The translations under genes and the position numbers were made by a program. A DNA stretch of 64,000 nt, taken from assembly GCA_964646765.1 (NCBI GenBank), contig CAZYIA010000003.1, forward strand, positions 2,815-66,814, read 5' to 3'. Positions 1 through 64,000 of this stretch are shown here, piece after piece. Positions within the stretch are counted from its first letter, which is position 1; each line of letters begins with the position of its first letter. Below the pieces are notes generated by a model. The model did not search any database and was not told where the DNA came from. It was given only the letters and a program-made list of their open reading frames with translations. The stretch is from an uncultured Candidatus Saccharibacteria bacterium (GTDB taxonomy: Bacteria; Patescibacteriota; Minisyncoccia; Phycocordibacterales; UBA9973).

Positions 1-357
1 CACTATGACAATAACGGCAAAGTAGTTACCGGCCCTGCTTCTCGCGGCGGCAACAACTACACTTCTGTAAAACCAGTAACTGATAACAGGAATTTTGCGC
101 AAGCAAAAACGAATCAGTTCCAACCGAAGCAGTATCAACCTGCTTCAACTGGTAATAATTTCCAAAAACAGAATTTTCAGCCGAAGCAGCAGGCATCACA
201 GCAACGGTTTAATCAACCGAAGCAGCAAATGAATGCACCTCAGCGTTCGTTTACTCCATCTAACCAAGGAAGAGGCAATATGCAACAGATGCGTTCTGCC
301 TCCTCCTCTAACAGAGGTGGTGGTGGACAAAGAATGGCTATGATGGGCCATCGCTAA
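1..357 (+). CDS. 3' end of a gene starting upstream of the window; Q/N/G-rich low-complexity C-terminal tail, product not identifiable
   Basis: Frame 1 is open from the window edge to TAA at 355-357. The translation (..NFQPKQ..RGGGGQRMAMMGHR) is low complexity and has no recognisable domain. Confidence 0.4.
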   Translation, partial: HYDNNGKVVTGPASRGGNNYTSVKPVTDNRNFAQAKTNQFQPKQYQPASTGNNFQKQNFQPKQQASQQRFNQPKQQMNAPQRSFTPSNQGRGNMQQMRSASSSNRGGGGQRMAMMGHR

Positions 358-605
358 TGTTTTCTGTAGCGCAATAATAATGCGCAAAAATTGAAACTTG
401 GTTTTTCTAAATACGGGTGGGAAGGGTTCCTTAAAAAGTTCCTTTCCCCCTACTTTCAAGCTCTGAATCTTCCCTAGTTACATAACGGGGATCCGGTTGA
501 GCGCTTGATGGTAGGACTTTCCTAAAAAGGGAAGAAATTATAAGGCATTGACAATTATTAGAAGTCGTTCTAAGGTTCGCCTATTGACAGGTAGGTAGAA
601 TACGT

Positions 606-2822
606 ATGAAAAAAGCATTTAAAAATCTTTTCGTTCTCGGGGTGCTCGGCGCACTCTTCTTTTCTGTTGGAACTGCTTTTGCTCAAGAGCAGTTTTCAAC
701 GATGACTCCATTGCTTCGCTCAAAGCTTAATGAGGGTTCAAATTATAATAACTCGCTCGGTTGGAGCACATCGACCTCTGGAGTGAATGGAGGGGACACG
801 GTTGCCCTTACGGTGTTTCTCTATAATCCATCGCAGCAAACCGCGAATAACGTTCGCATCACTCTTACTCCGCAGTCGACTGGTTCAGTATCACAGCAGA
901 CATTTACGGCGACACTTACTGCTGACAACTTTGCGCAAGCAAATGGCAGTACTAGTGTTTCTTTAAATACCCCGACGACACTGACATTCACTGGGATCGA
1001 CTCACAAGGAGCAACTGCAGTTGCCCTTTGGAAGGATCTTGGCGGCACTAACGGTACTAGTGATGCAACTGTTTCATATATTGATGGTTCAGCACTCTTT
1101 AATGGTGGTTTAAATATCGGCTCCCTTGCCCCAGACTGTCCTGGAGATGGTGGCTGTCACCAGGGGGCTCTTGTTATTCATTTCCGTGCAGGTCAAGGAC
1201 AACAGCAGTCGCAGTGTTACATCAATAACTTCTACGCCTCACCATCAAACGTTTCGTACGGTTCAGCAACTACGCTCTACTGGAACTCAACAGGTTGTAC
1301 TAGCGCCAGTATTTCTGGACCTGGTATCTCAAGTACCAACCAGGGTCCGAACGGTTCAATTGGAACCAATGCTCTCTACAATTCTGCAACGTATACCATT
1401 ACCGCCTATGGGTCGGGAGGTTCTGACTCGCGTACTACGTATGTAACTGTAAATCAACAACAGCAACAGAGTTGTTCAATTTCTGCCTACGCTCTTCAAA
1501 ACCAAGTTTCCTACGGTGGTTCAACAACCCTCTACTGGAATTCAACTGGTGTAAACACCGTGTACATTTCTGGTTTGAACTATAACAACTACTACAATCA
1601 GTCATACTCAGGTTCAGTTTCAACCGGAGCAATTTACAACACTCAAACCTATACCTTTACTGCAAACTGTCAGAACGGTGGAACACAACAGCAGACAGTA
1701 ACAGTGTACGCAAATCAGCAGCAAACCTATCAGTGTAACGATGGATATGACAACGATGGCGATGGAAAAATCGACATGAATGATCCAGGTTGTACTTCAG
1801 TTTACGACAATGATGAATACAATCAGGCAACTGCTTCAGTAGTTACGGTGGATGCTTCAAGTATTACCCAGTCGTCTGCTCGCTTGAATGGTCTCTTGGT
1901 TAACTCTGGTGGTTATGCAACGAACGGCTACTTCCAGTGGGGAACAACGAGTGCTCTTGGTACAGCAACTTCAGCAATTTCTCTCGGTAGTGTTGGAACT
2001 AATTTCTACACGACAATCTTTGGTCTCTCGCCAAATACTACGTACTACTTCCGTGCAGTAGCAACAAACGCACTCGGAACATTTTATGGAGATATTGAAT
2101 CATTTGTAACTCCACCAGCAACAGTAATTACTCCACCGACCGTTGTTAACACAACAACAATTGTTTCGGGAACTGGTTCAGGTTCAAATCTTATTCAGCT
2201 TGAAATCGTTCCGAACAACTCAAACGTTGTTGGTATCACCACTGCAGGCGTAACAACTGCACCGACAGAAAATCCAATTATCGCTAATGTCTGTGTGGCT
2301 GACCACGTTACCTACCGTGTGTACTACAAAAATATTTCTGGTCGCACATTAAATGATGCAATCTTACACGTTGAGTTACCAAAGGATGTTACCTTTGAAG
2401 GAACAACTGCTGGTATTTATAACGCTTCTGATAGCACCATTACACTTCCAATTGGTACGCTCATCAAAAACCAAGACGGAACTTTCTTCATCACGGTAAC
2501 TGTGCTCCGCAGTGCTGTTGATCGCGACCTTCTTGTTGCAACCGCAACTATTACCGTTGAAAATCCAACCACGCTTGCTCGTGAGAATGCTATCGCTTAC
2601 GGTTTGGTTTCTACCACCCAATGTGCGAAGAATGGTCTTCTCGGCCTTGCGCTCTTCTCAGGATTCTGGCCAACAAGCCTTATTGGTTGGTTAATTCTTC
2701 TTCTCTTGGTTCTTATGGTGGTCTACCTTGCGAGTCGCTTTTACCGCGACCGTCGACCAGTAGCTCGCCCAGCTCCTCACTACGAGGATATGGATGTCCC
2801 AACGTATCGCCCGGGTCACTAA
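606..2822 (+). CDS. Large cell-surface protein with an N-terminal signal peptide, two tandem ~90-aa Ig-like repeats separated by poly-Q linkers, an FN3-like module and a C-terminal TM anchor
   Basis: ATG at 606. N-terminus MKKAFKNLFVLGVLGALFFSVGTAFA is a signal peptide. The motif SYG..TTLYWNSTG..Y.ITA.G is repeated twice. The module CNDGYDNDGDGKIDMNDPGC and an FN3-like 'NTTYYFRAVATN' are present. The C-terminal hydrophobic stretch LILLLLVLMVVYLASRFYRDRR is followed by a basic tail. Confidence 0.75.
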   Translation: MKKAFKNLFVLGVLGALFFSVGTAFAQEQFSTMTPLLRSKLNEGSNYNNSLGWSTSTSGVNGGDTVALTVFLYNPSQQTANNVRITLTPQSTGSVSQQTFTATLTADNFAQANGSTSVSLNTPTTLTFTGIDSQGATAVALWKDLGGTNGTSDATVSYIDGSALFNGGLNIGSLAPDCPGDGGCHQGALVIHFRAGQGQQQSQCYINNFYASPSNVSYGSATTLYWNSTGCTSASISGPGISSTNQGPNGSIGTNALYNSATYTITAYGSGGSDSRTTYVTVNQQQQQSCSISAYALQNQVSYGGSTTLYWNSTGVNTVYISGLNYNNYYNQSYSGSVSTGAIYNTQTYTFTANCQNGGTQQQTVTVYANQQQTYQCNDGYDNDGDGKIDMNDPGCTSVYDNDEYNQATASVVTVDASSITQSSARLNGLLVNSGGYATNGYFQWGTTSALGTATSAISLGSVGTNFYTTIFGLSPNTTYYFRAVATNALGTFYGDIESFVTPPATVITPPTVVNTTTIVSGTGSGSNLIQLEIVPNNSNVVGITTAGVTTAPTENPIIANVCVADHVTYRVYYKNISGRTLNDAILHVELPKDVTFEGTTAGIYNASDSTITLPIGTLIKNQDGTFFITVTVLRSAVDRDLLVATATITVENPTTLARENAIAYGLVSTTQCAKNGLLGLALFSGFWPTSLIGWLILLLLVLMVVYLASRFYRDRRPVARPAPHYEDMDVPTYRPGH

Positions 2823-2905
2823 CACCCTATAGAGACAATGTAGAATCCGCTCCAAAAGGGCGGATTTTGCGTGATAAAATAAGGGATAGGCAAAAAGCCT
2901 CTACT

Positions 2906-3349
2906 ATGAAAAAAACTTTTACCATTTCAGAACTCCCCGATATCGCGAAAATGATACTCGCTCATGTTGGTAAGGAAAAACGTGAGGGTGCATTGGTTGT
3001 GACCGTTACTGGAGATTTAGGCGCTGGGAAGACCTCGCTTATTCAAGCAATCGCTAAAAAATTACAGATTAAGGAAACAGTGCATAGTCCAACCTTTGTT
3101 ATTTTAAAACGGTATCTAATTCCTAAAACAGCATCCTTAGGGGTTCGGTTTTCCAACCTAATTCATATCGACGCCTACCGTTTGATGCACGAACAAGAAC
3201 TTTCTAAATTAGGTTGGCATGAATTAGTGCACGATCAAAAAAATCTTATTTTTCTTGAGTGGCCAGAAAAAGTTCCTGGTCTTATTCCTAAAGATGCCAT
3301 CTCTATTTCACTCGATCACAAAGGGGAAGCTCGGCGGATTTCGTGGTAG
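2906..3349 (+). CDS. tsaE: tRNA threonylcarbamoyladenosine biosynthesis protein TsaE (YjeE-type P-loop ATPase)
   Basis: Internal ATG at 2906 in ORF 2621..3349. MKKTFTISELPDIAKMIL...VTVTGDLGAGKTSLIQAIAK is the characteristic TsaE P-loop. The upstream extension overlaps the preceding gene and is rejected. Confidence 0.75.
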   Translation: MKKTFTISELPDIAKMILAHVGKEKREGALVVTVTGDLGAGKTSLIQAIAKKLQIKETVHSPTFVILKRYLIPKTASLGVRFSNLIHIDAYRLMHEQELSKLGWHELVHDQKNLIFLEWPEKVPGLIPKDAISISLDHKGEARRISW

Positions 3350-3360
3350 AGTAAGAACTT

Positions 3361-4050
3361 ATGACTCAATCTGCAGAAATCATCCGACAAGTTAGTGCTC
3401 TTTCTTACCTAGGTATTTTTGGGCTTTCATTACTTGCGAATGTTGTTATCCCAGTGCCTGAAGAAATCTCCCTATTGGCTATTGGCTACGTTATCGGCAT
3501 GGGGAAGATTGATCCATTTATTACCACAGCTATTGTTATTGCGGGGCTTTTGGTTAGTGATCTGGTAATCTTTGTTCTTGCTCGCGGAGGGAATAAACCG
3601 TTGTCATTCATCTATAATAAATTTTTTGCGCGCACCCTTTCTAAAGATCCGGACTTTGTAAAAAAACATGTAGAAAAATTTATTTTCTTCTCACGATTTC
3701 TTGTGCAGCTGCGGTTCCTTGGGCCATTTTTGGCCGGGAAAGAAAAAACGTCACTCCGTACTTTTTTAACCTACGAATTTGCTGCACTTTTTCTCTATGT
3801 TCCAATTCTCCTTGCTTTGGGTGATTATTTCCGCGACCGATTTGAAGCAGTCGTTAGTGACTTAGGGGCAGTGCGCAATATCATTCTTATTATTATCGGT
3901 ATTTTTCTTCTCCTCTCTGTTATGCGGGTGATTCGTCAGTTTTTCTTAGGAGATCTTCTCATTTCCCTCAAAAGCGAAAACGAAGAATATGAAAAAACCT
4001 GGATTCCAGGCCTTCTTCGTCGTAAAGAAGAAATGACCCAAGCAGAATAG
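3361..4050 (+). CDS. DedA/TVP38-family integral membrane protein
   Basis: Multi-TM protein with the VTT-type motif ANVVIPVPEEISLLAIGY. Confidence 0.6.
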   Translation: MTQSAEIIRQVSALSYLGIFGLSLLANVVIPVPEEISLLAIGYVIGMGKIDPFITTAIVIAGLLVSDLVIFVLARGGNKPLSFIYNKFFARTLSKDPDFVKKHVEKFIFFSRFLVQLRFLGPFLAGKEKTSLRTFLTYEFAALFLYVPILLALGDYFRDRFEAVVSDLGAVRNIILIIIGIFLLLSVMRVIRQFFLGDLLISLKSENEEYEKTWIPGLLRRKEEMTQAE

Positions 4051-4073
4051 GGAGAGTAGGGTATACTCTTCGT

Positions 4074-6464
4074 ATGGCTAAAGAGGCACGAAAAAAGCTG
4101 GTTTTACTTGACTCCCACGCGATTATTCACCGGGCATATCATGCCTTACCAGATTTTTCGTCGTCGAAAGGAGAGCCAACGGGGGCGCTTTACGGGCTCT
4201 CCACGATGCTTTTGCGTATCGTTACTGACTTAAAACCCGATTATATTATTGCTTGTTACGATCTTCCCCAGAAAACATTTCGTCATGAAGCATATGATGC
4301 CTATAAGGCAGGGAGAGCAAAAGCCGATGAAGCTCTTATCTCTCAGATCATTGAATCACGTCGCGTTTTCGAAGCCTTTGGTGTGCCTATTTATGATGCC
4401 GTTGGGTTTGAGGCCGATGACGTGCTTGGGACAATTGTTGAAATAAGTCGAAGCGAAAAAGATCTTGATATTATCATTGCTTCCGGAGACATGGACACAC
4501 TCCAGCTTGTTGAGGGTACGCGTGTATCTGTTTTTACGTTACGAAAGGGAATTAATGACACCGTGCTCTACGACGAAGAGAGCGTGCTTGAGCGTTTCGG
4601 TTTTAAGCCAAAACTCTTACCTGACTATAAAGGTCTTCGTGGAGATCCATCTGATAACATTATTGGGATCAAAGGTATTGGCGAGAAAACCGCGCAGATT
4701 TTAATTTCTAAAATTGGAACTATTGAGAACCTCTATAAAAAATTAAAAACTGAAAAAGGGAAAAAGGAAATTAAAGAATTAGGGCTTACTGATCGAGTGG
4801 TGAATCTTTTGGTTGAAGGTGAAGAAGAAGCGCTATTCTCAAAAACGCTTGCAACGATTCGTCGCGATGCCCCAATTGCGTTCACGGTACCAGAAAAAAC
4901 ATTTCGTCAGTCCATTATTCTCGCCAACATTGAAGCACTTTTTCGAGAACTCGAGTTTCGCTCGCTGGTGGATCGGTTGCGCAAAGTGTTTGCTGAACAA
5001 GCGGCAGTACAAACAACCATGTTCGAAGAGGCTAACATTTCATCTTTTGATCCAAAGCAGCTCAAAGAACTTACCATTGCAGTTTGGCTTTTAAATAGTG
5101 AGGAAGGGTTACCAACCCCAGAGGATGTCTTAAGGTATAAAAATGCAGCTACAGGAGAAAAAGCCGCTGAGCTTATTTTGGCTGATATTGAGAAAGCCGG
5201 GCTTAGCTATGTCTACAAAACAATTGAACTTCCTCTTATTCCAATAATTTCCAAGATGGAAGAACGTGGAATTGCAGTTGATGTTCAATTTCTTAAAGAG
5301 CTAGGTAAGGAGTACCATAAAAATCTCTCGGCTATTGAGAAAGAAATTTATCGTCATGCCGGGCGAGAATTTAACATCAACTCACCAAAACAGCTCGGTG
5401 AAGTTCTCTATGATGAACTTAAGCTAGGGGAGACGAAAGGTGTACGACTCAAAAAAACTGCTGGTGGTGCACGTTCAACACGCGAGAGTGAGCTCGAAAA
5501 ACTTCGTGAGGCACATCCAATTATCGACGCTATTCTTCGTTTCCGCGAAATTCAAAAACTTCTCTCAACCTATATTGATACTATCCCTGATTTAGTGGGA
5601 AGCGACGGACGTCTCCATGCAAAGTTTCATCAAGCCGGTACGACAACTGGTCGCTTTTCTTCAACTGATCCTAACCTCCAGAATATTCCCATTAAGAACG
5701 ATCTGGGGCGTCGCGTTCGTCGCGGATTCGTCGCGGCAAAAGGACACACACTGCTTTCATTCGACTATTCACAGATTGAACTTCGTATCGCAGCCCTTCT
5801 TTCACAGGATGAATATCTTTTGAAGGTATTTGAAGAAGGCCGGGATGTACATGCCGCGGTTGCTTCTCGAGTGTTTGGTGTTAAAGAAACAGATGTTACT
5901 CGCGAAATGCGCCGTCGCGCAAAGGTTATTAACTTCGGAATTCTCTATGGCATGGGAGTAACAGCCCTTCAACAAAATTTAGGTACTGATAGAAAAGAAG
6001 CTCAAGCTTTTTACGATAATTATTTTGCTGAATTTCCAACGATTCGTGGTTACCTTGATGGAGTACTCGAATTTGCTGAGGCGAAAGGTTTTACCGAAAC
6101 CCTTTTTGGTCGCCGTCGTTACTTTGCTGCTCTTAAATCTAAAATTCCCTTTATTAAGGCCGCAGCAGAGCGTACGGCTATCAATGCTCCAATTCAAGGA
6201 ACTGCTGCTGATGTGCTTAAAATTGCCATGCAGCGCGCCGAGCGTGAACTTGCCGCCCAGAAACTTTCTGACAAAGCCCACCTGCTTCTTCAGGTGCATG
6301 ACGAACTCATTTACGAAGTTGAAGACAGTGTTGTTCAAAAAGTGGAAAGCATTGTTGAGGAAGCAATGCAAAATGCTATTCCACCAGAATTTTTGAAAGG
6401 TAAAAAGCCAGTACCACTTGCTGTTGGTAAAGGGCAAGCTTCTAATTGGGAAGATCTAAAATAA
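4074..6464 (+). CDS. polA: DNA polymerase I (5'-3' exonuclease + polymerase domains)
   Basis: 796 aa. The N-terminal 5'-nuclease domain (LLDSHAIIHRAYHAL..) and the family-A polymerase motifs (RRRAKVINFGILYGMG, QVHDELIYEV) are present. Confidence 0.9.
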   Translation: MAKEARKKLVLLDSHAIIHRAYHALPDFSSSKGEPTGALYGLSTMLLRIVTDLKPDYIIACYDLPQKTFRHEAYDAYKAGRAKADEALISQIIESRRVFEAFGVPIYDAVGFEADDVLGTIVEISRSEKDLDIIIASGDMDTLQLVEGTRVSVFTLRKGINDTVLYDEESVLERFGFKPKLLPDYKGLRGDPSDNIIGIKGIGEKTAQILISKIGTIENLYKKLKTEKGKKEIKELGLTDRVVNLLVEGEEEALFSKTLATIRRDAPIAFTVPEKTFRQSIILANIEALFRELEFRSLVDRLRKVFAEQAAVQTTMFEEANISSFDPKQLKELTIAVWLLNSEEGLPTPEDVLRYKNAATGEKAAELILADIEKAGLSYVYKTIELPLIPIISKMEERGIAVDVQFLKELGKEYHKNLSAIEKEIYRHAGREFNINSPKQLGEVLYDELKLGETKGVRLKKTAGGARSTRESELEKLREAHPIIDAILRFREIQKLLSTYIDTIPDLVGSDGRLHAKFHQAGTTTGRFSSTDPNLQNIPIKNDLGRRVRRGFVAAKGHTLLSFDYSQIELRIAALLSQDEYLLKVFEEGRDVHAAVASRVFGVKETDVTREMRRRAKVINFGILYGMGVTALQQNLGTDRKEAQAFYDNYFAEFPTIRGYLDGVLEFAEAKGFTETLFGRRRYFAALKSKIPFIKAAAERTAINAPIQGTAADVLKIAMQRAERELAAQKLSDKAHLLLQVHDELIYEVEDSVVQKVESIVEEAMQNAIPPEFLKGKKPVPLAVGKGQASNWEDLK

Positions 6465-6515
6465 CTAGATTCTTTTTATATACACTCCGCGTCAGGGGTG
6501 GAGAATGTGTATAGT

Positions 6516-7313
6516 TTATTTTGGGCGAATTTCGGAGTCGAGGCGTTTTGCTTCTGCCCAAGACAGTTCGTAAATTTTTTTCATAGCGTCTGCAATTTCG
6601 GCACTTTCAATAATAATACCAAGTTTTTCTCGCCAAGAAGCAATCATAACTTTATTGTCGTAAATATTTATTTCGGGAGAAAAATAAAATTTGTCTTTTG
6701 GTACAAAGGCGCTCTCTCGAGATTCTTCCTTGTCGTGTCGTCCTCGCTCAAAGCCAATATCAGTGTAGGGAATAATAGCCCGAATAGCGATGCCAGCACC
6801 CGCGCGGCGCTTGTAGTACTTTGGGAAATAGTTTGGAAGTGCAGCATGCATGTCATCCACAGTAGCGTATGCTCGAATTGGTTCGTGGGCAGTCAGTGTA
6901 TCCTCGTATACTTGTTGCATTCCTTCGGTCCCTTCGTAAAAACGCACACGTGGCCGACCAGCAACATTGTGAAGCGATTTTAGTTCTGGCACGAGAGTTT
7001 CTTGCGCAAGTTTTAATGCCTCGTGGCGATTTTTAATTTCTTCTGAAATAAATATCTCAATAGCCTCGGGAGATTCAGCCGCGTATTCTTGTTTTGGTTC
7101 TTTTCCGGAAACACTCGCCAGACCTTTTTGGGTGAGGGAATCCAAAATATCGTAGCCAGTAGTTCGATTAATACCCGCTTTTCGAGCTATCTGAGAAACC
7201 GTTCCTTTTCCTAATTCAAGGAGGGCTAAATACACAGCAACTTCTTTCTCGGAAAAGCCAATAGATGAGAGGGAAGTGCGAACCTTTAAATACTTATCTG
7301 ACTGATTTTTCAT
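6516..7313 (-). CDS. TrmB-family HTH transcriptional regulator
   Basis: N-terminal wHTH GFSEKEVAVYLALLELGKGTVSQIARKAGINRTTGYDILDSLTQKGL is typical of the TrmB family. It is divergent from the Cys-rich protein gene across a 370-bp AT-rich region. Confidence 0.65.
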   Translation of the reverse strand: MKNQSDKYLKVRTSLSSIGFSEKEVAVYLALLELGKGTVSQIARKAGINRTTGYDILDSLTQKGLASVSGKEPKQEYAAESPEAIEIFISEEIKNRHEALKLAQETLVPELKSLHNVAGRPRVRFYEGTEGMQQVYEDTLTAHEPIRAYATVDDMHAALPNYFPKYYKRRAGAGIAIRAIIPYTDIGFERGRHDKEESRESAFVPKDKFYFSPEINIYDNKVMIASWREKLGIIIESAEIADAMKKIYELSWAEAKRLDSEIRPK

Positions 7314-7429
7314 ATTTCTAACCTTATCATATGGAGGCTAATTGTGTCAATAATATTCCACAAAATTATATATTTATTTAAATTAACTTTAAAATAAGGC
7401 TTTAAATAAGAATATATTGACGCTTGGTA

Positions 7430-7458
7430 TTGACAAATTAAAATCAAACTGCTATGCT
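7430..7458 (+). promoter_or_regulatory. Sigma-70-like promoter (TTGACA-17nt-TATGCT) about 230 nt upstream of CDS 7686
   Basis: ttgaca aattaaaatcaaactgc tatgct has near-consensus -35 and -10 elements with 17-nt spacing. It lies in the AT-rich divergent intergenic region. Confidence 0.35.
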
Positions 7459-7685
7459 TTCTGTGAAATTCTATGGTCGTTTAGTAGGTAACTGGTTATA
7501 GACATATGGTAATACTTTTTATTGTGTTGCTAGTGGTCGTGATTGTTTCTGTGAGCCCTTCACCAGATTGTCATAAGAATAAATTTGATTTGCACTAGTA
7601 TGAACACTAATTTTTAGGGTAGAGAAATTGTATTTATCTATCCTATAAAGTTAGTAGCAAATAACGTATACTGACTTTTATATCC

Positions 7686-9383
7686 ATGAAAGATACTCAG
7701 ACAGGTTCGATGCAAACATGCAAGACATGCTCAAAGGAATTTGAAATACGCATGGAAGATAAAATCTTCTACGAGCAGGTAAAGACGGTTTCGCCTTTAT
7801 TTTGCCCAGAATGTCGCATGGCGCAGCGATTACAGTTCCGAAATGAAAGAGTTCTCTATAAGCGACCATGTGATCTGTGTAAGAAAGATATGGTCACACT
7901 CTATTCTCCTGAATCACCATATGTAGTCTACTGCAGTAAGTGTTGGTGGAGTGACGAATGGAATCCAAAAGATTTTGGAATGGAGTACGATCCGAGTAAG
8001 AAATTTTTTGACCAATATCGTGAACTTCAAAGTAAAGTTCCGCGACTCGGATTAGTTGCAATTCAAAATGTACGAAGTGATTACACTAATGGCTCAGCAG
8101 AGAATAAAGATTGCTATCTTGTTTTTGCCGCAGATTATAATGAAGAGTGCTTATACGGACGCTTGCTTCAAAGAGATAAGCAGTGTGTAGACTGCGCTTT
8201 TTTGCACGAATCGGAACTTTGTTACGAATGTATTGACTGCCGAGAATGTTTTAAGTGCATGTTCTCTGAGCAATGTCAGTCTTCAACAGATCTACTGTTT
8301 TGCTACAACCTGAGAAATTCAAATAATTGTATTTTTTGTACTAATGGCAGGAATCTTTCAAACGCAATATTCAACGTCCAATATTCTAAAGAAGAATTCG
8401 AGAAGAAAAAAGCAGAAATTTTAAAAGACTATGAAAGCATTGAAGAAGCAAAAAAAGAGTTTGAAGCACTAAAGAAAAAGACGCTGCGCAAATTTACGAT
8501 GCAGACAAAATGCCACAATGTGACCGGTGACTACATTCACAATTGTTACGATGGTGTGGAGCTCTTTGATACCTACGATGCAAAGAACTGCTCATATATG
8601 AAAGATACCGAAAAGCCTCTTGATAGCATGGACTGCAATAACTATTACTATAATCCGCAACTCGGTTATAACGTCATGGGAGCTCTCGAAGGAAGCATGA
8701 TGAAAAATTCTGCCTTCGTCTTTTACTGTAACGACGTTGAGTACTGTGATAATTGTCATCATCTTTCAAATGGCATTGGTTGCATCTCGATACGGAAAGG
8801 GGATTACATGATTTTAAATAAAAGTTATTCAAAAGAAGAGTATCTTGATATCAAGAAAAAAATTGAGAACCAACTCAAGGAAGATAATTTACTAGGCCAG
8901 TTTTTCCCTCCCAACGTTGCTCCTTTTGCCTACAACGAGTCTTTGATCCAGGACTTTTACCCACTTTCTCGCGAAGAAGCATTACAAAGAGGGTATCGTT
9001 GGCAAGAACACCATACCGGCACTTTCGGTAAAGAAACAATTACCGAGGAAAATATTCCTACAAGTATTGAAACTACTCCCGATTCAGTTCTTTCAGAAAT
9101 TTTAGCTTGTACTGAATGCGGAAAGAATTTTCGTCTCACTGAGATGGAGCTTTCCTTCTATCGTCGTATGGGTATTCCAGTACCACATAAAGACTTTGAG
9201 TGTCGACATCAAGATCGAATGAAAAAGCGTAATAGCATGAAGCTTTGGCACCGTTCCTGTATGTGCGAACAAAATGGGCATGATCATGCCGGTAAGTGTC
9301 CAAATGAATTTGAAACAACCTATGCCCCGGAGCGAAGCGAACAGATTTACTGCGAACCCTGCTATCAAAAAGAGGTTTCCTAA
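7686..9383 (+). CDS. Cys-rich multi-zinc-ribbon protein of unknown function (paralog 1 of 2; 565 aa)
   Basis: About 60 Cys. An N-terminal zinc-ribbon pair (CKTCSKEF..FY..CPECR ... CDLCKK..VYCSKCWW) and a homologous C-terminal ribbon (CTECGKNF..FY..P..CRHQ ... CEPCY). The central CxxCxxCxxC cluster is ESELCYECIDCRECFKC. It has the same length and architecture as CDS 56267..57964. Confidence 0.8.
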   Translation: MKDTQTGSMQTCKTCSKEFEIRMEDKIFYEQVKTVSPLFCPECRMAQRLQFRNERVLYKRPCDLCKKDMVTLYSPESPYVVYCSKCWWSDEWNPKDFGMEYDPSKKFFDQYRELQSKVPRLGLVAIQNVRSDYTNGSAENKDCYLVFAADYNEECLYGRLLQRDKQCVDCAFLHESELCYECIDCRECFKCMFSEQCQSSTDLLFCYNLRNSNNCIFCTNGRNLSNAIFNVQYSKEEFEKKKAEILKDYESIEEAKKEFEALKKKTLRKFTMQTKCHNVTGDYIHNCYDGVELFDTYDAKNCSYMKDTEKPLDSMDCNNYYYNPQLGYNVMGALEGSMMKNSAFVFYCNDVEYCDNCHHLSNGIGCISIRKGDYMILNKSYSKEEYLDIKKKIENQLKEDNLLGQFFPPNVAPFAYNESLIQDFYPLSREEALQRGYRWQEHHTGTFGKETITEENIPTSIETTPDSVLSEILACTECGKNFRLTEMELSFYRRMGIPVPHKDFECRHQDRMKKRNSMKLWHRSCMCEQNGHDHAGKCPNEFETTYAPERSEQIYCEPCYQKEVS

Positions 9384-9389
9384 AGCGCA

Positions 9390-9923
9390 TTGCGTCCATT
9401 CTTAAGAGGTGTAGAATGGCAGAAGTATTGCGCTCCGTCAGTTTCTATGTGGAAAATCGATAAAACAAACCTCATTCATATTGTTTTAGGACATTCATAC
9501 CTTGTGTATTTTGCCTCTATTTTGATTGGTCTAGCTATCGATATTGGTTGGCAGTACCACCTGGAACAAACTCTTCTTACAGGAATAGTGGGTTGGGTGC
9601 TCATAGTTGTTGGACCAGCAATTGTGTACTGGGCGCAGCATTCGTCTGTAAAACTCGCGGTTAAGCGTATTTGTGATGTGCATGGTATTTGCCCTGATGA
9701 TTTTCGTAAAGGTCCATATGCCTTTACTCGAAGTCCAACAAATTTTGGACTTTTCCTAATGATCATTGGTCTTGGTTTTATCCTTTCATCAGTTTCAGTG
9801 GTAGTTACAACCATCATCGCATTTTTGCTCACCCGCTATGTATTTATTCGCAAAGAAGAACAGCTTCTCGAAGAAAAATATGGTGACGCCTACCGGGATT
9901 ACAAATCCCAAGTTCGCATCTAA
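9390..9923 (+). CDS. Membrane-bound methyltransferase of the isoprenylcysteine carboxyl methyltransferase/phospholipid MTase (ICMT/PEMT) family
   Basis: Four or five TM helices. The C-terminal motif is GPYAFTRSPTNFG...RKEEQLLEEKYGDAYRDYKSQV. The track start is a TTG; an internal ATG (MWKIDKT) is an alternative start. Confidence 0.6.
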   Translation: MRPFLRGVEWQKYCAPSVSMWKIDKTNLIHIVLGHSYLVYFASILIGLAIDIGWQYHLEQTLLTGIVGWVLIVVGPAIVYWAQHSSVKLAVKRICDVHGICPDDFRKGPYAFTRSPTNFGLFLMIIGLGFILSSVSVVVTTIIAFLLTRYVFIRKEEQLLEEKYGDAYRDYKSQVRI

Positions 9924-9929
9924 GGTTAT

Positions 9930-10652
9930 ATGCTTACCCTAATATATGGTACTGATGCAGTAAAACGCGCATCTGCTCGTGATGCTACGATTACGTTACT
10001 TCAAAAAAAATTTCCTGATCTTGAAGTAACTTTTCAAAATGCGCTTGATGCATCACGTGAACACCTTGAAAATCTTACTCAAGCAACAAATCTTTTTGGG
10101 GCACATCGCCTTGTTGTGCTTACTTCACTCTCCGAGCATGAAGAGGCTGGAAGTTTTTTTATCCCGCTTTTGAAAGAAGTAGGTGATCGCAGTGATGTCA
10201 CCGTACTCGTTGTTGAAGGAAAACTCACGAAAGATATTCTTTCGAAATATGAAAAGTATGCAGAGAGTGTGAGCGTGTATGACTTACCAAAAGAAAAAGC
10301 GGTCGAGAAGCGGAATCCATTTGCGCTTTCAGACGCCCTCTTTGCGCGTGACCGAAAACTTGCGTGGCAGTTGTATCGTGAAGCAATCGACAACGGAGCA
10401 GGGGAGGAAGAAATTGCAGGGCTTTTGTTTTGGGGATTAAAAGCACTTCTCTTAGCGGCAAAAGAAAATACAGCCACTGATGCAGGACTTCATCCGTTCG
10501 TGTTTGGAAAAGCAAAACGTGCACTTACAAAATGGCGAGAGGATGAACTTCAAAAAATTACTGGTGACCTCGTAGCGCTTGTACATGAATCACGCACTCG
10601 CTCTCTTGATCCGGAAATTTCTCTTGAGCAATTTATTTTGACTCGTGTTTAA
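9930..10652 (+). CDS. DNA polymerase III delta subunit-like protein (HolA-like, short form)
   Basis: 240 aa. The N-terminus LIYGTDAVKR and overall helical composition resemble clamp-loader delta, and there is no P-loop. The assignment is tentative. Confidence 0.35.
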   Translation: MLTLIYGTDAVKRASARDATITLLQKKFPDLEVTFQNALDASREHLENLTQATNLFGAHRLVVLTSLSEHEEAGSFFIPLLKEVGDRSDVTVLVVEGKLTKDILSKYEKYAESVSVYDLPKEKAVEKRNPFALSDALFARDRKLAWQLYREAIDNGAGEEEIAGLLFWGLKALLLAAKENTATDAGLHPFVFGKAKRALTKWREDELQKITGDLVALVHESRTRSLDPEISLEQFILTRV

Positions 10653-10670
10653 AATTCAAAGAAATAAAAA

Positions 10671-10735
10671 AAGAGCCTTGGATTCGTTATCCGAGATTTT
10701 ATTCTCCGATAACCGATCCAAGGCTCTTAACCTTT
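10671..10735. terminator. Long imperfect inverted repeat (about 25-bp arms) between convergent genes; bidirectional terminator candidate
   Basis: agagccttggattcgttatccgaga-ttttat-tctccgataaccgatccaaggctct, flanked by A-run and T-run sequence. Confidence 0.5.
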
Positions 10736-10951
10736 TGAGGAAAGAACGAGAGAGACCCACAAGGTCCTCTATACAAAGAATGGGCAGAACTGTGCACATT
10801 AATAATCGTGCGTGTTCTTCATCTTCTCTTACGTTACCTGCGACGTAAATATCTCTAAGCGAGAAACTTACAGGTGCAAAAGGAGCGTGCCATTTCGCTA
10901 TTAAGTATAACGCTCTTTAGAAAGTTCTTTACGGGGTATGTGGAAAAACCA

Positions 10952-11485
10952 CTATTTTCCTTGTCGTTCAAGGCCAATCCAGGCGGTGACGGTGAGTCCG
11001 AGGAGGCCAAGAAGTGACATGAGCGGGATAGTAACAAAACCGAATTCAGCCACGAAACGTTGTGTACATGATACCGCAGCATCACACACAAAGAGTGCCC
11101 CGCCACCCCAGTCGATATAATTGTGGTAGAGAGAAATAACTAAGCCAACAAGTGAGAGTACTAAGGTGTAACGGAAAACACTTCTGTCGCGAGTGATAAG
11201 TGCAACTGCGTAGAGAAGTACTTGCGGATAAATTGCAAGACGCTGCCACCAGCACAATTGGCATGGCGGGTAACCAATGTAGCCTGAATATAAGAGACTT
11301 ACAATTGCTCCAGAAAGTGCGATACCAAAACCGATCCACTCTAAATGTTTTGATACAGGGTCAAGAATAGGATGAGCAACTTTTCGGTTAAATGCGTGGG
11401 CGATAAGCGCCACCAAACCCACAGCTCCGATTGAGAGCGTGCCAATAGCAGCAATGAAGTTAAGTGTGTTGGTGAATGTTTGCAT
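10952..11485 (-). CDS. Disulfide bond formation protein B (DsbB/BdbC family) membrane oxidoreductase
   Basis: Four TM helices and the CQLCWWQR motif (compare BdbC CxxCWYQR), plus a second Cys pair CDAAVSC. Confidence 0.65.
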   Translation of the reverse strand: MQTFTNTLNFIAAIGTLSIGAVGLVALIAHAFNRKVAHPILDPVSKHLEWIGFGIALSGAIVSLLYSGYIGYPPCQLCWWQRLAIYPQVLLYAVALITRDRSVFRYTLVLSLVGLVISLYHNYIDWGGGALFVCDAAVSCTQRFVAEFGFVTIPLMSLLGLLGLTVTAWIGLERQGK

Positions 11486-11487
11486 AC

Positions 11488-12087
11488 TTATTTTTCAGCT
11501 GGTAACTGACAGCCAGTTTCTTCAGACAAAAGAGCGAGACTGGTTTCTCCTGAAAGGCGAGAAGTTGCTGGATCGAAGGTGTATGTTTTTTCATCTCCTT
11601 CTCCAGTGGTAGTTGGTGTACTTGTTGTCATTACGCGAACAGCTTCTCCGCTATTGAGTGTAAATACCCACTGCGTAAATAGTTTTGATTCGTTACCCCC
11701 TTCTCCTGGTTTTGAAACAATCGGATTAGTTTTTGTGTGAAGCACGATTGGTTTTGTAAAGGTCCATGTTGGGTATCCCTCGATTTTATTATCAGTACAT
11801 ACTTGCGTTTGTGATGCTCCATCTGGGTTAGAACATTCAGTGTATAGATCGATAGCTTCAAGTTTTTGGCGTGACATACCAAACTCACGTTCCTGGGCTT
11901 GGCAGTGTGGGCACCAGAATGCTCCGTAAAACTTTGCACCTTGGTCTTTCAAACACTGAGCAAAACCATCGTACACCCCTTTTTTATTTGATGAGTAAAT
12001 GGCAAAGGCAATAGCTCCGGCGATAAGAATAATGACAACTGCGATTGTAACTTTTTTTGATGTATCCATAGATAGAAAGTATAGCAA
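11488..12087 (-). CDS. Membrane-anchored thioredoxin-fold thiol-disulfide oxidoreductase (DsbA/BdbD-like) with a C-terminal extension
   Basis: N-terminal TM anchor followed by FYGAFWCPHCQAQ (CPHC active site). It sits immediately upstream (minus strand) of the DsbB-like gene. Confidence 0.65.
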   Translation of the reverse strand: MLYFLSMDTSKKVTIAVVIILIAGAIAFAIYSSNKKGVYDGFAQCLKDQGAKFYGAFWCPHCQAQEREFGMSRQKLEAIDLYTECSNPDGASQTQVCTDNKIEGYPTWTFTKPIVLHTKTNPIVSKPGEGGNESKLFTQWVFTLNSGEAVRVMTTSTPTTTGEGDEKTYTFDPATSRLSGETSLALLSEETGCQLPAEK

Positions 12088-12157
12088 AAAATGAGGCTAT
12101 AGGGATCGGTCACAAATCACTAAGTTTTTACCACGCAACGCGTGTTAAAACAAAGTG

Positions 12158-12250
12158 TTTGCGACCCCGCCTCGCCTGTCACTAGCGCGACATGGCTGCG
12201 GCCTTCGATCCCTGCTCGCATGTGAAGCAGTTCACATGCTTGAGCGGATA
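12158..12250 (-). repeat. tRNA-linked conserved element, copy A (downstream of tRNA-Lys): scaffold block + antisense T-arm segment + AAGCAGT-loop hairpin
   Basis: About 70% identical to copy B (47141..47245, opposite genomic orientation, same orientation relative to its tRNA), including a 16/16 block gcgaccccgcctcgcc (12161-12176). ttcgatccctgct (12204-12216) is the reverse orientation of the tRNA-Lys T-loop/T-stem. The hairpin catgtgaagcagttcacatg lies at 12219-12238. Confidence 0.6.
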
Positions 12251-12272
12251 AAAATCCGCTTCGTGATTTTTG

Positions 12273-12345
12273 TCCGCTCAGCAGGGATCGAACCTGCGAC
12301 CGTCTCCTTAAAAGGGAGCTGCTCTACCAACTGAGCTATGAGCGG
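12273..12345 (-). tRNA. tRNA-Lys (anticodon TTT)
   Basis: Minus-strand cloverleaf CCGCTCA-TA-GCTC-AGTTGGTA-GAGC-A-GCTCC-CTTTTAA-GGAGA-CGGTC-GCAGG-TTCGATC-CCTGC-TGAGCGG-A. Anticodon loop CTTTTAA. CCA is not encoded. Confidence 0.85.
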
Positions 12346-12461
12346 AAAACAGGTAGAAAGTACCACAGAATAGAGCCGAAATCAATTTTTTAAGCACGCT
12401 TCTCCCTGAAGTAAAAAAGAGCCTATTTTATAAATATCCTAACTAAGCTACTATTATCTCC

Positions 12462-13169
12462 ATGATTAAATTCAACGAAGTGACGTGGTACTCAAAGTTA
12501 GCCGCCATCGTTTTCTTTATTGGTGCTTTACCTGCTCTTACTTTTTATATAGGAACTGAGTACGAAAAAACGAAAGAGGTAACTATGCCGCTTACGGTAA
12601 CAACTCCAGCTACGTCTCATGTAACGACGAATGGTCATTACGAACTCTCCACTTACACCAACAAAATGTATGGCTGGAGTTTCAAATATCCAAGTACTTG
12701 GAAGGTTACTGAAGATAAAGATGGTACGGGAGTTTCAATTGACCCCGGTGTACGTGTCGCTGGTTACTTACCAGACCAAAAAGCTATGGTAGAAAAATAT
12801 AGCCTTGGCTTCTCGACAATTAAAAAGAAAGATTTTGGAACCATAAACAGTAAAGTTGGAATGATTAGTTTTGATTCCGCAAAAGATGCTCTGGTTGATG
12901 GTCTCGATACCCCAAGTCGTTGTCTTCCGGTTTCTGAACACATTGGTTTACATAATGCACTCTCGGGTTTTATGTACACTGGAAGTTTAATGTCTGACCC
13001 AGCGTATGGAGGTTCTGCGATCGTTACAAACAAGGACTACCTTATAACGTACGGCTGGCAATCATATGAAAACGATGACGCGTTTGCTCTCGGCCAAAGT
13101 ATTATTTACGGAACCTTTACTCTCGCTCCTGACGTATATTCCATTGTTCCTCGATGTGTAGCTCAGTAA
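12462..13169 (+). CDS. Hypothetical membrane-anchored/secreted protein
   Basis: N-terminal TM/signal anchor (LAAIVFFIGALPALTFYIG). No recognisable domain. Confidence 0.5.
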   Translation: MIKFNEVTWYSKLAAIVFFIGALPALTFYIGTEYEKTKEVTMPLTVTTPATSHVTTNGHYELSTYTNKMYGWSFKYPSTWKVTEDKDGTGVSIDPGVRVAGYLPDQKAMVEKYSLGFSTIKKKDFGTINSKVGMISFDSAKDALVDGLDTPSRCLPVSEHIGLHNALSGFMYTGSLMSDPAYGGSAIVTNKDYLITYGWQSYENDDAFALGQSIIYGTFTLAPDVYSIVPRCVAQ

Positions 13170-13645
13170 TGAACAAACAAGTATCCTTTCTTGTTCTCCT
13201 AAATATCCGCTCCGCCCAAAACGTCGGGTCTCTTTTTCGCACGGCAGATGCCGCTGGTATTTCTAAAATCTATCTCGTTGGCTACACTCCTGACCCAGTT
13301 GATCGTTTTAATCGTCCGCGTGCTGATGTTGCGAAAGCATCTTTGGGGGCTGAAAAAACCGTTGCATGGGAGCATGTAAAAACAGTTAGTCCACTGCTCA
13401 AAAAATTAAAAGGGCAGGGAGTACAACTTGTTGCTGTTGAACAGTCAGAAAGTTCTGTAGACTACAAAAAAATAAAACCACAGTTTCCTGTGGCATTTAT
13501 TCTTGGCAACGAGGTGGAAGGTATTTCCAAAAATGTTCTTTCTAAGGTAGATCTGGTTGCTGAAATTCCGATGGCAGGAAAGAAAGAATCACTCAATGTT
13601 TCCGTTGCTGGTGGTATTGCACTATTTCGGATGCTTAACCGTTAG
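13169..13645 (+). CDS. SpoU-class (TrmH/TrmL-like) RNA 2'-O-methyltransferase
   Basis: ATG at 13169 overlaps the upstream stop (TAATG). SPOUT motifs are present: LLNIRSAQNVGSLFRTADAAGI...ESLNVSVAGGIALF. Confidence 0.7.
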   Translation: MNKQVSFLVLLNIRSAQNVGSLFRTADAAGISKIYLVGYTPDPVDRFNRPRADVAKASLGAEKTVAWEHVKTVSPLLKKLKGQGVQLVAVEQSESSVDYKKIKPQFPVAFILGNEVEGISKNVLSKVDLVAEIPMAGKKESLNVSVAGGIALFRMLNR

Positions 13646-13880
13646 AAGCAGGCGTTGTTTGCTCTAATGGCTGCGCCCCTTCGTTTACTGGGGTAACCTC
13701 GTCGCCGCCTGGGCCGTAGACTTCACCGTTACCAATAGGACTTGGAGCGTTCATGAATGGTTTGTCTTTGTCAGTGCGCAGTGCACCGCCAGTAACGTAC
13801 CAAATTACCCAGAGCACAATGATGAGGCCAACAAGCCACCATAGCGGTCCGAATGTGCTCCCTCCTTCTCCGTGACTCAT
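13635..13880 (-). CDS. Small hypothetical membrane protein
   Basis: 81 aa. One TM helix (LWWLVGLIIVLWVIWYV) followed by a G/P-rich tail. Intergenic position between SpoU MTase and mutM. Confidence 0.4.
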   Translation of the reverse strand: MSHGEGGSTFGPLWWLVGLIIVLWVIWYVTGGALRTDKDKPFMNAPSPIGNGEVYGPGGDEVTPVNEGAQPLEQTTPASNG

Positions 13881-13889
13881 AACTATATA

Positions 13890-14834
13890 TTACGAATTAG
13901 CTAGTAATTTCTGATGAACCGAACAAAAGTGTGCGCTCCGGCCACCAACTACTTTGCGCAGTATAACACCTCTACAACCACGTTTTCTACATGGTTCACC
14001 TTTTCTTCGATACACATTATGATGATGCTGAAATTTTCCTGGCTTACCATCAATGTTGCGATAATCGCTGGTTGAGTCACCACCAAAATTAATTCCCTGA
14101 GCAAGTACTTTCTGCACCGACTGATAGAGTATTTTCAGTTTACTTTTTGGAATATTTTTTACGCGTTCCTCCGGATGAAGACCTGCAAGCCAAAGTGCTT
14201 CGTCAGAGTAAATATTGCCAATGCCGGAAATGAGCGTCTGATCCATAAGCGCTGTTTTGATTTTTCCATTCGGCCAAAGATTGAGTCGTTCACGAAAAAT
14301 TTCTTCAGTAAATTTTTTATCGAGGGGCTCGGGTCCTAAATGTGAGAGATGTTTGGAATCCAAAATATCTTTGGTGGGCACCACCGTTACTTTTGCAAAC
14401 TTTCGCATATCCGAAAGGGCCAGATGCTTACCGTTAGAAAATGAAAAAACCACGTGAATGAATTTGTTGAACGGATCTCGCAGAGCGTCATTCTTTTCTT
14501 TTTTAGCTGGTCGCCACAGTTCTTTCTTTTCCTCGAGTACTTTTTCGTATACTCCATAGAGCAAATGCCCTGTCATTTTCATGTGCACCAAAATAGTTTC
14601 TTTATTTGAGAGATGAATGAGAATATTTTTAGCCCGTCTGGAAACAGAAGTAACTTTTGCGCCAACAACCCGGCCGCGGAATGATTTAAAAAATAAATGA
14701 CTCTTAAGTGTTTCAGCTCGAATACCGCCAACAATTTTTAGTGGCAAGTCAGTCCACACGTCAGTAATTTTTAGTTTCGGTAGAACTTTTTGAAGAGAGG
14801 AGACTGTGGTTTGTACTTCAGGAAGCTCTGGCAT
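13890..14834 (-). CDS. mutM: Formamidopyrimidine-DNA glycosylase (Fpg/Nei family)
   Basis: N-terminal MPELPEV catalytic Pro/Glu. C-terminal zinc finger CRKRGCRGVILRKVVGGRSAHFCSVHQ. Confidence 0.8.
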   Translation of the reverse strand: MPELPEVQTTVSSLQKVLPKLKITDVWTDLPLKIVGGIRAETLKSHLFFKSFRGRVVGAKVTSVSRRAKNILIHLSNKETILVHMKMTGHLLYGVYEKVLEEKKELWRPAKKEKNDALRDPFNKFIHVVFSFSNGKHLALSDMRKFAKVTVVPTKDILDSKHLSHLGPEPLDKKFTEEIFRERLNLWPNGKIKTALMDQTLISGIGNIYSDEALWLAGLHPEERVKNIPKSKLKILYQSVQKVLAQGINFGGDSTSDYRNIDGKPGKFQHHHNVYRRKGEPCRKRGCRGVILRKVVGGRSAHFCSVHQKLLANS

Positions 14835-14835
14835 G

Positions 14836-15411
14836 TTATTTCTGGCCTAAAATTTTGAGTGCCTCCTTGATGCGAGCATTGGTATCAGTAATTTCAGATG
14901 GTACATGTTTTAATGCGTCACGGGCATCTCCCGCTGAATATCCGAGCGCTTGAAGTGCCAATATAGTGTCGCTTTCGGCACGAAGTGAATGCTTGCCTTC
15001 AGAAGAAGCGTGAGCGGCTAACTTGTCGCGAAGTTCAAGGACAATTTTTTCTGCCGTCTTTCTGCCGATACCAGAAACTTTAGTGAGGTATGAAGTATCG
15101 CCGGTCGCAATCGCGCGACGGAGCGCATCAGTAGAAGCGATACCCAAAATACCGAGTGCTGATTTTGGGCCAATACCAGAAACAGAAATTAGGAGCTCGA
15201 AGAAGCCAAGATCGTCTTCATTCGAAAATCCGTACAAATCGAGTGCATCTTCTCGTACCGCGAGGTACGTATGAAGTGCTGTTTCGGTTTTTCCCGAAAG
15301 TTCGGCTAAAAGATCATTTGTGCAAAACACCCGGTAGCCAACACCTGACACGTCAATGAGCACATACTTCTCAGTGACGGTTAAAATTCCTCCCCGAAGA
15401 TGACTAATCAT
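14836..15411 (-). CDS. ruvA: Holliday junction branch migration protein RuvA
   Basis: MISHLRGGILTVTEKYVLIDVSGVGYRVF, HhH motifs (ISVSGIGPKSALGIL; VSGIGRKTAEKIVLEL) and a C-terminal domain III. Confidence 0.85.
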   Translation of the reverse strand: MISHLRGGILTVTEKYVLIDVSGVGYRVFCTNDLLAELSGKTETALHTYLAVREDALDLYGFSNEDDLGFFELLISVSGIGPKSALGILGIASTDALRRAIATGDTSYLTKVSGIGRKTAEKIVLELRDKLAAHASSEGKHSLRAESDTILALQALGYSAGDARDALKHVPSEITDTNARIKEALKILGQK

Positions 15412-15544
15412 AAGGGAAGTATAGCATGTGTGCCGATTTGATTTTTAAAGGATTTCTGGTATAGTCATTCCACTTCAGTACAGTGTCTCGTACTAGAAGA
15501 TAGTACGTTAGATATTAGAAATTAGAACCTAGATATTCGCATTT

Positions 15545-15808
15545 ATGCCAATTACCCGTTCCGCAAAAAAGGCTCACCGCGTTTCTCTTCGCAAGAAAGC
15601 CGTTAATGACCAGTATAAAAAGGTTGTTAAGGAAGAAATCAAGAAGATTGAGCGTTTGGTTAAAGAAGGTAAGTTCGCCGATGCTAAGAAGCTTCTCTCA
15701 GAAGCTTACAGTGCTATCGATAAAGCAGCCAAGCACAAAGTGATCGAAAAGAACAACGCTTCTCGTAAGAAGTCTCGTCTCTCTCGCATTACGAAACCAG
15801 CTAAATAG
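15545..15808 (+). CDS. rpsT: 30S ribosomal protein S20
   Basis: MPITRSAKKAHRVSLRKKAVNDQYKK... is the typical basic S20 sequence. Confidence 0.85.
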   Translation: MPITRSAKKAHRVSLRKKAVNDQYKKVVKEEIKKIERLVKEGKFADAKKLLSEAYSAIDKAAKHKVIEKNNASRKKSRLSRITKPAK

Positions 15809-15816
15809 CTAGTACA

Positions 15817-15841
15817 AAAGCCTCCCAAGCGGAGGCTTTTG
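15817..15841 (+). terminator. Rho-independent terminator after rpsT
   Basis: aaaagcctcc-caagc-ggaggctttt hairpin followed by a T-run. Confidence 0.7.
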
Positions 15842-15974
15842 TAATGGTTGGTGGGGATGCGCGTCTATAGAGATGTCATGATTCTCCTTATTGGCACAGC
15901 CGTATATTTTGCAGTTCGTCGGACACTTTTGTCTTAGCCTTTTTACTTCCTGGTAAATACTATATACTGGCCCC

Positions 15975-16238
15975 ATGTCACACCTCATAAATTTTTACGG
16001 CGAAGAGTGTCCACATTGCCTCAAAATGCACACATTAGTGGAAAAGTTAGAGACTGAAACTGGAGCAAAAGTTGATCGTCTCGAAGTCTGGCATAACGAA
16101 GATAACTTAAAAAAACTGGAGGGATTTGATCCAAAAGGAGAATGCGGCGGTGTCCCATTTTTTGTGAATACCAAAAGCAATAAGTTTATCTGCGGCGAAG
16201 CAAGCTACGATGAACTTAAAGCGTGGGCAGCTGAGTAA
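15975..16238 (+). CDS. Small thioredoxin-fold redox protein (CPHC motif; glutaredoxin-like/redox-active disulfide protein)
   Basis: 87 aa. FYGEECPHCLKM near the N-terminus and a second Cys pair GECGG. Confidence 0.55.
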   Translation: MSHLINFYGEECPHCLKMHTLVEKLETETGAKVDRLEVWHNEDNLKKLEGFDPKGECGGVPFFVNTKSNKFICGEASYDELKAWAAE

Positions 16239-16952
16239 TTACCCAGCAATAGAGATAGCGATATAAATGACGAGGGCGCCAAGGATGGTCATCGCGGTGG
16301 TCCATTTTGTTGGATGTCCGTGAAAACTTTCAGGAATTAAGTCACTTGCACCAATGTACAAGAAGAATCCAGCGAAGAGAGAAAGTAGCAATGAAAGGGT
16401 GGATTCTGAAATAGGGAAGAGATATGCAATGAACACGCCAATAATTGGAGCAATGGAATCAGCTAAAAGCCAATGCATGGCTTTTTTTTGGTTCCCGCCA
16501 TTTTTCAATACAACACTAATAGTATTGATACCGTCAGAGAAATCGTGAGCGAGCACAGCAATGGCAACGATAATTCCTAAGCTCGCTGAAACTTGGAAGG
16601 ATAAACCAACACCGAGGCCATCTAAGAGACTGTGAAATGAAAGACTTCCTGCGCGCAAATCAGAACGTCGATGATCGTGGTCGTGACTCTCGTGAGTATG
16701 GGGGATAAAAAAGCGATCAACAACCAGATAGAGTAAAAAACCAATTGCTGTTACCAAAAGACCCGTTGAGAGAGGATGATAAGCGCTTCCTAATTCGAGC
16801 GATTCCGGAAGCAGATCAAAAAAAGCTACTCCAATAACTGCGCCAGCAGAAAATCCCAAGATAAGGTGGAGTTGGTCTTTAAACCGAAGAGCGAGAGAAC
16901 CGCCCAAGTAGGTCATGATGCCTGCGAGGAAGGCGATACTAATAATAAGCAT
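16239..16952 (-). CDS. ZIP-family divalent metal (zinc) transporter
   Basis: Eight TM helices, a His-rich loop HTHESHDHDHRRSD, and conserved HSLLDGLGVG / AHDFSDG motifs. Confidence 0.75.
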   Translation of the reverse strand: MLIISIAFLAGIMTYLGGSLALRFKDQLHLILGFSAGAVIGVAFFDLLPESLELGSAYHPLSTGLLVTAIGFLLYLVVDRFFIPHTHESHDHDHRRSDLRAGSLSFHSLLDGLGVGLSFQVSASLGIIVAIAVLAHDFSDGINTISVVLKNGGNQKKAMHWLLADSIAPIIGVFIAYLFPISESTLSLLLSLFAGFFLYIGASDLIPESFHGHPTKWTTAMTILGALVIYIAISIAG

Positions 16953-17057
16953 CTTTGTAATTTAACATCGGACCCAGTAAAAACAAGGGGTGTAACGGAA
17001 AAGTTTCTAGGACGTTAGCCTATAAAGGTCGGCTATTACTAACCCAAATTTTTACTT

Positions 17058-17453
17058 ATGAGATTTATATCGACTAAAACACACGGAATTATTGATTACA
17101 TTGTCGGCATTATTTTATTTTTTGCCCCTTCAATTTTTGGATTTTCTGAGTATGGTGGCGCAGCCGTTACAATTCCTCAGGTCCTCGGTGTGGCAATTTT
17201 GATTGTTACTCTTCTGACAAACTTTGAACCTGGTTTGATTAAGCTTATTCCAATGAGCTTACATCTCTGGTTTGATTACCTCGGTAGCATTCTCCTCATT
17301 GTTTCTCCTTGGCTCTTTAATTTCTCAAACTTGTCAGGATCTGTATGGACACCGCACGTTGTTGTCGGAGCACTTATTCTTGTTCAGGCACTCTTCTCTG
17401 AAAAAACTCCACATAGCGTTGGACATAAAAGTCATCGCTTAGGATATCGTTAA
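17058..17453 (+). CDS. Small SPW-repeat-type membrane protein, function unknown
   Basis: Four TM helices with 'SPW' (LLIVSPWLFNF). Confidence 0.45.
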   Translation: MRFISTKTHGIIDYIVGIILFFAPSIFGFSEYGGAAVTIPQVLGVAILIVTLLTNFEPGLIKLIPMSLHLWFDYLGSILLIVSPWLFNFSNLSGSVWTPHVVVGALILVQALFSEKTPHSVGHKSHRLGYR

Positions 17454-17572
17454 TCGAAATCTCGCAAAAAATCAAAAAGCACTATCGGGTGCTTTTTGAT
17501 TTTAGCCTGTAAAAACTGGACGAAATGGCAAAAATACCGTATAGTAGCAACGCTTTTAGCTTAAAAGGCTAT

Positions 17573-17647
17573 GGTCCCGTCGTTCAATGGATAGGACGCA
17601 AGATTGCGGATCTTGCAATGCAGGTTCGATTCCTGCCGGGATCACCA
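17573..17647 (+). tRNA. tRNA-Arg (anticodon GCG as read; CCA encoded)
   Basis: Cloverleaf GGTCCCG-TC-GTTC-AATGGATA-GGAC-G-CAAGA-TTGCGGA-TCTTG-CAAT-GCAGG-TTCGATT-CCTGC-CGGGATC-A-CCA. The anticodon loop TTGCGGA gives GCG. The overlapping track ORF 17525..17935 is spurious over this region. Confidence 0.7.
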
Positions 17648-17653
17648 GAGACA

Positions 17654-17680
17654 AAAAGACTGCCCTGCGGCAGTCTTTTT
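17654..17680 (+). terminator. Rho-independent terminator after tRNA-Arg
   Basis: agactgcc-ctgc-ggcagtct stem followed by ttttt. Confidence 0.7.
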
Positions 17681-17683
17681 ACT

Positions 17684-17935
17684 GTGTGTGATGACTACAG
17701 CTATGTTTCGCGAGCACGCGAAACCGCGAGGGGCGGGCTGCGAAAATTTCGAGCGACTGGCGAGAAATTATTTGTAGCCACACTAACTGATACGGGATCA
17801 CCTGGTCATGAATCAAGTAAATTAGGACCAAAGACAAAAGCAGCCCTGATTAAGTTCCAAAAGGCTCACGGTATTCTTCCAGCGACCGGAAGATTTGGGC
17901 CAAGAACAAGAGCTTACTTCAATCAGCATCCATAG
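17684..17935 (+). CDS. Possible small ORF/gene remnant with a peptidoglycan-binding-domain-like C-terminus (GTG start; no signal peptide)
   Basis: The 3' portion of track ORF 17525..17935 downstream of the tRNA encodes ..LGPKTKAALIKFQKAHGILPATGRFGPRTRAYFN, a PG_binding_1-type motif also present at the C-terminus of CDS 42822..45614. There is no ATG; a GTG lies at about 17684. Confidence 0.25.
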   Translation: MCDDYSYVSRARETARGGLRKFRATGEKLFVATLTDTGSPGHESSKLGPKTKAALIKFQKAHGILPATGRFGPRTRAYFNQHP

Positions 17936-18021
17936 TAGAAGATTTAAAAAAACCGCTTTTCGCGGGTTTTTTAAATCCGATTGTTTTTTAAGTATGTGTT
18001 GTTACACTGTCTGTATAGTTT

Positions 18022-18693
18022 ATGAAGTTTATTGATCTTACGCATACTCTCTCAAGCGATACTGTTTCCTGGGATGGCGATTGCGGATTTACTCTCACTA
18101 ATCAGGTTGATTACCAAGATTGCGTGTCACCAGATCTGTTTCGAGTCCAAAAAATAGAAACCCGAGCAGGAATGGGTACGCATATGGATGCTCCAGCACA
18201 CTGTATCTCTGGTGGAAAAACAATCGAAGCACTCGAACTTTCTGATTTGATAACCGATTGCGTGGTTATTGACGTTTCGAATGAAGCTGACGAAAATTTT
18301 TTGGTTACGCCGGAGGTAATAGAAAGCTTTGAAAAAGAATATGGAAAAATCCCCGAGCGTGCCTTCGTGATTTTTTATACCGGCTGGAGTAATTATTGGG
18401 ATGATAAAGAAAAGTATCGCAATAATCTACAGTTTCCTTCGGTTTCTGAAGAAACAGCAAAAGTATTACTTAAACGAAATATTGCAGGACTCGGTATTGA
18501 TACGCTCTCAGCTGACACAGGCAAAAATGGTTTTCCGGTACACCGATCAATTTTGGGCGCAGGGAAGTATCTGGTTGAAAACATTGCTAATGCAAGTGAG
18601 CTTCCACCAACTGGCTCAAAAATTTGCGTGTTGCCGATAAAAATTAAAGAGGGAACTGAGGCGCCTATTCGGTTAATCGCCCTTGTTGGGTAA
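18022..18693 (+). CDS. Cyclase-family protein (kynurenine formamidase-like metal-dependent hydrolase)
   Basis: HMDAPAH motif and the overall pattern (FIDLTHTLS...GIDTLSAD) match the putative cyclase / arylformamidase family. Confidence 0.6.
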   Translation: MKFIDLTHTLSSDTVSWDGDCGFTLTNQVDYQDCVSPDLFRVQKIETRAGMGTHMDAPAHCISGGKTIEALELSDLITDCVVIDVSNEADENFLVTPEVIESFEKEYGKIPERAFVIFYTGWSNYWDDKEKYRNNLQFPSVSEETAKVLLKRNIAGLGIDTLSADTGKNGFPVHRSILGAGKYLVENIANASELPPTGSKICVLPIKIKEGTEAPIRLIALVG

Positions 18694-18766
18694 GCTGAAA
18701 TTTTACTTTTCAACAAATAAATGTTATTGTGTCAAGTATCTACTAGCCCTAGCAATAAGAGTTTTC

Positions 18767-19294
18767 ATGAAAGATTTTAAGAAATCGAACGGATTTGGTA
18801 ATAGAGACCGTGGGGGAAATCGTTTCCCGAAGCGTGATTTTGGAGGCCGCCCAAGTTTTGGTGGACGCAATGATCGTGGCGGAGATTCTCGCCGACCAGA
18901 TATGCACCAGGCAACATGTGCTAACTGTAATAAACAGTGCCAAGTGCCATTTCGTCCAAACGGGGAAAAGCCAGTGTACTGTAATGACTGTTTTGGAAAT
19001 GTACGCGGTGATTCAAAGCCAAACTTTGAAAAGCGAGGTTTTAACGATCGCGGAGATCGTGGTAATCGTGAGAACTCATTTTCAAAACCTCAAAGTGAAC
19101 ATCGCGACACTCGCATCGATGACTTGAAGCGCGAAATTACTGCGATGAATATAAAACTCGATCGCGTCATGGAAATGTTGAAAGAAAGTACTGCAAAGGT
19201 TTCTATTCAATCCGAAACAAAAAAGTCAGCTAAGAAAGCAGAAAAAACTAAAACGATAGTAGTAAAGAAAAAGCCTGCTTCAAAAAAGAAATAA
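18767..19294 (+). CDS. R/G-rich, K-tailed zinc-ribbon protein (CxxC..CxxC), hypothetical
   Basis: ATG at 18767 (MKDFKK). RG/RGG-rich N-region, then CANCNKQCQVPFRPNGEKPVYCNDCF, then a lysine-rich C-terminus, suggesting nucleic-acid binding. Confidence 0.55.
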   Translation: MKDFKKSNGFGNRDRGGNRFPKRDFGGRPSFGGRNDRGGDSRRPDMHQATCANCNKQCQVPFRPNGEKPVYCNDCFGNVRGDSKPNFEKRGFNDRGDRGNRENSFSKPQSEHRDTRIDDLKREITAMNIKLDRVMEMLKESTAKVSIQSETKKSAKKAEKTKTIVVKKKPASKKK

Positions 19295-19302
19295 GGAACT
19301 AT

Positions 19303-19335
19303 AAAACCACCCAGCTCTGTACTGGGTGGTTTTCG
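19303..19335. terminator. Bidirectional rho-independent terminator between convergent genes
   Basis: aaaaccacccag-ctctgta-ctgggtggtttt. Confidence 0.7.
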
Positions 19336-19344
19336 TTTAGTTAC

Positions 19345-20586
19345 TTAGTGCATACTCGGCATGTTTTCAGTAGGGGAAGTCGGTGTAACTGCACTAAAAA
19401 TGTCGGGTTGCGGATCACCAGTTACTTCAAGCACAGCCCAGGCACCTTTATTCATGCGGGCGAGGGCGTGATCAACCAAAAGATATTTGCCGGGAACGTT
19501 TACGGTAAACTCAACGATACTTGCGCCACCAGGGAGCACAGCTGTCGTTTGCACATTGTGTTCTACGGCACCACCAATATTTGCTTCCGGATACACCGTG
19601 TCAAAAATTTCGCCAATAATGTGGAATGAAGAAATGAGATTCACTCCGCCGTTACCAACATACATGCGGATTTTATCGCCTACTTTGGCGTGCATGCGTG
19701 GAGCACTTTCGATTTTACCGTTAAAGGTTACATAGTTTGGATGACCATCAAGAAGGGCTTGCGAATCAAAGGCTACCAACCCTTTTTTACCCAGCTGACC
19801 TTTGGTGTAGAGTTCACCCTGCATGACATAAAATTCCTTATCTACTTTTGGTAGTCCATTTTCTGGTTCAACCAAAATCATGCCGTACTGTCCGTGTGAG
19901 TTATGGGTTGAAACGTTTGGCATCGCGCAGTGGTAGACATAGAGTCCTGGGTTGAGTGCTTTCCAGCGGAAGGTTTTTGTTTCGCCAGGCATAACTTCGG
20001 TAAGGGACGCGCCACCACCTTGGCCGGTAACAGCATGAAGATCAATGTTATGATGGTGAAGATTTTCTGGAGCGTTGGTGAGTGTAAGCTCAATAGTGTC
20101 ACCTTCACGAACATGGAGCATTGGCCCCGGCACCTGTTTATCGAAGGTCCAGTAGTTGTAGTAAATACCAGGAGCAACTTCAGCAATAACTTCCTTAACG
20201 GTTAGTTCTATATGCACAACACCATCTTTGTCGGGGGTAGCAAGCGGTGGAACAGCATTTGGATCAGCGCCAATGTCAGCTACACGTTCAAACTTATGTT
20301 CGTATAAAAAGAAATCGAGAATTTTAGAGAAGGGGATAGAAGGAGGAACGCCACCAGGTGCATGAGAGTGCATAAAAGCCGGCATAGCAAAATCTGGGGG
20401 ATAGGTTTCGTGTGAGAACCAACCGGCGAAAAACGCGATGACAAAAAGTATGAGGGGAATAAGGACTGCTCGATAGGTAAAGAATCGCAAAAAGTGCGTA
20501 TGGCGCTCAAGCTGAATGAGAATAAATATAATGGCAATAGCTCCAACTACAGCCGAGAATAATTCAAGGAGAAGATAGGTAAGCAT
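19345..20586 (-). CDS. Copper-containing nitrite reductase (NirK)-type multicopper oxidase, membrane-anchored
   Basis: HHHNIDLHAVTGQGGG and YVYHCAMP...HNSHGQYGMILVEP match the NirK type-1/type-2 Cu ligand motifs (HNIDFHAATG; YVYHCAP..M). The N-terminus has two TM helices. Confidence 0.7.
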   Translation of the reverse strand: MLTYLLLELFSAVVGAIAIIFILIQLERHTHFLRFFTYRAVLIPLILFVIAFFAGWFSHETYPPDFAMPAFMHSHAPGGVPPSIPFSKILDFFLYEHKFERVADIGADPNAVPPLATPDKDGVVHIELTVKEVIAEVAPGIYYNYWTFDKQVPGPMLHVREGDTIELTLTNAPENLHHHNIDLHAVTGQGGGASLTEVMPGETKTFRWKALNPGLYVYHCAMPNVSTHNSHGQYGMILVEPENGLPKVDKEFYVMQGELYTKGQLGKKGLVAFDSQALLDGHPNYVTFNGKIESAPRMHAKVGDKIRMYVGNGGVNLISSFHIIGEIFDTVYPEANIGGAVEHNVQTTAVLPGGASIVEFTVNVPGKYLLVDHALARMNKGAWAVLEVTGDPQPDIFSAVTPTSPTENMPSMH

Positions 20587-20590
20587 ATAA

Positions 20591-21136
20591 CTATGAACTT
20601 ATGAATAAGGTACCTGGTTGCCAAAAAGTTCCGAGATGCTTGAGGACAATACGATCAAAGCCAATGTAGCCGGCAGTTTTCCAAGCTAGGACAAGAAAAA
20701 TTTCAATAACAAACATGACGGGGTTAAGTGAAACCGCTCCAGCAAGCAGAAAATTTAAATTCATAAAAAGACCAAAGCCAGCGGCGATGCCAGTGAAGAT
20801 TCCTAGAATAAGGGCGATTCCAATAAGAACTTCTCCATAGGCTACAAGATGTGACCAGAGAGCGGGGTGAGATAGGACAACCGTTTTTAAAAAAGTTGCA
20901 TACCAACCTTGTACATCAGGATGGGCACCCTGGGTTTTTTCAAGAGCACCTTGAACAAACCCCGAAAGAGCTTTTCCGGCGTCACTTCCCACCCATGCAG
21001 GGTTTGAAATTTTATTCCACCCCGCCATAATCCACTCGTATCCGACATACAGGCGAGCCAAAAACCATACCCAGGCAACTTTTGTGTTACCAAATAAAAA
21101 CTTTGCGATCGGCGCATCATCAAATTCTATATACAT
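20591..21136 (-). CDS. DoxX-family membrane protein
   Basis: Four TM helices. The N-region KVAWVWFLARLYVGYEWIMAGWNKI is typical of DoxX. It lies immediately downstream (minus strand) of the NirK-like gene. Confidence 0.6.
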   Translation of the reverse strand: MYIEFDDAPIAKFLFGNTKVAWVWFLARLYVGYEWIMAGWNKISNPAWVGSDAGKALSGFVQGALEKTQGAHPDVQGWYATFLKTVVLSHPALWSHLVAYGEVLIGIALILGIFTGIAAGFGLFMNLNFLLAGAVSLNPVMFVIEIFLVLAWKTAGYIGFDRIVLKHLGTFWQPGTLFISS

Positions 21137-21258
21137 AGTAGTTCTAAGGTTAGTATACCTAATAAATTGACACTATGAGGTAAGGATTTCCAAAACTATA
21201 GTTAGAGTTATCCACTGTTGCCTCAGCTTATTGCCGGGCGTATACTCTTAACCCAACT

Positions 21259-21278
21259 AGTTTCGAAGTTTCGAAACT
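21259..21278. promoter_or_regulatory. Candidate operator palindrome upstream of the membrane protein-nrdJ-pduO operon
   Basis: agtttcgaa-gt-ttcgaaact, perfect 9-bp inverted repeat arms, about 60 nt upstream of ATG 21339. Confidence 0.3.
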
Positions 21279-21338
21279 ATGCAAATAGTATAGCAGCCTT
21301 TCCTTAGTCGGGAAAGGGATAAGCAAAGAGTTGCCACT

Positions 21339-21878
21339 ATGGAAACGTATCGTACAAATTGGTTCAAGTTCATTCTTGGATTCGTGGTCTGTCTTCTTAT
21401 TCGTCTTATCCCGTTCCGACCGCCAAATATTGAGCCGCTCCTGGCAACTCAAATGCCGTTTTCAAAAGCGTATGGCGGCTTTGCTGGGTTTACTTTCGCC
21501 TTCCTTTCGATTGTGCTCTTTGATCTTATCAGCGGAAAGGTTGGCATCTGGACATTTATTACCGCAATCGCCTACGGCCTATTAGGGCTCTGGGCAGGGA
21601 AGTATTTTCAGTATCGGAGTAATAAGCCACTCCAGTATGTTGGCTTTGCCGTTATTGCCACGATTATCTACGATGCGGTTACGGGTCTATCGGTTGGACC
21701 ACTCTTTTTTCACCAGCCTTTCATGGAGGCACTTATCGGCCAAATACCGTTTACCGGCATGCACCTCTTAGGCAATATTCTTTTTGCAGCTGTCCTTTCA
21801 CCACTTCTTTATACCTACGTAATAACGAACGAACGGTTCGAGAGTGGACGATTATTTGCTTTTAAACCAAGCGTATGA
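21339..21878 (+). CDS. Small polytopic membrane protein, possibly an ECF-type vitamin transporter S-component (candidate cobalamin uptake)
   Basis: 179 aa, five or six TM helices. It overlaps the nrdJ start by 4 nt (operonic). The S-component assignment is inference from size, topology and B12 context. Confidence 0.3.
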   Translation: METYRTNWFKFILGFVVCLLIRLIPFRPPNIEPLLATQMPFSKAYGGFAGFTFAFLSIVLFDLISGKVGIWTFITAIAYGLLGLWAGKYFQYRSNKPLQYVGFAVIATIIYDAVTGLSVGPLFFHQPFMEALIGQIPFTGMHLLGNILFAAVLSPLLYTYVITNERFESGRLFAFKPSV

Positions 21879-24148
21879 GGACAACTCAAAAAAATACCGA
21901 AATCTTAAAAACTCAAAAACGAAATGGTACATTGGTGCCATTTGATCTAGCCAGAATCACTCGAGCCATTATTCGAGCGATGGAAGCTACTGGTGAGGGC
22001 GGTGAAGAAGAAGCAAAAAAAGTTACCAGTGAGGTACTTGCTTCACTTATCAAATTAAAAAATGAGCGTCGTGAAAAACATTCAGTGCCGCATGTTGAAA
22101 CTATCCAAGATGTTGTTGAAAATGAACTGATTGCTCTTGGATTTATTCAAACAGCCAAGGCGTATATTTTGTATCGCAACGAGCGTGCGCGTGTTCGAAA
22201 AGAACGTGGTGACGTGCCAGAGCGCGTACGAGAACTGACTCTTGAGAGTAAGAAGTATTTTCGTAACCCTCTTGCAGAGTTTGTATATTATCGCACTTAC
22301 GCACGCTGGATTCCCGAAGAAGCTCGTCGGGAAACCTGGATTGAAACAGTTGATCGCTATATCAATTTCATGAAAGAAAATATCGGCGTTGGATTTACTG
22401 ATGGAGAGTACGCAGAAATACGTCAAACAATTTTAAAACAAGAAGCGATGCCTTCAATGCGGCTTCTTCAGTTTGCTGGACGTGCTGCTCGCCGCACGAA
22501 TGTCTGTGCTTACAACTGTTCATTTATTGCCCCCAAAACATTTCAGGATTTTGCTGAGATTATGTACATCTCAATGTGTGGCACCGGTGTTGGATTTTCA
22601 GTTGAAAGCGAAAATATTCAAGCGCTACCCCAAATTCAGAAGCAAACCGGAACACTGTTGCCGCGCTACATTGTTCCCGACACCAAAGAAGGCTGGGCAG
22701 ATGCATTGGCCTTTGGTTTAGAAACTTGGTTTTCTGGTTCTGACGTCGAGTTTGATTACTCGTTTATTCGGCCAGCCGGCTCTCGTCTAAAAACGATGGG
22801 GGGAAAGAGTTCTGGCCCGGAACCGCTTCGCTCACTTTTAACCTTTGCTCGTGAGCGTATTTTGCGACGACAAGGACGACGATTATCAAACCTCGATGCC
22901 CACGACATTATCTGCAAAATCGGTGAGTGCGTGGTGGCTGGTGGGGTGCGTCGTAGCGCAATGATTTCTCTCTCTGATCTCGATGATGAAGCAATTCGTG
23001 ACTCAAAGAAAGGTCAGTTCTATATAAATGAAGCACAGCGCATGCTCGCGAATAACTCGGCAGTGTACAACACAAAACCAAGCGCGGCTGAATTTTTGGA
23101 TGAATGGACAGCCCTCGTAAAATCGGGTAGTGGTGAGCGCGGTATTTTTAATCGAGGAAGTTTACCAAAAACGTTGCCGAAGCGCAGGCTTTCACAGTGG
23201 AGTGACGCGCTACCTTCATTTGGCACCAATCCGTGTGGAGAAATTATTTTACAGTCAAAACAGTTCTGTAATTTAACCGAAGTTATTGCTCGAGCCGAAG
23301 ATACCGAAGAAACACTTATTCGAAAAGTGCGAGTAGCCACCATGCTCGGCACCTATCAATCAGTGCTCACGTACTTTCCTTACCTTTCTCGTGAATGGAA
23401 AAAGAATTGTGAAAAAGAACGATTACTCGGAGTCTCAATTACTGGCCAGTGGGACTGTGCTCTTGCCCGTGATCCGAAAATGCTCGAAAAATTGAAAGCA
23501 GTAGCAATTGAAACAAACAAAAAATACGCTAAGCGATTTGGTGTTAATCAATCAACCTGCATTACCTGTGTAAAACCATCAGGCACTGTTTCGCAAACTG
23601 TAGATTGTGCTTCAGGTATGCATCCGCGACATGCCCCGTACTATATTCGTCGCATTCGTATTTCGGCAACTGACGCTCTATTTAAGATGCTGAAAGATCA
23701 GGGGGTACCGTACCATCCTGAAGTTGGCCAAGCACTCGGGACAGCGAGTACCTATGTTTTAGAATTTCCAGTGCAAGCACCCAAAGGAGCACTCTGTAAA
23801 GATGATATTTCTGCTATTACTCAGCTCGAGCATTGGAAGGTGGTGAAGGAACACTACACCGAACATAATCCATCGGTCACTATTTCAGTGGGGGAAGATG
23901 AATGGATTAAAGTAGGTAATTGGGTGTATGAAAACTGGGATCTTGTTGGTGGCCTTTCATTTTTACCGCGCTCAAACCACGTCTATCAATTAGCACCGTA
24001 TGAAGCGATTACCAAAGAGCGTTACGAAGAACTGCTTGAAAAAGTGCGACATATCGATTTTTCAAAAATTGTAACGTACGAGGCCGAAGATGAAACCGAA
24101 GTTAAACGCGAGCTTGCCTGCGCCGGTGGCGTGTGCGAAATCGCCTAA
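21875..24148 (+). CDS. nrdJ: Adenosylcobalamin-dependent (class II) ribonucleotide reductase NrdJ with an N-terminal ATP-cone
   Basis: 757 aa. ATP-cone-like N-terminus (KRNGTLVPFDLARITRAI) and active-site region NPCGEIILQSKQFCNLTEV typical of class II RNR. Confidence 0.8.
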   Translation: MRTTQKNTEILKTQKRNGTLVPFDLARITRAIIRAMEATGEGGEEEAKKVTSEVLASLIKLKNERREKHSVPHVETIQDVVENELIALGFIQTAKAYILYRNERARVRKERGDVPERVRELTLESKKYFRNPLAEFVYYRTYARWIPEEARRETWIETVDRYINFMKENIGVGFTDGEYAEIRQTILKQEAMPSMRLLQFAGRAARRTNVCAYNCSFIAPKTFQDFAEIMYISMCGTGVGFSVESENIQALPQIQKQTGTLLPRYIVPDTKEGWADALAFGLETWFSGSDVEFDYSFIRPAGSRLKTMGGKSSGPEPLRSLLTFARERILRRQGRRLSNLDAHDIICKIGECVVAGGVRRSAMISLSDLDDEAIRDSKKGQFYINEAQRMLANNSAVYNTKPSAAEFLDEWTALVKSGSGERGIFNRGSLPKTLPKRRLSQWSDALPSFGTNPCGEIILQSKQFCNLTEVIARAEDTEETLIRKVRVATMLGTYQSVLTYFPYLSREWKKNCEKERLLGVSITGQWDCALARDPKMLEKLKAVAIETNKKYAKRFGVNQSTCITCVKPSGTVSQTVDCASGMHPRHAPYYIRRIRISATDALFKMLKDQGVPYHPEVGQALGTASTYVLEFPVQAPKGALCKDDISAITQLEHWKVVKEHYTEHNPSVTISVGEDEWIKVGNWVYENWDLVGGLSFLPRSNHVYQLAPYEAITKERYEELLEKVRHIDFSKIVTYEAEDETEVKRELACAGGVCEIA

Positions 24149-24152
24149 GTAT

Positions 24153-24725
24153 ATGCTCTACACACGAAAAGGAGATGGTGGTACGACAAAACTTTTTACC
24201 ACGCCGCAGGGTGTGCGGATAGGGAAGGATTCAAAAATCTTTGAGGCGCTTGGCACTGTAGATGAACTCAATGCTTCGCTTGGATATGCTAAGGCGCTTT
24301 GTCGAAATGAACAGCTCACGGTACTCATTGGATTACAGCGTATGCCGTATGAGAAAGTGCTTACTGAACTTCAAAATACACTCTTCACTATCCAGGCGGA
24401 GATCGCTGGGTCAGATATGCATCCAACAGTGCATACGATAGAGTACGTTGAAAATATTATTTTTCAAATCGAGACACTCCTTCCACCAGTTCAATCATTT
24501 GTAGTTCCCGGGGGAACCCTAGCCGCAAGCTATCTTGATATTTGCCGGACCATTGCGCGAAGAGCTGAGCGACTTCTTGTGACAGTATCTCTTGGGAAAT
24601 ACTGTGAAGTATCGCCAGAAACACTTCAATTTATGAACCGACTCTCGAGTGTCCTCTACGCGTTAGCTCGCTTTGGTAACTATACTGGAGGCATAAGTGA
24701 AGACCCTCCTCACTACCATACTTAA
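24153..24725 (+). CDS. PduO-type ATP:cob(I)alamin adenosyltransferase
   Basis: ATG at 24153, 5 nt after the nrdJ stop. MLYTRKGDGGTTKLF...FEALGTVDELNASLGYA matches the PduO/MMAB N-terminal signature. Confidence 0.75.
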   Translation: MLYTRKGDGGTTKLFTTPQGVRIGKDSKIFEALGTVDELNASLGYAKALCRNEQLTVLIGLQRMPYEKVLTELQNTLFTIQAEIAGSDMHPTVHTIEYVENIIFQIETLLPPVQSFVVPGGTLAASYLDICRTIARRAERLLVTVSLGKYCEVSPETLQFMNRLSSVLYALARFGNYTGGISEDPPHYHT

Positions 24726-24733
24726 TTACCTAC

Positions 24734-25180
24734 ATGAGATCACTTTTTCGTACATCAGTATGGTTCTTCGGTGTCACCAGTATTGTGATTATTGGCTTAC
24801 TGTATTTGGTCGGCATCCAAAATGTTTCAGCGACTGCTTCAGAAAAAACGACTATCGCTGTGCCAATAGTTTTACAGCAACAGACTCTTTCAAAGAAATT
24901 AGCCTCTATTACTCTCATTGCAGGGAATACAAATATTGTAATCCCTTTACCCTCTAAGGCTACGCTCTATGAAACCTTACGTATCGCGCAAAAGGCAGGG
25001 ATGCTCCAATTTTCCGGGCGAATGTATCCAGGCTTAGGCTTCTTTATTACTGCTATTGGCTCATTACATGAAGAACATGGTCGGCACCTCTTCTATTATA
25101 AGAACGGTATTCCTGCCACGGTTGGTATTTCTTCATATGTCCCACATAACGGAGATCTCATAACATGGCAACTAAAGTAG
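24734..25180 (+). CDS. DUF4430-domain protein (transcobalamin beta-domain-like, putative B12-binding), membrane-anchored
   Basis: N-terminal TM, then the DUF4430 signature ..LFYYKNGIPATVGISSYVPHNGDLITWQL (W.Y..NG...G....L.DGD.I.W). Confidence 0.55.
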   Translation: MRSLFRTSVWFFGVTSIVIIGLLYLVGIQNVSATASEKTTIAVPIVLQQQTLSKKLASITLIAGNTNIVIPLPSKATLYETLRIAQKAGMLQFSGRMYPGLGFFITAIGSLHEEHGRHLFYYKNGIPATVGISSYVPHNGDLITWQLK

Positions 25181-27153
25181 TCACTATGAAAAACAATTTT
25201 TATCTATCACTATTTTTTAGTATCTTACTTTTTTTCTCAGTTCCTTCTATTACTAAGGCAGCTGATAGTGATGTAATTCAAGATACATCCGATTCAGGAA
25301 CGTCTCAAACTGTAACTGATGATACAACCACCAATGATATAACCCCAGATACTCCTCCGGCACCGTCCAATCCTCTAAGCTTTTCTGAAACAGTAATTGT
25401 TCGAGCAGGGGACAATGTGCTTTTTAATGGGGTAGTTGCTATTCCAGAAGAAGGAACTATCGAAGCACTTGATGCTACGGGAACATTACATTTTGTACCA
25501 ACGACAAGCGCTCTTGGATTACTTGAAGCTGTCGATGCAGTAAGTGATACTTTTTCTATTTCTGATCTTGAGTACTACGCTTCTTTTGGTTCTTTATATC
25601 TGAAATGTATTACTTCTAGTACCAATCAGTCATTATGTGACAACTGGCAGTTTGTCGTAAACGGGTCAACACCCACCGTTGGTATAGATAAAACGATGCT
25701 CTCTGACGGAGAAACAGTTGGATTTTATTTTGGCTCGCCACACCAGCTTATTTTTCCAGGAAGTACGTATCATGCAGGTGACACGATTACCGTGACTGCA
25801 GAGAACTATAACTACGAGGATAATACCTGGAGCCCACTCTCTGGAGTAACAGTGAGTGCAACAACACCTAATGCTAGTGACCCGTATACTCCTACTGTTG
25901 TTAGTGGTGGGATAACTGATACTGAAGGACACGCTTCATTTATTGTTGCAGATCCAGGGACATACGACGTTGGTATCCTTGAAGATTATTATTTCCCGTC
26001 ATATCCACTTACGGTTATATCACCTCAAAACACAGCACCTGCGCCAGTGATTATTTCTGGGGGAGGAGTCCCGCTAGAGATAATTGATAAAAAATTTGAT
26101 CCCCAAAAGGCAGCCCAATTTCTTATACAAAATTTTGACAATACTGAGACAGCAGACGGAGAACTCTACGGTGACTGGGCCATTATTGGTTTATCGGCTA
26201 CTGACCTATCCCCAGAATTGAAACAACAATTGCGTGACTATCTGTGTCGCACTAAAGCAGTAAGTCCACTACTCACTGATACTGAACGGCATGCCATGGC
26301 GATCCTTTCGCTTGGGGGTGACCCATATACTTTTTGCGGAGAAAACTATATTCAAGCAATTTTGCAGAACTTTGATGGTTCGCAATTTGGCGATAACTCT
26401 CTCGTCAATGATGATATTTTTGCGCTCATTCCACTTCTGGCTTCTGGCTACACTCTTAAAGATGCCAACATTCAAGCAGATACTACATTTATTCTTAACC
26501 ACCAAAAAGCAGATGGCTCGTGGGAAGAAAGTGTTGACCTCACTTCCGCTGCGGTCCAAGCTCTGTATCCTCTTGAGACAGTACCTGAGGTGGCAGTGGC
26601 AATTCAGCATGGAGTTGCCTATATTGATAGTTTTCAAAAAGAGAATGGAAGTTTCGATGATTCAGTTTTTTCTACCGCCTGGGCACTCCAATCAAAACAG
26701 ATAGTTCCTAACGAAGATAGTTCTTTGACGAATAGCCTGGCATATTTTGGCTCACTTCAGTCAGATGACGGAGGCCTACTCCAAACTGGAGAAAGCATGC
26801 ATCAGCGAATATGGGCAACAAGTTATGCATTGCCTGCCACCCTTCAAAAATCATGGATTACGATTCTTGTTCCCGCTCAAAGACCAGCTGAAATAACGAT
26901 CGATGTACCAAAAATAATTTCCCAACCTCCTGCTGATACTGCTCAAAAGAAACATACCAACCAAAAATATTCAACACAAACAGTGTCAGTATCTTCAAAG
27001 ACTCCCAAGGAAACTAAAAGTACGACCCCACAAGAAAAAGAATCTGTAAAACTTTCAGCTACAGTACTAGCAAGTGACGCCTCGCGTAGTTTCTCATTTA
27101 AGAGATTTTTCCAGTCACTCGTATCCGCCATACTCTCTAGGGTTGCTTTTTAG
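25165..27153 (+). CDS. Secreted surface protein with a DUF4430 (B12-binding beta) domain plus a squalene-cyclase/prenyltransferase-like alpha-alpha toroid (transcobalamin/intrinsic-factor-like)
   Basis: Signal peptide. NWQFVVNGSTPTVGIDKTMLSDGETVGFYFG is a DUF4430 signature. Downstream repeats (GDWAIIGLSAT; DDIFALIPLLASG; DGSWEESVDLTSAAVQALY; NGSFDDSVFSTAWALQ; DDGGL) are characteristic of alpha6/alpha6 toroid folds. The C-terminus is S/T/K-rich. Confidence 0.55.
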   Translation: MATKVVTMKNNFYLSLFFSILLFFSVPSITKAADSDVIQDTSDSGTSQTVTDDTTTNDITPDTPPAPSNPLSFSETVIVRAGDNVLFNGVVAIPEEGTIEALDATGTLHFVPTTSALGLLEAVDAVSDTFSISDLEYYASFGSLYLKCITSSTNQSLCDNWQFVVNGSTPTVGIDKTMLSDGETVGFYFGSPHQLIFPGSTYHAGDTITVTAENYNYEDNTWSPLSGVTVSATTPNASDPYTPTVVSGGITDTEGHASFIVADPGTYDVGILEDYYFPSYPLTVISPQNTAPAPVIISGGGVPLEIIDKKFDPQKAAQFLIQNFDNTETADGELYGDWAIIGLSATDLSPELKQQLRDYLCRTKAVSPLLTDTERHAMAILSLGGDPYTFCGENYIQAILQNFDGSQFGDNSLVNDDIFALIPLLASGYTLKDANIQADTTFILNHQKADGSWEESVDLTSAAVQALYPLETVPEVAVAIQHGVAYIDSFQKENGSFDDSVFSTAWALQSKQIVPNEDSSLTNSLAYFGSLQSDDGGLLQTGESMHQRIWATSYALPATLQKSWITILVPAQRPAEITIDVPKIISQPPADTAQKKHTNQKYSTQTVSVSSKTPKETKSTTPQEKESVKLSATVLASDASRSFSFKRFFQSLVSAILSRVAF

Positions 27154-27159
27154 AAAAAC

Positions 27160-27501
27160 TTGTTGCATACTTTCGAAACTAGTATGGCAACAAAAGAGCG
27201 CAAAATAAAACAGCCCCTTCCGCGTACAGCCTACCGACGAAACGCCGAAACTTACAAGATTTTGGCTAATTCAAAGCGTCTCGAAATTTTAAATTTACTC
27301 CGTGAACAGGAAATGTCAGTTGAAGAGTTGGTTAAGATTCTTGGCGTAGCTAAAGCAAATGTCTCGCAGCATCTCGCACTTTTACGTCACGCACATCTTG
27401 TAACGGTACATCGCAAAGGCTTAAATGCGTACTACAATATCATTGACCCTCGTATTGTTGAGCCATGTCGAATTCTCCACGCTCTCGCGCATAATCGCTA
27501 G
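27160..27501 (+). CDS. ArsR/SmtB-family HTH transcriptional regulator
   Basis: NSKRLEILNLLREQEMSVEELVKILGVAKANVSQHLALLRHAHLV. Confidence 0.7.
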   Translation: MLHTFETSMATKERKIKQPLPRTAYRRNAETYKILANSKRLEILNLLREQEMSVEELVKILGVAKANVSQHLALLRHAHLVTVHRKGLNAYYNIIDPRIVEPCRILHALAHNR

Positions 27502-27967
27502 TGAGTATGGAGGGTCTCGCTGTTAAGGCTAAAGCCTTGCTTGAAAAAATCCCATACATCACGCTTACTACAGTTTCAGAAAAAGGGGATCCGCACAACT
27601 CACCAGTATATGCTGTACACGATGAGAAGTATGCCTTTTTCTGGAATTCTTCCGTAGAATCTGTGCACTCAAAAAATATTGCAGCGAACGGAAAAGTATC
27701 TATTGTTGTCTACGATCAACTGTCCTTGAAGGACAAGGGTTTGGCGTCTACATGGATGGCATTGCAGAAGAGCTTACCGGTGAAGATCTTGAGCATGTAA
27801 TTGCAATTTTCTACGCGAAAAAAGGAAAAGAACCTGCGCCAACTAATGTATTTATGGCCCCATCGCTTCGCCGAATGTATCGAGTGGTACCAACAAAAAT
27901 TTGGGTAAATACTTACGAAAAAGGCCGCACGCCGCCTGATGGTAAGGCCGAAGTTCGCCTGGTTTAG
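27501..27967 (+). pseudogene. Pyridoxamine-5'-phosphate-oxidase-like (FMN-binding split-barrel) gene interrupted by a frameshift near 27735-27750
   Basis: Track ORFs 27501..27800 and 27752..27967 are consecutive halves of one PNPOx-like protein in different frames (..VSIVVYDQLS | GFGVYMDGIAEELTGEDLEHV..). This is either a real pseudogene or an assembly indel. Confidence 0.5.
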
Positions 27968-28008
27968 TCTTCATCAATTCTTCATCTCTCCTTGGTTATA
28001 CTGCACAG

Positions 28009-29694
28009 ATGCAGATTCCATTGGTATTTGAACGCGGTAAAGTGTTTGTTATGGGCCATAAAAAAATAGTTATTGGTGTGCTCTGTATTCTCGCGATCGG
28101 AGGCTATTTTATTTTTCGTACTAGTTCAAGCAAAGCTGAAACAAGTTATCTTATTTCCCCAGTTGAGAAGGGAACCATTATTGCTTCAATAACTGGTAGT
28201 GGTCAGGTTGAATCTTCCGATCAAATCGACCTGAAGTCACGTTCTTCTGGAGAAATAACTCGAATTAATGCACACGCTGGCCAAACAGTACATCGAGGAC
28301 AAACGCTTTTTGTAACCGATACTCGCGATGCTGAAAAGTTGGTTCGCGATGCCGAGACATCTCTTGAACTCACACAACTTGACCTCGATAAATTTACTGC
28401 TCCCCCAGAAAATACTGCAGTACAGAGTTTACAAAATGCGATGCTCAATGCGGAGAAAACAAAACATGATGCGGCAACTGATGTTGCAAAAGCCTACCAA
28501 AATCTTTTGAATTCATCAGTTGATGCTAGTGCTGATACCATTGCTAATTCAGTTACACCGCCCACAATTACTGGAACTTATACTAAAGGAGAAGAAGTAA
28601 CTATTACTATTTCTGTATATCAAACCGCAGATAGTGCATATTGGAGCGCTTCAAGTGATCCAAGTGGACTCGTAACAGGTTCAGGTATTGTTAGTTCAGC
28701 ATCCTCTCAACCTATTGGAGATTCCGGACTCTTTATTAAATTTTCTAACACAACAGCTATTCAACCCAAGTGGGTGATTGAGATTCCCAATAAGACGGTA
28801 GCTGCTTACGCAAGTAATCTTGTGGCATATCAAACTGCTCTTGCTAATCAAGAAAAAGTTGACCGAGATGCCGATCTTTCTGTTGCTCAGGCAAAAGAAG
28901 ATCTCAATACTCTCTACCACCCTGATGATCTTGAATTACGCACCAAGCAACTTGCTGTAAAACAAAAACAAGACGCACTCGAAGATGCTAAAAGTGCTCT
29001 CGCGGATTGCTATGTTACTGCTCCATTTGCAGGAACTATTGCAACAGTTACGGCAAAAGTAGGGGATACTGCTTCGGGGATACTTGGCACACTGATTACC
29101 GATCAAAAAGTGGCTACGATATCGCTGAACGAAGTTGATATTTCAAAAATCAAACTTGGTCAAAAAGCAACGCTTACCTTTGATGCTCTCGATGATTTTT
29201 CACTCACTGGGGAAGTTGCTGATATTGATGTTACGGGCACTGTTTCTCAAGGAGTAGTGAACTATAACGTCAAAATTGCTTTTGATACTGACAGCGAAAA
29301 AGTTAAACCCGGAATGAGTGTTTCAGCTGCGATTATCATTGATACAAAACAAGATGTTCTTACAGTTCCTGTTTCAGCTGTAAAGAACGGAGCCAATGGA
29401 AGTTATGTAGAAAAATTCCCTTCTACTGTAGCTCTTACTGCTTCTGCGAGTGGTCAGGGAGTGCTTTCAAAAGCCACTCCCGAGCAAGTGCCCGTCGAAA
29501 CAGGTATTTCTGACGATACTTCAATTGAAATTGTTTCAGGACTCTCGGAAGGAGAAAAAATTATTTCTCGCACTATTACTGCCGCGAAACCAACAACAGC
29601 TACACAAGCACCGAGCCTTCTTGGTGGAGGCGGGGCACGTTTAGGCGGCGGCGGTAACCGTTCATTTAGTGGCGGAGCAGCATTTGGCCGATAG
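28009..29694 (+). CDS. HlyD/MacA-type periplasmic adaptor (membrane fusion protein) with a long coiled-coil and a Gly-rich C-terminus
   Basis: N-terminal TM anchor, a biotinyl/lipoyl-like barrel (GSGQVESSDQIDLKSRSSGEITRINAHAGQTVHRGQTLF), a long alpha-helical hairpin, and a position immediately upstream of the MacB-type ABC pair. Confidence 0.7.
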   Translation: MQIPLVFERGKVFVMGHKKIVIGVLCILAIGGYFIFRTSSSKAETSYLISPVEKGTIIASITGSGQVESSDQIDLKSRSSGEITRINAHAGQTVHRGQTLFVTDTRDAEKLVRDAETSLELTQLDLDKFTAPPENTAVQSLQNAMLNAEKTKHDAATDVAKAYQNLLNSSVDASADTIANSVTPPTITGTYTKGEEVTITISVYQTADSAYWSASSDPSGLVTGSGIVSSASSQPIGDSGLFIKFSNTTAIQPKWVIEIPNKTVAAYASNLVAYQTALANQEKVDRDADLSVAQAKEDLNTLYHPDDLELRTKQLAVKQKQDALEDAKSALADCYVTAPFAGTIATVTAKVGDTASGILGTLITDQKVATISLNEVDISKIKLGQKATLTFDALDDFSLTGEVADIDVTGTVSQGVVNYNVKIAFDTDSEKVKPGMSVSAAIIIDTKQDVLTVPVSAVKNGANGSYVEKFPSTVALTASASGQGVLSKATPEQVPVETGISDDTSIEIVSGLSEGEKIISRTITAAKPTTATQAPSLLGGGGARLGGGGNRSFSGGAAFGR

Positions 29695-29695
29695 T

Positions 29696-30388
29696 ATGAT
29701 TACCATTACCGATATAACTAAAACGTATCAATCAGGTGATGTGTCATTTCAAGCACTTAAGGGAGTTTCGTTCTCAATTCATGACGGAGAATTTGTAGCT
29801 ATCATGGGTCCGTCGGGTTCAGGCAAGTCAACACTGATGCACATTCTTGGAGCGCTCGATAATCCAAGTTCCGGTAGTTATTTCCTTGACGGCAAAGATG
29901 TTTCAACACTCTCCGACGATGCGCTTGCTGATATTCGTCGAGAAAAAATCGGTTTTGTTTTTCAAGCATTTAATCTTCTCCCTCGGGCAACTGTTCTTCG
30001 AAATGTGGCATTACCCCTCGTATATGAAGGTATTCCATCTGAGTCGCGCGACGAAAAAGCTCGCACAGCGCTTCTCTCGGCGGGACTTGATGAACAATAT
30101 TTTACCCATCTCTCCAACCAACTTTCTGGAGGCCAGATTCAACGTGTGGCCATTGCTCGAGCGTTGGTTAATAATCCTTCGCTTATTCTTGCCGACGAAC
30201 CAACAGGAAATCTTGATTCCCGAACTGGGGAAATTGTGCTCTCTACATTTCAAAAATTAAATCGCGAAGAAAGGCGCACTATTATTTTGATTACCCACGA
30301 ACAAGATGTAGCCGAGCATGCCGATAGAATTATTTTCATTAAAGACGGATTAATAAAAAGCGACACGCCTGTACACCACACCGCATGA
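29696..30388 (+). CDS. ABC transporter ATP-binding protein (MacB/LolD-type)
   Basis: ATG at 29696. Walker [13 protein letters not shown] signature [15 protein letters not shown], Walker [13 protein letters not shown]. Confidence 0.85.
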
Positions 30389-31608
30389 CATTTAACGACA
30401 CACTCAACGAAACATATCTTGCGCTCTCGTCGAATAAAGTTCGATCAGGCCTTACCATGCTCGGCATTGTCATCGGTATCAGTTCAGTAATTGCTATGAC
30501 TGCTATCGGTAACGGGGCGCAGAGTACGATTGAAGCGAATATTCAATCAATCGGGGCAAACCTTATTACTATTGTTCCTGGGGCCCAGCGTGGAACTGGC
30601 GTACAAATTTCTGCTGGCCGTGGTTCGGCAAAATCTCTTACTTTGGCTGATGCTACTGCATTAGAGAGTGGTTTGGATTCGGTGAAAGCGGTTGCGCCAG
30701 AAGTTTCGGGACGCTATCAAATTGCGACAAAGGGGGCGAATACTAATACGTCGGTTTCTGGGGTAACTCCAGATTATCTTATTGTACACAATGCTGACAT
30801 TGACGAAGGAGTATTTATTAGTGATCAAAACATTACGAGCGCGAGTAAGGTTGCGGTTATTGGGCCTACGGTTCGCGATGACTTATTTGGTGAAGGAGTT
30901 AACGCTCTTGGGGCAACCATTCGCATTAAACAGATACAATTTAAAGTAATTGGGATCATGCGCTCAAAAGGGGGAACTGGTTTTAATAATCCCGATGATC
31001 AGGTTTATATTCCGATAACTTCTGCTCAACGATATTTTTCCGGTGATCAATACGTTTCTTCAATTAGTGTTGCGGCAACTGACGCCAACTCGACAACTAG
31101 CGCTCAAGAAGAGGTAACCACGGTACTTTTGGATCGCCATAAAATTTCTGATCCCACACTCGCTGACTTTTCGACCATCAACCAAGCAGACATTATCGCG
31201 ACTGCTTCTACGGTAACGGGTACTTTTACGAAATTACTTGCCGCCGTTGCCGGCATTTCACTACTGGTTGGGGGTATCGGTATCATGAATATGATGCTCA
31301 CCACCGTAACTGAGCGAACTCGCGAAATCGGGTTACGTAAGGCAATCGGCGCAAAAGAGAAAGATATCAATAAACAGTTTCTTGTGGAGGCAGTCATGCT
31401 CACCTGTATCGGCGGCACTATCGGGATTATTCTCGGATGGCTGATTACCTTTGCATTCACACATCTTGGCGTTATTCAGACGAAAGTCTCAATTAGTTCG
31501 ATTCTCCTTGCCTTTGGAGTTTCGACGGTTATCGGCATTCTATTCGGGTACTATCCAGCCCGTCGTGCTGCGAAGCTAAATCCGATTGAGGCGCTTCGCT
31601 ATGAGTAA
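30385..31608 (+). CDS. ABC transporter permease, FtsX/MacB family
   Basis: N-terminal TM, a large periplasmic domain, and three C-terminal TM helices with the FtsX-like region (GGIGIMNMMLTTVTERTREIGLRKAIGA). Confidence 0.8.
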   Translation: MTFNDTLNETYLALSSNKVRSGLTMLGIVIGISSVIAMTAIGNGAQSTIEANIQSIGANLITIVPGAQRGTGVQISAGRGSAKSLTLADATALESGLDSVKAVAPEVSGRYQIATKGANTNTSVSGVTPDYLIVHNADIDEGVFISDQNITSASKVAVIGPTVRDDLFGEGVNALGATIRIKQIQFKVIGIMRSKGGTGFNNPDDQVYIPITSAQRYFSGDQYVSSISVAATDANSTTSAQEEVTTVLLDRHKISDPTLADFSTINQADIIATASTVTGTFTKLLAAVAGISLLVGGIGIMNMMLTTVTERTREIGLRKAIGAKEKDINKQFLVEAVMLTCIGGTIGIILGWLITFAFTHLGVIQTKVSISSILLAFGVSTVIGILFGYYPARRAAKLNPIEALRYE

Positions 31609-31635
31609 CGTATTATTCAGTTAATTAGTATAGAT

Positions 31636-32085
31636 ATGGAAAAAAAATATAGTGCATATATTGTAGTTGGTGCGGTCATTCTCGCTGTCATTTCATTTTA
31701 TGGGGGAGAGGTGTACGCAAAATACAAAGTAAGCTCGTCATTTCGTAGCGGCCAAATGATGGGAAATCGCCAAGGTGGGTTTTCTGGTGGTCAACAAGGA
31801 AATCGTTTTCGTAGCAGTATGGGCGGCTTCATTGCCGGAACTATTTTAAGTAAAGATGCCCAAACTATAACTATCAGTCTTCCTGATGGCAGTTCAAAAA
31901 TTGTGCTTATCGGAGAAAGTACCCAAGTTTCAAAATTTACTCCTGGGACAGACAATGATTTAACCTTAGGAACTTCGGTTATGGTTATGGGAGCGCCAAA
32001 TTCTGATGGCTCAATTACCGCTCAATCTGTTCAAATTCGTCCAGCATCTTCAAATGGGACGAGTACGGCTCCACAAGTAAAATAG
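31636..32085 (+). CDS. Hypothetical exported protein (signal anchor; G/S/Q-rich)
   Basis: N-terminal hydrophobic anchor. No recognisable domain. Confidence 0.45.
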   Translation: MEKKYSAYIVVGAVILAVISFYGGEVYAKYKVSSSFRSGQMMGNRQGGFSGGQQGNRFRSSMGGFIAGTILSKDAQTITISLPDGSSKIVLIGESTQVSKFTPGTDNDLTLGTSVMVMGAPNSDGSITAQSVQIRPASSNGTSTAPQVK

Positions 32086-32268
32086 CAAACAAGCCTCTTT
32101 GACAGGTGTGCTACCATATATGTATGGAGTTTTTCGACGAGTTCATCGACTTTTTCGCTAAAATGAATGCCTGGGAATGGGCGGGATTTTTCGTAACCAT
32201 CTTTCTGACCTATGCTGTCGTAAAAATTATTATTTGGATTGTTCAATTATTAACCACACTATAATTGT

Positions 32269-32670
32269 ATGGATACAAACGAAAAAGTAGAAAAAACTGA
32301 ACGCGAGTGGCAGGAGAAGTTAACCGCTGAAGAATATGCAGTATTGCGTGGAAAGGGAACTGAGATGCCGGGCTCAGGAAAATATCTGCACGAAAAACGA
32401 GAAGGAAGCTACACCTGCAAAGCGTGTGGCAACCCACTTTTTTCTTCAGACACAAAGTTTGATTCTGGTACTGGTTGGCCATCATTCGATGAGGCTATTC
32501 CAGGAGCCGTGGAATTTATTGAAGATGGTAGTCATGGCATGGCGCGTACCGAAGTTGTTTGTGCAAAATGCAAATCACATCTGGGTCATGTATTTGATGA
32601 TGGTCCAACCAAAACTGGTAAGCGTTACTGTATGAACTCCGTGTGCTTAGATCTTAAAGAAAAAAAGTAG
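32269..32670 (+). CDS. msrB: Peptide methionine-(R)-S-oxide reductase MsrB
   Basis: CKACGNPLF...GTGWPSF...[16 protein letters not shown] with SelR zinc and catalytic Cys motifs. Confidence 0.85.
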
Positions 32671-32674
32671 CAAT

Positions 32675-32703
32675 CAAAAAAACCGGTATAGCCGGTTTTT
32701 TTG
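32675..32703. terminator. Bidirectional rho-independent terminator
   Basis: aaaaaaccggc-tata-gccggttttttt. Confidence 0.7.
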
Positions 32704-32705
32704 AT

Positions 32706-33188
32706 TTAGAATCCAAGAAGTTCGAGGAACTGATGCGTTTTCTGTTCAACCAGTTCTTGTTCTTTAATAAAAGGAGTAAGTTTGTCCTTAATTAAAGCTG
32801 GTGGGACTTCACCGATAGGAATAGCGACGAGAGGCATAACTTTACGGTTGGTCATGATAAGTAGATGTCGGTCATGGCCAGGGGGTACGATATCTGCTTC
32901 CTCAATCCAAAATGCGGAAATCGTTGAATATAAAAAGAGGGTTTCGTTAAGTCGAAGTCCACGGGCGCCAAGAGTTACGGTAAGTAGGCGCGGTGGGCGA
33001 GCAGTAAAGTAAAGTAAACTACCAACGCCAATTAACAAAAGGACGCCGAGGAGGAAATTTCCAAGAACAATAGAAGCAATAATGGCAATGAGGGTAACAA
33101 GCCCGATACCCCAATACCAGTCGTTTGAGTGGTTGCGGGGAGTATATTCGGGGATGCTCCACGAGAGTGCGTCGGGAGATTCTTGCAT
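32706..33188 (-). CDS. Hypothetical membrane protein (two TM helices + cytoplasmic domain)
   Basis: 160 aa with two adjacent TM helices. No recognisable motif. Confidence 0.45.
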   Translation of the reverse strand: MQESPDALSWSIPEYTPRNHSNDWYWGIGLVTLIAIIASIVLGNFLLGVLLLIGVGSLLYFTARPPRLLTVTLGARGLRLNETLFLYSTISAFWIEEADIVPPGHDRHLLIMTNRKVMPLVAIPIGEVPPALIKDKLTPFIKEQELVEQKTHQFLELLGF

Positions 33189-33216
33189 GTCACTATTGTA
33201 TCAAAAGAGTGAAAAC

Positions 33217-33456
33217 TTAGGAATGAGCTTCGTCTTGGTAAAAGTTTTTAGAGATCCAAAAGCGGAATGACGATAAGCATGAGCGCAATGAGTAGCAGTC
33301 TTTTGCTTTTGTTTCCTCAAGTGCTTGAGCAAGTTTTTCCCGAGAGGGGAGTGCTTCATTTTTTGCGCTGGCAAAGAGAGCTGCAATATGAGCTTCTTCA
33401 GCTTCGGTTACATCTTCTTTACCTCGATATTCAGTTGTAGTTGTGGTCTCCTTCAT
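33217..33456 (-). CDS. Small acidic protein translationally coupled to the ECF sigma factor (candidate anti-sigma factor)
   Basis: Its start overlaps the sigma-factor stop (ATGA-type overlap on the minus strand). 79 aa. The anti-sigma role is inferred from position only. Confidence 0.3.
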   Translation of the reverse strand: MKETTTTTEYRGKEDVTEAEEAHIAALFASAKNEALPSREKLAQALEETKAKDCYSLRSCLSSFRFWISKNFYQDEAHS

Positions 33457-34013
33457 AAGAGATCGTTACTACGGAACCGGTCTCGCAACTTGCGAAGCGC
33501 GCGGCTCTGTATTTGTCTAATATTTACTTCAGTCTTGCCCGTTTTTTGAGCAATTTCTTGGTTTGTAAGTTCATCGATGAAACGCATCGTGATAATATCG
33601 CGCTCATCACCGTGCAAAGTGGCAAGTGCTTCACGTACCAACTCTGAGGTCTCACGTTCTTCGGTTAGGTTTTGTGTGCCTGGTGTACTCTCGTCTAACT
33701 CTTTAATAAGGTCATCGCTCGGGATAGCCCGGTGAGGCTGTGAGCGAAAAAAGTCGATAACCAAGTTGCGGGCAGCAGTGTAGAGATACTTTTCTGGCGG
33801 GACTCCTCCACTGTAGGCGCTTAAACTGCGATACAGTTTGAGGAATAAGGTCTGGGTCAGATCTTCGGCCTCGCTTTTGCTCCGCACCCGGAAGAAGATA
33901 AATCGGTACAAGGGGGTATAGTAACTAAGGTAAATGGCCTCAAACGCTTCTTGGTCGCCATCCCGGTACCGCTCGATTAATTCTTTCAGGGCTATTTTTT
34001 CATTCAATCCCAT
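33453..34013 (-). CDS. RNA polymerase sigma-70 factor, ECF subfamily
   Basis: Region 2 (YLSYYTPLYRFIFFRVRSKSEAEDLTQTLFLKLY) and region 4 (DIITMRFIDELTNQEIAQKTGKTEVNIRQIQSRALRKLR). Confidence 0.8.
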   Translation of the reverse strand: MGLNEKIALKELIERYRDGDQEAFEAIYLSYYTPLYRFIFFRVRSKSEAEDLTQTLFLKLYRSLSAYSGGVPPEKYLYTAARNLVIDFFRSQPHRAIPSDDLIKELDESTPGTQNLTEERETSELVREALATLHGDERDIITMRFIDELTNQEIAQKTGKTEVNIRQIQSRALRKLRDRFRSNDLL

Positions 34014-34193
34014 ACATGGTAACGCACAGTCTTAGCTTTTCGTGACAAAGCTTCGGCTACACGTGTTAGCTAGTTTGCTAATGCCTGCTGGGTTAGCAGG
34101 TTCCTATAAAGGGTACCCCATACTTTTTGAATAGCAAGTCCTTTTTTCACGTTTTATTTAGAAAAATCAAGAGCCCATTTGGGGTTATAAAAA

Positions 34194-34904
34194 TTATGAA
34201 CCCTGGTTTTTAACCCGGTACACATTCATAACATTATGCGCCAAACGGGTTGGTTCAGGCATTCGATGGTCTCGGATTACTCGTAACACCCACCCAATAG
34301 ATTCTTGGACGGTAATGCGGTGACCAGGAGAAATAAACATTGGTTTCACTTTTCGCTTTGTTCGTACTGCGGCTCCGATGTTTTCTTTCGAAACAAACCT
34401 ATCACGTAAGTAAGAAAAAGAACCCCGTTCAAATTCTGGCTCCTCATATATTCCAGTGAGAACTTTTTTAGCACAACCGATGGTTGGAATATCTAATAGA
34501 ACGCCTAAGTGTGAAGCAATACCAATACGGCGTGGATGGGCAATGCCAACACCATCAACAAAAATAAGATCAGGAATCTGTTTCAGTTTTTTCCAAGCGT
34601 GAAGTAGCGCCGGCACTTCACGAAATGAGAGTAAGCCAGGAACATACGGGAACGATGTTTCTTCGCGTACTACCGCGTGGTCAACAAGAATAAGTTCAGG
34701 GTAGGTGAGAACAACAAAACCAGCGAAAATAGTTGTCGAATACAAATTCATCGAAACATCACATCCGGCAATAAAGCGGACTTTTTTGTTAAACGGTACG
34801 AGGCGCACTTTTTCTCGCAAATCTTTTTGAATTGCGACAGCTTCTTTGGGTGAAACATTCCAGTTGTGGGTAATTTTATTCATCATTTTTATACTAACGC
34901 GCAA
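34194..34904 (-). CDS. nfi: Endonuclease V (deoxyinosine 3' endonuclease)
   Basis: YVPGLLSFREVPALLHAWKKL...IFVDGVGIAHPRRIGIASHLGVLLDIPTIGCAKK matches the Endonuclease V family closely. The likely start is the internal MNKITHNW. Confidence 0.8.
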   Translation of the reverse strand: MRVSIKMMNKITHNWNVSPKEAVAIQKDLREKVRLVPFNKKVRFIAGCDVSMNLYSTTIFAGFVVLTYPELILVDHAVVREETSFPYVPGLLSFREVPALLHAWKKLKQIPDLIFVDGVGIAHPRRIGIASHLGVLLDIPTIGCAKKVLTGIYEEPEFERGSFSYLRDRFVSKENIGAAVRTKRKVKPMFISPGHRITVQESIGWVLRVIRDHRMPEPTRLAHNVMNVYRVKNQGS

Positions 34905-34969
34905 AAGAAAAGCCGGTTACACTCGCGAAAAACGAAAGTGTAACCGGCTAGAAAAAAGTTGGGTGGTAG

Positions 34970-36253
34970 TTAATTTAATGTTTTGGCTAAAGCCTGAGCA
35001 AATGTTGCTGCTTCAGTATAAGTATTATATGCAACTGGAGCAGCACGTAAAATATCGCCACGAATTTCACCGAAGCAATGGTGTTTTTTAGCCAAAGTTT
35101 CTAACACTCCACTCGCAGCATGCTGAGGGGTTGTGAATGAAATCTGGCAGCCACGGTGCTCCCATGCTGTTGGTGTAATAATTCCCACCTGAGGAATGCA
35201 TGAAAGTAAATCATACAAGTAGGTAGAAATTGTTTTGTGCTTCTCTTCAATTGCCGCAAAAGAATATTGTGTAACGATTTCCAAATTAGCCTTTAACCCT
35301 AAAGAATTAAAAATAGGGTCGTTGCTGGCTAAAAATCTCCGCGCACCTTTCGCTGGTTTATAGTTTTCTGTCGGTCCAAATCGGGTATCTTTGTCGATTC
35401 CCCACCAACCAAGCAGTAACGCCAGTTCTGCAATCAGTGCTTCCTTAATGTAAAATCCGGCTACTCCGCCAGGTCCTCCATTTAAGTATTTGTAAGAGCA
35501 GAAGGTGCTGAAATCTATATTCCAGTCGGTCATATGAAGCTGCATATTTCCGATACCGTGAGCGAGGTCAAGACCAATGAAGCCTCCGTTTGCATGTACC
35601 TGTTTTGCTAAATCTTGTACGGGGAAACGTTCTCCGGATTTGTAATTTACCATTTCAAAAAACCCAAGAGCGAGGTTTTTAGTTTCTCCAATAATGCCGC
35701 AGAGTCGGGCAAAATCGTACGTTTCTCCACCGCGAGGGTTAGCAATAACCAGGAATTCATCAATATCCATTTTCCCGTGGATGATTCGTAGAGCCGATTT
35801 GATCGACTCCAAATCAGAAGGGAAGATAGTTGCTATTGTTACTACTTTTGTTCTTCCTTCCTGTTTCTTTTTCCAAAGCGCAAACAGGATAAGAAGGAAG
35901 TTGTTGATACTCAATGAGTTACCGATAACGGCTTCTGGCACATCACCATTACAGCCAAGTAACTCGGCAAGCGGTTTTTCGTATTGCTCGCCATATATCC
36001 ACCAAGGTTCTTTACCTTCTAAGTGTCCATCATGGCCAAGGTTTCCCCATTTATGTGCTTCGTTGGCAAAAATAAGAGGGAACCGTTTGGGCATAAAACC
36101 CAAAGAGTTTCCTCTAAGATCTGCTATCCCACTAGGGCGGGAAAATTCTTGCACATAATTTTTTAAAGGGTCAGATTCATCTAATTGAAGAGCTTTTGCA
36201 AGCAGGTCTTTCCATTTTTTGTTTGTCATTGTTAAAGGATTTAGTATCGTCAC
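34970..36253 (-). CDS. kynU: Kynureninase (PLP-dependent, class V aminotransferase fold)
   Basis: 427 aa. The N-terminus MTNKKWKDLLAKALQLDESDPLKNYVQEF and PLP-lysine region (..CSYKYLNGGPGG..) are typical of KynU. Confidence 0.65.
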   Translation of the reverse strand: MTILNPLTMTNKKWKDLLAKALQLDESDPLKNYVQEFSRPSGIADLRGNSLGFMPKRFPLIFANEAHKWGNLGHDGHLEGKEPWWIYGEQYEKPLAELLGCNGDVPEAVIGNSLSINNFLLILFALWKKKQEGRTKVVTIATIFPSDLESIKSALRIIHGKMDIDEFLVIANPRGGETYDFARLCGIIGETKNLALGFFEMVNYKSGERFPVQDLAKQVHANGGFIGLDLAHGIGNMQLHMTDWNIDFSTFCSYKYLNGGPGGVAGFYIKEALIAELALLLGWWGIDKDTRFGPTENYKPAKGARRFLASNDPIFNSLGLKANLEIVTQYSFAAIEEKHKTISTYLYDLLSCIPQVGIITPTAWEHRGCQISFTTPQHAASGVLETLAKKHHCFGEIRGDILRAAPVAYNTYTEAATFAQALAKTLN

Positions 36254-36371
36254 TCTACAATATTTTTCTCTAAAGTAAAGAAAGGCTAAAATAGGAAGGG
36301 AAACAAAATAATGTTTAAAGCAGGTAAAAAAGTTTAGAAGAAGTTTAGAAATTTCTTGGTACGCTATACGT

Positions 36372-37037
36372 ATGAAAATTCTTGTAATTGAAGATGAGCC
36401 AGATATCGCCGCTTTTATTAAGAAAGGGCTCGAGGCAGAAACCTGTCTTGTAGAACTCGCTGCGACAGGCGAACGAGGTATTTCACTCGCACACTCATAT
36501 ACATATGATGCTATTGTTTTAGATTTTCATTTACCTGATATGCGTGGAGACGAAGCGTCTGCTCGGATTCGTAAAGTAAAGCCCTCTATTCCGATTCTTG
36601 TGCTCTCTGTCGAACGCAATATGGATATTAAATTGGATATGCTTTCCATTTGTGATGACTATCTTACGAAACCGTTTTCTCTTCGTGAGCTTGCCGTTCG
36701 GCTTCGTGCTCTTACTCGACGTGGGGAAGTGCTTCATGGAGATAGATTAGAAGCTGGTGGCCTCACTATGGATTTGGCAAAGCACTCAGTTTCTCTTGAA
36801 GGCAAACCAATTCAGCTTCGCAATAAAGAGTTTGCTCTTCTTGAGTACTTTATGCAGCATCCTGATATCGTTCTCTCACGAGAAATGATTTTGGATCACG
36901 TGTGGGATATGAATGCTGATCCGTTTACTAATACTGTTGATACTCATATTCGATTACTTCGTAAAAAGTTGGAAGACAAACGTCACACCTTTATCCATAC
37001 TGTTCCCAAGCGAGGGTATAAGTTTGCTATCGCTTAA
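36372..37037 (+). CDS. OmpR-family two-component response regulator
   Basis: Receiver domain (MKILVIEDEPDIA...DAIVLDFHLPDMRGDE) plus a winged-helix C-terminus (..PKRGYKF). Confidence 0.85.
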   Translation: MKILVIEDEPDIAAFIKKGLEAETCLVELAATGERGISLAHSYTYDAIVLDFHLPDMRGDEASARIRKVKPSIPILVLSVERNMDIKLDMLSICDDYLTKPFSLRELAVRLRALTRRGEVLHGDRLEAGGLTMDLAKHSVSLEGKPIQLRNKEFALLEYFMQHPDIVLSREMILDHVWDMNADPFTNTVDTHIRLLRKKLEDKRHTFIHTVPKRGYKFAIA

Positions 37038-37046
37038 ACGGGGGTA

Positions 37047-37077
37047 GAAAATGAACGCATAGAAGCGTTCATTTTTT
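37047..37077 (+). terminator. Rho-independent terminator after the response regulator gene
   Basis: gaaaatgaacgc-atagaa-gcgttcatttttt. Confidence 0.65.
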
Positions 37078-37142
37078 GTTTAGAATTTCTTTACATCAAG
37101 TTACATACAATTAAAACAATTTTTAAAACCAAAAACATTTTT

Positions 37143-38132
37143 ATGGCTCAGCAACTCCCCGTGTATGATCTACACACGCTTCCGGAGAATCCGGAACCCC
37201 ATGGTATTTACATTCTTAAACCCAACAATTTCTCGGAAGAGTTTTACCGAGAACGAACGCGACGTAATATCGATTGGATAACTCTTGAAGAGCAAGAAAT
37301 GCTCCGCAATTCTACTGTTGGTATATTCGGTGCTGGAGGTATGGGTGGCACCATCGTTGCTATTCTTGTCCGTTTAGGTATTGGTACCGTTATTCTTTTT
37401 GAACCGGAAACGTTTGATGTTTCAAATATTAACCGTCAATTTGGTGCAACAAAGCAAACGGTAGGGAAGTCAAAAGCTTTCGAAACCGCTCGCATGGTGC
37501 GTGCTATTACTGATGATACTACTTTGATTATTGCCGACGTTGGTTTAAGTGAATCAAATTATGCTTCGCTACAACCCTTTATTACACGTTGCGATATTAT
37601 TCTTGATGAGATTGAATTTTGGGCACTTGGTTCACGGCTTATGCTTCATGACGTTGCCCGAGAGCACAACATTCCTATCATTAATTGCAATACTGTTGGT
37701 CATCGTACCAATCTTTGGTACTTTTCCCGTGCCGGCAAGTCACTTTCTGAGTGTATGCATATCACAACAAGCGATGCTTGGGTATTACAGAAACGGATCC
37801 ACAAGCAGAAGGCGGGGAAAGATGAAATTGCTTTAGTGAAAAATAAAGTGATGAAAATATTTCTGCCGGAAGTTCCGGAGTACTCCGCTACCCCTGAGTT
37901 TTGGAGCACCGCTTCTAATTGGGATACTCGAATTAACCAAGGTGAAGCCATTGTTATTGCAACAAATCCGCCTATGGCTTCAGGTTTTGCGGCTAATCAC
38001 ACGCTATTTCAATTACTACATCAAAAGTCTTCAATAAAGCGAACCTTTATTCTGCCCCCTGAAATGCCCGGGTATATCATGTTTGATGCAGCATTTATGG
38101 AAACCAAACGTATCACAACGCAATGGTGGTAA
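37143..38132 (+). CDS. ThiF/MoeB/E1-like adenylyltransferase with an atypical N-terminal lead (~55 aa) and C-terminal extension (~130 aa)
   Basis: Rossmann GxGxxG VGIFGAGGMGGTIVAIL, conserved ..FDVSNINRQ.. (Arg finger), K...A and DEIE. No CxxC zinc motif. The C-terminal 130 aa have no obvious similarity. Confidence 0.65.
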   Translation: MAQQLPVYDLHTLPENPEPHGIYILKPNNFSEEFYRERTRRNIDWITLEEQEMLRNSTVGIFGAGGMGGTIVAILVRLGIGTVILFEPETFDVSNINRQFGATKQTVGKSKAFETARMVRAITDDTTLIIADVGLSESNYASLQPFITRCDIILDEIEFWALGSRLMLHDVAREHNIPIINCNTVGHRTNLWYFSRAGKSLSECMHITTSDAWVLQKRIHKQKAGKDEIALVKNKVMKIFLPEVPEYSATPEFWSTASNWDTRINQGEAIVIATNPPMASGFAANHTLFQLLHQKSSIKRTFILPPEMPGYIMFDAAFMETKRITTQWW

Positions 38133-38159
38133 TTCTTTCAACCAAAAATCCCTCTGACA

Positions 38160-38768
38160 ATGGAACAAGAATACATAATCCGCATACCCCACACTACTGA
38201 AGAACGTGACCGCGCAATTGAATACGTTTCTTCTCATATGTACAAGAAGCACGGTGGTCATCCACCTAAAGAAACTACCCCTCCGCATCTTTTTATCGCC
38301 CTCGATGGCGCGGAAGTTGTTGGTGCTGTTGGTATAGAATTTGGCACCAAAGATACCCCGTTACCGTTTGAAGAGCTTTACCTGTTTACTCAAGAGATGC
38401 TTCCTGTACAGTATCAGCGCGAAAAAACAATTTACTACTCTCGATGGAATTCGTCCCGCCCCAATATTGGTCCACCACTCTGGCTTGCTGCAACTGAATA
38501 CGCACTTTCTTGCGGCATAGTACATGGCGTTGCTATTACTAAAAAAGACATGGTTGCTTACTGTAAACAATCGCTTGGTTTTGATTGGCGAATTGTGTCT
38601 GGGGCAACCATTAACTCCCAGTACGTTCAGGCTAATGAAACAATTTATTTTTTTAGCCAAAATCCACCTCTCTTATGCTTCAGCGTCTTACCTGATGATG
38701 TTCTACTTCTCCGCATCCTCGTTCGCGATATTTGCCTTAAGCAACGAATTCATGTTGAGCTTCCTTAA
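38160..38768 (+). CDS. Hypothetical GNAT-fold-like (N-acyltransferase/autoinducer-synthase/thermostable-hemolysin-like) protein
   Basis: 202 aa. HLFIALDGAEVVGAVGIEFG resembles the beta4 strand/core of acyl-CoA N-acyltransferase-fold proteins. It lies 27 nt downstream of the ThiF-like gene. The assignment is by motif only. Confidence 0.3.
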   Translation: MEQEYIIRIPHTTEERDRAIEYVSSHMYKKHGGHPPKETTPPHLFIALDGAEVVGAVGIEFGTKDTPLPFEELYLFTQEMLPVQYQREKTIYYSRWNSSRPNIGPPLWLAATEYALSCGIVHGVAITKKDMVAYCKQSLGFDWRIVSGATINSQYVQANETIYFFSQNPPLLCFSVLPDDVLLLRILVRDICLKQRIHVELP

Positions 38769-38828
38769 CCTTTCTGGGGCCCGTCTATCTGATAGTACGG
38801 GCCTCTCTTTATCTTCAGAGTTTTTACA

Positions 38829-40823
38829 ATGTTACAATATTCTCCAATGCCATTTATTACTCAAGAAACGGTACTCGTGATCGTAAGCTCTTTTAACCTA
38901 TGTATTGGGATCTTTGTGTTTTGGTATCGGCCAGAACGTATCGTAAATCGAATGCTCTGTGCGATAACTCTCGGTATTGCGCTATGGGGCTTTGGGCTCA
39001 CACTACTCACTGAAACACATGATTTTTCATATAACACCGTAATGTTTTACGGTTTCTCACTCTTTATTTTTGGCTTTGTTACGTTTGCTCGGACGTTTCC
39101 CAACACTACTTTTATTCCAAAAAAATTTTATCTTATTTTTCTTCCGCTTGCCGGTGTTCCACTCGCGGCCTTATTTGGTTGGATTATAAAAAGTGCAACC
39201 TATGACATAAGCAATCATCCAGCACCAGTAAATGGTCCACTCTTTCCGTTTTTTGTGGCGCTATCGCTTTTTTATTTTTTGCTTGGCTTTTATTTTTTCA
39301 GACGCACGTATCGAACTTCTGTTGGTGTTGCTCGTATCCAAATCTATTATTTACTGTTCGGTCTTGGGGTACTCCTGCTTTCGACACTCATTTTTGACAT
39401 GCTCTTACCAATTCTTGGTGTTTTTAAACTTAATTTCTTAGGACCCATCTCATCTATCGTTCTTACCGGGATGACCGCTTATGCGATTGTGCGACACCAA
39501 CTTATGGATATTCGTATTATCATCCAACGCTCACTCATTTATGCGATTCTTCTAGGGCTCACGGTTGCATTCTATCTTGCTTCCGTTTCTCTTATTGGTT
39601 TTTTGTTTAATAGTGCGACAGGTACCAGTACTCTTCTTGGAGGTGCAATTACCACGTTGTTCGGTATTTTTACGGTGCCGCTGCTCGAACAATACTTTCG
39701 AAAAATCACTGACCCAATCTTTTTTAAAGATCACTATAACTATGCAGAAGCATTGCATCAGCTTTCAAAGATTTTATATACCAGTGTTCGGCAAGGGGAT
39801 ATTATGCGAGATACCTCAGCACTACTTCGAACACTTTTTAAAACTGAATATGTAGCATTCCGACTTATTGCTGAGAGCACCACATGTCCCTTTCCACCTA
39901 AGCAGGTAGCACTCATAGTTCCTATCCTCTTTGAACAAAAAGAAATTGGCCAACTTGAACTTGGCGAAAAACGTTCAGGAGAACGGTATAGTGCAGAGGA
40001 TCATAAACTTCTAGAAACCTTCGTCTTTCAAGCGGCGGTGGCTCTTGAGAAAGCAAAATTATATGAAAAAGTAGAAGAATATTCAGGAACACTTGAGCAG
40101 CTTGTTGAAAATCGTACTCAAGAAATTAGAAAACTTCAGGAAGACCAGAAGCAAACTATGATTGATATTTCTCATAATCTTCAAACTCCACTGGCAATTA
40201 TTCGCGGTGAACTCGAGCTTGTTACAGAGTCAGCTATGGATGCTGACAAAGTGCGCACGGTTAAAAAATCGCTCGACCGGGTATCACAATTTATTCGCCA
40301 GCTCTTACATTTGGCCAAGCTTGATAACTCCGCGTTTGCTGTGCGAAAAGAACCCGTTAATCTTACAACACTTGTGCGTGACCAAGCTGAGTACTTTGAG
40401 GTTATGGCAAACGAACAAGGAGTAGAGATCAAAACAACTCTTACTCCCAACGTATACAGTATTGGTGATAAACGATTACTCGAGGAACTCCTCACCAATT
40501 TGGTCGCCAACTCTCTCAAGTATCGACGTACTGACGTGGCAAGTCATGTTGAAATTTCCCTCACAAAAAATCAAACAGATATTATTCTTAGTGTTCGTGA
40601 TAATGGCTTAGGTATTCAAAAAGATATACTGCCTAATATTTTTACTCGTTATGTCACAGCTCGATCGTCGCCCAACTTAGAAAGTACCGGGCTCGGGCTC
40701 GCTATTTGTAAAAAGATAGTCCTGCGACACGAGGGGACAATTAGCGCAACTAGCCAGCCAGGGAAAGGGACTGAAGTTACTATTACCTTTCCACTTAGTT
40801 CTCATAATCCAGAAAAAGCTTGA
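38829..40823 (+). CDS. Sensor histidine kinase with an N-terminal ~8-TM sensor module (7TM-HK type), a GAF-like linker, HisKA and HATPase_c
   Basis: The first 330 aa contain about eight TM helices. H-box DISHNLQTPLAIIRGELE. N, G1 and G2 boxes (NLVANSLKY; DNGLGI; GLGLAICKKIV). Confidence 0.8.
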   Translation: MLQYSPMPFITQETVLVIVSSFNLCIGIFVFWYRPERIVNRMLCAITLGIALWGFGLTLLTETHDFSYNTVMFYGFSLFIFGFVTFARTFPNTTFIPKKFYLIFLPLAGVPLAALFGWIIKSATYDISNHPAPVNGPLFPFFVALSLFYFLLGFYFFRRTYRTSVGVARIQIYYLLFGLGVLLLSTLIFDMLLPILGVFKLNFLGPISSIVLTGMTAYAIVRHQLMDIRIIIQRSLIYAILLGLTVAFYLASVSLIGFLFNSATGTSTLLGGAITTLFGIFTVPLLEQYFRKITDPIFFKDHYNYAEALHQLSKILYTSVRQGDIMRDTSALLRTLFKTEYVAFRLIAESTTCPFPPKQVALIVPILFEQKEIGQLELGEKRSGERYSAEDHKLLETFVFQAAVALEKAKLYEKVEEYSGTLEQLVENRTQEIRKLQEDQKQTMIDISHNLQTPLAIIRGELELVTESAMDADKVRTVKKSLDRVSQFIRQLLHLAKLDNSAFAVRKEPVNLTTLVRDQAEYFEVMANEQGVEIKTTLTPNVYSIGDKRLLEELLTNLVANSLKYRRTDVASHVEISLTKNQTDIILSVRDNGLGIQKDILPNIFTRYVTARSSPNLESTGLGLAICKKIVLRHEGTISATSQPGKGTEVTITFPLSSHNPEKA

Positions 40824-40905
40824 AAAATAAGGTGATTTATGCTACACTCGCAACACGAACAATTTAAGAGTTTCCCAATACTGCGCCGGGAAAGCGCTCT
40901 TTCTT

Positions 40906-41352
40906 TTGTTCGTATCTATTTTCATTATTTCAAAATTTAAAAATTCAGATTTAAACCCCAAGACAGTTATGATGACATTACTTACCATTACGGCACACGT
41001 TGCCCCGCTAATTTTTTTGTTGACCCTCGTTTGCTTGATTGGCAATTCGCGTATCGCGAACCATCAACTTAATGGGCAATTTACCTTAGGTTTTTGCATA
41101 TCCCTTAGTGTATTCTCGCTTTTTGGCATTTTCGCCAGTATAAAAGCCAGTCTTCCTAACGCATATGCAGTATCCTATGCAGCGTTTACCCTCGGTAACG
41201 CCTGGGTGGTATTCCAAATATACTTTGGCATATCAAAGGTTTCTAAAGAAGAAGCAGAGCAGCAAACTCTTATTGCTCCCGTGCCTGTTGGCAGAGACTG
41301 GGACCCACGTTCCACTCAAAACAAAGAACATTCCGCTTCAGTAGAAGCATAG
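40906..41352 (+). CDS. Hypothetical membrane protein
   Basis: Four TM helices. Non-ATG (TTG) track start. The more likely start is the internal MMTLLTIT. Confidence 0.4.
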   Translation: MFVSIFIISKFKNSDLNPKTVMMTLLTITAHVAPLIFLLTLVCLIGNSRIANHQLNGQFTLGFCISLSVFSLFGIFASIKASLPNAYAVSYAAFTLGNAWVVFQIYFGISKVSKEEAEQQTLIAPVPVGRDWDPRSTQNKEHSASVEA

Positions 41353-41404
41353 TTATTTTAGGCGCAGAAATTTGTAATTCCCGGAGGTTGCCCTTCGGGA
41401 ATTA

Positions 41405-42076
41405 TTATTTTGCCACAAACGGATTGAAGTTTGTTTCCGTATCGTAGTAGTCCTCTTGTTCGTTTTTCTTCAGGAAACCAACGACGGCGTAGGTAATTGG
41501 AGTGAAGATAATTTCTACTCCCGTTTTAAAGAGGTAATTTGAGATGATGAGTGTTATCAAAAGTGAGTTTGGCAAGATGCCGAAAAAAGCGATAACAATA
41601 AAAAGTGCGCTATCGATGAGTTCACCAACAACTGTTGAACCGATTGTGCGGGTCCAAAGAGCATTTCCTTTCGTCCAGATTTTCATTTTGGCCAAAATGT
41701 AGGAGTTCGAAAATTCGCCGGCAAAGTAGGCAATGAGGCTTGCGATAACTAAGCGAGGAGTGAGGCCCAAAATAGCATCGTATGCTGCTTGGTTATTCCA
41801 ATCAGCCGCCGCTGGCAGTTTACCAACAACGATAAAGATGACTGACATTAAAAGTGCACAGAAAAATCCAAGCCAGATAGTTTGGCGGGAGCGCTTATAG
41901 CCATACACTTCAGTGAGAATGTCACCAAAGATGTATGAGAGTGGGAAGAGGAGAGTTCCCGCATCAAAGGTAAACCAGCCGAAGTCGACAATTTTAGTTG
42001 AAGCGACGTTTGAAATAAGTAGTACCGCGACAAAGAAAACGCTGATCGCGGTTAAATAATTGTATGATTTTTGCAT
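41405..42076 (-). CDS. Queuosine-precursor transporter YhhQ (VUT family)
   Basis: Six TM helices. The N-region NVASTKIVDFGWFTFDAGTLLFPLSYIFGDILTEVYGY is highly characteristic of YhhQ. Confidence 0.7.
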   Translation of the reverse strand: MQKSYNYLTAISVFFVAVLLISNVASTKIVDFGWFTFDAGTLLFPLSYIFGDILTEVYGYKRSRQTIWLGFFCALLMSVIFIVVGKLPAAADWNNQAAYDAILGLTPRLVIASLIAYFAGEFSNSYILAKMKIWTKGNALWTRTIGSTVVGELIDSALFIVIAFFGILPNSLLITLIISNYLFKTGVEIIFTPITYAVVGFLKKNEQEDYYDTETNFNPFVAK

Positions 42077-42085
42077 AGGGTGAGC

Positions 42086-42715
42086 TTAGCGTACTTGCTC
42101 GCGGATCACAACTTTTCCTTTACCAATTTTCTTGATCTTAGTAGGGAATGTTTCAGTATCAAATTCCAGTGCTGTTATTGTATCAATTCCAACACCAAAA
42201 CGTACCGGCGCTTCTTCCATGTCGAGTTCGAGAATTTTTTCTCGCTTTCTTTGGGTGTAGTGGGCCTCAATGGCAGTATCTTTGATCAAGTTTAATCCTT
42301 TCGCCATTTTGCTTTTAGGATCGCTTCCTGAAACACGAAAATAAGCGCCAAGCATTTTCGCTCCTGCGGACTCGCCGATAATGCACGAAGCATTTTTAAT
42401 AAGTCGAACTAATTTTGGGTTTTTCTTAAGAACCGCATGTAAGTTCATGATGCTACTTCCGCCACTGATGAAAATGAGTGGATTTTTTACCTTCGCCATA
42501 TCCACTTTGTTTTCTGAGTTTAGGTAAATGATCCCTGGATGTTTGATGTTTTTATGATACCAATCTCCTTGCCACTCCGGTTCTTTGGTTGTTACTCGAG
42601 CTGATGGGATATGAAGAACTTGCTTCGGTTTTTCCCGTTTGATAACTCGCTCAATCATTTTCATTTCTTTTATTCCTTCGCCTGTTTCTGCACCGCCGAA
42701 AAGTATAACTTTCAT
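42086..42715 (-). CDS. Peptidase S51 family (dipeptidase E-like Ser peptidase)
   Basis: MKVILFGGAE... plus the nucleophile elbow GESAGAKM and FISGGSS. Confidence 0.55.
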   Translation of the reverse strand: MKVILFGGAETGEGIKEMKMIERVIKREKPKQVLHIPSARVTTKEPEWQGDWYHKNIKHPGIIYLNSENKVDMAKVKNPLIFISGGSSIMNLHAVLKKNPKLVRLIKNASCIIGESAGAKMLGAYFRVSGSDPKSKMAKGLNLIKDTAIEAHYTQRKREKILELDMEEAPVRFGVGIDTITALEFDTETFPTKIKKIGKGKVVIREQVR

Positions 42716-42821
42716 AGTCTGTATACTACCGTAGTTCTATAGGGTCGCAAACAAGAGGAAAAACGTTTTCTTTGCTTAGAATCCCTAGGGTTACCTGATA
42801 TACTTCCTACATATAACACGT

Positions 42822-45614
42822 ATGAAAATATCCCACCTTCGATCGCTCGTAGTCGCCTTTATTATTTTAGTAGCGTTCAGTTTCACTACTCAGCAAGCGT
42901 ATGCTTTCTCAGGTGGGTCGGGTACCGATGGTGATCCGTATCAAATGACGACGTGTGCTGATTTTGAAAGTATGCTCTCTAGTCCAATGGCGTCGTTTAT
43001 TTTTGAAAACGATATCGACTGTACTGCGGATGGAAATGCGGTTGGCTTCGCCACTATTTTTGGAGGGCACATTAATGGTAATGGTCACAAATTAACCTAC
43101 GCACTTACTACAACCGGTCCGTCATCATCATGGGCGCTCATTGAGGATTTCTCAGGGATTATTGAAAATTTGTGGGTTGATGGCACCGTTACCGACACCT
43201 ATGGTTCTGATGTATTGAGTGGCCTTATCTATAGTATGGATAGTGGAACCATTTCGAATGTAAAAAATACGGTTACGATTGTTGGTGGCACAGGAACCGG
43301 CTTGGTTGGTGGTTTTGCGTCCTATATGCAGGGCGGAACTATTGAAGATTCCTACTTTAGCGGAAGTATTGTTACTAACGGCGATACTGTTGGTGGTTTA
43401 GTTGGCCGAATGAACGCGGGAACAATTACTAATTCCTATGCCGCTGGAACCGTTGAAGGGGTTAATAATGTCGGTGGGCTGGTTGGTTACTTAGATAGCG
43501 GAACCATTACTAACAGTTTTGCGTCACCAACAATGAGTGGGACAACCCTCGGTGGTTTAGTTGGTTGGTATCAGAGCATGGTTGGCGGGGGAGTATTTTC
43601 GGGAGATTATTGGGACATTACTCGTACCACACAAACAACATGTAATCAGCAAGGCGATATCATTTCCGGTTGTACTGGTGTAAATAGTGGAAGCAGTAGC
43701 CCGAACTATTTTACCGACAATACTAATGCGCCACTTTCAGCATGGAACACTTCTACCTGGACGTTCTCGCCCGGAAATAGTCTTCCCGAATTAACCCTGT
43801 TTTCTTCAGATTCAACATCATTTATTACTACCTGGAAAACTAATAACCCAGGTGTATCAGCGAATAACCAAATTACTATCCCAACCTTTTCTGGGGCAAC
43901 ATATAACTACAACGTTGATTGGGGCGATGGAGAGACAGACACTGGAGTAACCGGGAATATAACGCATACTTATGCGACAGCTGGAACGTACACAGTAAAA
44001 ATTTCTGGAACGTTCCCGCGCATTTATTTTGATGATGGCGGGTATACTGACGCACAAAAAATTCTTTCGATCGAGCAATGGGGAAATAATCCATGGACTT
44101 CTTTTGGTAATTCCTTTGCTGGTTGTATTAACCTTATTTTGAACGCAACTGATACACCCGATCTCTCAAACGTGACCGATATGGGATATATGTTCCTCAA
44201 TGCCACTTCTCTAAATACCGACATCCACACTTGGGACGTTTCTCATGTGCAAAGTATGTATGGAACATTTCAAAGTGCAACCTCATTCAATCAACCACTC
44301 AACAGTTGGAATGTTTCAAACGTTGTGAACATGGGCTATATGTTTGAAAATGCCACTCACTTCAATCAAGATCTCAGTTCCTGGAATACTTCAAATGTCA
44401 CTGAAATGGATTCCATGTTTAACCAAGCAAGTAACTTCAATCAGGATCTCAGCAATTGGGATGTTTCGCACGTAGTAAATATGGGAGCCATGTTTTATGC
44501 AGCGTATGCGTTTGATAACGGCGGAGTGGCACTTACCTGGAATACGGCGAGTGCACAGTATATGAATGGAATGTTTAATTTGTCGCAGTTCAATCAAGAC
44601 ATTAGTTCTTGGGATGTTTCGCACGTGACTACATTTGCAAGTATGTTTAACGCCGACCATGCATTCAATCAGGATATTAGCGGCTGGGATGTTTCGCATG
44701 CCAACGATATGAATTTAATGTTCTATGCCGCTAACGCTTTCAACCAAGACCTCAGTTCTTGGGATGTCTCACATGTGACGGATCTGAGCGGTATGTTTTA
44801 CTTTGCAACCTCATTCAATCAACCGCTCAACAGTTGGAATGTTTCAAGCGCTACCAACATGGCATACATGTTTGCAAACGCAAGTGCCTTCAATCAAAAT
44901 CTTGGTAACTGGAACGTATCGCACGTGACCAATATGGACACTATGTTTGGTGATGCTAGTTCGTTTGATCAAGATATAAGTTCATGGAATATTTCGCATG
45001 TAACAAACATGCTCGGCATGTTTACAAACGTAACGCTCTCCACTGCTCACTATGATGCGCTCCTTACCTCGTGGTCGGTAGAATCGCCAGAGTCCGGAGT
45101 ATCCTTTACCGCGGGTAACAGTTTGTATTGTTCTTCTGTCGAAGCTGCTCGTCGCATACTCACAACGACGTATAGTTGGGCGATCACTGACGGGGGAGTA
45201 GATGGCAGTTGTCCTACAGTTTCTTCAGGTGGCAGCAGTGGTGTCGTTCCCGTCTGGATTTTGCAATCTATGAGTGACCAACTACGTGCAGCTCAGACGG
45301 CTTCTCAGTCAACGAGCGCGGTACCTGCCAATCCAATACCTTCTACCACCGATGCATTTGTGTTTACAAAATATCTCAAGCTCGGGATGACTGACAGCCA
45401 GGTTAAAAAGTTGCAAGCATTCCTCAATGCGCACGGTGCACAAGTTTCAGCAAGTGGAGATGGTGCCCCTGGACACGAAACAACTTCTTTTGGAAAGAAA
45501 ACGCTTAAGGCTCTCGCTCTCTACCAAAAAGCAAATGGTATCAAGCCATCATCAGGATATTTTGGTCCGGTCACAATGAAGCTCGTCAACCAGTTACTCT
45601 CTCAGGAAAAGTAA
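42822..45614 (+). CDS. Giant secreted surface protein with Gly-rich (GGLVG) repeats, a PKD domain, about 11 tandem DUF285/BspA-type repeats and a C-terminal peptidoglycan-binding domain
   Basis: Signal peptide. The PKD-like segment is YNYNVDWGDGETDTGVTGNITHTYATAGTYTVKISG. The repeat unit F...FNQD(L/I)S.W(D/N)VSHV..M..MF is iterated from about 44130 to 45010. The C-terminus FGKKTLKALALYQKANGIKPSSGYFGPVTMKLVNQLL is PG_binding_1-like. Confidence 0.75.
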   Translation: MKISHLRSLVVAFIILVAFSFTTQQAYAFSGGSGTDGDPYQMTTCADFESMLSSPMASFIFENDIDCTADGNAVGFATIFGGHINGNGHKLTYALTTTGPSSSWALIEDFSGIIENLWVDGTVTDTYGSDVLSGLIYSMDSGTISNVKNTVTIVGGTGTGLVGGFASYMQGGTIEDSYFSGSIVTNGDTVGGLVGRMNAGTITNSYAAGTVEGVNNVGGLVGYLDSGTITNSFASPTMSGTTLGGLVGWYQSMVGGGVFSGDYWDITRTTQTTCNQQGDIISGCTGVNSGSSSPNYFTDNTNAPLSAWNTSTWTFSPGNSLPELTLFSSDSTSFITTWKTNNPGVSANNQITIPTFSGATYNYNVDWGDGETDTGVTGNITHTYATAGTYTVKISGTFPRIYFDDGGYTDAQKILSIEQWGNNPWTSFGNSFAGCINLILNATDTPDLSNVTDMGYMFLNATSLNTDIHTWDVSHVQSMYGTFQSATSFNQPLNSWNVSNVVNMGYMFENATHFNQDLSSWNTSNVTEMDSMFNQASNFNQDLSNWDVSHVVNMGAMFYAAYAFDNGGVALTWNTASAQYMNGMFNLSQFNQDISSWDVSHVTTFASMFNADHAFNQDISGWDVSHANDMNLMFYAANAFNQDLSSWDVSHVTDLSGMFYFATSFNQPLNSWNVSSATNMAYMFANASAFNQNLGNWNVSHVTNMDTMFGDASSFDQDISSWNISHVTNMLGMFTNVTLSTAHYDALLTSWSVESPESGVSFTAGNSLYCSSVEAARRILTTTYSWAITDGGVDGSCPTVSSGGSSGVVPVWILQSMSDQLRAAQTASQSTSAVPANPIPSTTDAFVFTKYLKLGMTDSQVKKLQAFLNAHGAQVSASGDGAPGHETTSFGKKTLKALALYQKANGIKPSSGYFGPVTMKLVNQLLSQEK

Positions 45615-45661
45615 CATTCTCTTGAGCCCATTCTGATTTTTGGGCAGACTCGGGTAACGGG

Positions 45662-46918
45662 TTAAGCTGTACCCCGGTTTAAATATGCGGAGTATCGAAA
45701 CATTCCAATTCCCGCAGCGATAATGGCTGCGATGCCGCCAACTGTTAGGCTGTACCGCGGGCCAAAGTGTTCTCCAATGTAACCGATGATTGGAGCGCCG
45801 ATAAGTGTGGAACCCAAAAAGGCCATGGCCCACAGTGCCATTACTTGGCCGCGCATGTGACTATCGCTATTTGATTGCATGGTGCTATTGCCCCAAGAAA
45901 TGAAACTAATGGAAAAGATACCAACGAAGAACATTCCTACAACGGCAGCATTGATATCAGGAAGCACTGAAATTACCGTAAATGTAATCCCAAATAAAAA
46001 GGCTGCGGCGATGAGCAGTTTTTGTGAAGTTTTTTTAACAAAGGCTGCACCGGCAAGGCCACCAATAATTGATCCAAGTCCCAAAGCAGTAACTAACGCT
46101 GCATACGTCGCAGCTGTTCCATGAAAAGTATTCTGAGCTAAGAGTGGTAAACTTACTGAAAATTCGTATGAGAGCGTGCCGATAATTGCCATCATTAACA
46201 GCGTGTTCGAAAGAATTGGGGAAGAGCGAACGTAGCGGAGCCCATCGAGAATGGTAAGTTTTGCGTCTCGTTTTGGTTCGCGATGAAGCTCTGAAGATCG
46301 CATGAGGGCGAGCACGATAATAACGGCGATGAATGACGCGGCGTTTAACAGAAAACAAACACCGAGCCCAACAGCCGCAATAACAGCGCCACCAATAGCT
46401 GGGCCGAGGGCGCGAGTAACACTTACTTCAGTTGCAAAGAGACTAATGGCATTAGTGATGCGATCTCTTCCAACCATTTCAGAAACAAAACTTTGCCGTG
46501 CCGGATTATCGAGAGCGTTTACTATTCCGAGACATGTTGCAAAAATGTACACCATCCACAATTGGATCGTTCCTGTTACCACTAACAATCCAAGAAGAAG
46601 AGCTAATACTCCAGAGAGACCTTGAGTAATATATAGAACACGGCGTTTCTCAAAACGATCAGCAATCAAACCTCCAAAGGGAGCAAAGAAAAGCACTGGG
46701 CCGTACTGAAGCGCCGAAACGATACCGAGCTGCGTGCCAGAGTGGGAGAGGGTAAGTACCAGCCAATCTTGTGCAATCGTTTGCATCCAAGTTCCAGAAA
46801 GAGAAATTGCTTGGCCGATGAAGTAGAGCCGGAAATTGCGAACTTCAAGTGAGTGGAACGTTTTCTTAAGAAATTGGCGGCCGTTTTCAAGAATTTTTGG
46901 AATAGTAAGAGTTTGCAT
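45662..46918 (-). CDS. MFS transporter
   Basis: 418 aa, 12 predicted TM helices, MFS loop motif. Confidence 0.7.
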   Translation of the reverse strand: MQTLTIPKILENGRQFLKKTFHSLEVRNFRLYFIGQAISLSGTWMQTIAQDWLVLTLSHSGTQLGIVSALQYGPVLFFAPFGGLIADRFEKRRVLYITQGLSGVLALLLGLLVVTGTIQLWMVYIFATCLGIVNALDNPARQSFVSEMVGRDRITNAISLFATEVSVTRALGPAIGGAVIAAVGLGVCFLLNAASFIAVIIVLALMRSSELHREPKRDAKLTILDGLRYVRSSPILSNTLLMMAIIGTLSYEFSVSLPLLAQNTFHGTAATYAALVTALGLGSIIGGLAGAAFVKKTSQKLLIAAAFLFGITFTVISVLPDINAAVVGMFFVGIFSISFISWGNSTMQSNSDSHMRGQVMALWAMAFLGSTLIGAPIIGYIGEHFGPRYSLTVGGIAAIIAAGIGMFRYSAYLNRGTA

Positions 46919-47015
46919 ACAGAAATGAAGTCACCATTATAGTCTCTAGTTACAGAAATGCCCAAATTTTTAATAAACATTGAAAAAAGCTTGAAAATAC
47001 TGTAGTGTATGCCGC

Positions 47016-47100
47016 GGAGGCGTGGGTGAGTGGTTTAAACCAACGGTCTTGAAAACCGTCGTGTCGAAAGGCACCGTGAGTTCGAATCTCACCGCCTCCG
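47016..47100 (+). tRNA. tRNA-Ser (anticodon TGA)
   Basis: GGAGGCG-TG-GGT-GAGTGGTTTAA-ACC-A-ACGGT-CTTGAAA-ACCGT-[long variable arm CGTGTCGAAAGGCACC]-GTGAG-TTCGAAT-CTCAC-CGCCTCC-G. CCA is not encoded. Confidence 0.85.
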
Positions 47101-47110
47101 CAAGTACAAA

Positions 47111-47140
47111 AAAGAGCCCGAAAGGGCCTTTTTTGTTTGA
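47111..47140 (+). terminator. Weak rho-independent terminator after tRNA-Ser
   Basis: gccc-gaaa-gggc stem plus ttttttg. Confidence 0.4.
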
Positions 47141-47245
47141 CGCAGGCGAGCACGCAGACTGCTTTACGTGCGGGTGAGATTCGAAAGCCGCAGCGTGTCG
47201 CCTTGGCGACGGCGAGGCGGGGTCGCGAACACTTGGTAGTTTTGG
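47141..47245 (+). repeat. tRNA-linked conserved element, copy B (downstream of tRNA-Ser)
   Basis: About 70% identity to the reverse complement of 12158..12250, including the 16/16 block ggcgaggcggggtcgc (47211-47226). ggtgagattcgaa (47173-47185) is the reverse complement of the tRNA-Ser T-loop/T-stem (ttcgaatctcacc). A hairpin with an aaagcagt loop precedes it. Confidence 0.6.
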
Positions 47246-47364
47246 GAGTGAGACGAGCAAAAATACTTAGTGATTCGTGACCGAATCTCCCGTTCTTAAG
47301 TTTTAGTCGCGGGCGAATCGGCCGTCTCCGCAGAAATAGATAATTCTGATATTATTTTAATTGC

Positions 47365-47781
47365 ATGGAAGGAAAACCTCCTAAAATTGGAAAGCCAAAC
47401 ATCGAAGTCTTAGAACAGGGTAATGACATATCTTTCACTGCTCGACAACAAGAAAAAATACTCGCATCCTTGCAATGTGAAAAAGATTTGCCGCGCGCAG
47501 CACTCATTGCTCGGACAATTGTTGTTGAAAAAGATTTTACTAAACAGGGAATAGGTAGCAACTTACTTATCGAAGCTATTAACTATGCGAGAAGTCATAA
47601 ACTTTCACTCGAAACTGACTACGGTATTAGTGAAAACGCTGAAAAACTAATCCAGTCTCTTTCTGAGAAAGGATATTCATTTATCAAAAATTCTGGGGCT
47701 ATTGAGCGAGCCGGGACTGAAGGAAAGAGAATTGTTACGCTAGATGGATCTCCTGTCTATATTTTAGAAGATAAAGAGTAG
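47365..47781 (+). CDS. Hypothetical protein (possible small GNAT-like acetyltransferase)
   Basis: 138 aa. VVEKDFTKQGIGSNLLIEAINYARSHK weakly resembles GNAT motif A. Confidence 0.3.
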   Translation: MEGKPPKIGKPNIEVLEQGNDISFTARQQEKILASLQCEKDLPRAALIARTIVVEKDFTKQGIGSNLLIEAINYARSHKLSLETDYGISENAEKLIQSLSEKGYSFIKNSGAIERAGTEGKRIVTLDGSPVYILEDKE

Positions 47782-47790
47782 ATACTAACC

Positions 47791-48213
47791 ATGACAAATA
47801 TAAATCCTTGGATCAATTTTAATGGTAATGCCGAAGAAGCGTTCACTTTCTATAAGTCAGTCTTTGGCGGAGAGTTTGGAAAAATCGTACGCCTCAAAGA
47901 TCTGGCAACTCCTGAATTTCAGGTAGAGGAAAAAGATGCGAATAAAATTATGCTCATTACCTTGCCAATAGGTAACAATATGCTGATGGCTAATGATGTG
48001 CCGGAATTTTTGGGTAAAGTAAATGAGCGTGAAAATCGAAGTAAAATTTCAGTAAGCGTAGATTCTAAAGAAGAAGCCAACAGAATCTTCAGCGGCCTTT
48101 CAGTAGGTGGGGAAATAGAGGCTCCAATGGGTGATAGTCCCTGGGGAACGTACTTCGGTGCATTTCGAGATAAGTACGGTATTGAGTGGATGATTGAATT
48201 TAATTCAAAATAG
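47791..48213 (+). CDS. VOC-family (glyoxalase/bleomycin-resistance fold; PhnB-like) protein
   Basis: [27 protein letters not shown]...[24 protein letters not shown]. Confidence 0.65.
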
Positions 48214-48218
48214 TCAGT

Positions 48219-48566
48219 ATGCTTAAACACAATCTTTACAAAACTCCTTTCGCAAAGGTCTATCCCTATTACGTTGCCAAAGCGGAGAAAAAAGGCCGAA
48301 CTAAAGCTGAAGTAGACGAAATTATTCGTTGGCTAACTGGATATACCCAGAAGCAGTTTGAGGCGCACTTAAAAAAGCAAACCGACTTTGAAACTTTTTA
48401 TACTAAAGCAAAAATGAATCCTCTGCGATCACTTATTATCGGCGTAGTATGTGGCGTACGAATTGAAGAAATTAAAGATCCAATTATGCGAGAGATTCGC
48501 TATCTAGATAAACTGATTGATGAGTTGGCAAAAGGGAGGCCAATGGAAAAAATTAAACGAACTTAA
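48219..48566 (+). CDS. DUF2200-family protein
   Basis: [37 protein letters not shown] is the recognisable DUF2200 signature. Confidence 0.55.
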
Positions 48567-48586
48567 AACTAGTTCGCTTGTTTAAG

Positions 48587-48623
48587 TAAAAAAATAGCTG
48601 GGCAAACCCAGCTATTTTTTTAC
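48587..48623. terminator. Bidirectional rho-independent terminator
   Basis: aaaaaatagctggg-caaa-cccagctattttttt. Confidence 0.75.
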
Positions 48624-49174
48624 ATCTCTTCAATTTCTTTTCGTAGTTTTTTGATTTCACCACGTTCGTCACTAATACGAGAATTTCTATTTCGTCCATT
48701 AACAGGCTCGCCAAGATCTTCAAGTTCGTTCATGGTGTGAAAATCTTCCTCGTGTGTTTCGGTTTGCTGGCGTATTTCTTCTAGTTCTTTATCAACAGGA
48801 GGCATGAAAAGCTTCTTTAGAAGCTCCGTATTTTTTGGATTGATGACAAATTCCTTTTTTCCCGAAGGAGTGTCATCAAGAGCAAGAAAGTCACCCGGAA
48901 AATCTTCAGAGCCCATTCCCTCAAGTCTGTACAGCAAGGTTGATCGTGCTATCCCTGCATCACCAAAATATTTTTTATATTCAGCATACAGTTTTTCAGG
49001 TCGTACAAATCCATCTTTTTCAGTTTCTCCTTCGTAGTCAAACGGGATATTTTTTAATGCTTCTTGGAAAGAAACAAACTCTCTTTCAAGAGGATATGAC
49101 TCATGCTCAGCGCCTATCTTATACTTCGGAGATTTAGGAGCTTCTGGTGCCGGAAAACCGTTTTCTATCTTCAT
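48620..49174 (-). CDS. Hypothetical acidic protein
   Basis: 184 aa, E/D/K-rich. No recognisable motif. Confidence 0.4.
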   Translation of the reverse strand: MKIENGFPAPEAPKSPKYKIGAEHESYPLEREFVSFQEALKNIPFDYEGETEKDGFVRPEKLYAEYKKYFGDAGIARSTLLYRLEGMGSEDFPGDFLALDDTPSGKKEFVINPKNTELLKKLFMPPVDKELEEIRQQTETHEEDFHTMNELEDLGEPVNGRNRNSRISDERGEIKKLRKEIEEM

Positions 49175-49219
49175 ACTGTATATCCTTACTAATTAGAGCT
49201 TTTGTGTCAAACAGGTAAT

Positions 49220-50134
49220 TTATACTCCCAGTGCTTCGCACAACAGCGCCATGCGGATATACAAGCCATTTTGTGGCTGGCGGAAGTAGGCGGCGCGCTT
49301 GTCGGCATCGATTGCGGTGTCGATTTCGTTTACTCGCGGTAGGGGGTGCATGATGATTGCGGTTGGTTTCATCAAGTCTAAATGAGGAGCTTTAAGGAGG
49401 AACATATCTTTCACTCGCTCGTAATCTTCTTTGTTTTCAAAACGTTCTTTTTGAACGCGCGTCATATATACAACATCAGCGGCTTTGAGCGCTTCGTCGA
49501 GATTTTCGGTTTCGGTAAATGAAACTCCTTTTTCATAAAGTTCGCTCGTTAATTCTTCTGGTACGCGAAGTTCTTTTGGCGAAACAAAGATAAATGAGTT
49601 GTTTGAATATTCAATAAGAAGAGGAACAAGGGAATGAAGTGTGCGGCTATTTTTTAGGTCGCCAACAAACACGACCGTTAAGTTTTCGAGCCGGCCTTGT
49701 TCTTTTTGAATGGTGTACAGATCAAGAAAACCTTGTGAAGGATGTTGGTTGGCGCCATCACCAGCGTTTAATACTGGTTTGGTTGCCACTTTTGCTGCTG
49801 CTTCGGCAGAACCAATTTTTGGATGGCGCATGACGATGGCGTCAGCATATGACGAGAGCATGCGCGCAGTGTCTTCGATGGTTTCGCCTTTAAATGCAGA
49901 AGAACTCTCGGCAGCATTTTCAACGGTGATGATTTGGCCGCCTAAGCGAAGCACAGCCGTTTCAAATGAGAGACGAGTGCGGGTTGAAGGCTCAAAGAAA
50001 ACTGAAGCGACAATTTTGCCTTTCAAAAGTTCAGGCAGCGTGCCGTTTGCGTGTTCAACTTCAAGCGCTTTTGCTCGAGCGAGAATGTTCTCGACGTCGC
50101 TTTTTGAAAACTGGCTGGTGGAGAGAATATGCAT
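49220..50134 (-). CDS. pyrB: Aspartate carbamoyltransferase catalytic subunit
   Basis: STRTR and HPLP motifs. 304 aa. Confidence 0.9.
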   Translation of the reverse strand: MHILSTSQFSKSDVENILARAKALEVEHANGTLPELLKGKIVASVFFEPSTRTRLSFETAVLRLGGQIITVENAAESSSAFKGETIEDTARMLSSYADAIVMRHPKIGSAEAAAKVATKPVLNAGDGANQHPSQGFLDLYTIQKEQGRLENLTVVFVGDLKNSRTLHSLVPLLIEYSNNSFIFVSPKELRVPEELTSELYEKGVSFTETENLDEALKAADVVYMTRVQKERFENKEDYERVKDMFLLKAPHLDLMKPTAIIMHPLPRVNEIDTAIDADKRAAYFRQPQNGLYIRMALLCEALGV

Positions 50135-50135
50135 G

Positions 50136-53100
50136 TTAGCTTACGTATTCTTTGTATGACTTAATTTCGAGATCATCGATAGAGTAGTTGGAGAGAGCTT
50201 TTACGAAGGCACGGGCGAGGTGAAGATCGGTGAAGAGGGGAATTTGGTTGTCGACAGCCGCGCGGCGAATCTGGAAACCATCGGTTGTTTTCTTACCTGC
50301 TTTTATGCGTCCGGTCTCACTTAAATTTACCACAAAGCCAACATTCTTGCCGTTTACAAGATCGAGGAAGTTTGGTGATGGCTCAGAAGCCTTGCGAACC
50401 ATATTACAAGCCACGCCTTGGCCTTTTAAGAAGTTTGCCGTGCCTTCGGTTGCTGAAATGTTATAGCCAAGGGTAACGAGCTGGCGGGCTGCTTCGATAA
50501 ATTTGGCTTTGTTGATTTCACCGCCCAGAGAAAGGAGAACATCTTTTTTACGATAGTCGAAAGTGTGCGCACTCATAATCGATTTCAAAAGTGCTTCGTC
50601 GTAGTCCTTGCCGAAACAAGCCACTTCGCCGGTTGATGACATTTCGACGCGGAGAATTGGGTCGGCACCCAAGAGGCGAGAGAAGGAAAACTGCGGTGAT
50701 TTTACGATCACGCTTCGTGGATATTCGTAGTCGTGCTTTTTAGCTTTGCCAAAGAAACTGTCGACAGCCATGCCTGGAAAGTTTACGTCCATAGCTTTTG
50801 AAAGCATGGGGAAGGTTCGAGATGCGCGAAGGTTCACTTCGATAACTGATGGCTTGTTATCTTTCACCAAGAACTGAATATTGAACGGGCCAGTGATCGA
50901 AAGTTCTTTAGCAATTTTTTTCGAGATATCGCGAATCTGAAATTCAGTTGAAGCGTACACACGTTGCGTAGGGAAGACGATCGTGGCGTCACCAGAGTGC
51001 ACACCAGCGTTTTCAACGTGTTCAGAAATTCCGTACACCATCAGTTCGCCGTTCTGGGCTACCGCATCAAACTCAAGTTCCTTAGCGTTCTCGACGAATT
51101 TCGAAATCGTTACTGGATGCTCTGGGCCAAGCACTGCTGCTTTGCCAATAAAGGCTTCAAGCTGTTCTTGGTTATAACAGACACTCATGGCCGCACCAGA
51201 GAGCACGTATGATGGACGAACGAGTACAGGGTAGCCAACAGCGTCAGTAAATTTTTTGGCTTCTTCTACCGTGCTGAAACTCTGCCACTTTGGCTGAAGA
51301 ATTTCGAGCTTATCGAGCATGGCCGAGAAAGCGTTACGATCTTCAGCGCGGTCGATGTTGGCGGCAGTTGTACCAAGAATAGGGAAGCCTTCTTTTGAAA
51401 GTTTCTTAGCGAGGTTGTTTGGACGCTGGCCACCCACTGAAATAATCAGGCCGCCAGAATGTTCGAACTCAAAAATGTCAGCAACGGTTTCAAATGAGAG
51501 GTTTTCGAAGTAGAGGCGATCAGAGATATCGTAGTCGGTTGAAACAGTTTCTGGATTACAGTTTACGATGACTGAAAGTTTTTTGTGGCGCTTAAGAGCG
51601 AGGGCTGCATTCACACATGACCAGTCGAATTCAACTGAAGAACCAATGTGGTATGGGCCAGAACCAAGCACGGTGATGGCGCTTTTACCAAGCGGCTTCA
51701 CATCATGGTGATTGCCGTGATAGGTGAGGTAGAGGTAGTTGGTTTTTGCTGGCACTTCGCCGGCGAGGGTATCGATTTGGAAAACGTTCGGCATGATGCC
51801 AAGTTTCTTACGGAGCTTTCGGACTTCGAATTCAGTTTTGTGGAGGAGAGCGCCGATTTTTTTATCAGAGAAACCAAGCTGTTTTAAGTTTGTGAGATTT
51901 TCTTTATCGAGTTTTTTAGTAACGAGCAGATCTTTTTCTGCTTCAACAATTGCCTGCACGCGGTAGAGGAACCATGGATCAACACCAGTGATTTTATAGA
52001 GCTCTTCGACTGACTTTCCGCGTTTCAAACTTTCGGCGATAGCAAAGAGTCGCTTCGGAGTTGGTGTTTCCAAAAACTTTTTCAGCGTTTCATCGCCAAA
52101 GCCGTTATCGGTTACGCTTTCAATCGCACCGCTTTGCATGCGCACCGCCTTTTGTAGTGCTTCTTCAAAGTTTCGGCCAATAGCCATTACTTCACCAACC
52201 GATTTCATTGCGCTACCAATTTTCTCATCAGCGCCAACAAATTTTTCCAAGTCCCAGCGTGGGAATTTAACCACCACATAGTCGAGGGCTGGCTCGAAGA
52301 AGCTTTGAGTAACTTGAGTGATTTTGTTTTTGATATCGAGGAGGCTGTAGCCAAGAGCGAGTTTTGCGGCAACGTAGGCGAGAGGGTAGCCCGTAGCTTT
52401 TGATGCAAGCGCTGAAGAGCGGGAGAGACGAGCGTTTACTTCGATAACATAGTAGTCGAGTTCGCCATTTTTTGGGTTTGGATTTACGGCGTACTGCACG
52501 TTACATTCGCCAACAATGCCGAGCGACTGCACTATCTTAATAGAAGCGAGGCGAAGGCCATGATATTCGTCGTTTGAAAGGGTCTGCGATGGAGCGATAA
52601 CAATTGAGTCGCCAGTGTGAATACCGAGCGGATCAAAGTTTTCCATGTTACATACCGTCACCGTATTGTTGAATGAATCACGTACCACTTCGTACTCAAG
52701 TTCTTTAAAGTGGTGAAGATACTTTTCAATAAGTACTTGTGGCGAAACTGCGAGCGCACCTTCTACAATTTCTTTGAGTTCTGCTTCTGTGTGAGCCACA
52801 CCTGACTTTTGGCCGCCGAGAGTAAATGCTGCGCGTACCATAACCGGCAAACCGATTTGAGTAGCCAGTTTTTGTGCCTCTACTAAAGTTGTAGCTGCCC
52901 CAGAAGGAGCAGTTGGAATACCGATAGCACGGAGGTGGTCAGCAAAGAGCTGGCGGTCTTCGGTAAGTTCAATGGAGTCAACCGGTGTCCCGAGTACTGC
53001 GACCCCATATTTTTTGAGAATGCCTTTTTCTCGAAGAGCTAAACCACAGTTAAGTGCTGTTTGGCCGCCGAATGAGAGCATGATGCCGTCCGGCTTTTCT

Positions 53101-53330
53101 TTAGCAATTACTTTTTCAACGAAATAGGTGTTCACTGGTAAAAAGTACACTTCGTCAGCAAGTTCTTTCGACGTTTGAAATGTCGCAATGTTTGGGTTGA
53201 TGAGAATACTTTTGATTCCTTCTTCTTTGAGCGCCTTGATTGCTTGTGAGCCCGAATAATCGAATTCGCCGGCTTCACCAATTTTAAGCGCGCCACTTCC
53301 AAGCACTAGAATTTTTTTGAATTTTTTCAT
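50136..53330 (-). CDS. carB: Carbamoyl-phosphate synthase large subunit
   Basis: 1064 aa. Duplicated ATP-grasp halves and an MGS-like C-terminus. 1-nt intergenic gaps to carA and pyrB. Confidence 0.95.
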   Translation of the reverse strand: MKKFKKILVLGSGALKIGEAGEFDYSGSQAIKALKEEGIKSILINPNIATFQTSKELADEVYFLPVNTYFVEKVIAKEKPDGIMLSFGGQTALNCGLALREKGILKKYGVAVLGTPVDSIELTEDRQLFADHLRAIGIPTAPSGAATTLVEAQKLATQIGLPVMVRAAFTLGGQKSGVAHTEAELKEIVEGALAVSPQVLIEKYLHHFKELEYEVVRDSFNNTVTVCNMENFDPLGIHTGDSIVIAPSQTLSNDEYHGLRLASIKIVQSLGIVGECNVQYAVNPNPKNGELDYYVIEVNARLSRSSALASKATGYPLAYVAAKLALGYSLLDIKNKITQVTQSFFEPALDYVVVKFPRWDLEKFVGADEKIGSAMKSVGEVMAIGRNFEEALQKAVRMQSGAIESVTDNGFGDETLKKFLETPTPKRLFAIAESLKRGKSVEELYKITGVDPWFLYRVQAIVEAEKDLLVTKKLDKENLTNLKQLGFSDKKIGALLHKTEFEVRKLRKKLGIMPNVFQIDTLAGEVPAKTNYLYLTYHGNHHDVKPLGKSAITVLGSGPYHIGSSVEFDWSCVNAALALKRHKKLSVIVNCNPETVSTDYDISDRLYFENLSFETVADIFEFEHSGGLIISVGGQRPNNLAKKLSKEGFPILGTTAANIDRAEDRNAFSAMLDKLEILQPKWQSFSTVEEAKKFTDAVGYPVLVRPSYVLSGAAMSVCYNQEQLEAFIGKAAVLGPEHPVTISKFVENAKELEFDAVAQNGELMVYGISEHVENAGVHSGDATIVFPTQRVYASTEFQIRDISKKIAKELSITGPFNIQFLVKDNKPSVIEVNLRASRTFPMLSKAMDVNFPGMAVDSFFGKAKKHDYEYPRSVIVKSPQFSFSRLLGADPILRVEMSSTGEVACFGKDYDEALLKSIMSAHTFDYRKKDVLLSLGGEINKAKFIEAARQLVTLGYNISATEGTANFLKGQGVACNMVRKASEPSPNFLDLVNGKNVGFVVNLSETGRIKAGKKTTDGFQIRRAAVDNQIPLFTDLHLARAFVKALSNYSIDDLEIKSYKEYVS

Positions 53331-53331
53331 C

Positions 53332-54411
53332 TTATTTCTTTGCGGACTTTTTAGCCGGAGCGACGAGGCCAGCTTTTTCTAAGAAGTAATCAAAGATCCA
53401 GTCAGTATCGAGTGGGCCAGGGGAGCTTTCAGGGTGGAACTGTACACTCATAAATGGAAGTTTTTCGTGAATGATTCCTTCGTTCGTGCCGTCGTTTCCG
53501 TTATAGAACCATTCTTTAAATCCTTTCGGAATTTTCTTTACTGCAAAGCCGTGGTTTTGGGTGGTGAGGTAGGCTTGCTTGGTTCCGGAGAGTACCGCTG
53601 GTTGGTTTTGGCTGCGGTGGCCGAATTTTAGTTTGTAGGTAGAGCCGCCAGACGCGAGTGCTAAAATTTGGTTACCAAGACAAATACCGAGGGTTGGAAT
53701 TTTCTTAGCCACAATCTTTTTTACGTTCGCAATTGTTGCTTTTACTTTCGTTGGATCACCAGGACCGTTTGAAATGAGTACTGCATCAACAGGGAATGGG
53801 AGTGCGGTGACGTCGGTATCCCAAGGAACGACAACCACTTTTAATCCGCGAGCGAGTAAACGGCGAACCATGTTGCGCTTTTCGCCACAGTCGATAACCA
53901 CAATTGTTTTTGCGCCGTTACCTTGCGAGACAATTTCTTTGGTTGAAACTTCAGCAGAAAGGTTACGAACGTTTGGATCTTCAAACGGAATGTTTTTTCC
54001 GCCTGCCTGAATTTTGCCAAGCATCACACCTTTAGTGCGGAGTTTTTGAGTAAGGCCGCGAGTGTCTTTTATTTCAAGCGCTGGAATACCTTCAGCTTTG
54101 AACCAATCAGAGAGAGTGCGGAGGGAAGCATGATGCGATGGTGTGCCCACATAGGAAGAAACGATGAGACCGGCAACTTGGATTTTTGAAGATTCCCAAC
54201 TTTCTGGTTTCGGTACGCCATAGTTTCCAACAAGTGGAAATGTCATAACCAAAATTTGCCCGCGGAATGATGGATCGGTTAACGCTTCGGGGTAGCCCAC
54301 CATACCGGTAGCAAATACCACTTCGCCCGCCATCGAAACATCGGCGCCGAAACTCATTCCTTCTAATGTTGTGCCGTCTTTTAAGACCAGCGTTCCTTTT
54401 TTAGTTGCCAT
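53332..54411 (-). CDS. carA: Carbamoyl-phosphate synthase small (glutamine amidotransferase) subunit
   Basis: GATase triad context (GICLGNQIL...HRSQNQP...FHPE). Confidence 0.9.
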   Translation of the reverse strand: MATKKGTLVLKDGTTLEGMSFGADVSMAGEVVFATGMVGYPEALTDPSFRGQILVMTFPLVGNYGVPKPESWESSKIQVAGLIVSSYVGTPSHHASLRTLSDWFKAEGIPALEIKDTRGLTQKLRTKGVMLGKIQAGGKNIPFEDPNVRNLSAEVSTKEIVSQGNGAKTIVVIDCGEKRNMVRRLLARGLKVVVVPWDTDVTALPFPVDAVLISNGPGDPTKVKATIANVKKIVAKKIPTLGICLGNQILALASGGSTYKLKFGHRSQNQPAVLSGTKQAYLTTQNHGFAVKKIPKGFKEWFYNGNDGTNEGIIHEKLPFMSVQFHPESSPGPLDTDWIFDYFLEKAGLVAPAKKSAKK

Positions 54412-55630
54412 ACACTCTTCCTTTAATTACTGTCATAACCTGACGACCAGGAAACTCCAGGCCCTCAAACGGCGACCAACCGCATTTGGTTTTTAAATGT
54501 GACCTCTCAATAACTTTTTCTCCGGTAATATCACGAATCGTTAGAGAACCAACATAGCCTTCCTCGATTTTTCCGTACTTTGTAGGGAGGAAATTATTCA
54601 AAAAGTTTCCGGGATTTTCGGCGCAGACGCGAGCAATATCTTCGGGAGTAAAACTATGTTCGCGCATGAGCCAGTTGGTGAACGGAGCGTAGGTGTCGAG
54701 ATGTGGCATTCCAGAAATCCCAGTTTGTTTTTCTTCGAGGGTGTGTGGTGCGTGATCGGTAGCGAGATAATCGATGCGGCCATCTTTGAGAGCGGCGATG
54801 AGGGCTAGGCGATTTTCTTTGGTTTGGCGAATTGGCGGATTAACTTGGAGTTTGCGGTGGAGTTCAGTGTCGAACATTGATGCATCAAAGTAGAGATGAT
54901 GCGGTGTTACTTCAACAGTGACATCAACGCCGCGCTTTTTTGCTTCGTTTATTTTTTCCACTGCTTCTATAGTTGAAGCGTGGCAGATTTTTCCGTGAAG
55001 TTCGTATTTTTCAATGAGAGCGATGGCGGTGTCGACGGCAGATGCTTCGGCTTCGGGTGGCCGCTTAGCTTCATGCGTGCGAGCGTTTTTGTGTTCGTCC
55101 ATAATTTTTGGGTCTTCGCAGTGGAAACTGACAAACTCGCCGCGATAATTTTCGAGCGCCTTTTCTAAATCTTCACGTGAAGTAAAGAACATGTCGCCGA
55201 TTGATTTTCCCATGAACACTTTGTAGGGAACTTTTTTTGAAAGTGGTTTGGTGTGGACACCGATCGCTGCGTATAACAGTACTTCGGCAATTGATTTTTT
55301 AGTGAGCAGTTCTTTTGCCGCGTAGGTTGCATCATCAGATGGGGGAATTGGGTTGTTTGGCATTTCAGCGTAGGCAACTACACCGCCATTTACTGCAGCG
55401 AGGCCGGCAGTTTTAAAATCCTCTTTATATTCTTGGGTGTGGCTCATGTCTTCACGAGCGTGGACGTGGAGATCGATGAAGCCCGGGAAGATCAGTTCGC
55501 TTGCGAGGGTAATGTCGGCGCTTCCAGTTGGCTCACTAATAGAAGTAATAAGGCCGGTTGCCGTATCGATTTCAATTCGGCAGCGTTTGACCCCTGTATT
55601 CAGTACAGCGTTTCCTTCGATACTAAACAT
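54401..55630 (-). CDS. pyrC: Dihydroorotase (amidohydrolase superfamily)
   Basis: Likely start at the internal MFSIEGNAV (55630). FPGFIDLHVHARE metal-binding motif. It overlaps the carA start, giving a pyrC-carA-carB-pyrB operon. Confidence 0.75.
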   Translation of the reverse strand: MFSIEGNAVLNTGVKRCRIEIDTATGLITSISEPTGSADITLASELIFPGFIDLHVHAREDMSHTQEYKEDFKTAGLAAVNGGVVAYAEMPNNPIPPSDDATYAAKELLTKKSIAEVLLYAAIGVHTKPLSKKVPYKVFMGKSIGDMFFTSREDLEKALENYRGEFVSFHCEDPKIMDEHKNARTHEAKRPPEAEASAVDTAIALIEKYELHGKICHASTIEAVEKINEAKKRGVDVTVEVTPHHLYFDASMFDTELHRKLQVNPPIRQTKENRLALIAALKDGRIDYLATDHAPHTLEEKQTGISGMPHLDTYAPFTNWLMREHSFTPEDIARVCAENPGNFLNNFLPTKYGKIEEGYVGSLTIRDITGEKVIERSHLKTKCGWSPFEGLEFPGRQVMTVIKGRVYGN

Positions 55631-55832
55631 ATATTTGGGACAAAAAAATAGCCCCCACAACGGGGACTTCCTCGATACAATCTGCGGAGCTCTTCGCCTC
55701 GGCATTACGACACATTGGGTACGATGATAGCATCTTTCGTTAGTATTGCAAGCAAAAGCAGGTTTTTATATATCTTTAAAATACATTGAAAAATAAGGGT
55801 TAAATTGGATATTTAGTAATCCCCATGCTACT

Positions 55833-56264
55833 ATGCATAGAGTGAAGTATCTCGGTATCGATTATGGCACCAAACGTATCGGCCTCGCCCTCTCGGACGA
55901 GAGCGGCACTTTAGCATTTCCGCACAGTGTTTTGCCCAATGCAATGGGTGTAACAGCAGCAATTGAAGATTTAATTCGAAGTGAAAAGATTGAAGGTATT
56001 GTGATGGGAGAATCTATCGCAGCAGACGGTAGTGAAAATCCAGTACAAGCCCAAGCAAAAAATTTTGCCGTAGCACTCGAGCGTCGTTTTGAGGTGCCGG
56101 TATATTTTGAAAAAGAATTTTTTACCTCAGCACACGCGCATGGCGGAAAAGGGAAAGAGTCTCTCCATGCTCGCCAAACAAAATTTAACGCGCCAGAAAA
56201 TTTAGATGCTTCTGCCGCCGCACTCATTCTTCAGCGGTATTTAGATAAACAGAAAAAGTCTTAG
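55833..56264 (+). CDS. ruvX: Holliday-junction-resolvase-like / pre-16S rRNA nuclease YqgF (RuvX)
   Basis: LGIDYGTKRIGLALSDESGTLAFP is the RNase H-fold YqgF signature. Confidence 0.8.
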   Translation: MHRVKYLGIDYGTKRIGLALSDESGTLAFPHSVLPNAMGVTAAIEDLIRSEKIEGIVMGESIAADGSENPVQAQAKNFAVALERRFEVPVYFEKEFFTSAHAHGGKGKESLHARQTKFNAPENLDASAAALILQRYLDKQKKS

Positions 56265-56266
56265 CT

Positions 56267-57964
56267 ATGGAAAATCGAAACTGCCAAAATTGTAAAAAGA
56301 ATTTCACAATTGAATCTCGTGATTTTAACTATTACGAGAAAATTGGTGTTCCAGCACCGTCATGGTGCCCACTCTGTCGTTTTATTCGCCGCACGGCGTT
56401 TGTGAACGGGTGGTCACTTTTTTGGCGAAACTGCGACAAGTGTTCAAAGCGCACGCTTTCGATGTATCCACCGGATCAAAAAATTACGGTGTACTGCCAA
56501 CCGTGTTGGTGGGGAGATAGTTGGGATGGAACCGAGTATGCGCAAGACTATGATCCGTCGAGGCCATTCTTAGAGCAGGTGAAAGAACTTTCAGAGAAGA
56601 CACCATTTTGCGCGCTCGAGACTACATACCTAACGCTCAAAGACTGCGAGTATTGTAATGCAATTGCTTACGGTAAAAACTGCATGCTCGCGACTTGGCT
56701 CGACTACTGCGAAAATGTCTGTTTTTCTTCATACTTAAATGGCAGTAAAGATATTTCAGACTGTCTTCGCATGCAGGAATCGGAACTCTGCTATGAATCA
56801 ATTGGCCAAACAAAAGGGTATCACGTTTTTTATTCAGAAGAGTGTGATGGTTGTACTGATGTATGGTTCTCCCGCAATCTCTATAGTTCGAGTAACTGTA
56901 TTGGCTGTGTAAATATGCGTGGTGCTTCGTACTGTATTTTTAATGAGAAATATACGAAAGAAGAATACGCGGAAAAATTGAAAGAGTTTAAATTACATAC
57001 TCGAGCGGGAATTCTCGCTTTTAAAGAAAAAGCGGAGGCGTTTTGGAAATCTCATCCGTATCGCGAGTACTCAGGAAATACCTTGAACGTAAACGTTACC
57101 GGAGAATATACCTACCAGTCAAAAAATTCTACCGACATGTACATTTCGACTGGCGCCGAAGATTGTGCGCACAGCCAATTTATTACGGTAGCACCAGCGC
57201 GCGACTGTACAGATTACTCGGGGTGGGGAAATGGTGCTGAACTTATTTATGAATCAGCAAACATTGGTGACAACGTGAACAATGTTCGATTTTCGGTCTA
57301 TTGTTTTCCAGATGTGCTGCAGACTGAATACTCAATGTGGGCGATTGCTGGAAAATATAATTTTGGTTGCGTAAATCTTAAAAGAAAACAGTATGCGATC
57401 TTGAACAAGGTTTATGATAAAGAAACTTATGAAAAACTTCGTGCCGAAATTATCGAAGATATGAAAAAGCGTCCATATGTAGATGTAACTGGCAAACAAT
57501 TTTTCTACGGTGAATTTTTCCCGCCGGAGTTTTCAAAGTTTGCATATAACACTTCGAACGCTTCTAAATATTTTTGGAAAACAAAAGAAGAAGTCGCTCT
57601 CATGGGTTCATTTTGGTACGACGAGGAACCGCAAAATATCGTAGCAACAATAACTGCTGATGCATTGCCAGAAACAATTGCCGAAGTGAGCGAGGCGATT
57701 ATGAAAGAAACTATTCAGTGCGCTACCTGTGATCGAAAATATCGTATTGCTCAACTTGAGCTTTCTATTCTCCAAAAGCTCTTAATGCCGATTCCGACGA
57801 GTTGCCCAAAGTGCCGTGAAGCGAGTCGCTTTAAAAAGATGAATATGCCAATACTTCGAGACTCAAGCTGTGCACATTGTGGTAAAGCCATTAAAACGGC
57901 GTTTCCAGCTGATACGGACAAAACTGTGTATTGTGTCTCTTGCTATCAGGCCACAGTGATATAA
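56267..57964 (+). CDS. Cys-rich multi-zinc-ribbon protein of unknown function (paralog 2 of 2; 565 aa)
   Basis: Starts 3 nt after the ruvX stop. It has the same length and architecture as 7686..9383: N-terminal ribbons (CQNCKKNF..YY..P..CPLCR ... CDKCSK..VYCQPCWW), conserved ESELCYE, and C-terminal ribbons (CATCDRKY.. CPKCR ... CAHCGK ... YCVSCY). About 30% identity to paralog 1. Confidence 0.8.
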   Translation: MENRNCQNCKKNFTIESRDFNYYEKIGVPAPSWCPLCRFIRRTAFVNGWSLFWRNCDKCSKRTLSMYPPDQKITVYCQPCWWGDSWDGTEYAQDYDPSRPFLEQVKELSEKTPFCALETTYLTLKDCEYCNAIAYGKNCMLATWLDYCENVCFSSYLNGSKDISDCLRMQESELCYESIGQTKGYHVFYSEECDGCTDVWFSRNLYSSSNCIGCVNMRGASYCIFNEKYTKEEYAEKLKEFKLHTRAGILAFKEKAEAFWKSHPYREYSGNTLNVNVTGEYTYQSKNSTDMYISTGAEDCAHSQFITVAPARDCTDYSGWGNGAELIYESANIGDNVNNVRFSVYCFPDVLQTEYSMWAIAGKYNFGCVNLKRKQYAILNKVYDKETYEKLRAEIIEDMKKRPYVDVTGKQFFYGEFFPPEFSKFAYNTSNASKYFWKTKEEVALMGSFWYDEEPQNIVATITADALPETIAEVSEAIMKETIQCATCDRKYRIAQLELSILQKLLMPIPTSCPKCREASRFKKMNMPILRDSSCAHCGKAIKTAFPADTDKTVYCVSCYQATVI

Positions 57965-58015
57965 TAGAGGAGTTACTAAAGGTCCTCTTTTATTAGCACT
58001 CACATATACATTTGT

Positions 58016-58270
58016 ATGATGATGCATAAAGGTCCAACAGCAAAAATTTGCTGGATCCTCGTTATTATTGGCGGGCTTAACTGGGGTCTTGTCGGTCTCG
58101 GTATGCTTATTGGCACCAACTTAAATGTGGTGAACCTTATCTTCGGCAGCATGCCGACGCTTGAGGCAATCATTTACCTCATTGTTGGTCTGTCTACCTT
58201 GTGTAAAATTTTTATGCACGGTAAGCACATGGAAGCTCCGATGGGGCAGCCAGGAATGGGCGCAAAGTAA
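58016..58270 (+). CDS. DUF378-family small membrane protein
   Basis: ICWILVIIGGLNWGLVGL..IIYLIVGLSTL is the DUF378 signature. Confidence 0.6.
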   Translation: MMMHKGPTAKICWILVIIGGLNWGLVGLGMLIGTNLNVVNLIFGSMPTLEAIIYLIVGLSTLCKIFMHGKHMEAPMGQPGMGAK

Positions 58271-58285
58271 ATATAAAGGTACTTC

Positions 58286-58319
58286 AAAAACACTCCGACA
58301 ATCTGTCGGAGTGTTTTTG
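58286..58319 (+). terminator. Rho-independent terminator
   Basis: aaaaacactccgaca-atc-tgtcggagtgttttt. Confidence 0.75.
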
Positions 58320-58343
58320 AATAAATAGTGTAAAATACCGACT

Positions 58344-58754
58344 ATGAGTGAAGAACAAAAAATTTCGGAGGTAACAGAAACTGTGCCAGCTCCGGCAGCG
58401 CCCGTATATGTTTCGTATGATGAATTTAAAAAGATGGACATGCGCGTTGGCACGATTCAGGAAATTACGCCGGTTGAAGGTGCTGATAAACTACTTCGTT
58501 GTCTTATCGATTTCGGCGAAAAAAATGAAGATGGTACCCGCAAGCTTCGCCAAATCGTTTCTGGTATCCGGGAGTATTTTCCAGAGTTTGAACAGCTGGT
58601 AGGGAAGCAGGTGCTCTACATCATTAACCTTGAGCCGCGAACGATCCGCGGCGTAGAGTCACATGGCATGCTTATGGCCGTTGATGGTATTGATGGCAAA
58701 CCAGTATTTCTTACGCCCGACGTGCCAGTGGCTCCTGGTACCAAAGTTCGCTAA
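58344..58754 (+). CDS. tRNA-binding protein (CsaA/Trbp111-type OB-fold domain)
   Basis: ..DMRVGTIQEITPVEGADKLLRCLIDFGE...VVNLEPRTIRGVESHGMLMA matches the MetG-C-terminal/EMAP-like tRNA-binding domain. Confidence 0.7.
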   Translation: MSEEQKISEVTETVPAPAAPVYVSYDEFKKMDMRVGTIQEITPVEGADKLLRCLIDFGEKNEDGTRKLRQIVSGIREYFPEFEQLVGKQVLYIINLEPRTIRGVESHGMLMAVDGIDGKPVFLTPDVPVAPGTKVR

Positions 58755-59356
58755 TGAATTGGCTTAACCCAACATTCTTACTCCAAACATTTGGCCTAGC
58801 CGGAGTTTTTGCAATTGTGTTTGCTGAAACAGGAATGCTCCTTGGATTATTTCTGCCGGGTGATTCACTTCTGTTTGTGGCAGGACTTTTTGCTTGGCAT
58901 GGATACTTTTCTATCTGGGTGCTCTATATCGGTACGACGCTCGCAGCAATTATTGGCGACAGCACAGGCTACTGGCTTGGGAAAAAAGCCGGTCCAAAGA
59001 TTTTTGTTCGCGAGGAATCTTTGTTCTTTAAAAAAAGCCATGTAGAAAAAACCCAAGCATTTTTTGATCGCTACGGAGCGTGGACAATTTTTGTTGCGCA
59101 TTTTATTCCTTTTGTCCGTACGGTTGCTCCTACTATGGCAGGAGTAGGGCAGATGCCGTATCGAACCTTTTTCTTTTGGAATGTATTAGGTGGTATTGTT
59201 TGGACCGCAGTATTCATTTTTAGCGGATTCTTTCTTGGCAAGATATTACCGAATAGCGAGCATCTTCTTTCATACCTAACACTTGGCATCATTGTCGTTT
59301 CTCTCATTCCGGTTGGAGTTCAGCTATTTCGGGTTTGGAAAAATAAACATCACTAG
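58754..59356 (+). CDS. DedA-family membrane protein
   Basis: LFLPGDSLLFVAGLFAW...GYWLGKKAGPKIF is the DedA/SNARE-associated signature. Confidence 0.75.
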   Translation: MNWLNPTFLLQTFGLAGVFAIVFAETGMLLGLFLPGDSLLFVAGLFAWHGYFSIWVLYIGTTLAAIIGDSTGYWLGKKAGPKIFVREESLFFKKSHVEKTQAFFDRYGAWTIFVAHFIPFVRTVAPTMAGVGQMPYRTFFFWNVLGGIVWTAVFIFSGFFLGKILPNSEHLLSYLTLGIIVVSLIPVGVQLFRVWKNKHH

Positions 59357-59394
59357 GCTGTTTCTTGGAGCAAGTTCGCGTATAATGGGGGAGT

Positions 59395-60477
59395 ATGTCC
59401 GTGTCCTCCCTTAAAACATTTTTCCCAATACCATCGATCATTACGCCGCGTTCAGTTGGTTTTGATGTTTCTGATCAATCAATCAAGTTTGTGGAACTTG
59501 CTGAGCGTTCTTACGGACTCGACGTCATCCGCCACGGTGCAATTTCTATCCCCCAAGGGGTCATTATCTCTGGCAAGATCCAAGACACCGTTCGCTTTAC
59601 CGATATTTTGCAAACATTTCAAAAAAAAGAGCGCGTTAGTCGTGTACGCGTGTCGCTTCCTGAAGAGCAAGTATATCTTTTTGAAATTAGTATCCCGAAA
59701 GTTGAGCCGAAAGAAATTCCAGGAACTATTGAGTTGTCACTTGAGGAACATATTCCAATTAAAGCTTCCGAAGCAGTATTTGATTATTCGCTGATTCGAG
59801 AAACAGAAACAAATTTTGATCTTCAGGTAGCCGCACTTCCTGTTGGCGTAGCAGAAAGTTATGTTTCGGTCTTTCGTGATGCAGGACTTGATCCAATTTC
59901 ATTAGAGCTTGAAGCTCAAGCGGTGGCTCGAGCGGTAACGCAACGAGGGGAGAAAGTAACCGTATTGGTTATCGATTTTGGTGAAACACGAACTGGCATT
60001 TCGATTGTTGAAAATGGCTTGGTGCGGTTTACGACGACGCTTGAAATTGGAGGTTACGCTATTACCAAAACAATTGAAAAAATGTGCCAGTGTAATTTTG
60101 CTGATGCTGAGCGGATGAAGCGCACCATCGGTCTTTCACGCAAGCCTGAGCACGAAGAACTTTTTTCAACATTACTCCAAAGCATTGCCGTACTCCGTGA
60201 CGAAGTAAATAAACACTATCTCTATTGGCATACGCACAAAGATGAGCTTGGCGGGGAACACCAGAAAATTGCGAGTATTACGCTAGTAGGCGGTAATGCG
60301 AACATGCCTGGTCTACAAGAATATCTTGCAGCTTCTCTTAAGACAAAAGTAACGATTGCTAATCCTTGGATTAACATCACCGATCCTCATGTGCGAATTC
60401 CTTCTATTGAAAGTACTGACGCGCTTTCCTATGCCACGGCTCTTGGTCTTGCCTTAGGCGACGAATCATATGATTAA
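59395..60477 (+). CDS. pilM: Type IV pilus assembly ATPase-fold protein PilM
   Basis: Actin-like fold pattern (VGFDVSDQSIKFVEL...VIDFGETRTGISIVENG...VGGNANMPGLQEYL). Confidence 0.75.
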   Translation: MSVSSLKTFFPIPSIITPRSVGFDVSDQSIKFVELAERSYGLDVIRHGAISIPQGVIISGKIQDTVRFTDILQTFQKKERVSRVRVSLPEEQVYLFEISIPKVEPKEIPGTIELSLEEHIPIKASEAVFDYSLIRETETNFDLQVAALPVGVAESYVSVFRDAGLDPISLELEAQAVARAVTQRGEKVTVLVIDFGETRTGISIVENGLVRFTTTLEIGGYAITKTIEKMCQCNFADAERMKRTIGLSRKPEHEELFSTLLQSIAVLRDEVNKHYLYWHTHKDELGGEHQKIASITLVGGNANMPGLQEYLAASLKTKVTIANPWINITDPHVRIPSIESTDALSYATALGLALGDESYD

Positions 60478-61024
60478 CATGCTGCCACAACAAGAGCAGA
60501 GCAGGTTACGCCGAGCATACCAATTTCGGATCGCGGCTCTTGGGACAATGATGGCGTCGCTGGTGATGCTTGTTGCCGTTGCTCTCTTACTTCCAGCATA
60601 TATTCTTACGAGTATCCGCCGTCAAACAGTTGCGGATCGTTTAAAAATGTTGGACACACGAGAAATTGATTCTAAGGTTGGTTCACTCAATAGCATCATT
60701 ACTGATATTAATGACCGACTAAAAATTTTCAAAAAGCCTAATGAAATAATGGTGGTTTCATCCGATATGTTGCTCCCGGTGCTTGCACAAACAAAGAGCA
60801 CGCTTTTAGTAAATTCTTTTTCTACCGATCGAACACCGGAGGGGCTCTATACTATTTCAGTTGGTGGGGTGGCAAAAAATCGTGAAGCTCTTCTTATGTT
60901 TGAACGAGCACTACGTGCAACACCAACATTTACTGGGGTAGATGTTCCGATTTCTAACTTTGTACGAGGTTCAGATATTCTCTTTTCAATGCAATTTACC
61001 AAGACTAGTGAAACCAATAAGTAG
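60470..61024 (+). CDS. Type IV pilus assembly protein PilN
   Basis: MINMLPQQEQSRLRRAYQFRI plus a single TM. Overlaps pilM by 8 nt. Confidence 0.65.
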   Translation: MINMLPQQEQSRLRRAYQFRIAALGTMMASLVMLVAVALLLPAYILTSIRRQTVADRLKMLDTREIDSKVGSLNSIITDINDRLKIFKKPNEIMVVSSDMLLPVLAQTKSTLLVNSFSTDRTPEGLYTISVGGVAKNREALLMFERALRATPTFTGVDVPISNFVRGSDILFSMQFTKTSETNK

Positions 61025-61025
61025 T

Positions 61026-61727
61026 ATGCGAGAATTACGAAAAAGCACGACGCTCTTTATCGCAAGTCTCATCGGATTCTTGGCTCTTTCGGGTATCTAT
61101 ACTTTTATTTTTCTTGACCTTCGAGATAGAAACGCTGCTATTCTCATGATGCACCAGGATCTTTTAGAAAAAGAACATCAGGCAAAAGAACGTTTAGAGC
61201 TTGAGCGAACCATCATCACTACCGATGCTGATCGTCAAACGCTTCAGTCCTACTTTGTTTCCGGAGATAAAGCCGTGGCGTTTCTTGAAACCCTTGAATC
61301 TTACGGAAAAACAGCGGGGACGGCTTTTGAAATTCAAACAGTAGATATTATTAACCCTACAACCCAGACAACAGCTACGTCTCAACCTCAAGGAGATGCT
61401 ACTGATACGAATCAGCCAACAACTACGGTGAAGCCAAGTAACGATGAGCACCCATCATTAGTATTTACTGTTCATGCGTTGGGCCGATTTGAAGATATTT
61501 ATCAGCTTTTGCTTCTGTTAGAAAACGCACCATACGAATTTGAGTTTGAGAAAGTAACCCTACACCATCTTGATTTGAGTAAGAACATCTCTCCAACCGC
61601 TAAGATTGAAGAGGTACTGCCTAAGATGGCTAACATTGAGCGTATTAACCCGGCAAGTATTCTTTACTTATGGGATGCAACATTTACGATTAAACTTCTT
61701 ACATTTACCCCAACGTCACAAGAGTAG
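61026..61727 (+). CDS. PilO-like pilus assembly protein
   Basis: ATG at 61026, 2 nt after the pilN stop. N-terminal TM plus a coiled-coil (LLEKEHQAKERLELER). Confidence 0.5.
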   Translation: MRELRKSTTLFIASLIGFLALSGIYTFIFLDLRDRNAAILMMHQDLLEKEHQAKERLELERTIITTDADRQTLQSYFVSGDKAVAFLETLESYGKTAGTAFEIQTVDIINPTTQTTATSQPQGDATDTNQPTTTVKPSNDEHPSLVFTVHALGRFEDIYQLLLLLENAPYEFEFEKVTLHHLDLSKNISPTAKIEEVLPKMANIERINPASILYLWDATFTIKLLTFTPTSQE

Positions 61728-61729
61728 CT

Positions 61730-62050
61730 ATGGATAAACTCAAACACATTTTTGCGCATCATAAACGAACACCGAAGTTTTCGAAGCCGTTTGAGCATTC
61801 TCCGGTACGCATTTGGAAAATTTTTCTCATTGCAACAACACTACTCTCGATTGGAGCTGTGATTGCATCTTGGTTTTTCTTCCGGACTCTTACAACCGAT
61901 GCGGTGTTTGATTCAGACGTACAAGGATCTTCGGGTGAACTTATTCAACACAGTAAATTAGAAACAGTGCTTTCCCACTATAAAGATAAGACAGAAAAGT
62001 TTAAACAATACTCAGAAGAGAAACCGGTGATTAAAGATCCGAGTATATAG
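61730..62050 (+). CDS. Small hypothetical membrane protein (pilus-cluster associated)
   Basis: 106 aa, one TM. Immediately follows the PilO-like gene. Confidence 0.4.
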   Translation: MDKLKHIFAHHKRTPKFSKPFEHSPVRIWKIFLIATTLLSIGAVIASWFFFRTLTTDAVFDSDVQGSSGELIQHSKLETVLSHYKDKTEKFKQYSEEKPVIKDPSI

Positions 62051-62123
62051 TATTCGCTTGGCCACGAATAATTTCTCGCCGTCGCTCAAAATTTTCTCGG
62101 CCCCGGCTCACGGTTTTTCACCA

Positions 62124-62732
62124 CTAGGTGGAGGAAATCTGAACAGTGTTTATTTTTGTAAGTACCCGCCTTCGTATCAGGCAGATAACTATTAGCACCG
62201 TATTCGCAGCTGAAATTGCAATAAGGTAACTCAGTGTTAGAAAGTTATATTCTTTTAAGGCAGCAATCGCAAAACAGTTTCCAACAACAAATAAGATGAA
62301 TGTTAAGACCGTCTCACTCCATGGTTCTTGAAATGCTTTTCGGTAGCTTGGTATATACCCCAAGACATCAATAATACAGATCAGAAGAATTGAAAGGAAA
62401 GGATTTTTAAGTTGCCACCAAATTATTATTGCAGAAAGAACAGCTATAAGTATGACTGTATCGCCGAGAGTGATATTTCTTGTGCCATATTTGAAAGACA
62501 AGAGAAAGATAAGGCACATCATTACTGTCCCTATAATTAACTCAAGTCCACCAATTCCGCCTCCACCATATAACAATCCGGCGAGTGCAGTTCCTTGCGT
62601 CAGAATCCATATGAACCAGGTATAAGCGTGCGGTTGAGTCTTTTTTAAGAAGATGTCTCTTATATAGGGGAGAAACGCCGTTGTACCAACAGCGACAGAG
62701 ATGAAGGCGAATATGAGTTTAATAGGCAACAA
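62124..62732 (-). CDS. Hypothetical polytopic membrane protein
   Basis: Six TM helices. TTG start in the track. Confidence 0.45.
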   Translation of the reverse strand: MLPIKLIFAFISVAVGTTAFLPYIRDIFLKKTQPHAYTWFIWILTQGTALAGLLYGGGGIGGLELIIGTVMMCLIFLLSFKYGTRNITLGDTVILIAVLSAIIIWWQLKNPFLSILLICIIDVLGYIPSYRKAFQEPWSETVLTFILFVVGNCFAIAALKEYNFLTLSYLIAISAANTVLIVICLIRRRVLTKINTVQISST

Positions 62733-62766
62733 TTTGAGTATATCAAAATTATAGTTTCTAATTTTG

Positions 62767-62838
62767 TGCCCCCGCGAGGAATCGAACCTCGAATAGCGGC
62801 TTAGAAGTCCGCAGTTATATCCATTTAACTACAGGGGC
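62767..62838 (-). tRNA. tRNA-Arg (anticodon TCT)
   Basis: Minus-strand GCCCCTG-TA-GTTA-AATGGATA-TAAC-T-GCGGA-CTTCTAA-GCCGC-TATT-CGAGG-TTCGATT-CCTCG-CGGGGGC-A. Confidence 0.75.
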
Positions 62839-62929
62839 AAGTGGGCATATCTATTGTACTTCAAAAAACAGTTCGGGACTCGCCGACTACATCGGCAGGT
62901 ACTTTTCTCATTTGCTTCTCAAATATAGA

Positions 62930-62975
62930 AAAGTCTTTCAAGTTCCTCACGCGAGCAAAGCAGTTTGCTCGCTCC
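62930..62975 (-). repeat. tRNA-linked element, diverged copy C (downstream of tRNA-Val): antisense T-arm segment + AAGCAGT-loop hairpin
   Basis: ttcaagttcctcac (62937-62950) matches the tRNA-Val T-loop/T-stem (ttcaagtccctcac) 13/14 in inverted orientation. It is followed by the hairpin gcgagcaaagcagtttgctcgc (62951-62972). Confidence 0.5.
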
Positions 62976-62981
62976 CGCGCA

Positions 62982-63007
62982 AAGACGCCCTTGAGGGGCG
63001 TCTTTTT
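62982..63007. terminator. Hairpin terminator abutting the tRNA-Val 3' end
   Basis: aagacgccc-ttgag-gggcgtctt plus ttttt. Confidence 0.6.
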
Positions 63008-63008
63008 G

Positions 63009-63081
63009 TGCGCGGTGAGGGACTTGAACCCCCGACCTTTCCGGTGTAAACGGATTGCTCTACCAACTGAGCTAACCGCGC
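63009..63081 (-). tRNA. tRNA-Val (anticodon TAC)
   Basis: Minus-strand GCGCGGT-TA-GCTC-AGTTGGTA-GAGC-A-ATCCG-TTTACAC-CGGAA-AGGTC-GGGGG-TTCAAGT-CCCTC-ACCGCGC-A. Confidence 0.8.
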
Positions 63082-63145
63082 AGGTAGAACACAGTCTACA
63101 CAATTTATCCTTTTTTTCAATGGGTATTGCTGCTATAGTGCCCGT

Positions 63146-63931
63146 ATGCAAAAAAGTGCCTATCTCGCCACTGCTATCTCGCTTGCCAAGGAGGCAGGTG
63201 AGATTATGCGTAAAAACTTTACGCTTAATATGCAGAAAGAATGGAAAGCTGATCATACTGCGGTTACCGAAACTGATCTTGCCATTAACGAGCTTGTCCT
63301 TAAGAAGCTCAAAGAAAAATATCCTGATCATAGTATTCTCTCAGAAGAAGGAGATGATTTTTCACACGAAAGCGAATATGTTTGGGTATGTGATCCGCTT
63401 GATGGTACGCACAATTTCTCTCATGGAGTTCCTACATCAACATTTGCTCTCGCGCTAACCCACCAGGGAACGCCGATACTAGGCGTGATCTATGATCCTT
63501 TTCTTGATCGAATGTTTTATGCTGAACAAGGGAAGGGAGCCTACTTAAATGGTTCACCAATTCATGTTTCGGAAAGCCCTCTACTTAAAAGAACGGTTAT
63601 TGGTTTAGGAAAATGGGATGGTGTACGCAATTTGTTTCCAGTCGCCGAAGAACTTCGTAATCATGGAGTTAGATTAGTAACCGGGCTTTCCATACATTAC
63701 ATGAGCGCGCTTGTTGCTGCTGGAGAATTTGCTGCTACTTTTTTTAGCAGTACAGCTCCGCATGATACTGCGGCAGCAAAAATTCTTGTTGAAGAGGCTG
63801 GGGGAAAAGTTACTAACCTTTTTGGTGGTTCGAGCCGTTATGATCGTGACGTCGAAGGTCAGCTGACATCAAATGGAATTTTACATGAAGAGCTGCTTGC
63901 CATTATGGACCGTGTTTCTCCTAAAAAATAA
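63146..63931 (+). CDS. Inositol monophosphatase family protein (SuhB-like)
   Basis: WVCDPLDGTHNFSHGVP and the metal-binding motifs are present. 261 aa. Confidence 0.8.
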   Translation: MQKSAYLATAISLAKEAGEIMRKNFTLNMQKEWKADHTAVTETDLAINELVLKKLKEKYPDHSILSEEGDDFSHESEYVWVCDPLDGTHNFSHGVPTSTFALALTHQGTPILGVIYDPFLDRMFYAEQGKGAYLNGSPIHVSESPLLKRTVIGLGKWDGVRNLFPVAEELRNHGVRLVTGLSIHYMSALVAAGEFAATFFSSTAPHDTAAAKILVEEAGGKVTNLFGGSSRYDRDVEGQLTSNGILHEELLAIMDRVSPKK

Positions 63932-63933
63932 TC

Positions 63934-64000
63934 ATGCATTTTAACGATAGTATTTTATATGAAGATAACGATGTGCTCGTTATCAATAAACCAGCGGGGA
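63934..64000 (+). CDS. RluA-family pseudouridine synthase, 5' end (continues beyond window)
   Basis: MHFNDSILYEDNDVLVINKPAG, where VINKPAG is the RluA/RluD family signature. Confidence 0.6.
   Translation, partial: MHFNDSILYEDNDVLVINKPAG

Follow-up and report, generated by a model that had tools for sequence, protein, structure and literature searches.

Gene organization of the locus

The window, by which we mean the whole stretch of 64,000 nucleotides that was analysed, carries two genes, p1 and p2, that belong to one protein family (FAM). The features considered here are listed below, with residue numbers of p1 given for its domains.

6516..7313, minus strand: TrmB-family transcription regulator, divergent from p1 (PF01978, E 1e-16)
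7343..7365, no strand assigned: candidate operator, imperfect inverted repeat TGTGTCAA-N8-CACAAAA, overlapping the trmB -35 box
7430..7458, plus strand: sigma-70-like promoter towards p1 found by promoter scan (TTGACA, 17-nt spacer, TG-TATGCT)
7686..9383, plus strand: p1, a FAM member, ORF of 565 aa
7710..8021, plus strand: N-terminal double zinc-finger module, residues 9-112
8022..8471, plus strand: central domain A, residues 113-262, a Cys/Ser-ladder beta-solenoid with the CYECIDCRECFKC run
8472..8891, plus strand: central domain B, residues 263-402, a beta-solenoid
8892..9092, plus strand: acidic conserved linker, residues 403-469, motif GQFFPP..APFAYNES..FYPLSREEAL.RGYRW
9093..9380, plus strand: C-terminal double zinc-finger module, residues 470-565, homologous to the N-terminal module
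9390..9923, plus strand: PEMT/ICMT-family membrane methyltransferase (PF04191, E 2e-9), 6 nt 3' of p1
56267..57964, plus strand: p2, second family member of the window, 565 aa, in an orthologous subfamily separate from that of p1

Both ORFs are genuine genes with the coordinates and length given by an earlier sequence-only reading of this DNA, which had estimated their identity at about 30% (32% over the full length; BLASTP E 3e-93). The same reading had counted about 60 cysteines in p1, where there are 37 (6.5% of residues; 33 in p2). Since most p1 orthologs (67–92% identity) are 550–561 aa long, the true start of p1 is probably Met9 (ATG at 7710), which would give a protein of 557 aa. The identical length of the two ORFs, correctly noted before, is thus in part a coincidence, and the strict length constraint drawn from it was rejected because the p1 start is ambiguous and full-length family members mostly span ~545–610 aa. 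Public assemblies contain the exact p1 sequence, and the named members of its cluster are annotated as 'hypothetical protein'.

p2 begins 2 nt past ruvX, and its orthologs show the gene order pseudouridine synthase - FAM - rplS. To describe p2 as a second copy, although right as to its existence, understated the relationship, as the family is very large and rich in paralogs, and p1 and p2 are both ancient members of it. Their low identity and the separate conserved synteny of each show that they did not arise by recent duplication of a mobile gene, and a mobile origin of the family was rejected because no relatives were found in IMG/VR viral contigs, PLSDB plasmids or GenBank phages.

Promoter region and neighbours of p1

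The divergent TrmB-like regulator proposed earlier was verified, as was the AT-rich character of the intergenic region, which had been put at 370 bp and measures 372 bp (GC content 28.5%, compared with 43% in the window as a whole). Of 85 loci, 15 have a TrmB-family gene next to a FAM gene, in 13 of them in the upstream, divergent position, and the TrmB of the window is 55–72% identical to that of loci where the p1 orthologs are 51–74% identical. Judged by gene order and identity, TrmB is a conserved partner of p1-type genes. The inverted repeat at 7343–7365 is a candidate operator, as an equivalent repeat (TTTGTCAA-N8-GAACAAA) occurs at the same position in five loci (L001, L006, L007, L009, L072) and a TGTGTCAA..C(C/G)ACA(A/G)AA variant in L016 and L022. 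The predicted p1 promoter implies a leader of ~225 nt; TTGACAA is present in 12 of 13 orthologous intergenic regions, and in six of these a TATA(A/C)T-like box is preceded by a common TACTTGACAA. Rfam had no match for the 5' leader or the intergenic region, which argues against a riboswitch upstream of p1.

The ICMT-family methyltransferase reported downstream of p1 is present, with a gap of 6 rather than 7 nt, and is probably co-transcribed with p1. It was rejected as a conserved partner because conservation of this neighbour does not extend beyond the closest relatives, namely L027 and the contig with P0001.

Zinc-finger modules and overall architecture

Across the family the order of domains is a double C4 zinc-finger module, beta-solenoid A, beta-solenoid B, an acidic linker and a second double C4 zinc-finger module, and p1 and p2 both match the family profile over their full length with both internal duplications. 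The N- and C-terminal finger modules are homologous by HHalign of family profiles (probability 99.7%, E 1e-26), residues 476–560 of p2 match its own N-terminus (tblastn, E 5e-8), and the p1 modules are homologous to those of p2 by alignment and HHalign. These comparisons bear out the earlier description of a multi-zinc-finger protein with homologous terminal ribbon modules, and all motifs on which it was built are found in p1 (CKTCSKEF..FYEQ..CPECR; CDLC..VYCSKCWWSDEW; ESELCYECIDCRECFKC; CTECGKNF..FYRR..CRHQ). With homologous solenoids between the homologous ends, the architecture reads as a quasi-palindrome.

In p1, finger 1 consists of C12, C15..C40, C43 (CxxC-x24-CxxC, zf_Tbcl-like) and finger 2 of C62-x2-C65-x17-C83-x2-C86 (zf_Tbcl_2 type) followed by WWSDEW. 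In finger 3 (C475, C478..(D503)C506-R-H508) the p1 subfamily lacks one Cys and has a conserved His instead. The first knuckle of finger 4 (C525-x-C527-x10-C538..C556, C559) is split by a 10-residue HDH insert, and this position is the largest insertion site of the family. Cysteines of finger 4 are conserved at 98–99% across the family, and those of fingers 1, 3 and 4 together at 79–99%. The four are predicted to be treble-clef-type fingers occupied by zinc; for small proteins of the CxxC-x17-CxxC type from Methanosarcina mazei, zinc binding has been shown by ICP-MS (PMC12704099).

The earlier statement that the protein could not be assigned to a known family holds for the core but not for the terminal fingers. 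CxxC-x17-CxxC spacing is seen in finger 2 of p1 and in fingers 2 and 4 of p2, and fingers 2 and 4 carry the signature of zf_Tbcl_2 proteins (PF23477, TIGR04272), C-x2-C-x-K..[FY]-x-P..VYC-x2-C-aromatic. The C-terminal finger of p2 scored 30.2 bits against PF23477 (gathering score 27) and, at 24.7 bits, fell short of the TIGR04272 cut-off of 36; p1 matched neither model at E<=1. Residues 11–48 of p1 reached 12.3 bits against PF13451 zf_Tbcl (E 0.17), under the gathering score of 24, and precomputed PF13451 matches exist for a few p1 orthologs. Whereas zf_Tbcl_2 proteins are single fingers of ~40–60 aa or have RGG-rich flanks, FAM members use four fingers to frame two solenoids in ~560 aa, and finger 4 of p1 differs further by its insert and the absence of an HMM match.

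Other finger types resembled the modules more distantly. NCBIfam searches of p1 and p2 gave, beside the finger-level matches, sub-threshold LysW and Elf1 fragments, and the PDB search with the single protein and the family profile returned as its best match half a LIM domain (weak, E 0.004). The LIM consensus C-x2-C-x16-23-H-x2-C-x2-C-x2-C-x16-21-C-x2-(C/H/D) is absent: LIM fingers stand 2 residues apart, those of p1 18 apart (C43 to C62), and only the last finger aligns (E 0.004–0.16). DksA, with its C4 finger of the DksA/TraR type, has a coiled coil that FAM lacks. DksA/TraR and LIM are regarded as resemblance rather than membership, because all scores were below significance. No Pfam match at E<=1 was obtained for zf-CHC2, TFIIB ribbon, DnaJ CxxCxGxG or zf-DNL.

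The finger modules are basic (median pI about 8.4–8.7) and more conserved than the solenoids (column entropy 1.6–2.0 versus 2.2–2.4 bits). It is possible, albeit unlikely, that they bind RNA or DNA, with each paralog serving its own RNA or its own step in the making of ribosomes or tRNAs or in the handling of nucleic acids. A very basic helix or linker lies between the fingers of each module (R44, R48, R52, N53, R55, K59 and R60 between fingers 1 and 2; R507, R511, K513-R515 and R523 in the C-terminal module), and fingers of this type are also found in DNA-translocase-like T4CP ATPases and in a small RGG-rich protein of the window (18683–19294; PF23477, E 1e-15). Gene context points the same way, as p2-type genes lie between pseudouridine synthase and rplS or directly after ruvX, p1-type genes adjoin the CCA-adding enzyme and copies of the grpE type come after the rpoA-rplQ-rplM-rpsI operon, but this context is weak evidence because translation genes dominate these small genomes. 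In addition, no known nucleic-acid-binding domain model was matched and the whole protein is slightly acidic (family median pI 6.35). A nucleic-acid role overlaps with the adaptor role considered below; it names the ligand and needs neither ATPase nor Hsp70.

Central solenoids and the cysteine ladder

Domains A and B are homologous (HHalign probability 99.95%, E 2e-38), B being the most variable region between paralogs. Both end in a motif peculiar to the family, (F)GC.gLR.K.YCI.NKqYsKEEY plus a helix, unlike known beta-solenoid proteins: in p1 this is C215-x2-C218..R222..N230-x-QYSKEEF with a capping helix at the end of A, and G365-C366..Y374-x-I-L-N378-K-x-Y-SKEEY plus helix at the end of B. 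The following linker has a family median net charge of -6 and strongly conserved positions (G404, P408, Y416, N417 and W439 at 94–99%; P426, G436 and P458 at 90–93%). The AlphaFold prediction suggested earlier as a check yielded an AF2 model (pLDDT 80, pTM 0.78) that is confident for solenoid B and the finger modules and of low confidence for domain A (pLDDT 49–65).

The dense central CxxCxxCxxCxxC cluster described before is present, but it does not form a conserved metal site. More than 98% of the Cys-Cys spacings in domain A are multiples of 3, and the run fits a triplet-periodic Cys/Ser/aliphatic ladder facing the inside of a solenoid. Its cysteines are conserved at 33–57% family-wide and are replaced singly by Ser, Val, Leu, Ile or Thr between paralogs, and co-occurrence within putative tetrads is weak (r up to about 0.3–0.5). 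On these grounds obligate Zn(Cys)4 or Fe-S sites built from the central cysteines were rejected. About half of the family has a CxxCxxCxxC tetrad at positions 209–218, where p1 retains two Cys, and this could be an extra metal site in those members.

The suggestion that p1 is a metal-storage, metal-buffer or redox-sensing protein, whose cysteines chelate Zn or Fe-S or form a thiol switch, has now become improbable. It could draw on the 37 Cys of p1 with CxxC pairs repeating at 9-residue spacing, the His-rich insert (HDH) within finger 4, a ZIP zinc transporter syntenic with p1-type genes in 10 loci of the first set (16239–16952 in the window) and a CutA1-like gene that repeatedly adjoins family members. 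Redox, Fe-S and metal-storage readings are nevertheless weakened because the central cysteines vary one at a time between paralogs, and p2 is just as conserved although most of them are missing from it. Metallothioneins combine about 15–30% Cys with few aromatics and invariant ligands, against 6.5% Cys, 12.2% Tyr+Phe+Trp and variable central cysteines in p1. A 4Fe-4S ferredoxin-like protein is likewise disfavoured, as the p1 run has no following CP (no CxxCxxCxxxCP motif), and neither Fer4 nor metallothionein models matched at E<=1. Ten paralogs of 560 aa would also be a costly store for few metal ions. Disulfides of the kind found in the insect antifreeze protein TmAFP, itself a beta-solenoid with an internal ladder, are unlikely because the family protein is predicted to be cytoplasmic.

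An active site on or between the solenoids, as in left-handed beta-helix acyl- or other group-transferases, with the fingers as structural caps, is a further reading to which we give little credence. Polar residues are conserved and repeated in both solenoids (K141, E153, D169, E177 and Y180, with their domain B equivalents) and could form a catalytic or ligand-binding site. The solenoids are, however, the least conserved part of the protein, their fold matches stay at the level of a generic solenoid, and no Hexapep or other enzyme-family model matched at E<=1. The family lacks the hexapeptide signature ([LIV]-G-x4 repeats) and Pfam match of left-handed beta-helix acyltransferases and gamma-carbonic anhydrases. 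One relative, P0370, has an N-terminal region that looks GNAT acetyltransferase-like by eye, which would favour an enzyme; this fusion is a one-off and was not relied on.

Family size, distribution and conservation

At the 50% identity level, 5,035 clusters match the family with E<1e-3 and 2,065 with E<1e-30, and GTDB species genomes contain at least 573 matches, almost all labelled Patescibacteria; it is very large and nearly confined to these ultra-small CPR bacteria. Scores of p1 and p2 against the family HMM (886 and 904 bits) are inflated by construction because alignment A1 itself contains both proteins, and independent support for their membership comes from full-length homolog matches. 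Tandem arrays hold up to 7–8 copies within 13 kb, and some MAGs have at least 8–10 copies of the 1.7-kb gene, by our estimate ~1–2% of a ~1 Mb genome. Paralogs have a median identity of 38% and orthologs 50–90%, on par with PolA or TrmB of the same loci, by which measure the family appears ancient and housekeeping-like. None of 202 members has a TM-like segment, and the proteins are predicted to be soluble and cytoplasmic.

The HMM searches of Pfam and PDB proposed earlier were carried out, and the core matched no characterised family: nothing was found in Pfam, NCBIfam, PADLOC or PDB sequences, fold searches gave nothing significant for it, and neither p1 nor p2 matched a PADLOC defence-protein model at E<=0.1. 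Literature searches on treble clef or zinc ribbon with Patescibacteria, on CPR cysteine-rich paralogs and on T4CP with DnaK yielded no paper describing the family.

Association with VirD4-like ATPases and Hsp70 genes

Gene-neighbourhood conservation in CPR genomes, also proposed as a check, revealed links to T4CP-like and Hsp70 genes in addition to TrmB; family size, tandem arrays and these two links had all been overlooked by the sequence-only reading. T4CP-like genes number 28 across 21 of 85 family-anchored loci, and reciprocally a family member occurs in 31 of 80 (39%) ATPase-anchored metagenome loci, directly adjacent in 21. Most of the adjoining T4CP-like proteins lack a membrane anchor, and 28 of 61 long-form ATPases bear the same zf_Tbcl_2 finger (PF23477, E 8.5e-11 in the ATPase of L087). 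PADLOC gave only weak matches for this ATPase type, to mad8 and HerA models. The adjoining ATPases correspond to the orphan VirD4-like T4CP homologs of Patescibacteria described in PMC12102498, with which the family shares organisms and loci, although these are P-loop ATPases and not homologs of FAM; the passages of that paper on zinc, cysteine, effectors and T4CP make no mention of a pairing with the family.

With gene identities confirmed by Pfam, the order rpsI-grpE-FAM(1-3)-paaX-like-dnaK was found in at least 10 loci; the majority are complete, and a T4CP-like gene often comes next. The order dnaK-T4CP-FAM(1-2)-T4CP-dnaJ was seen in about 7. Many Hsp70-linked loci represent orthologous synteny within related lineages and are thus not independent events, and chance co-location is inflated because genes for translation and chaperones abound in patescibacterial genomes. 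The window itself encodes no T4CP-like ATPase, and neither p1 nor p2 adjoins such a gene or Hsp70 genes, so that any link of theirs to these partners would come through family membership.

Cys-zinc modules encoded with or acting on Hsp70 are known from the DnaJ CxxCxGxG domain and Hep1/Zim17 (zf-DNL), and Hep1 is a zinc-finger protein that acts on Hsp70. FAM genes similarly lie within grpE-dnaK-dnaJ operons; unlike these co-chaperones, the proteins have no J domain and match neither the DnaJ_CXXCXGXG nor the zf-DNL model at E<=1, and their operons also encode a canonical DnaJ. The analogy with these co-chaperones is drawn from gene context and from the role of Hep1.

Proximity to T4CP-like genes could also mean that family members are type IV secretion cargo or effectors, recognised by these ATPases and delivered to the hosts of the episymbionts. 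Diverged paralogs do stand in tandem arrays beside T4CP-like genes, and T4CPs are the substrate receptors of canonical T4SSs (PMC12102498). We regard this as very improbable, as orthologs are conserved at a housekeeping level unlike typical effectors, four zinc-stabilised folds suit unfolding-dependent export poorly and the adjoining ATPases mostly lack the anchor noted above. Furthermore, virB4 is near only 148 of 5,713 patescibacterial T4CP homologs (PMC12102498), and a partial check of the gene clusters annotated by Pfam or by sequence in our loci, a minority of neighbouring ORFs, returned no T4SS channel component.

Proposed role of p1

Starting from what was directly observed (the gene, its domain architecture, the internal homologies, the size and restriction of the family and the gene-neighbourhood links), we tentatively favour p1 as the TrmB-linked member of a family of zinc-stabilised cytoplasmic adaptors or scaffolds associated with ATPases and Hsp70. 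This adaptor or scaffold role is held at low-to-moderate confidence. Zinc would be structural, folding the four small treble-clef-type fingers. The conserved basic finger modules may serve as 'hands' that dock onto a partner shared by all paralogs, either nucleic acid or protein, and the rigid double solenoid, variable between paralogs, would provide a paralog-specific surface. Constant hands combined with a variable rigid solenoid argue for a non-enzymatic adaptor or scaffold rather than a redox, Fe-S or metal-storage protein. At the family level such proteins would work with the orphan soluble VirD4/TraG-like P-loop ATPases and be co-organised with the Hsp70 system (grpE, dnaK, dnaJ), whereas p1 would be transcribed from its own promoter next to a TrmB-type regulator that is probably autoregulated. 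Binding in preference to catalysis, as well as the ATPase and Hsp70 partnership, is predicted from sequence and gene order.

A more speculative extension, which we consider rather doubtful, would place the family and the orphan soluble VirD4/TraG-like ATPases, many of them bearing the same CxxC-x17-CxxC finger, in an undescribed, cytoplasmic, Patescibacteria-specific machine built into the grpE-dnaK-dnaJ operon. The paralogs would serve as adaptors, each specific to a client or cargo, and pass protein or nucleic-acid substrates on to a hexameric translocase working alongside Hsp70.

Significance

The genomes of Patescibacteria (CPR) measure ~1 Mb, and for most genes peculiar to their lineage no function is known. 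The family described here is one of their large gene investments, and its orthologs are as well conserved as DNA polymerase I. Its core domain is new to Pfam, and its proteins have been named 'hypothetical protein' or, once, after the finger domain. The analysis links the family with the Hsp70 operon, with dedicated regulators of the TrmB and PaaX types, and with the orphan VirD4-like ATPases, which number in the thousands and whose role in these bacteria is left open by PMC12102498. Should these links not be functional, the family would still represent a new solenoid architecture, a triplet-periodic Cys/Ser ladder framed by zinc fingers. If they are functional, they would point to a CPR-specific proteostasis or translocation module and would give a purpose to the 'exapted' coupling proteins.

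Architecture of the p1 and p2 proteins

Two genes of the window encode members of the protein family analysed here:

7686-9383, + strand: p1, 565-aa ORF
56267-57964, + strand: p2, 565-aa ORF, paralog of p1

Over their full length the two proteins are 32% identical (E 3e-93). Their identical length, taken in the sequence-only reading as a sign of constraint, was found for the ORFs and is partly coincidence, as most p1 orthologs are 550-561 aa long and the true start of p1 is therefore probably Met9 at 7710. All motifs quoted for p1 in that reading were found in the sequence, together with 37 cysteines (6.5% of residues; 33 in p2) in place of the 60 or so it had estimated.

Alignment of 174 full-length members from related loci, with sub-profiles compared by HHalign, demonstrated a four-finger, two-solenoid architecture with two internal duplications, making p1 a quasi-palindrome in which two kinds of unit each occur twice. 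In p1 the N-terminal (residues 9-112) and C-terminal (470-565) modules are homologous to each other (HHalign probability 99.7%, E 1e-26), as are central domains A (113-262) and B (263-402; probability 99.95%, E 2e-38). Each terminal module consists of a CxxC-x24-CxxC finger and then a CxxC-x17-CxxC finger, with a strongly basic helix or linker between the two. Domains A and B share a conserved closing motif, (F)GC.gLR.K.YCI.NKqYsKEEY, with a helix after it, and an acidic conserved linker (403-469) connects domain B to the C-terminal module. An AlphaFold2 model of p1, built from a 59-sequence alignment, had a mean pLDDT of 80 and a pTM of 0.78, with confident finger modules, a confident domain B, modelled as short strands at regular spacing, and a poorly modelled domain A (pLDDT 49-65). 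Column entropy across paralogs identified the finger modules as the most conserved parts (1.6-2.0 bits) and the solenoids as the most variable (2.2-2.4 bits, peaking at p1 residues 330-345), and no TM-like segments were found in the 202 family proteins. Family members have basic finger modules and an acidic linker. A dedicated RNA or nucleic-acid-binding role, which overlaps with the adaptor or scaffold model discussed below, appears somewhat unlikely.

Known-family matches and cysteine conservation

Among curated families only the fingers were matched, which agrees with the earlier description of p1 as functionally uncharacterised. The last finger of p2 matched Pfam PF23477 (zf_Tbcl_2) at 30.2 bits, above the gathering score of 27, and fell below the cut-off of NCBIfam TIGR04272, a CxxC-x17-CxxC model; the first finger of p1 matched PF13451 (zf_Tbcl) at a sub-threshold level. 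A family-profile search of PDB sequences returned nothing beyond a weak similarity to one half of a LIM domain (E 0.004). Neither p1 nor p2 matched the PADLOC defence models, and Fer4, metallothionein, DnaJ-finger, primase-finger and hexapeptide models gave no match at E<=1. We consider it improbable that the family members are enzymes. Small CxxC-x17-CxxC proteins of Methanosarcina mazei were found by ICP-MS to bind zinc (PMC12704099). C4 treble-clef fingers and beta-solenoids are building blocks of familiar types. No description of the architecture they form here, of the family or of its genomic partnerships was found in the libraries searched, and Pfam has no model of the core domain.

A third zf_Tbcl_2-type finger protein, small and RGG/RG-rich, is encoded in the window at 18683-19294 (+; likely start Met29, ~18767). 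It has one clear finger, CANCNKQCQVPFRPNGEKPVYCNDC (PF23477, E 1e-15), and its C-terminal tail is rich in Lys; the RGG flanks suggest nucleic-acid binding.

In the 174-member alignment the cysteines of fingers 1 and 4 were 98-99% conserved and those of finger 3 79-98% conserved, with one replaced by Asp in the p1 subfamily close to a conserved His, and finger 2 was absent in ~30% of paralogs. The central CxxCxxCxxCxxC run had Cys at each position in just 33-57% of members, with replacement by Ser, Val, Leu, Ile or Thr at single positions, and the presence of Cys was weakly correlated within any of the putative central tetrads. In domain A more than 98% of the distances between cysteines were divisible by three (peaks at 3, 9 and 12), a spacing to be expected of a ladder that faces into a triplet-periodic solenoid and not of obligate metal ligands. 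An exception is the CxxCxxCxxC tetrad at positions 209-218, where all four Cys occur in 48% of members and only the last two are retained in p1 and p2. The possibility, raised in the sequence-only reading, that p1 serves in metal storage or redox chemistry is weakened by the single replacements and weak correlation, and such a role is quite unlikely for the family.

Family size and distribution

Database searches recovered more than 3,600 relatives of p1 (the best 120 at 66-93% identity, none of these 120 bearing a functional name) and more than 2,500 of p2 (58-100% for the best 120). When 1.84 billion representative proteins were searched exhaustively with a profile, 5,035 clusters (50% identity) matched at E<1e-3 and 2,065 at E<1e-30, the best matches being nearly all full length, and a GTDB scan with one genome per species located at least 573 family-encoding stretches. 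No relatives were found in IMG/VR viral contigs, PLSDB plasmids or GenBank phages. The family is limited to Patescibacteria, save for three contigs labelled proteobacterial (L005, L046, L073; Azospirillum, Burkholderiales, Gammaproteobacteria). The label of L046 is probably a binning or taxonomy error, since its gene order (ruvX, pilM, pseudouridine synthase, rplS) is that of the window. Titles of 80 retrieved loci named Nomura-, Staskawicz-, Lipton-, Jorgensen-, Uhr-, Falkow- and Sungbacteria, Paceibacteria, Minisyncoccia and 'Patescibacteria group'.

What had been taken for just two copies proved to be part of a large multi-paralog family, of which 202 genes were counted in 84 related loci and the window. 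Co-directional tandem arrays reach 7-8 copies within 13 kb (loci L037, L059, L071, L055), and single MAGs hold at least 8-10 copies. Paralogs typically share 31-49% identity (median 38%) and orthologs 50-90%, a conservation equal to that of PolA or TrmB from the same loci; the genes are ancient and individually constrained, not fast-evolving.

Some family genes lie in two adjacent ORFs (L002:1459-3240, L005:1709-3364, L030, L105; e.g. 260+323 aa, 350+194 aa), and frameshifts, pseudogenes or misassembly within arrays could account for them. P0370, a 731-aa relative from the representative-protein search, has a ~150-aa N-terminal extension, GNAT acetyltransferase-like by eye, and has lost most Cys of fingers 1-3 while retaining the fold motifs. 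An M17 leucyl aminopeptidase gene occurs within arrays (L052:4809-6284, L063, L075) and an M24 peptidase beside them (L002, L040, L070).

Neighbourhoods of p1-type and p2-type genes

The features flanking p1 are as follows:

6516-7313, - strand: TrmB-family regulator (PF01978, E 1e-16), divergent, upstream of p1
7430-7458, + strand: predicted promoter facing p1 (TTGACAA -35 and TATA(A/C)T-like box)
9390-9923, + strand: PEMT/ICMT-like gene (PF04191, E 2e-9), 6 nt downstream of p1

The divergent TrmB-family gene reported from sequence alone was confirmed and its pairing is conserved in p1-type loci; the suggested link to the ICMT-like gene is weak. p1-type genes are solitary and follow the divergent TrmB gene, sometimes with a small gene (CutA1-like, acylphosphatase or TMEM175-like) in between, with a convergent CCA-adding enzyme, and with UPF0102, ZIP transporter and M23 peptidase genes farther downstream. 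The 372-bp trmB-p1 spacer has 28.5% GC compared with 43% for the window. The spacers between trmB and the family gene have in common an inverted repeat, TTTGTCAA-N8-GAACAAA, present as TGTGTCAATAATATTCCACAAAA at 7343-7365, which overlaps the trmB -35 box and recurs as T(T/G)TGTCAA-N8-..ACAAA in the window and the spacers of L001, L006, L007, L009, L016, L022 and L072; this repeat is a candidate operator through which the TrmB-like regulator may control its own gene. A TTGACAA -35 box directed toward the family gene occurs in 12 of 13 spacers (extended to TACTTGACAA in six), followed by a TATA(A/C)T-like box. The p1 leader of ~225 nt had no match in Rfam. p2-type genes follow the order pseudouridine synthase, one or two family genes, rplS, and p2 starts 2 nt after ruvX.

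The p1 leader contains a hydrophobic 30-codon mini-ORF, MVILFIVLLVVVIVSVSPSPDCHKNKFDLH (7507-7599, +), which may be a remnant; relatives carry small genes at this position, including a lipoprotein-like one in L002. Encoded on the other strand, 1.5 kb past p1 in the downstream direction, is a pair for disulfide-bond formation, a DsbB homolog (PF02600) beside a thioredoxin-fold protein with a CPHC motif (10952-11485 and 11488-12087, both -); the pair also lies beside the closest p1 relative. A ZIP-family zinc transporter (16239-16952, -; cluster c7 in L011, L012, L017, L018, L021, L022, L072) remains close to p1-type genes, a few kb away at most, in different species, and a CutA1-like gene immediately beside family genes in L001, L059, L063, L086, L101, L107 and L108; these neighbours may reflect divalent-metal handling or plain synteny. 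The 738-aa product of the gene upstream of tsaE-VTT-polA (606-2822, +) matched a DUF11/CLIPPER repeat weakly and may be a surface protein.

Association with T4CP-like ATPases and Hsp70 genes

Other subfamilies, distinct from p1 and p2, showed a strong reciprocal neighbourhood link to Hsp70 genes and to T4CP-like (VirD4/TraG/TrwB/HerA-like P-loop) ATPases, which matched T4SS-DNA_transf, DUF87, TrwB_AAD_bind and TraG-D_C at or above threshold. This context had been missed in the sequence-only reading. A third family context, in at least 10 loci, has the order rpsK-rpsD-rpoA-rplQ-rplM-rpsI-grpE, one to three family genes, a convergent paaX-like gene and dnaK, often with a T4CP-like gene next. In total, 28 T4CP-like genes flank or interleave with family arrays in 21 of 85 loci, many syntenic loci not being phylogenetically independent, and ATPase and family genes alternate three times in L035. 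Reciprocally, a metagenome scan anchored on the ATPase gave 80 loci, many of them short contigs, of which 31 (39%) had a family gene, directly adjacent in 21 (26%); chance immediate adjacency is roughly 2%, assuming ~8 family genes among roughly 900 per genome, and these genomes are small and dense in translation and chaperone genes.

A recurrent operon, full or partial in L087, L088, L090, L093, L094, L143 and L150, reads dnaK, T4CP-like (~700 aa), one or two family genes, T4CP-like (~505 aa), dnaJ and a membrane protein, its HSP70, DnaJ and ATPase domains being verified by Pfam. The long ATPase of L087 (L087:2098-4227) carries its own zf_Tbcl_2 finger (PF23477, E 8.5e-11); this finger is common to the family and the ATPases. 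The motif CSxCxKxTxVPFKPEPGRPVYCKxC was present in 28 of 61 long forms of these soluble ATPases (including L088, L094, L143, L025, L031 and L078) in comparison to 1 of 37 short forms; this CxxC-x17-CxxC finger is C-terminal to the ATPase domain and precedes a low-complexity tail. No T4CP-like ATPase or Hsp70 gene was found near p1 or p2 in the window.

The Hsp70 operon is interrupted in many Paceibacteria-type contigs (also L025, L029-L034, L048, L049, L054), directly 3' of the rpoA-rplQ-rplM-rpsI ribosomal operon, in the orders grpE-family(1-3)-(paaX-like, convergent)-dnaK-T4CP-like-family(1-2)-T4CP-like-dnaJ-membrane protein.

A survey reports 5,713 VirD4-like T4CP homologs in 2,918 patescibacterial genomes (PMC12102498). 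Our literature search found no paper tying T4CP homologs to this family or to Hsp70. That family members are themselves T4SS cargo, as neighbours of T4CP-like genes might be, is highly improbable. We tentatively interpret the family as adaptors or scaffolds, which is possible on present evidence. The fingers would hold structural zinc and the protein would bind rather than catalyse, its conserved basic finger modules docking onto a common partner and its variable solenoids supplying paralog-specific surfaces, and it may thereby work with T4CP-like ATPases or Hsp70.

What the first reader, a model, noticed from the sequence alone, without database searches (positions are those of the whole stretch)
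12158..12345. tRNA-Lys is followed by a conserved element carrying an inverted copy of its own T-arm (copy A of a tRNA-linked repeat family)
Two features lie downstream (on the tRNA strand) of tRNA-Lys(TTT), after a short hairpin. The first is a hairpin with an AAGCAGT loop (catgtgaagcagttcacatg). The second is the 13-nt string ttcgatccctgct on the opposite strand, which is an exact antisense copy of the T-loop plus 3' T-stem of the adjacent tRNA-Lys. Around these sits a scaffold that is about 70% identical to the element downstream of tRNA-Ser at 47141-47245, including a 16/16-nt block (gcgaccccgcctcgcc). At tRNA-Ser the 13-nt insert instead matches the tRNA-Ser T-arm (ggtgagattcgaa = revcomp of ttcgaatctcacc). 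So the shared scaffold carries a tRNA-specific antisense cassette, each one matched to its neighbouring tRNA, with the same order and orientation relative to the tRNA in both copies. Two independent exact 13-nt matches at equivalent positions are very unlikely by chance. I do not recognise this as a described element such as a T-box, att site, group II intron EBS or IS605 guide. In a read-through transcript the cassette could pair with the tRNA T-arm, so it may be a processing or terminating structure, a tRNA-sensing RNA, or the target-recognition part of a small mobile or repeat element.
Basis: seen in the sequence. Interest (0 to 1): 0.85.

Follow-up and report, generated by a model that had tools for sequence, protein, structure and literature searches.

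The report
tRNA-anchored hairpin repeat element of Patescibacteria
Behind many tRNA genes of these tiny-genome (Patescibacteria/CPR) bacteria sits an undescribed, highly structured, protein-less ~200-base element whose two flanks are an inverted and a direct copy of the neighbouring tRNA's own 3' end, most likely a small mobile element that lands in the tRNA T-loop and rebuilds the gene.

Summary
Both 13-nt antisense matches are exact (0 of 100 shuffles reach them).

Each one is the 3' end of a long, near-perfect hairpin. This hairpin starts at T54 of the tRNA and contains, in order:
- the tRNA 3' end;
- the trailer;
- a terminator-like apex;
- the anti-trailer;
- the anti-acceptor;
- an optional 25-nt CUGC hairpin (P0);
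- the anti-T-arm.

A conserved three-way-junction scaffold (P2/P3) follows, and then a sense copy of the tRNA from C56 onward.

One 20-mer from the scaffold found at least 119 loci, all in Patescibacteria. 93 of 103 elements lie downstream of a tRNA or tmRNA gene on the same strand, and all isotypes are represented. Both flanks track the adjacent tRNA. Covariation is strong: 94.8% of cells are paired, against about 37% when partners are slid.

The elements vary in presence between related genomes and stack in tandem. An identical 50-nt hairpin core follows two different tRNA 3' ends within one genome.

Negative results:
- no Rfam family;
- no paper;
- no linked recombinase or reverse transcriptase;
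- no viral copies.

Best reading (confidence about 0.5): a non-autonomous mobile or integrative element anchored at the tRNA T-loop. Its enzyme and its active form (ssDNA or RNA) are unknown. The main rival is a host RNA acting on tRNA termination or processing.

The parts
12272..12345 (-). tRNA-Lys(UUU). Its last 20 nt (T54 to N73, 12273-12292) form the left arm, called S, of the long hairpin.
   Evidence: ARAGORN; Rfam tRNA 68 bits.
12204..12292 (-). Long hairpin of the Lys copy. It contains, in order: tRNA 54-73, trailer, apex, anti-acceptor, the P0 branch and anti-T-arm.
   Evidence: DNA fold -35.6 kcal/mol, z = -10.5, 0 of 200 shuffles as good. The same architecture is seen in 66 loci.
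12242..12261 (.). Apex hairpin with A and T tracts (terminator-like). It overlaps the anti-acceptor.
   Evidence: Terminator-like site reported; sequence.
12241..12247 (-). Anti-acceptor CCGCUCA, the exact reverse complement of tRNA positions 66-72.
   Evidence: 0 mismatches; sequence.
12218..12239 (-). P0: a 9-bp hairpin with a CUGC tetraloop, inserted between the anti-acceptor and the anti-T-arm.
   Evidence: Folds. A hairpin of at least 6 bp with a CTGC loop precedes 35 of 119 elements. A 25-nt gap at this position is the commonest value among the loci with P0.
12204..12216 (-). Antisense T-arm cassette AGCAGGGAUCGAA. It is the 5' strand of P1 and also the right end of the long hairpin.
   Evidence: exact; 0 of 100 shuffles.
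12109..12203 (-). Scaffold of the Lys copy: the junction AGG, hairpin P2, and the long hairpin P3. It includes the 16-mer at 12161-12176 and the 20-mer at 12106-12125.
   Evidence: Covariance-model hit 12094-12220, 107.4 bits, E = 2e-27. RNA fold z = -5.6. Covariation.
12101..12108 (-). Downstream sense copy CGAUCCCU (tRNA positions 56-63), the 3' strand of P1. The rest of the copy has decayed.
47016..47101 (+). tRNA-Ser(UGA).
47081..47185 (+). Long hairpin of the Ser copy. Components: apex terminator 47108-47134, anti-acceptor-like GCAGGCG 47142-47148, P0 47150-47171, antisense cassette 47173-47185.
   Evidence: DNA fold z = -8.5. for the cassette and for the apex.
47186..47281 (+). Scaffold of the Ser copy (P2 and P3). 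It includes the 16-mer at 47211-47226; the 20-mer is at 47265-47284.
   Evidence: Covariance-model hit 47169-47296, 114.6 bits, E = 2e-29. Fold.
47282..47289 (+). Downstream sense copy CGAAUCUC (tRNA positions 56-63), the 3' strand of P1.
47300..47332 (+). Remnant of a second, mostly deleted element: a scaffold 3' end (TTAGTCGCGGGCGA) followed by a degenerate tRNA-Ser 3' end (CGAATCGGCCGTCTCCGCA).
   Evidence: Read directly. It matches the tRNA 3' end at 15 of 20 positions. This is my own alignment, not a tool score.
62875..62980 (-). Degenerate family member after tRNA-Val(UAC). Components: anti-acceptor GCGCGG, P0 (gcgagcaaaCUGCuuugcucgc), anti-T GUGAGGAACUUGAA (1 mismatch), a decayed scaffold, then CGAGUCCC.
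   Evidence: Read. The covariance model did not detect it.
17676..17791 (+). Divergent subfamily copy after tRNA-Arg(GCG). Its P3 is GGCUGCGAAAAUUU...GAAAUUAUUUGUAGCC, and a sense copy of the acceptor 3' strand (CGGGATCACC) lies just beyond the hit.
   Evidence: Covariance model 17.3 bits, E = 0.009. Sequence.
62047..62120 (-). Solo P3-like hairpin of the same divergent subfamily. It sits at the end of ORF 62124-62732 and is not next to a tRNA.
   Evidence: The covariance-model hit of 24 bits covers 62047-62187. Sequence, translation.

Best explanation
This is one copy of a large, undescribed family of small (about 150-250 nt), non-coding, highly structured elements. I call them T-loop-anchored hairpin elements. 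They colonise the 3' side of tRNA and tmRNA genes in Patescibacteria.

**What a unit contains**
1. A long hairpin whose outer arms are the tRNA 3' segment S (T54 to N73 plus trailer) and its exact reverse complement S'. The apex is a terminator-like hairpin. There is an optional 25-nt CUGC-loop branch (P0).
2. A conserved three-way-junction scaffold (P2 and P3).
3. A further sense copy of S that starts at C56 of the T-loop.

**Shown**
- This architecture.
- Its link to tRNA and tmRNA genes.
- That both flanks track the adjacent tRNA.
- A strand-specific fold that covaries.
- Presence/absence variation between related genomes.
- Tandem stacking.
- That the hairpin core and scaffold are copied between different tRNAs while S and S' are rewritten.

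**Inferred**
- The element is selfish and non-autonomous. It enters at the conserved, self-complementary T-loop core (TTCGA|A), which every tRNA and tmRNA gene shares.
- The functional gene keeps or receives a complete 3' end with its own terminator. The old or duplicated 3' end is left downstream as the sense repeat.
- The antisense cassette pairs with the target's T-loop/T-stem segment. This pairing closes the scaffold (P1). Together with the upstream S it also builds a perfect duplex that copies the double-stranded target.
- S' is kept identical to the gene by templated copying within the hairpin (template switching of the quasipalindrome-correction kind). TTCGAA would serve as the point where the polymerase switches back.
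- The enzyme acts in trans and is unknown. Candidates are a structure-specific tyrosine recombinase or HUH-type nuclease acting on folded single-stranded DNA, or a GIY-YIG nickase.
- Whether the active form is ssDNA or RNA is not settled.
For: **Family and linkage**
- The 20-mer ACTTAGTGATTYGTGACCGA found at least 119 loci among 185,579 species genomes. All loci listed are Patescibacteria.
- 82 of 122 elements found with the seed motif have a same-strand tRNA within 600 nt upstream, covering 19 amino-acid isotypes; Asn is added by the profile census.
- 8 further elements follow tmRNA genes.
- By profile search, 93 of 103 elements follow a tRNA or tmRNA gene, and 112 of 182 tRNAs carry an element.

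**Flanks track the tRNA**
- The sense copy is commonly exact over 19-23 nt, from C56 to the gene end.
- Own-tRNA against other-locus control scores: 20.8 against 9.7 for the sense flank, 16.7 against 11.0 for the antisense flank.
- Anti-acceptor 7-mers: 21 exact against 2.4 expected.
- The anti-acceptor equals the reverse complement of the 3' strand rather than the tRNA 5' strand, 13 against 3. In three tRNA-Ala loci (L023, L054, L102) an exact copy turns G3.U70 into A3-U70; L072 is one mismatch away.

**Long hairpin**
- 46 of 66 loci have arms of at least 20 nt, and 20 loci have arms that extend into the trailer.
- The span from T54 to the junction clusters at 85-92 nt without P0 and 102-119 nt with P0.
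- The two window copies fold with z = -10.5 and -8.5.

**Structure**
- 94.8% of cells are paired, against 35-41% when partners are slid.
- 174 cells show a change on both sides, against 19-35 in the slid controls.
- The P2 base pair at columns 21/69 is CG 15, GC 11, AU 6, UA 2.
- A G.U pair is conserved in 33 of 36 sequences.
- Sense-strand covariance-model hits exceed 100 bits, while antisense hits reach about 25-30 bits.

**Mobility**
- In the orthologous cluster tRNA-Cys, Leu(taa), Lys(ctt), Leu(tag), occupancy differs between L036, L059 and L119.
- The near-identical tRNA-Cys genes of L059 and L119 carry different element variants.
- L126 and L127 have the same tRNA-Ser 3' end 65 nt before the GNAT orthologue, with no element. 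The corresponding interval in the window is 263 nt.
- L014 has two 100% identical 150-nt units in tandem. L015 and L071 each have three different units in tandem, each with its own terminator and S'.
- The same hairpin core follows tRNA-Gly, Arg, Ala and Glu in different genomes. An identical 50-nt core follows two different tRNA 3' ends within L071.
- Contigs often break inside the element.

**Possible ssDNA form**
- GCGNAGC mini-hairpins are 13-fold enriched on the sense strand. There are 45, against 1 for the complement.
Against: - No recombinase, transposase, HUH protein or reverse transcriptase is enriched within 8 kb. This comes from BLAST clustering of 1,141 ORFs. No free, circular or cargo-bearing autonomous form was found.
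- The scaffold is more conserved across lineages than typical selfish repeats, which would also fit a host function.
- How S and S' get rewritten for each new tRNA is inferred, not shown.
- If the element carries S, integration into a non-cognate tRNA would be lethal. If instead S is duplicated from the target, a fixed repeat length would be expected. In fact the repeat ends at the gene end in most loci but runs to 34-50 nt in three.
- Orthologous elements in L035 and L112 differ in repeat extent (37 against 19 nt). Gene conversion therefore blurs the original junctions.
- The test for loss of an encoded CCA in occupied genes was not significant: 8 of 105 against 10 of 67, p = 0.14.
- The antisense arm is often perfect while the downstream sense copy has decayed (37 loci). 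This needs either ongoing templating or selection on S'.
- All loci were collected with one exact 20-mer. Basal P3 conservation and the occupancy figures are therefore biased upward.
Confidence: 0.5

Rival explanations
1. The element is a host-beneficial RNA module acting in cis on tRNA expression. The long hairpin would be an extended intrinsic terminator or attenuator. In read-through transcripts, S' would sequester the tRNA 3' end. Such transcripts would then be cut (for example by RNase III) or refolded when the downstream sense copy competes for S'. The scaffold would be a protein-binding or processing platform.
For: - The element always has the same orientation as the tRNA.
- A terminator-like hairpin sits at the apex of the long hairpin.
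- The fold is strand-specific, covaries, and has a conserved G.U pair and GNA loops.
- The scaffold sequence is very strongly conserved across lineages.
- S' can pair with two alternative partners, the upstream S and the downstream S.
- S' is often perfect where the downstream copy has decayed.
Against: - Occupancy is patchy between close relatives, and the same tRNA carries unrelated variants.
- Decayed, truncated and tandem copies occur.
- An RNA function does not explain perfect Watson-Crick arms of about 40 bp that include the trailer, nor the removal of natural G.U pairs.
- It does not explain a direct repeat of the tRNA 3' end that ends at the gene end.
- It does not explain the identical hairpin core after different tRNAs.
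Confidence: 0.25
2. These are miniature leftovers or cis-mobilisable derivatives of classical integrase-borne islands, plasmids or phages that integrate in the tRNA T-loop. The direct repeat would be attL/attR, and the scaffold would be the protein-binding arms of attP.
For: - The direct repeat from the T-loop to the gene 3' end is the textbook signature of T-loop integrases. This rests on my own knowledge of Williams 2002. tmRNA genes are likewise common integration sites (PMC11915505).
- Units accumulate in tandem.
- The displaced 3' ends are often followed by their own terminators.
Against: - No integrase gene lies near any of about 120 loci.
- No copies were found in IMG/VR.
- One integrase family would have to serve all isotypes and tmRNA.
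- The scaffold shows base-pair covariation and strand asymmetry, which double-stranded protein-binding sites would not show.
- att logic does not explain the antisense arm.
Confidence: 0.1
3. The element is an intron-like ribozyme, or the remnant of one, sitting in the T-loop. The antisense cassette would be an internal guide sequence, as in group I introns, which are common in Patescibacteria tRNA genes and in tmRNA T-loops.
For: - The cassette is the exact antisense of the would-be exon junction (T-loop plus T-stem 3' strand).
- Group I introns are frequent in Patescibacteria tRNA genes (PMC13011429) and in tmRNA T-loops (PMC11915505).
- In L004 a GIY-YIG ORF sits where the distal part of P3 would be.
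Against: - RF00028 and every other Rfam ribozyme give no hit, even at E <= 10.
- The scaffold is only about 110 nt, with two hairpins and no P3-P9 core.
- No junction register gives both a U at position -1 and a terminal G.
- The upstream tRNA is already complete and has its own terminator-like hairpin, so splicing is not needed.
Confidence: 0.07
4. The matches are chance, or ordinary remnants of inverted tRNA gene duplications with no shared element.
For: TTCGAA is self-complementary, so about 5-6 nt of each antisense match come for free.
Against: - 0 of 100 shuffles reproduce either 13-mer.
- More than 100 further copies have the same scaffold and order.
- Controls using tRNAs from other loci score far lower.
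Confidence: 0.01

Closest known systems
Genomic islands and prophages that integrate in the T-loop sublocation of tRNA/tmRNA genes (tyrosine integrases), and their integrase-less CIME derivatives
   Same: - A direct repeat of the gene from the T-loop to its 3' end.
- The functional gene is kept intact.
- Units pile up in tandem at the same gene.
- tmRNA genes are also used.
   Different: - The element is only about 0.2 kb.
- No integrase lies nearby.
- All isotypes are used.
- It has an additional inverted copy of the target and a covarying, strand-specific scaffold.
Folded single-stranded recombination sites: CTX-phi attP(+) with XerCD (IMEX elements) and integron attC
   Same: - Two inverted copies of the target-like sequence, separated by about 100 nt, fold into a hairpin that copies the double-stranded target.
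- The fold is strand-specific.
- Different elements accumulate in tandem at the regenerated site.
   Different: - Those systems have one fixed target (dif or attI). Here the arms are rewritten for each tRNA.
- The intervening region here is a conserved three-way junction rather than a variable loop.
- No recombinase has been identified, and an ssDNA form has not been shown.
Non-autonomous bacterial repeats mobilised in trans (MITEs; REP/REPIN with RAYT; PATEs of IS200/IS605)
   Same: - Small, non-coding, multi-copy, hairpin-forming.
- Likely dependent on an enzyme encoded elsewhere.
- They cause breaks in genome assemblies.
   Different: - The terminal repeats here are specific to each copy and derive from the target, rather than being conserved.
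- The target is strictly the T-loop of tRNA and tmRNA genes.
- The internal scaffold is far more conserved across lineages.
Guide-target pairing of mobile introns (group I IGS with P1/P10; group II EBS with IBS)
   Same: A segment inside the element is complementary to the sequence that flanks its insertion site, so each copy appears 'matched' to its host gene.
   Different: - No intron core.
- No splice boundaries.
- The host gene is not interrupted.
- Complementarity extends over 20-40 nt, including the trailer.
IS110/IS1111 bridge (seek) RNAs
   Same: A structured non-coding RNA-like scaffold carries segments matching both strands of a target.
   Different: - There is no adjacent DEDD recombinase.
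- The two segments here cover the same target positions and pair with each other, rather than lying in internal loops.
- The target is left intact about 50 nt away.

Membership tests
Any Rfam 15 family (including tRNA-like, T-box, tmRNA, ribozymes, HEARO/IS605-orfB and LOOT) | Covariance-model score at or near the family's gathering threshold | tested here: not met
   Only the tRNAs hit at gathering threshold. At E <= 10 on both loci, nothing overlaps the scaffold meaningfully. In 18 related loci only tRNA, tmRNA and LOOT were found, none of them over the scaffold.
Group I intron | P3-P9 catalytic core; 5' exon ending in U paired to G of the guide sequence; terminal G | tested here: not met
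   No RF00028 hit. The scaffold has two hairpins only. The four possible junction registers around CGA never combine a U at -1 with a terminal G (read from the sequence).
Integrase-borne tRNA-integrating island | Direct repeat of the tRNA 3' part bounding the element | tested here: met
   Exact 19-23 nt repeats from C56 to the gene end in about 30 loci.
Integrase-borne tRNA-integrating island | Tyrosine (or serine) integrase gene inside the element, next to the tRNA | tested here: not met
   The interval between the repeats is about 150-250 nt and has no ORF. No recombinase-like cluster appears among 1,141 neighbouring ORFs. Clusters were judged by inspection, without a domain scan.
MITE | Terminal inverted repeats conserved between copies, plus a short target-site duplication of fixed length | tested here: not met
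   The inverted arms differ between copies and equal the neighbouring tRNA. The direct repeat length ranges from 7 to 50 nt.
IS200/IS605-type ssDNA element or PATE | Insertion 3' of a fixed tetra- or pentanucleotide, subterminal hairpins, no duplication, TnpA (HUH Y1) in cis or trans | tested here: inconclusive
   The right junction is always at (T/C)CGA| of a T-loop, and hairpins are present. However, the target is duplicated, and no TnpA was seen near the loci. A trans-acting copy elsewhere in the genomes could not be searched for.
Folded-ssDNA att site (attC or CTX attP type) | Recombination of the folded single strand by a tyrosine recombinase | not testable with these tools
   Only indirect support is available: a hairpin copying the target, strand specificity, and enrichment of GCGNAGC mini-hairpins.
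IS110 bridge RNA | Adjacent DEDD recombinase, and two internal loops each holding split guides | tested here: not met
   No such gene was seen among the neighbouring ORFs. The two matched segments form a continuous helix.
Aminoacylatable tRNA mimic (minihelix, tmRNA-like domain) | The acceptor stem keeps the identity elements of the parent tRNA | tested here: not met
   The anti-acceptor follows the reverse complement of the 3' strand (13 against 3). G3.U70 of tRNA-Ala becomes A3-U70. An intact anti-acceptor and an intact downstream acceptor strand rarely occur together (correlation -0.36).

The most novel reading that the evidence does not exclude
The scaffold together with its matched arms is the nucleic-acid half of a previously unknown base-pair-programmed or structure-programmed insertion system. 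A folded ssDNA or RNA presents a copy of its target, or pairs with it (the T-loop/T-stem 3' region of any tRNA or tmRNA gene). A trans-acting Patescibacteria enzyme inserts the element at TTCGA|A. The target-matching arms are then rewritten from the new target by templated synthesis. If so, this would be a self-retargeting element that needs no protein gene of its own.
Probability: 0.3. Interest if true: 0.9.

Novelty: new variant of a known kind. Interest (0 to 1): 0.8.

Why it matters
- **Scale.** If this is right, a substantial share of the tRNA genes in the loci sampled here carry a parasitic or co-opted structured element that annotation pipelines do not see: about 30% of the tRNAs that did not seed the search. 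That adds up to tens of copies per genome of roughly 1 Mb. The element breaks metagenome assemblies at tRNA loci.
- **A new way of using tRNA genes.** The element shows a way to use the universally conserved T-loop as a landing pad without destroying the gene. That is of interest for mobile-element biology and for site-specific insertion tools.
- **An open puzzle.** One conserved core acquires arms that match many different tRNAs. This could reveal a templated 'retargeting' mechanism.
- **If the host-function rival is right instead.** It would be a new class of tRNA-linked regulatory or processing RNA in a lineage whose RNA biology is largely unknown.

Tried and rejected
- **Rfam.** I searched at gathering threshold and at E <= 10. 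Nothing matched the scaffold.
- **tmRNA or tRNA-like gene.** ARAGORN and Rfam find only the normal genes.
- **Chargeable minihelix.** Rejected.
- **Retron (a1/a2 repeats), DGR, bridge RNA, omega-RNA.** No reverse transcriptase, recombinase, TnpB or IscB lies near the loci.
- **Viral origin.** Three IMG/VR scans. The fourteen 16-mer hits were chance, because the covariance model found none of them.
- **Metagenome scan for empty tRNA-Lys sites.** A 29-nt tRNA-Lys pattern gave 0 hits.
- **Exact-protein look-ups of the window's flanking genes.** They returned only the same genome, with contigs broken in the element.
- **Does insertion replace an encoded CCA?** Not significant.
- **Apparent 8-nt duplication (GCGAATAC) around the copy at 62047-62187.** It probably lies inside the natural C-terminus of the ORF, so I dropped it as evidence of transposition.
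- **A fixed-length target-site duplication model.** It does not fit the repeat lengths, and the orthologous pair L035/L112 differ in repeat extent.
- **Homing by a GIY-YIG endonuclease.** This remains only a lead. Four small GIY-YIG ORFs lie next to occupied tRNA or tmRNA genes.
- **Literature.** Five searches found no description. The nearest papers concern group I introns in Patescibacteria tRNA anticodon loops (PMC13011429) and in tmRNA T-loops (PMC11915505).
Full report
**1. The observation**

ARAGORN places tRNA-Lys(ttt) at 12272-12345 (-) and tRNA-Ser(tga) at 47016-47101 (+).

- TTCGATCCCTGCT at 12280-12292 (-) and 12204-12216 (+);
- TTCGAATCTCACC at 47081-47093 (+) and 47173-47185 (-).

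No shuffle of 100 gave two matches for either. The 16-mer GGCGAGGCGGGGTCGC is exact in both copies. The two downstream regions align at 77% mean column identity.

One qualification applies. TTCGAA is its own reverse complement, and a TCGAA edge is part of the conserved element. The tRNA-specific part of each match is therefore about 8 nt, not 13.

**2. The element is larger than reported**

The alignment and the folds show a conserved unit of about 130 nt, in this order:
- the antisense cassette;
- a junction, A(A/G)G;
- hairpin P2;
- a long hairpin P3, whose two strands are the conserved blocks GGGGTCGMGAACACTT and ACTTAGTGATTYGTGACCGA;
- immediately after that, an 8-nt sense copy of the T-loop and T-stem 3' strand (CGATCCCT for Lys, CGAATCTC for Ser).

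Antisense and sense segments pair to form a helix, P1, that closes a three-way junction. The tRNA strand folds better than its complement: -62 against -50 kcal/mol and -64 against -55 kcal/mol.

No Rfam 15 family matches, either at gathering threshold or at E <= 10.

**3. A large family confined to Patescibacteria**

I scanned one genome per species (185,579 species) with the 20-mer. Every locus listed is a Patescibacteria MAG, labelled Kaiser-, Yonath-, Nomura-, Campbellbacteria, Paceibacteria and so on.

Linkage to tRNA and tmRNA genes:
- 82 of 122 motif occurrences have a same-strand tRNA within 600 nt upstream. These cover 19 amino-acid isotypes; the profile census adds Asn.
- Eight of the remaining occurrences follow tmRNA genes.
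- With a profile built from 36 compact copies, 93 of 103 elements that have enough upstream sequence follow a tRNA or tmRNA gene on the same strand.
- 112 of 182 tRNAs in these loci carry an element within 400 nt. Excluding the tRNAs that seeded the search, this is roughly 30 of 100.

No copies exist in IMG/VR.

Within the window the family has further members:
- a divergent subfamily copy after tRNA-Arg(gcg), 17676-17791, 17 bits;
- a solo P3-like hairpin at 62047-62120, the core of a 24-bit hit spanning 62047-62187;
- by eye, a degenerate copy after tRNA-Val (about 62875-62980);
- by eye, the stump of a second element after the Ser copy (47300-47332).

**4. Both flanks follow the neighbouring tRNA**

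After GACCGA, many copies continue as an exact copy of the tRNA from C56 to the end of the gene. This is typically 19-20 nt. It rarely runs on into the trailer or terminator: 50 nt in L011, 37 in L035, 34 in L110.

I scored each flank against its own tRNA and against tRNAs from other loci:
- sense flank 20.8 against 9.7;
- antisense flank 16.7 against 11.0.

A 7-nt anti-acceptor lies 5' of the CUGC hairpin. There were 21 exact cases against 2.4 expected. The window's Lys copy is one of them (CCGCTCA).

Where the two acceptor strands of a tRNA are not perfectly complementary, the anti-acceptor follows the reverse complement of the 3' strand (13 cases) rather than the tRNA's 5' strand (3 cases). 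In three tRNA-Ala loci (L023, L054, L102) an exact copy converts G3.U70 into A3-U70, and L072 is one mismatch away. This is a templated or perfectly paired copy of the gene. It is not a chargeable mimic of the tRNA.

**5. The long hairpin**

From T54 of the tRNA to the last base of the antisense cassette, the sequence forms one near-perfect hairpin. Its parts, in order, are:
- tRNA positions 54-73;
- an A-rich trailer;
- a GC-rich apex that looks like an intrinsic terminator;
- a T-rich anti-trailer;
- the anti-acceptor;
- optionally the CUGC hairpin P0, a branch most often 25 nt long, inserted where the acceptor and T-stem strands meet;
- the anti-T-arm.

Figures:
- Arms reach the discriminator in 46 of 66 loci and run into the trailer in 20.
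- The total span is sharply peaked at 85-92 nt without P0 and 102-119 nt with it. This holds although the apex sequences are unrelated between loci.
- The window's hairpins (12204-12292 and 47081-47185) have z-scores of -10.5 and -8.5.

I have no explanation for the constant length.

**6. The structure is real and strand-specific**

On the 36-sequence alignment:
- 94.8% of cells form standard pairs, against 35-41% when the 3' partners are slid by 1-3 columns;
- 174 cells carry changes on both sides, against 19-35 in the slid controls;
- no shuffle of 500 reaches the observed covariation score;
- the P2 base pair at columns 21/69 is CG 15, GC 11, AU 6, UA 2;
- distal P3 covaries throughout;
- basal P3 holds a G.U pair in 33 of 36 sequences. 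On the other strand this would be a C.A mismatch.

Basal P3 is invariant partly because the search pattern lies in it. Covariance-model scores exceed 100 bits on the tRNA strand and reach about 25-30 bits on the opposite strand.

The hairpin tips are rich in GCGNAGC: 45 on the sense strand against 1 for the complement, a 13-fold enrichment over background. From my own knowledge, d(GCGAAGC) is an unusually stable DNA mini-hairpin. A single-stranded DNA form is therefore as plausible as an RNA.

**7. Signs of turnover and copying**

- The conserved cluster tRNA-Cys, Leu(taa), Lys(ctt), Leu(tag) is occupied differently in three genomes. Leu(taa) is empty in L036 and L059 and occupied in L119. Lys(ctt) and Leu(tag) are occupied in L036 and empty in L119.
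- L059 and L119 have near-identical tRNA-Cys genes but carry different element variants.
- In L126 and L127, an orthologue of the window's Ser locus has the same tRNA-Ser 3' end 65 nt before the GNAT gene, with no element. The corresponding interval in the window is 263 nt.
- L014 has two 100% identical 150-nt units in tandem. L015 and L071 each have three different units in series. Each unit consists of its own terminator, S', a scaffold and S.
- The hairpin core belongs to the repeated unit. The same core (caaatcggccg ... cgttgccgtttgtag) follows tRNA-Gly, Arg, Ala and Glu in different MAGs. An identical 50-nt core follows two different tRNA 3' ends within L071.
- Assemblies often break inside the element.

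So the core and scaffold are copied between tRNA loci, while the tRNA-matching arms are rewritten.

**8. Two architectural classes**

- **Class A.** A full antisense arm (anti-trailer, anti-acceptor, usually P0, anti-T) matches the upstream tRNA perfectly. The downstream sense copy is short or decayed. Both window copies belong here.
- **Class B.** Only the anti-T segment is present, and the downstream sense copy is complete.

The integrity of the two arms is negatively correlated, r = -0.36.

The orthologous elements in L035 and L112 differ in repeat extent (37 against 19 nt). Gene conversion between the repeats is therefore at work and blurs the original junctions.

**9. What is not there**

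- BLAST clustering of 1,141 ORFs from the loci gave only housekeeping neighbours. I saw no recombinase, transposase or reverse transcriptase, judging by inspection.
- Four small GIY-YIG ORFs, confirmed against Pfam, lie directly beside occupied tRNA or tmRNA genes. One of them replaces the 5' half of an element. This is a lead only.
- The idea that occupied genes have lost an encoded CCA was not significant (p = 0.14).
- Five literature searches found no description. The nearest work concerns group I introns in Patescibacteria tRNA anticodon loops (PMC13011429) and in tmRNA T-loops (PMC11915505).

**10. Interpretation**

Shown:
- the architecture;
- the linkage to tRNA and tmRNA genes;
- that both flanks track the tRNA;
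- the covarying, strand-specific fold;
- patchy occupancy;
- tandem units;
- copying of the core and scaffold between different tRNAs.

Inferred, with confidence about 0.5:
- The family is a non-autonomous mobile or integrative element. It uses the universally conserved, self-complementary T-loop core as its entry point.
- It leaves the gene functional, with its own terminator, and leaves a copy of the 3' end downstream.
- The antisense cassette is the element's target-matching arm. It closes the scaffold by pairing with the T-loop/T-stem segment. Together with the tRNA 3' end it forms a duplex that copies the double-stranded target. This resembles the folded attP of CTX phage and integron attC sites.
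- The perfection of the arms, and the fact that they follow the gene rather than the decaying downstream copy, fits repeated templating within the hairpin (quasipalindrome-type template switching), with TTCGAA as the switch point.

Unknown: the enzyme, the active nucleic acid, and the way new tRNAs are colonised.

The main rival (0.25) is a host RNA module that couples tRNA termination, read-through and processing. It explains the orientation, the apex terminator and the strong conservation. It does not explain the perfect 40-bp arms, the direct repeat, the turnover, or the shared core.

**11. Verdict**

Their interpretation is partly supported: of their three options, the mobile or repeat-element option fits best. 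The element belongs to no family I could test it against. It is widespread and unannotated, and I rate it as highly interesting.

Noticed in passing
L085:5560-5700, L033:7400-7560, L104 (- strand, about 300 nt upstream of the element at 4988-5130): In three loci the element carries a tRNA-Ser-like 3' end, but the gene upstream is not a tRNA. It is a short unannotated transcript-like unit. In L085 and L033 it has an extended -10 box (TGcTATAAT). In all three it has a conserved 3' part (...CTTAAC.C...GGCCCGCA(A/C)CGAC) followed by a terminator. Rfam finds nothing there.
   Followed up: partly
L004:5287-5523, L111:7308-7541, L036:6791-6979 (-), L022:2636-2818 (-): Small (60-80 aa) GIY-YIG nuclease ORFs lie directly beside tRNA or tmRNA genes that carry an element. 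In L004 the ORF sits between the tmRNA gene and the last 20 nt of the scaffold. These were the only four GIY-YIG hits in about 0.9 Mb of loci.
   Followed up: partly
66 loci; window 12204-12292 and 47081-47185: The distance from T54 of the tRNA to the end of the antisense arm is nearly constant: 85-92 nt, or 102-119 nt with the CUGC hairpin. The apex sequences are unrelated between loci. I have no explanation for this 'ruler'.
   Followed up: no
L014:4213-4463 (-): Two 100% identical 150-nt units lie in tandem after tRNA-Leu(gag). This could be a very recent duplication by unequal crossing-over at the 16-20-nt repeat, or a second insertion.
   Followed up: partly
All fetched loci and the window: 154 of 172 tRNA genes do not encode CCA. 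Almost all of them continue N73-C-A-(A/T/C/G), that is, 'CA' directly after the discriminator.
   Followed up: no
L001:1-105, L002:1-105, L128, L130 and several GTDB contigs (L009, L025, L038, L043, L053): Independent assemblies end inside the element, often within the P3 3' strand. The repeat therefore fragments Patescibacteria assemblies at tRNA loci.
   Followed up: no
L085:4484-4612, L033:3415-3542: LOOT RNA (RF03000) hits of 86 and 79 bits lie in two of the loci, about 1.3-4 kb from the element. I saw no obvious link.
   Followed up: no
window 62047-62187 (-): A P3-like hairpin of the divergent subfamily lies at the 3' end of a membrane-protein ORF (62124-62732), away from any tRNA. An 8-nt repeat (GCGAATAC) flanks it, but the upstream copy probably lies in genuine coding sequence.
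   Followed up: partly
L024, L043, L053, L019 (junction CGAACTT...); L049, L051, L083 (junction CGATGAA...): In some subfamilies 2-4 extra bases sit between the scaffold end and the sense copy (CGA-AC-TT..., CGA-TGAA-CC...). The exact joining point in the T-loop therefore differs between lineages.
   Followed up: no
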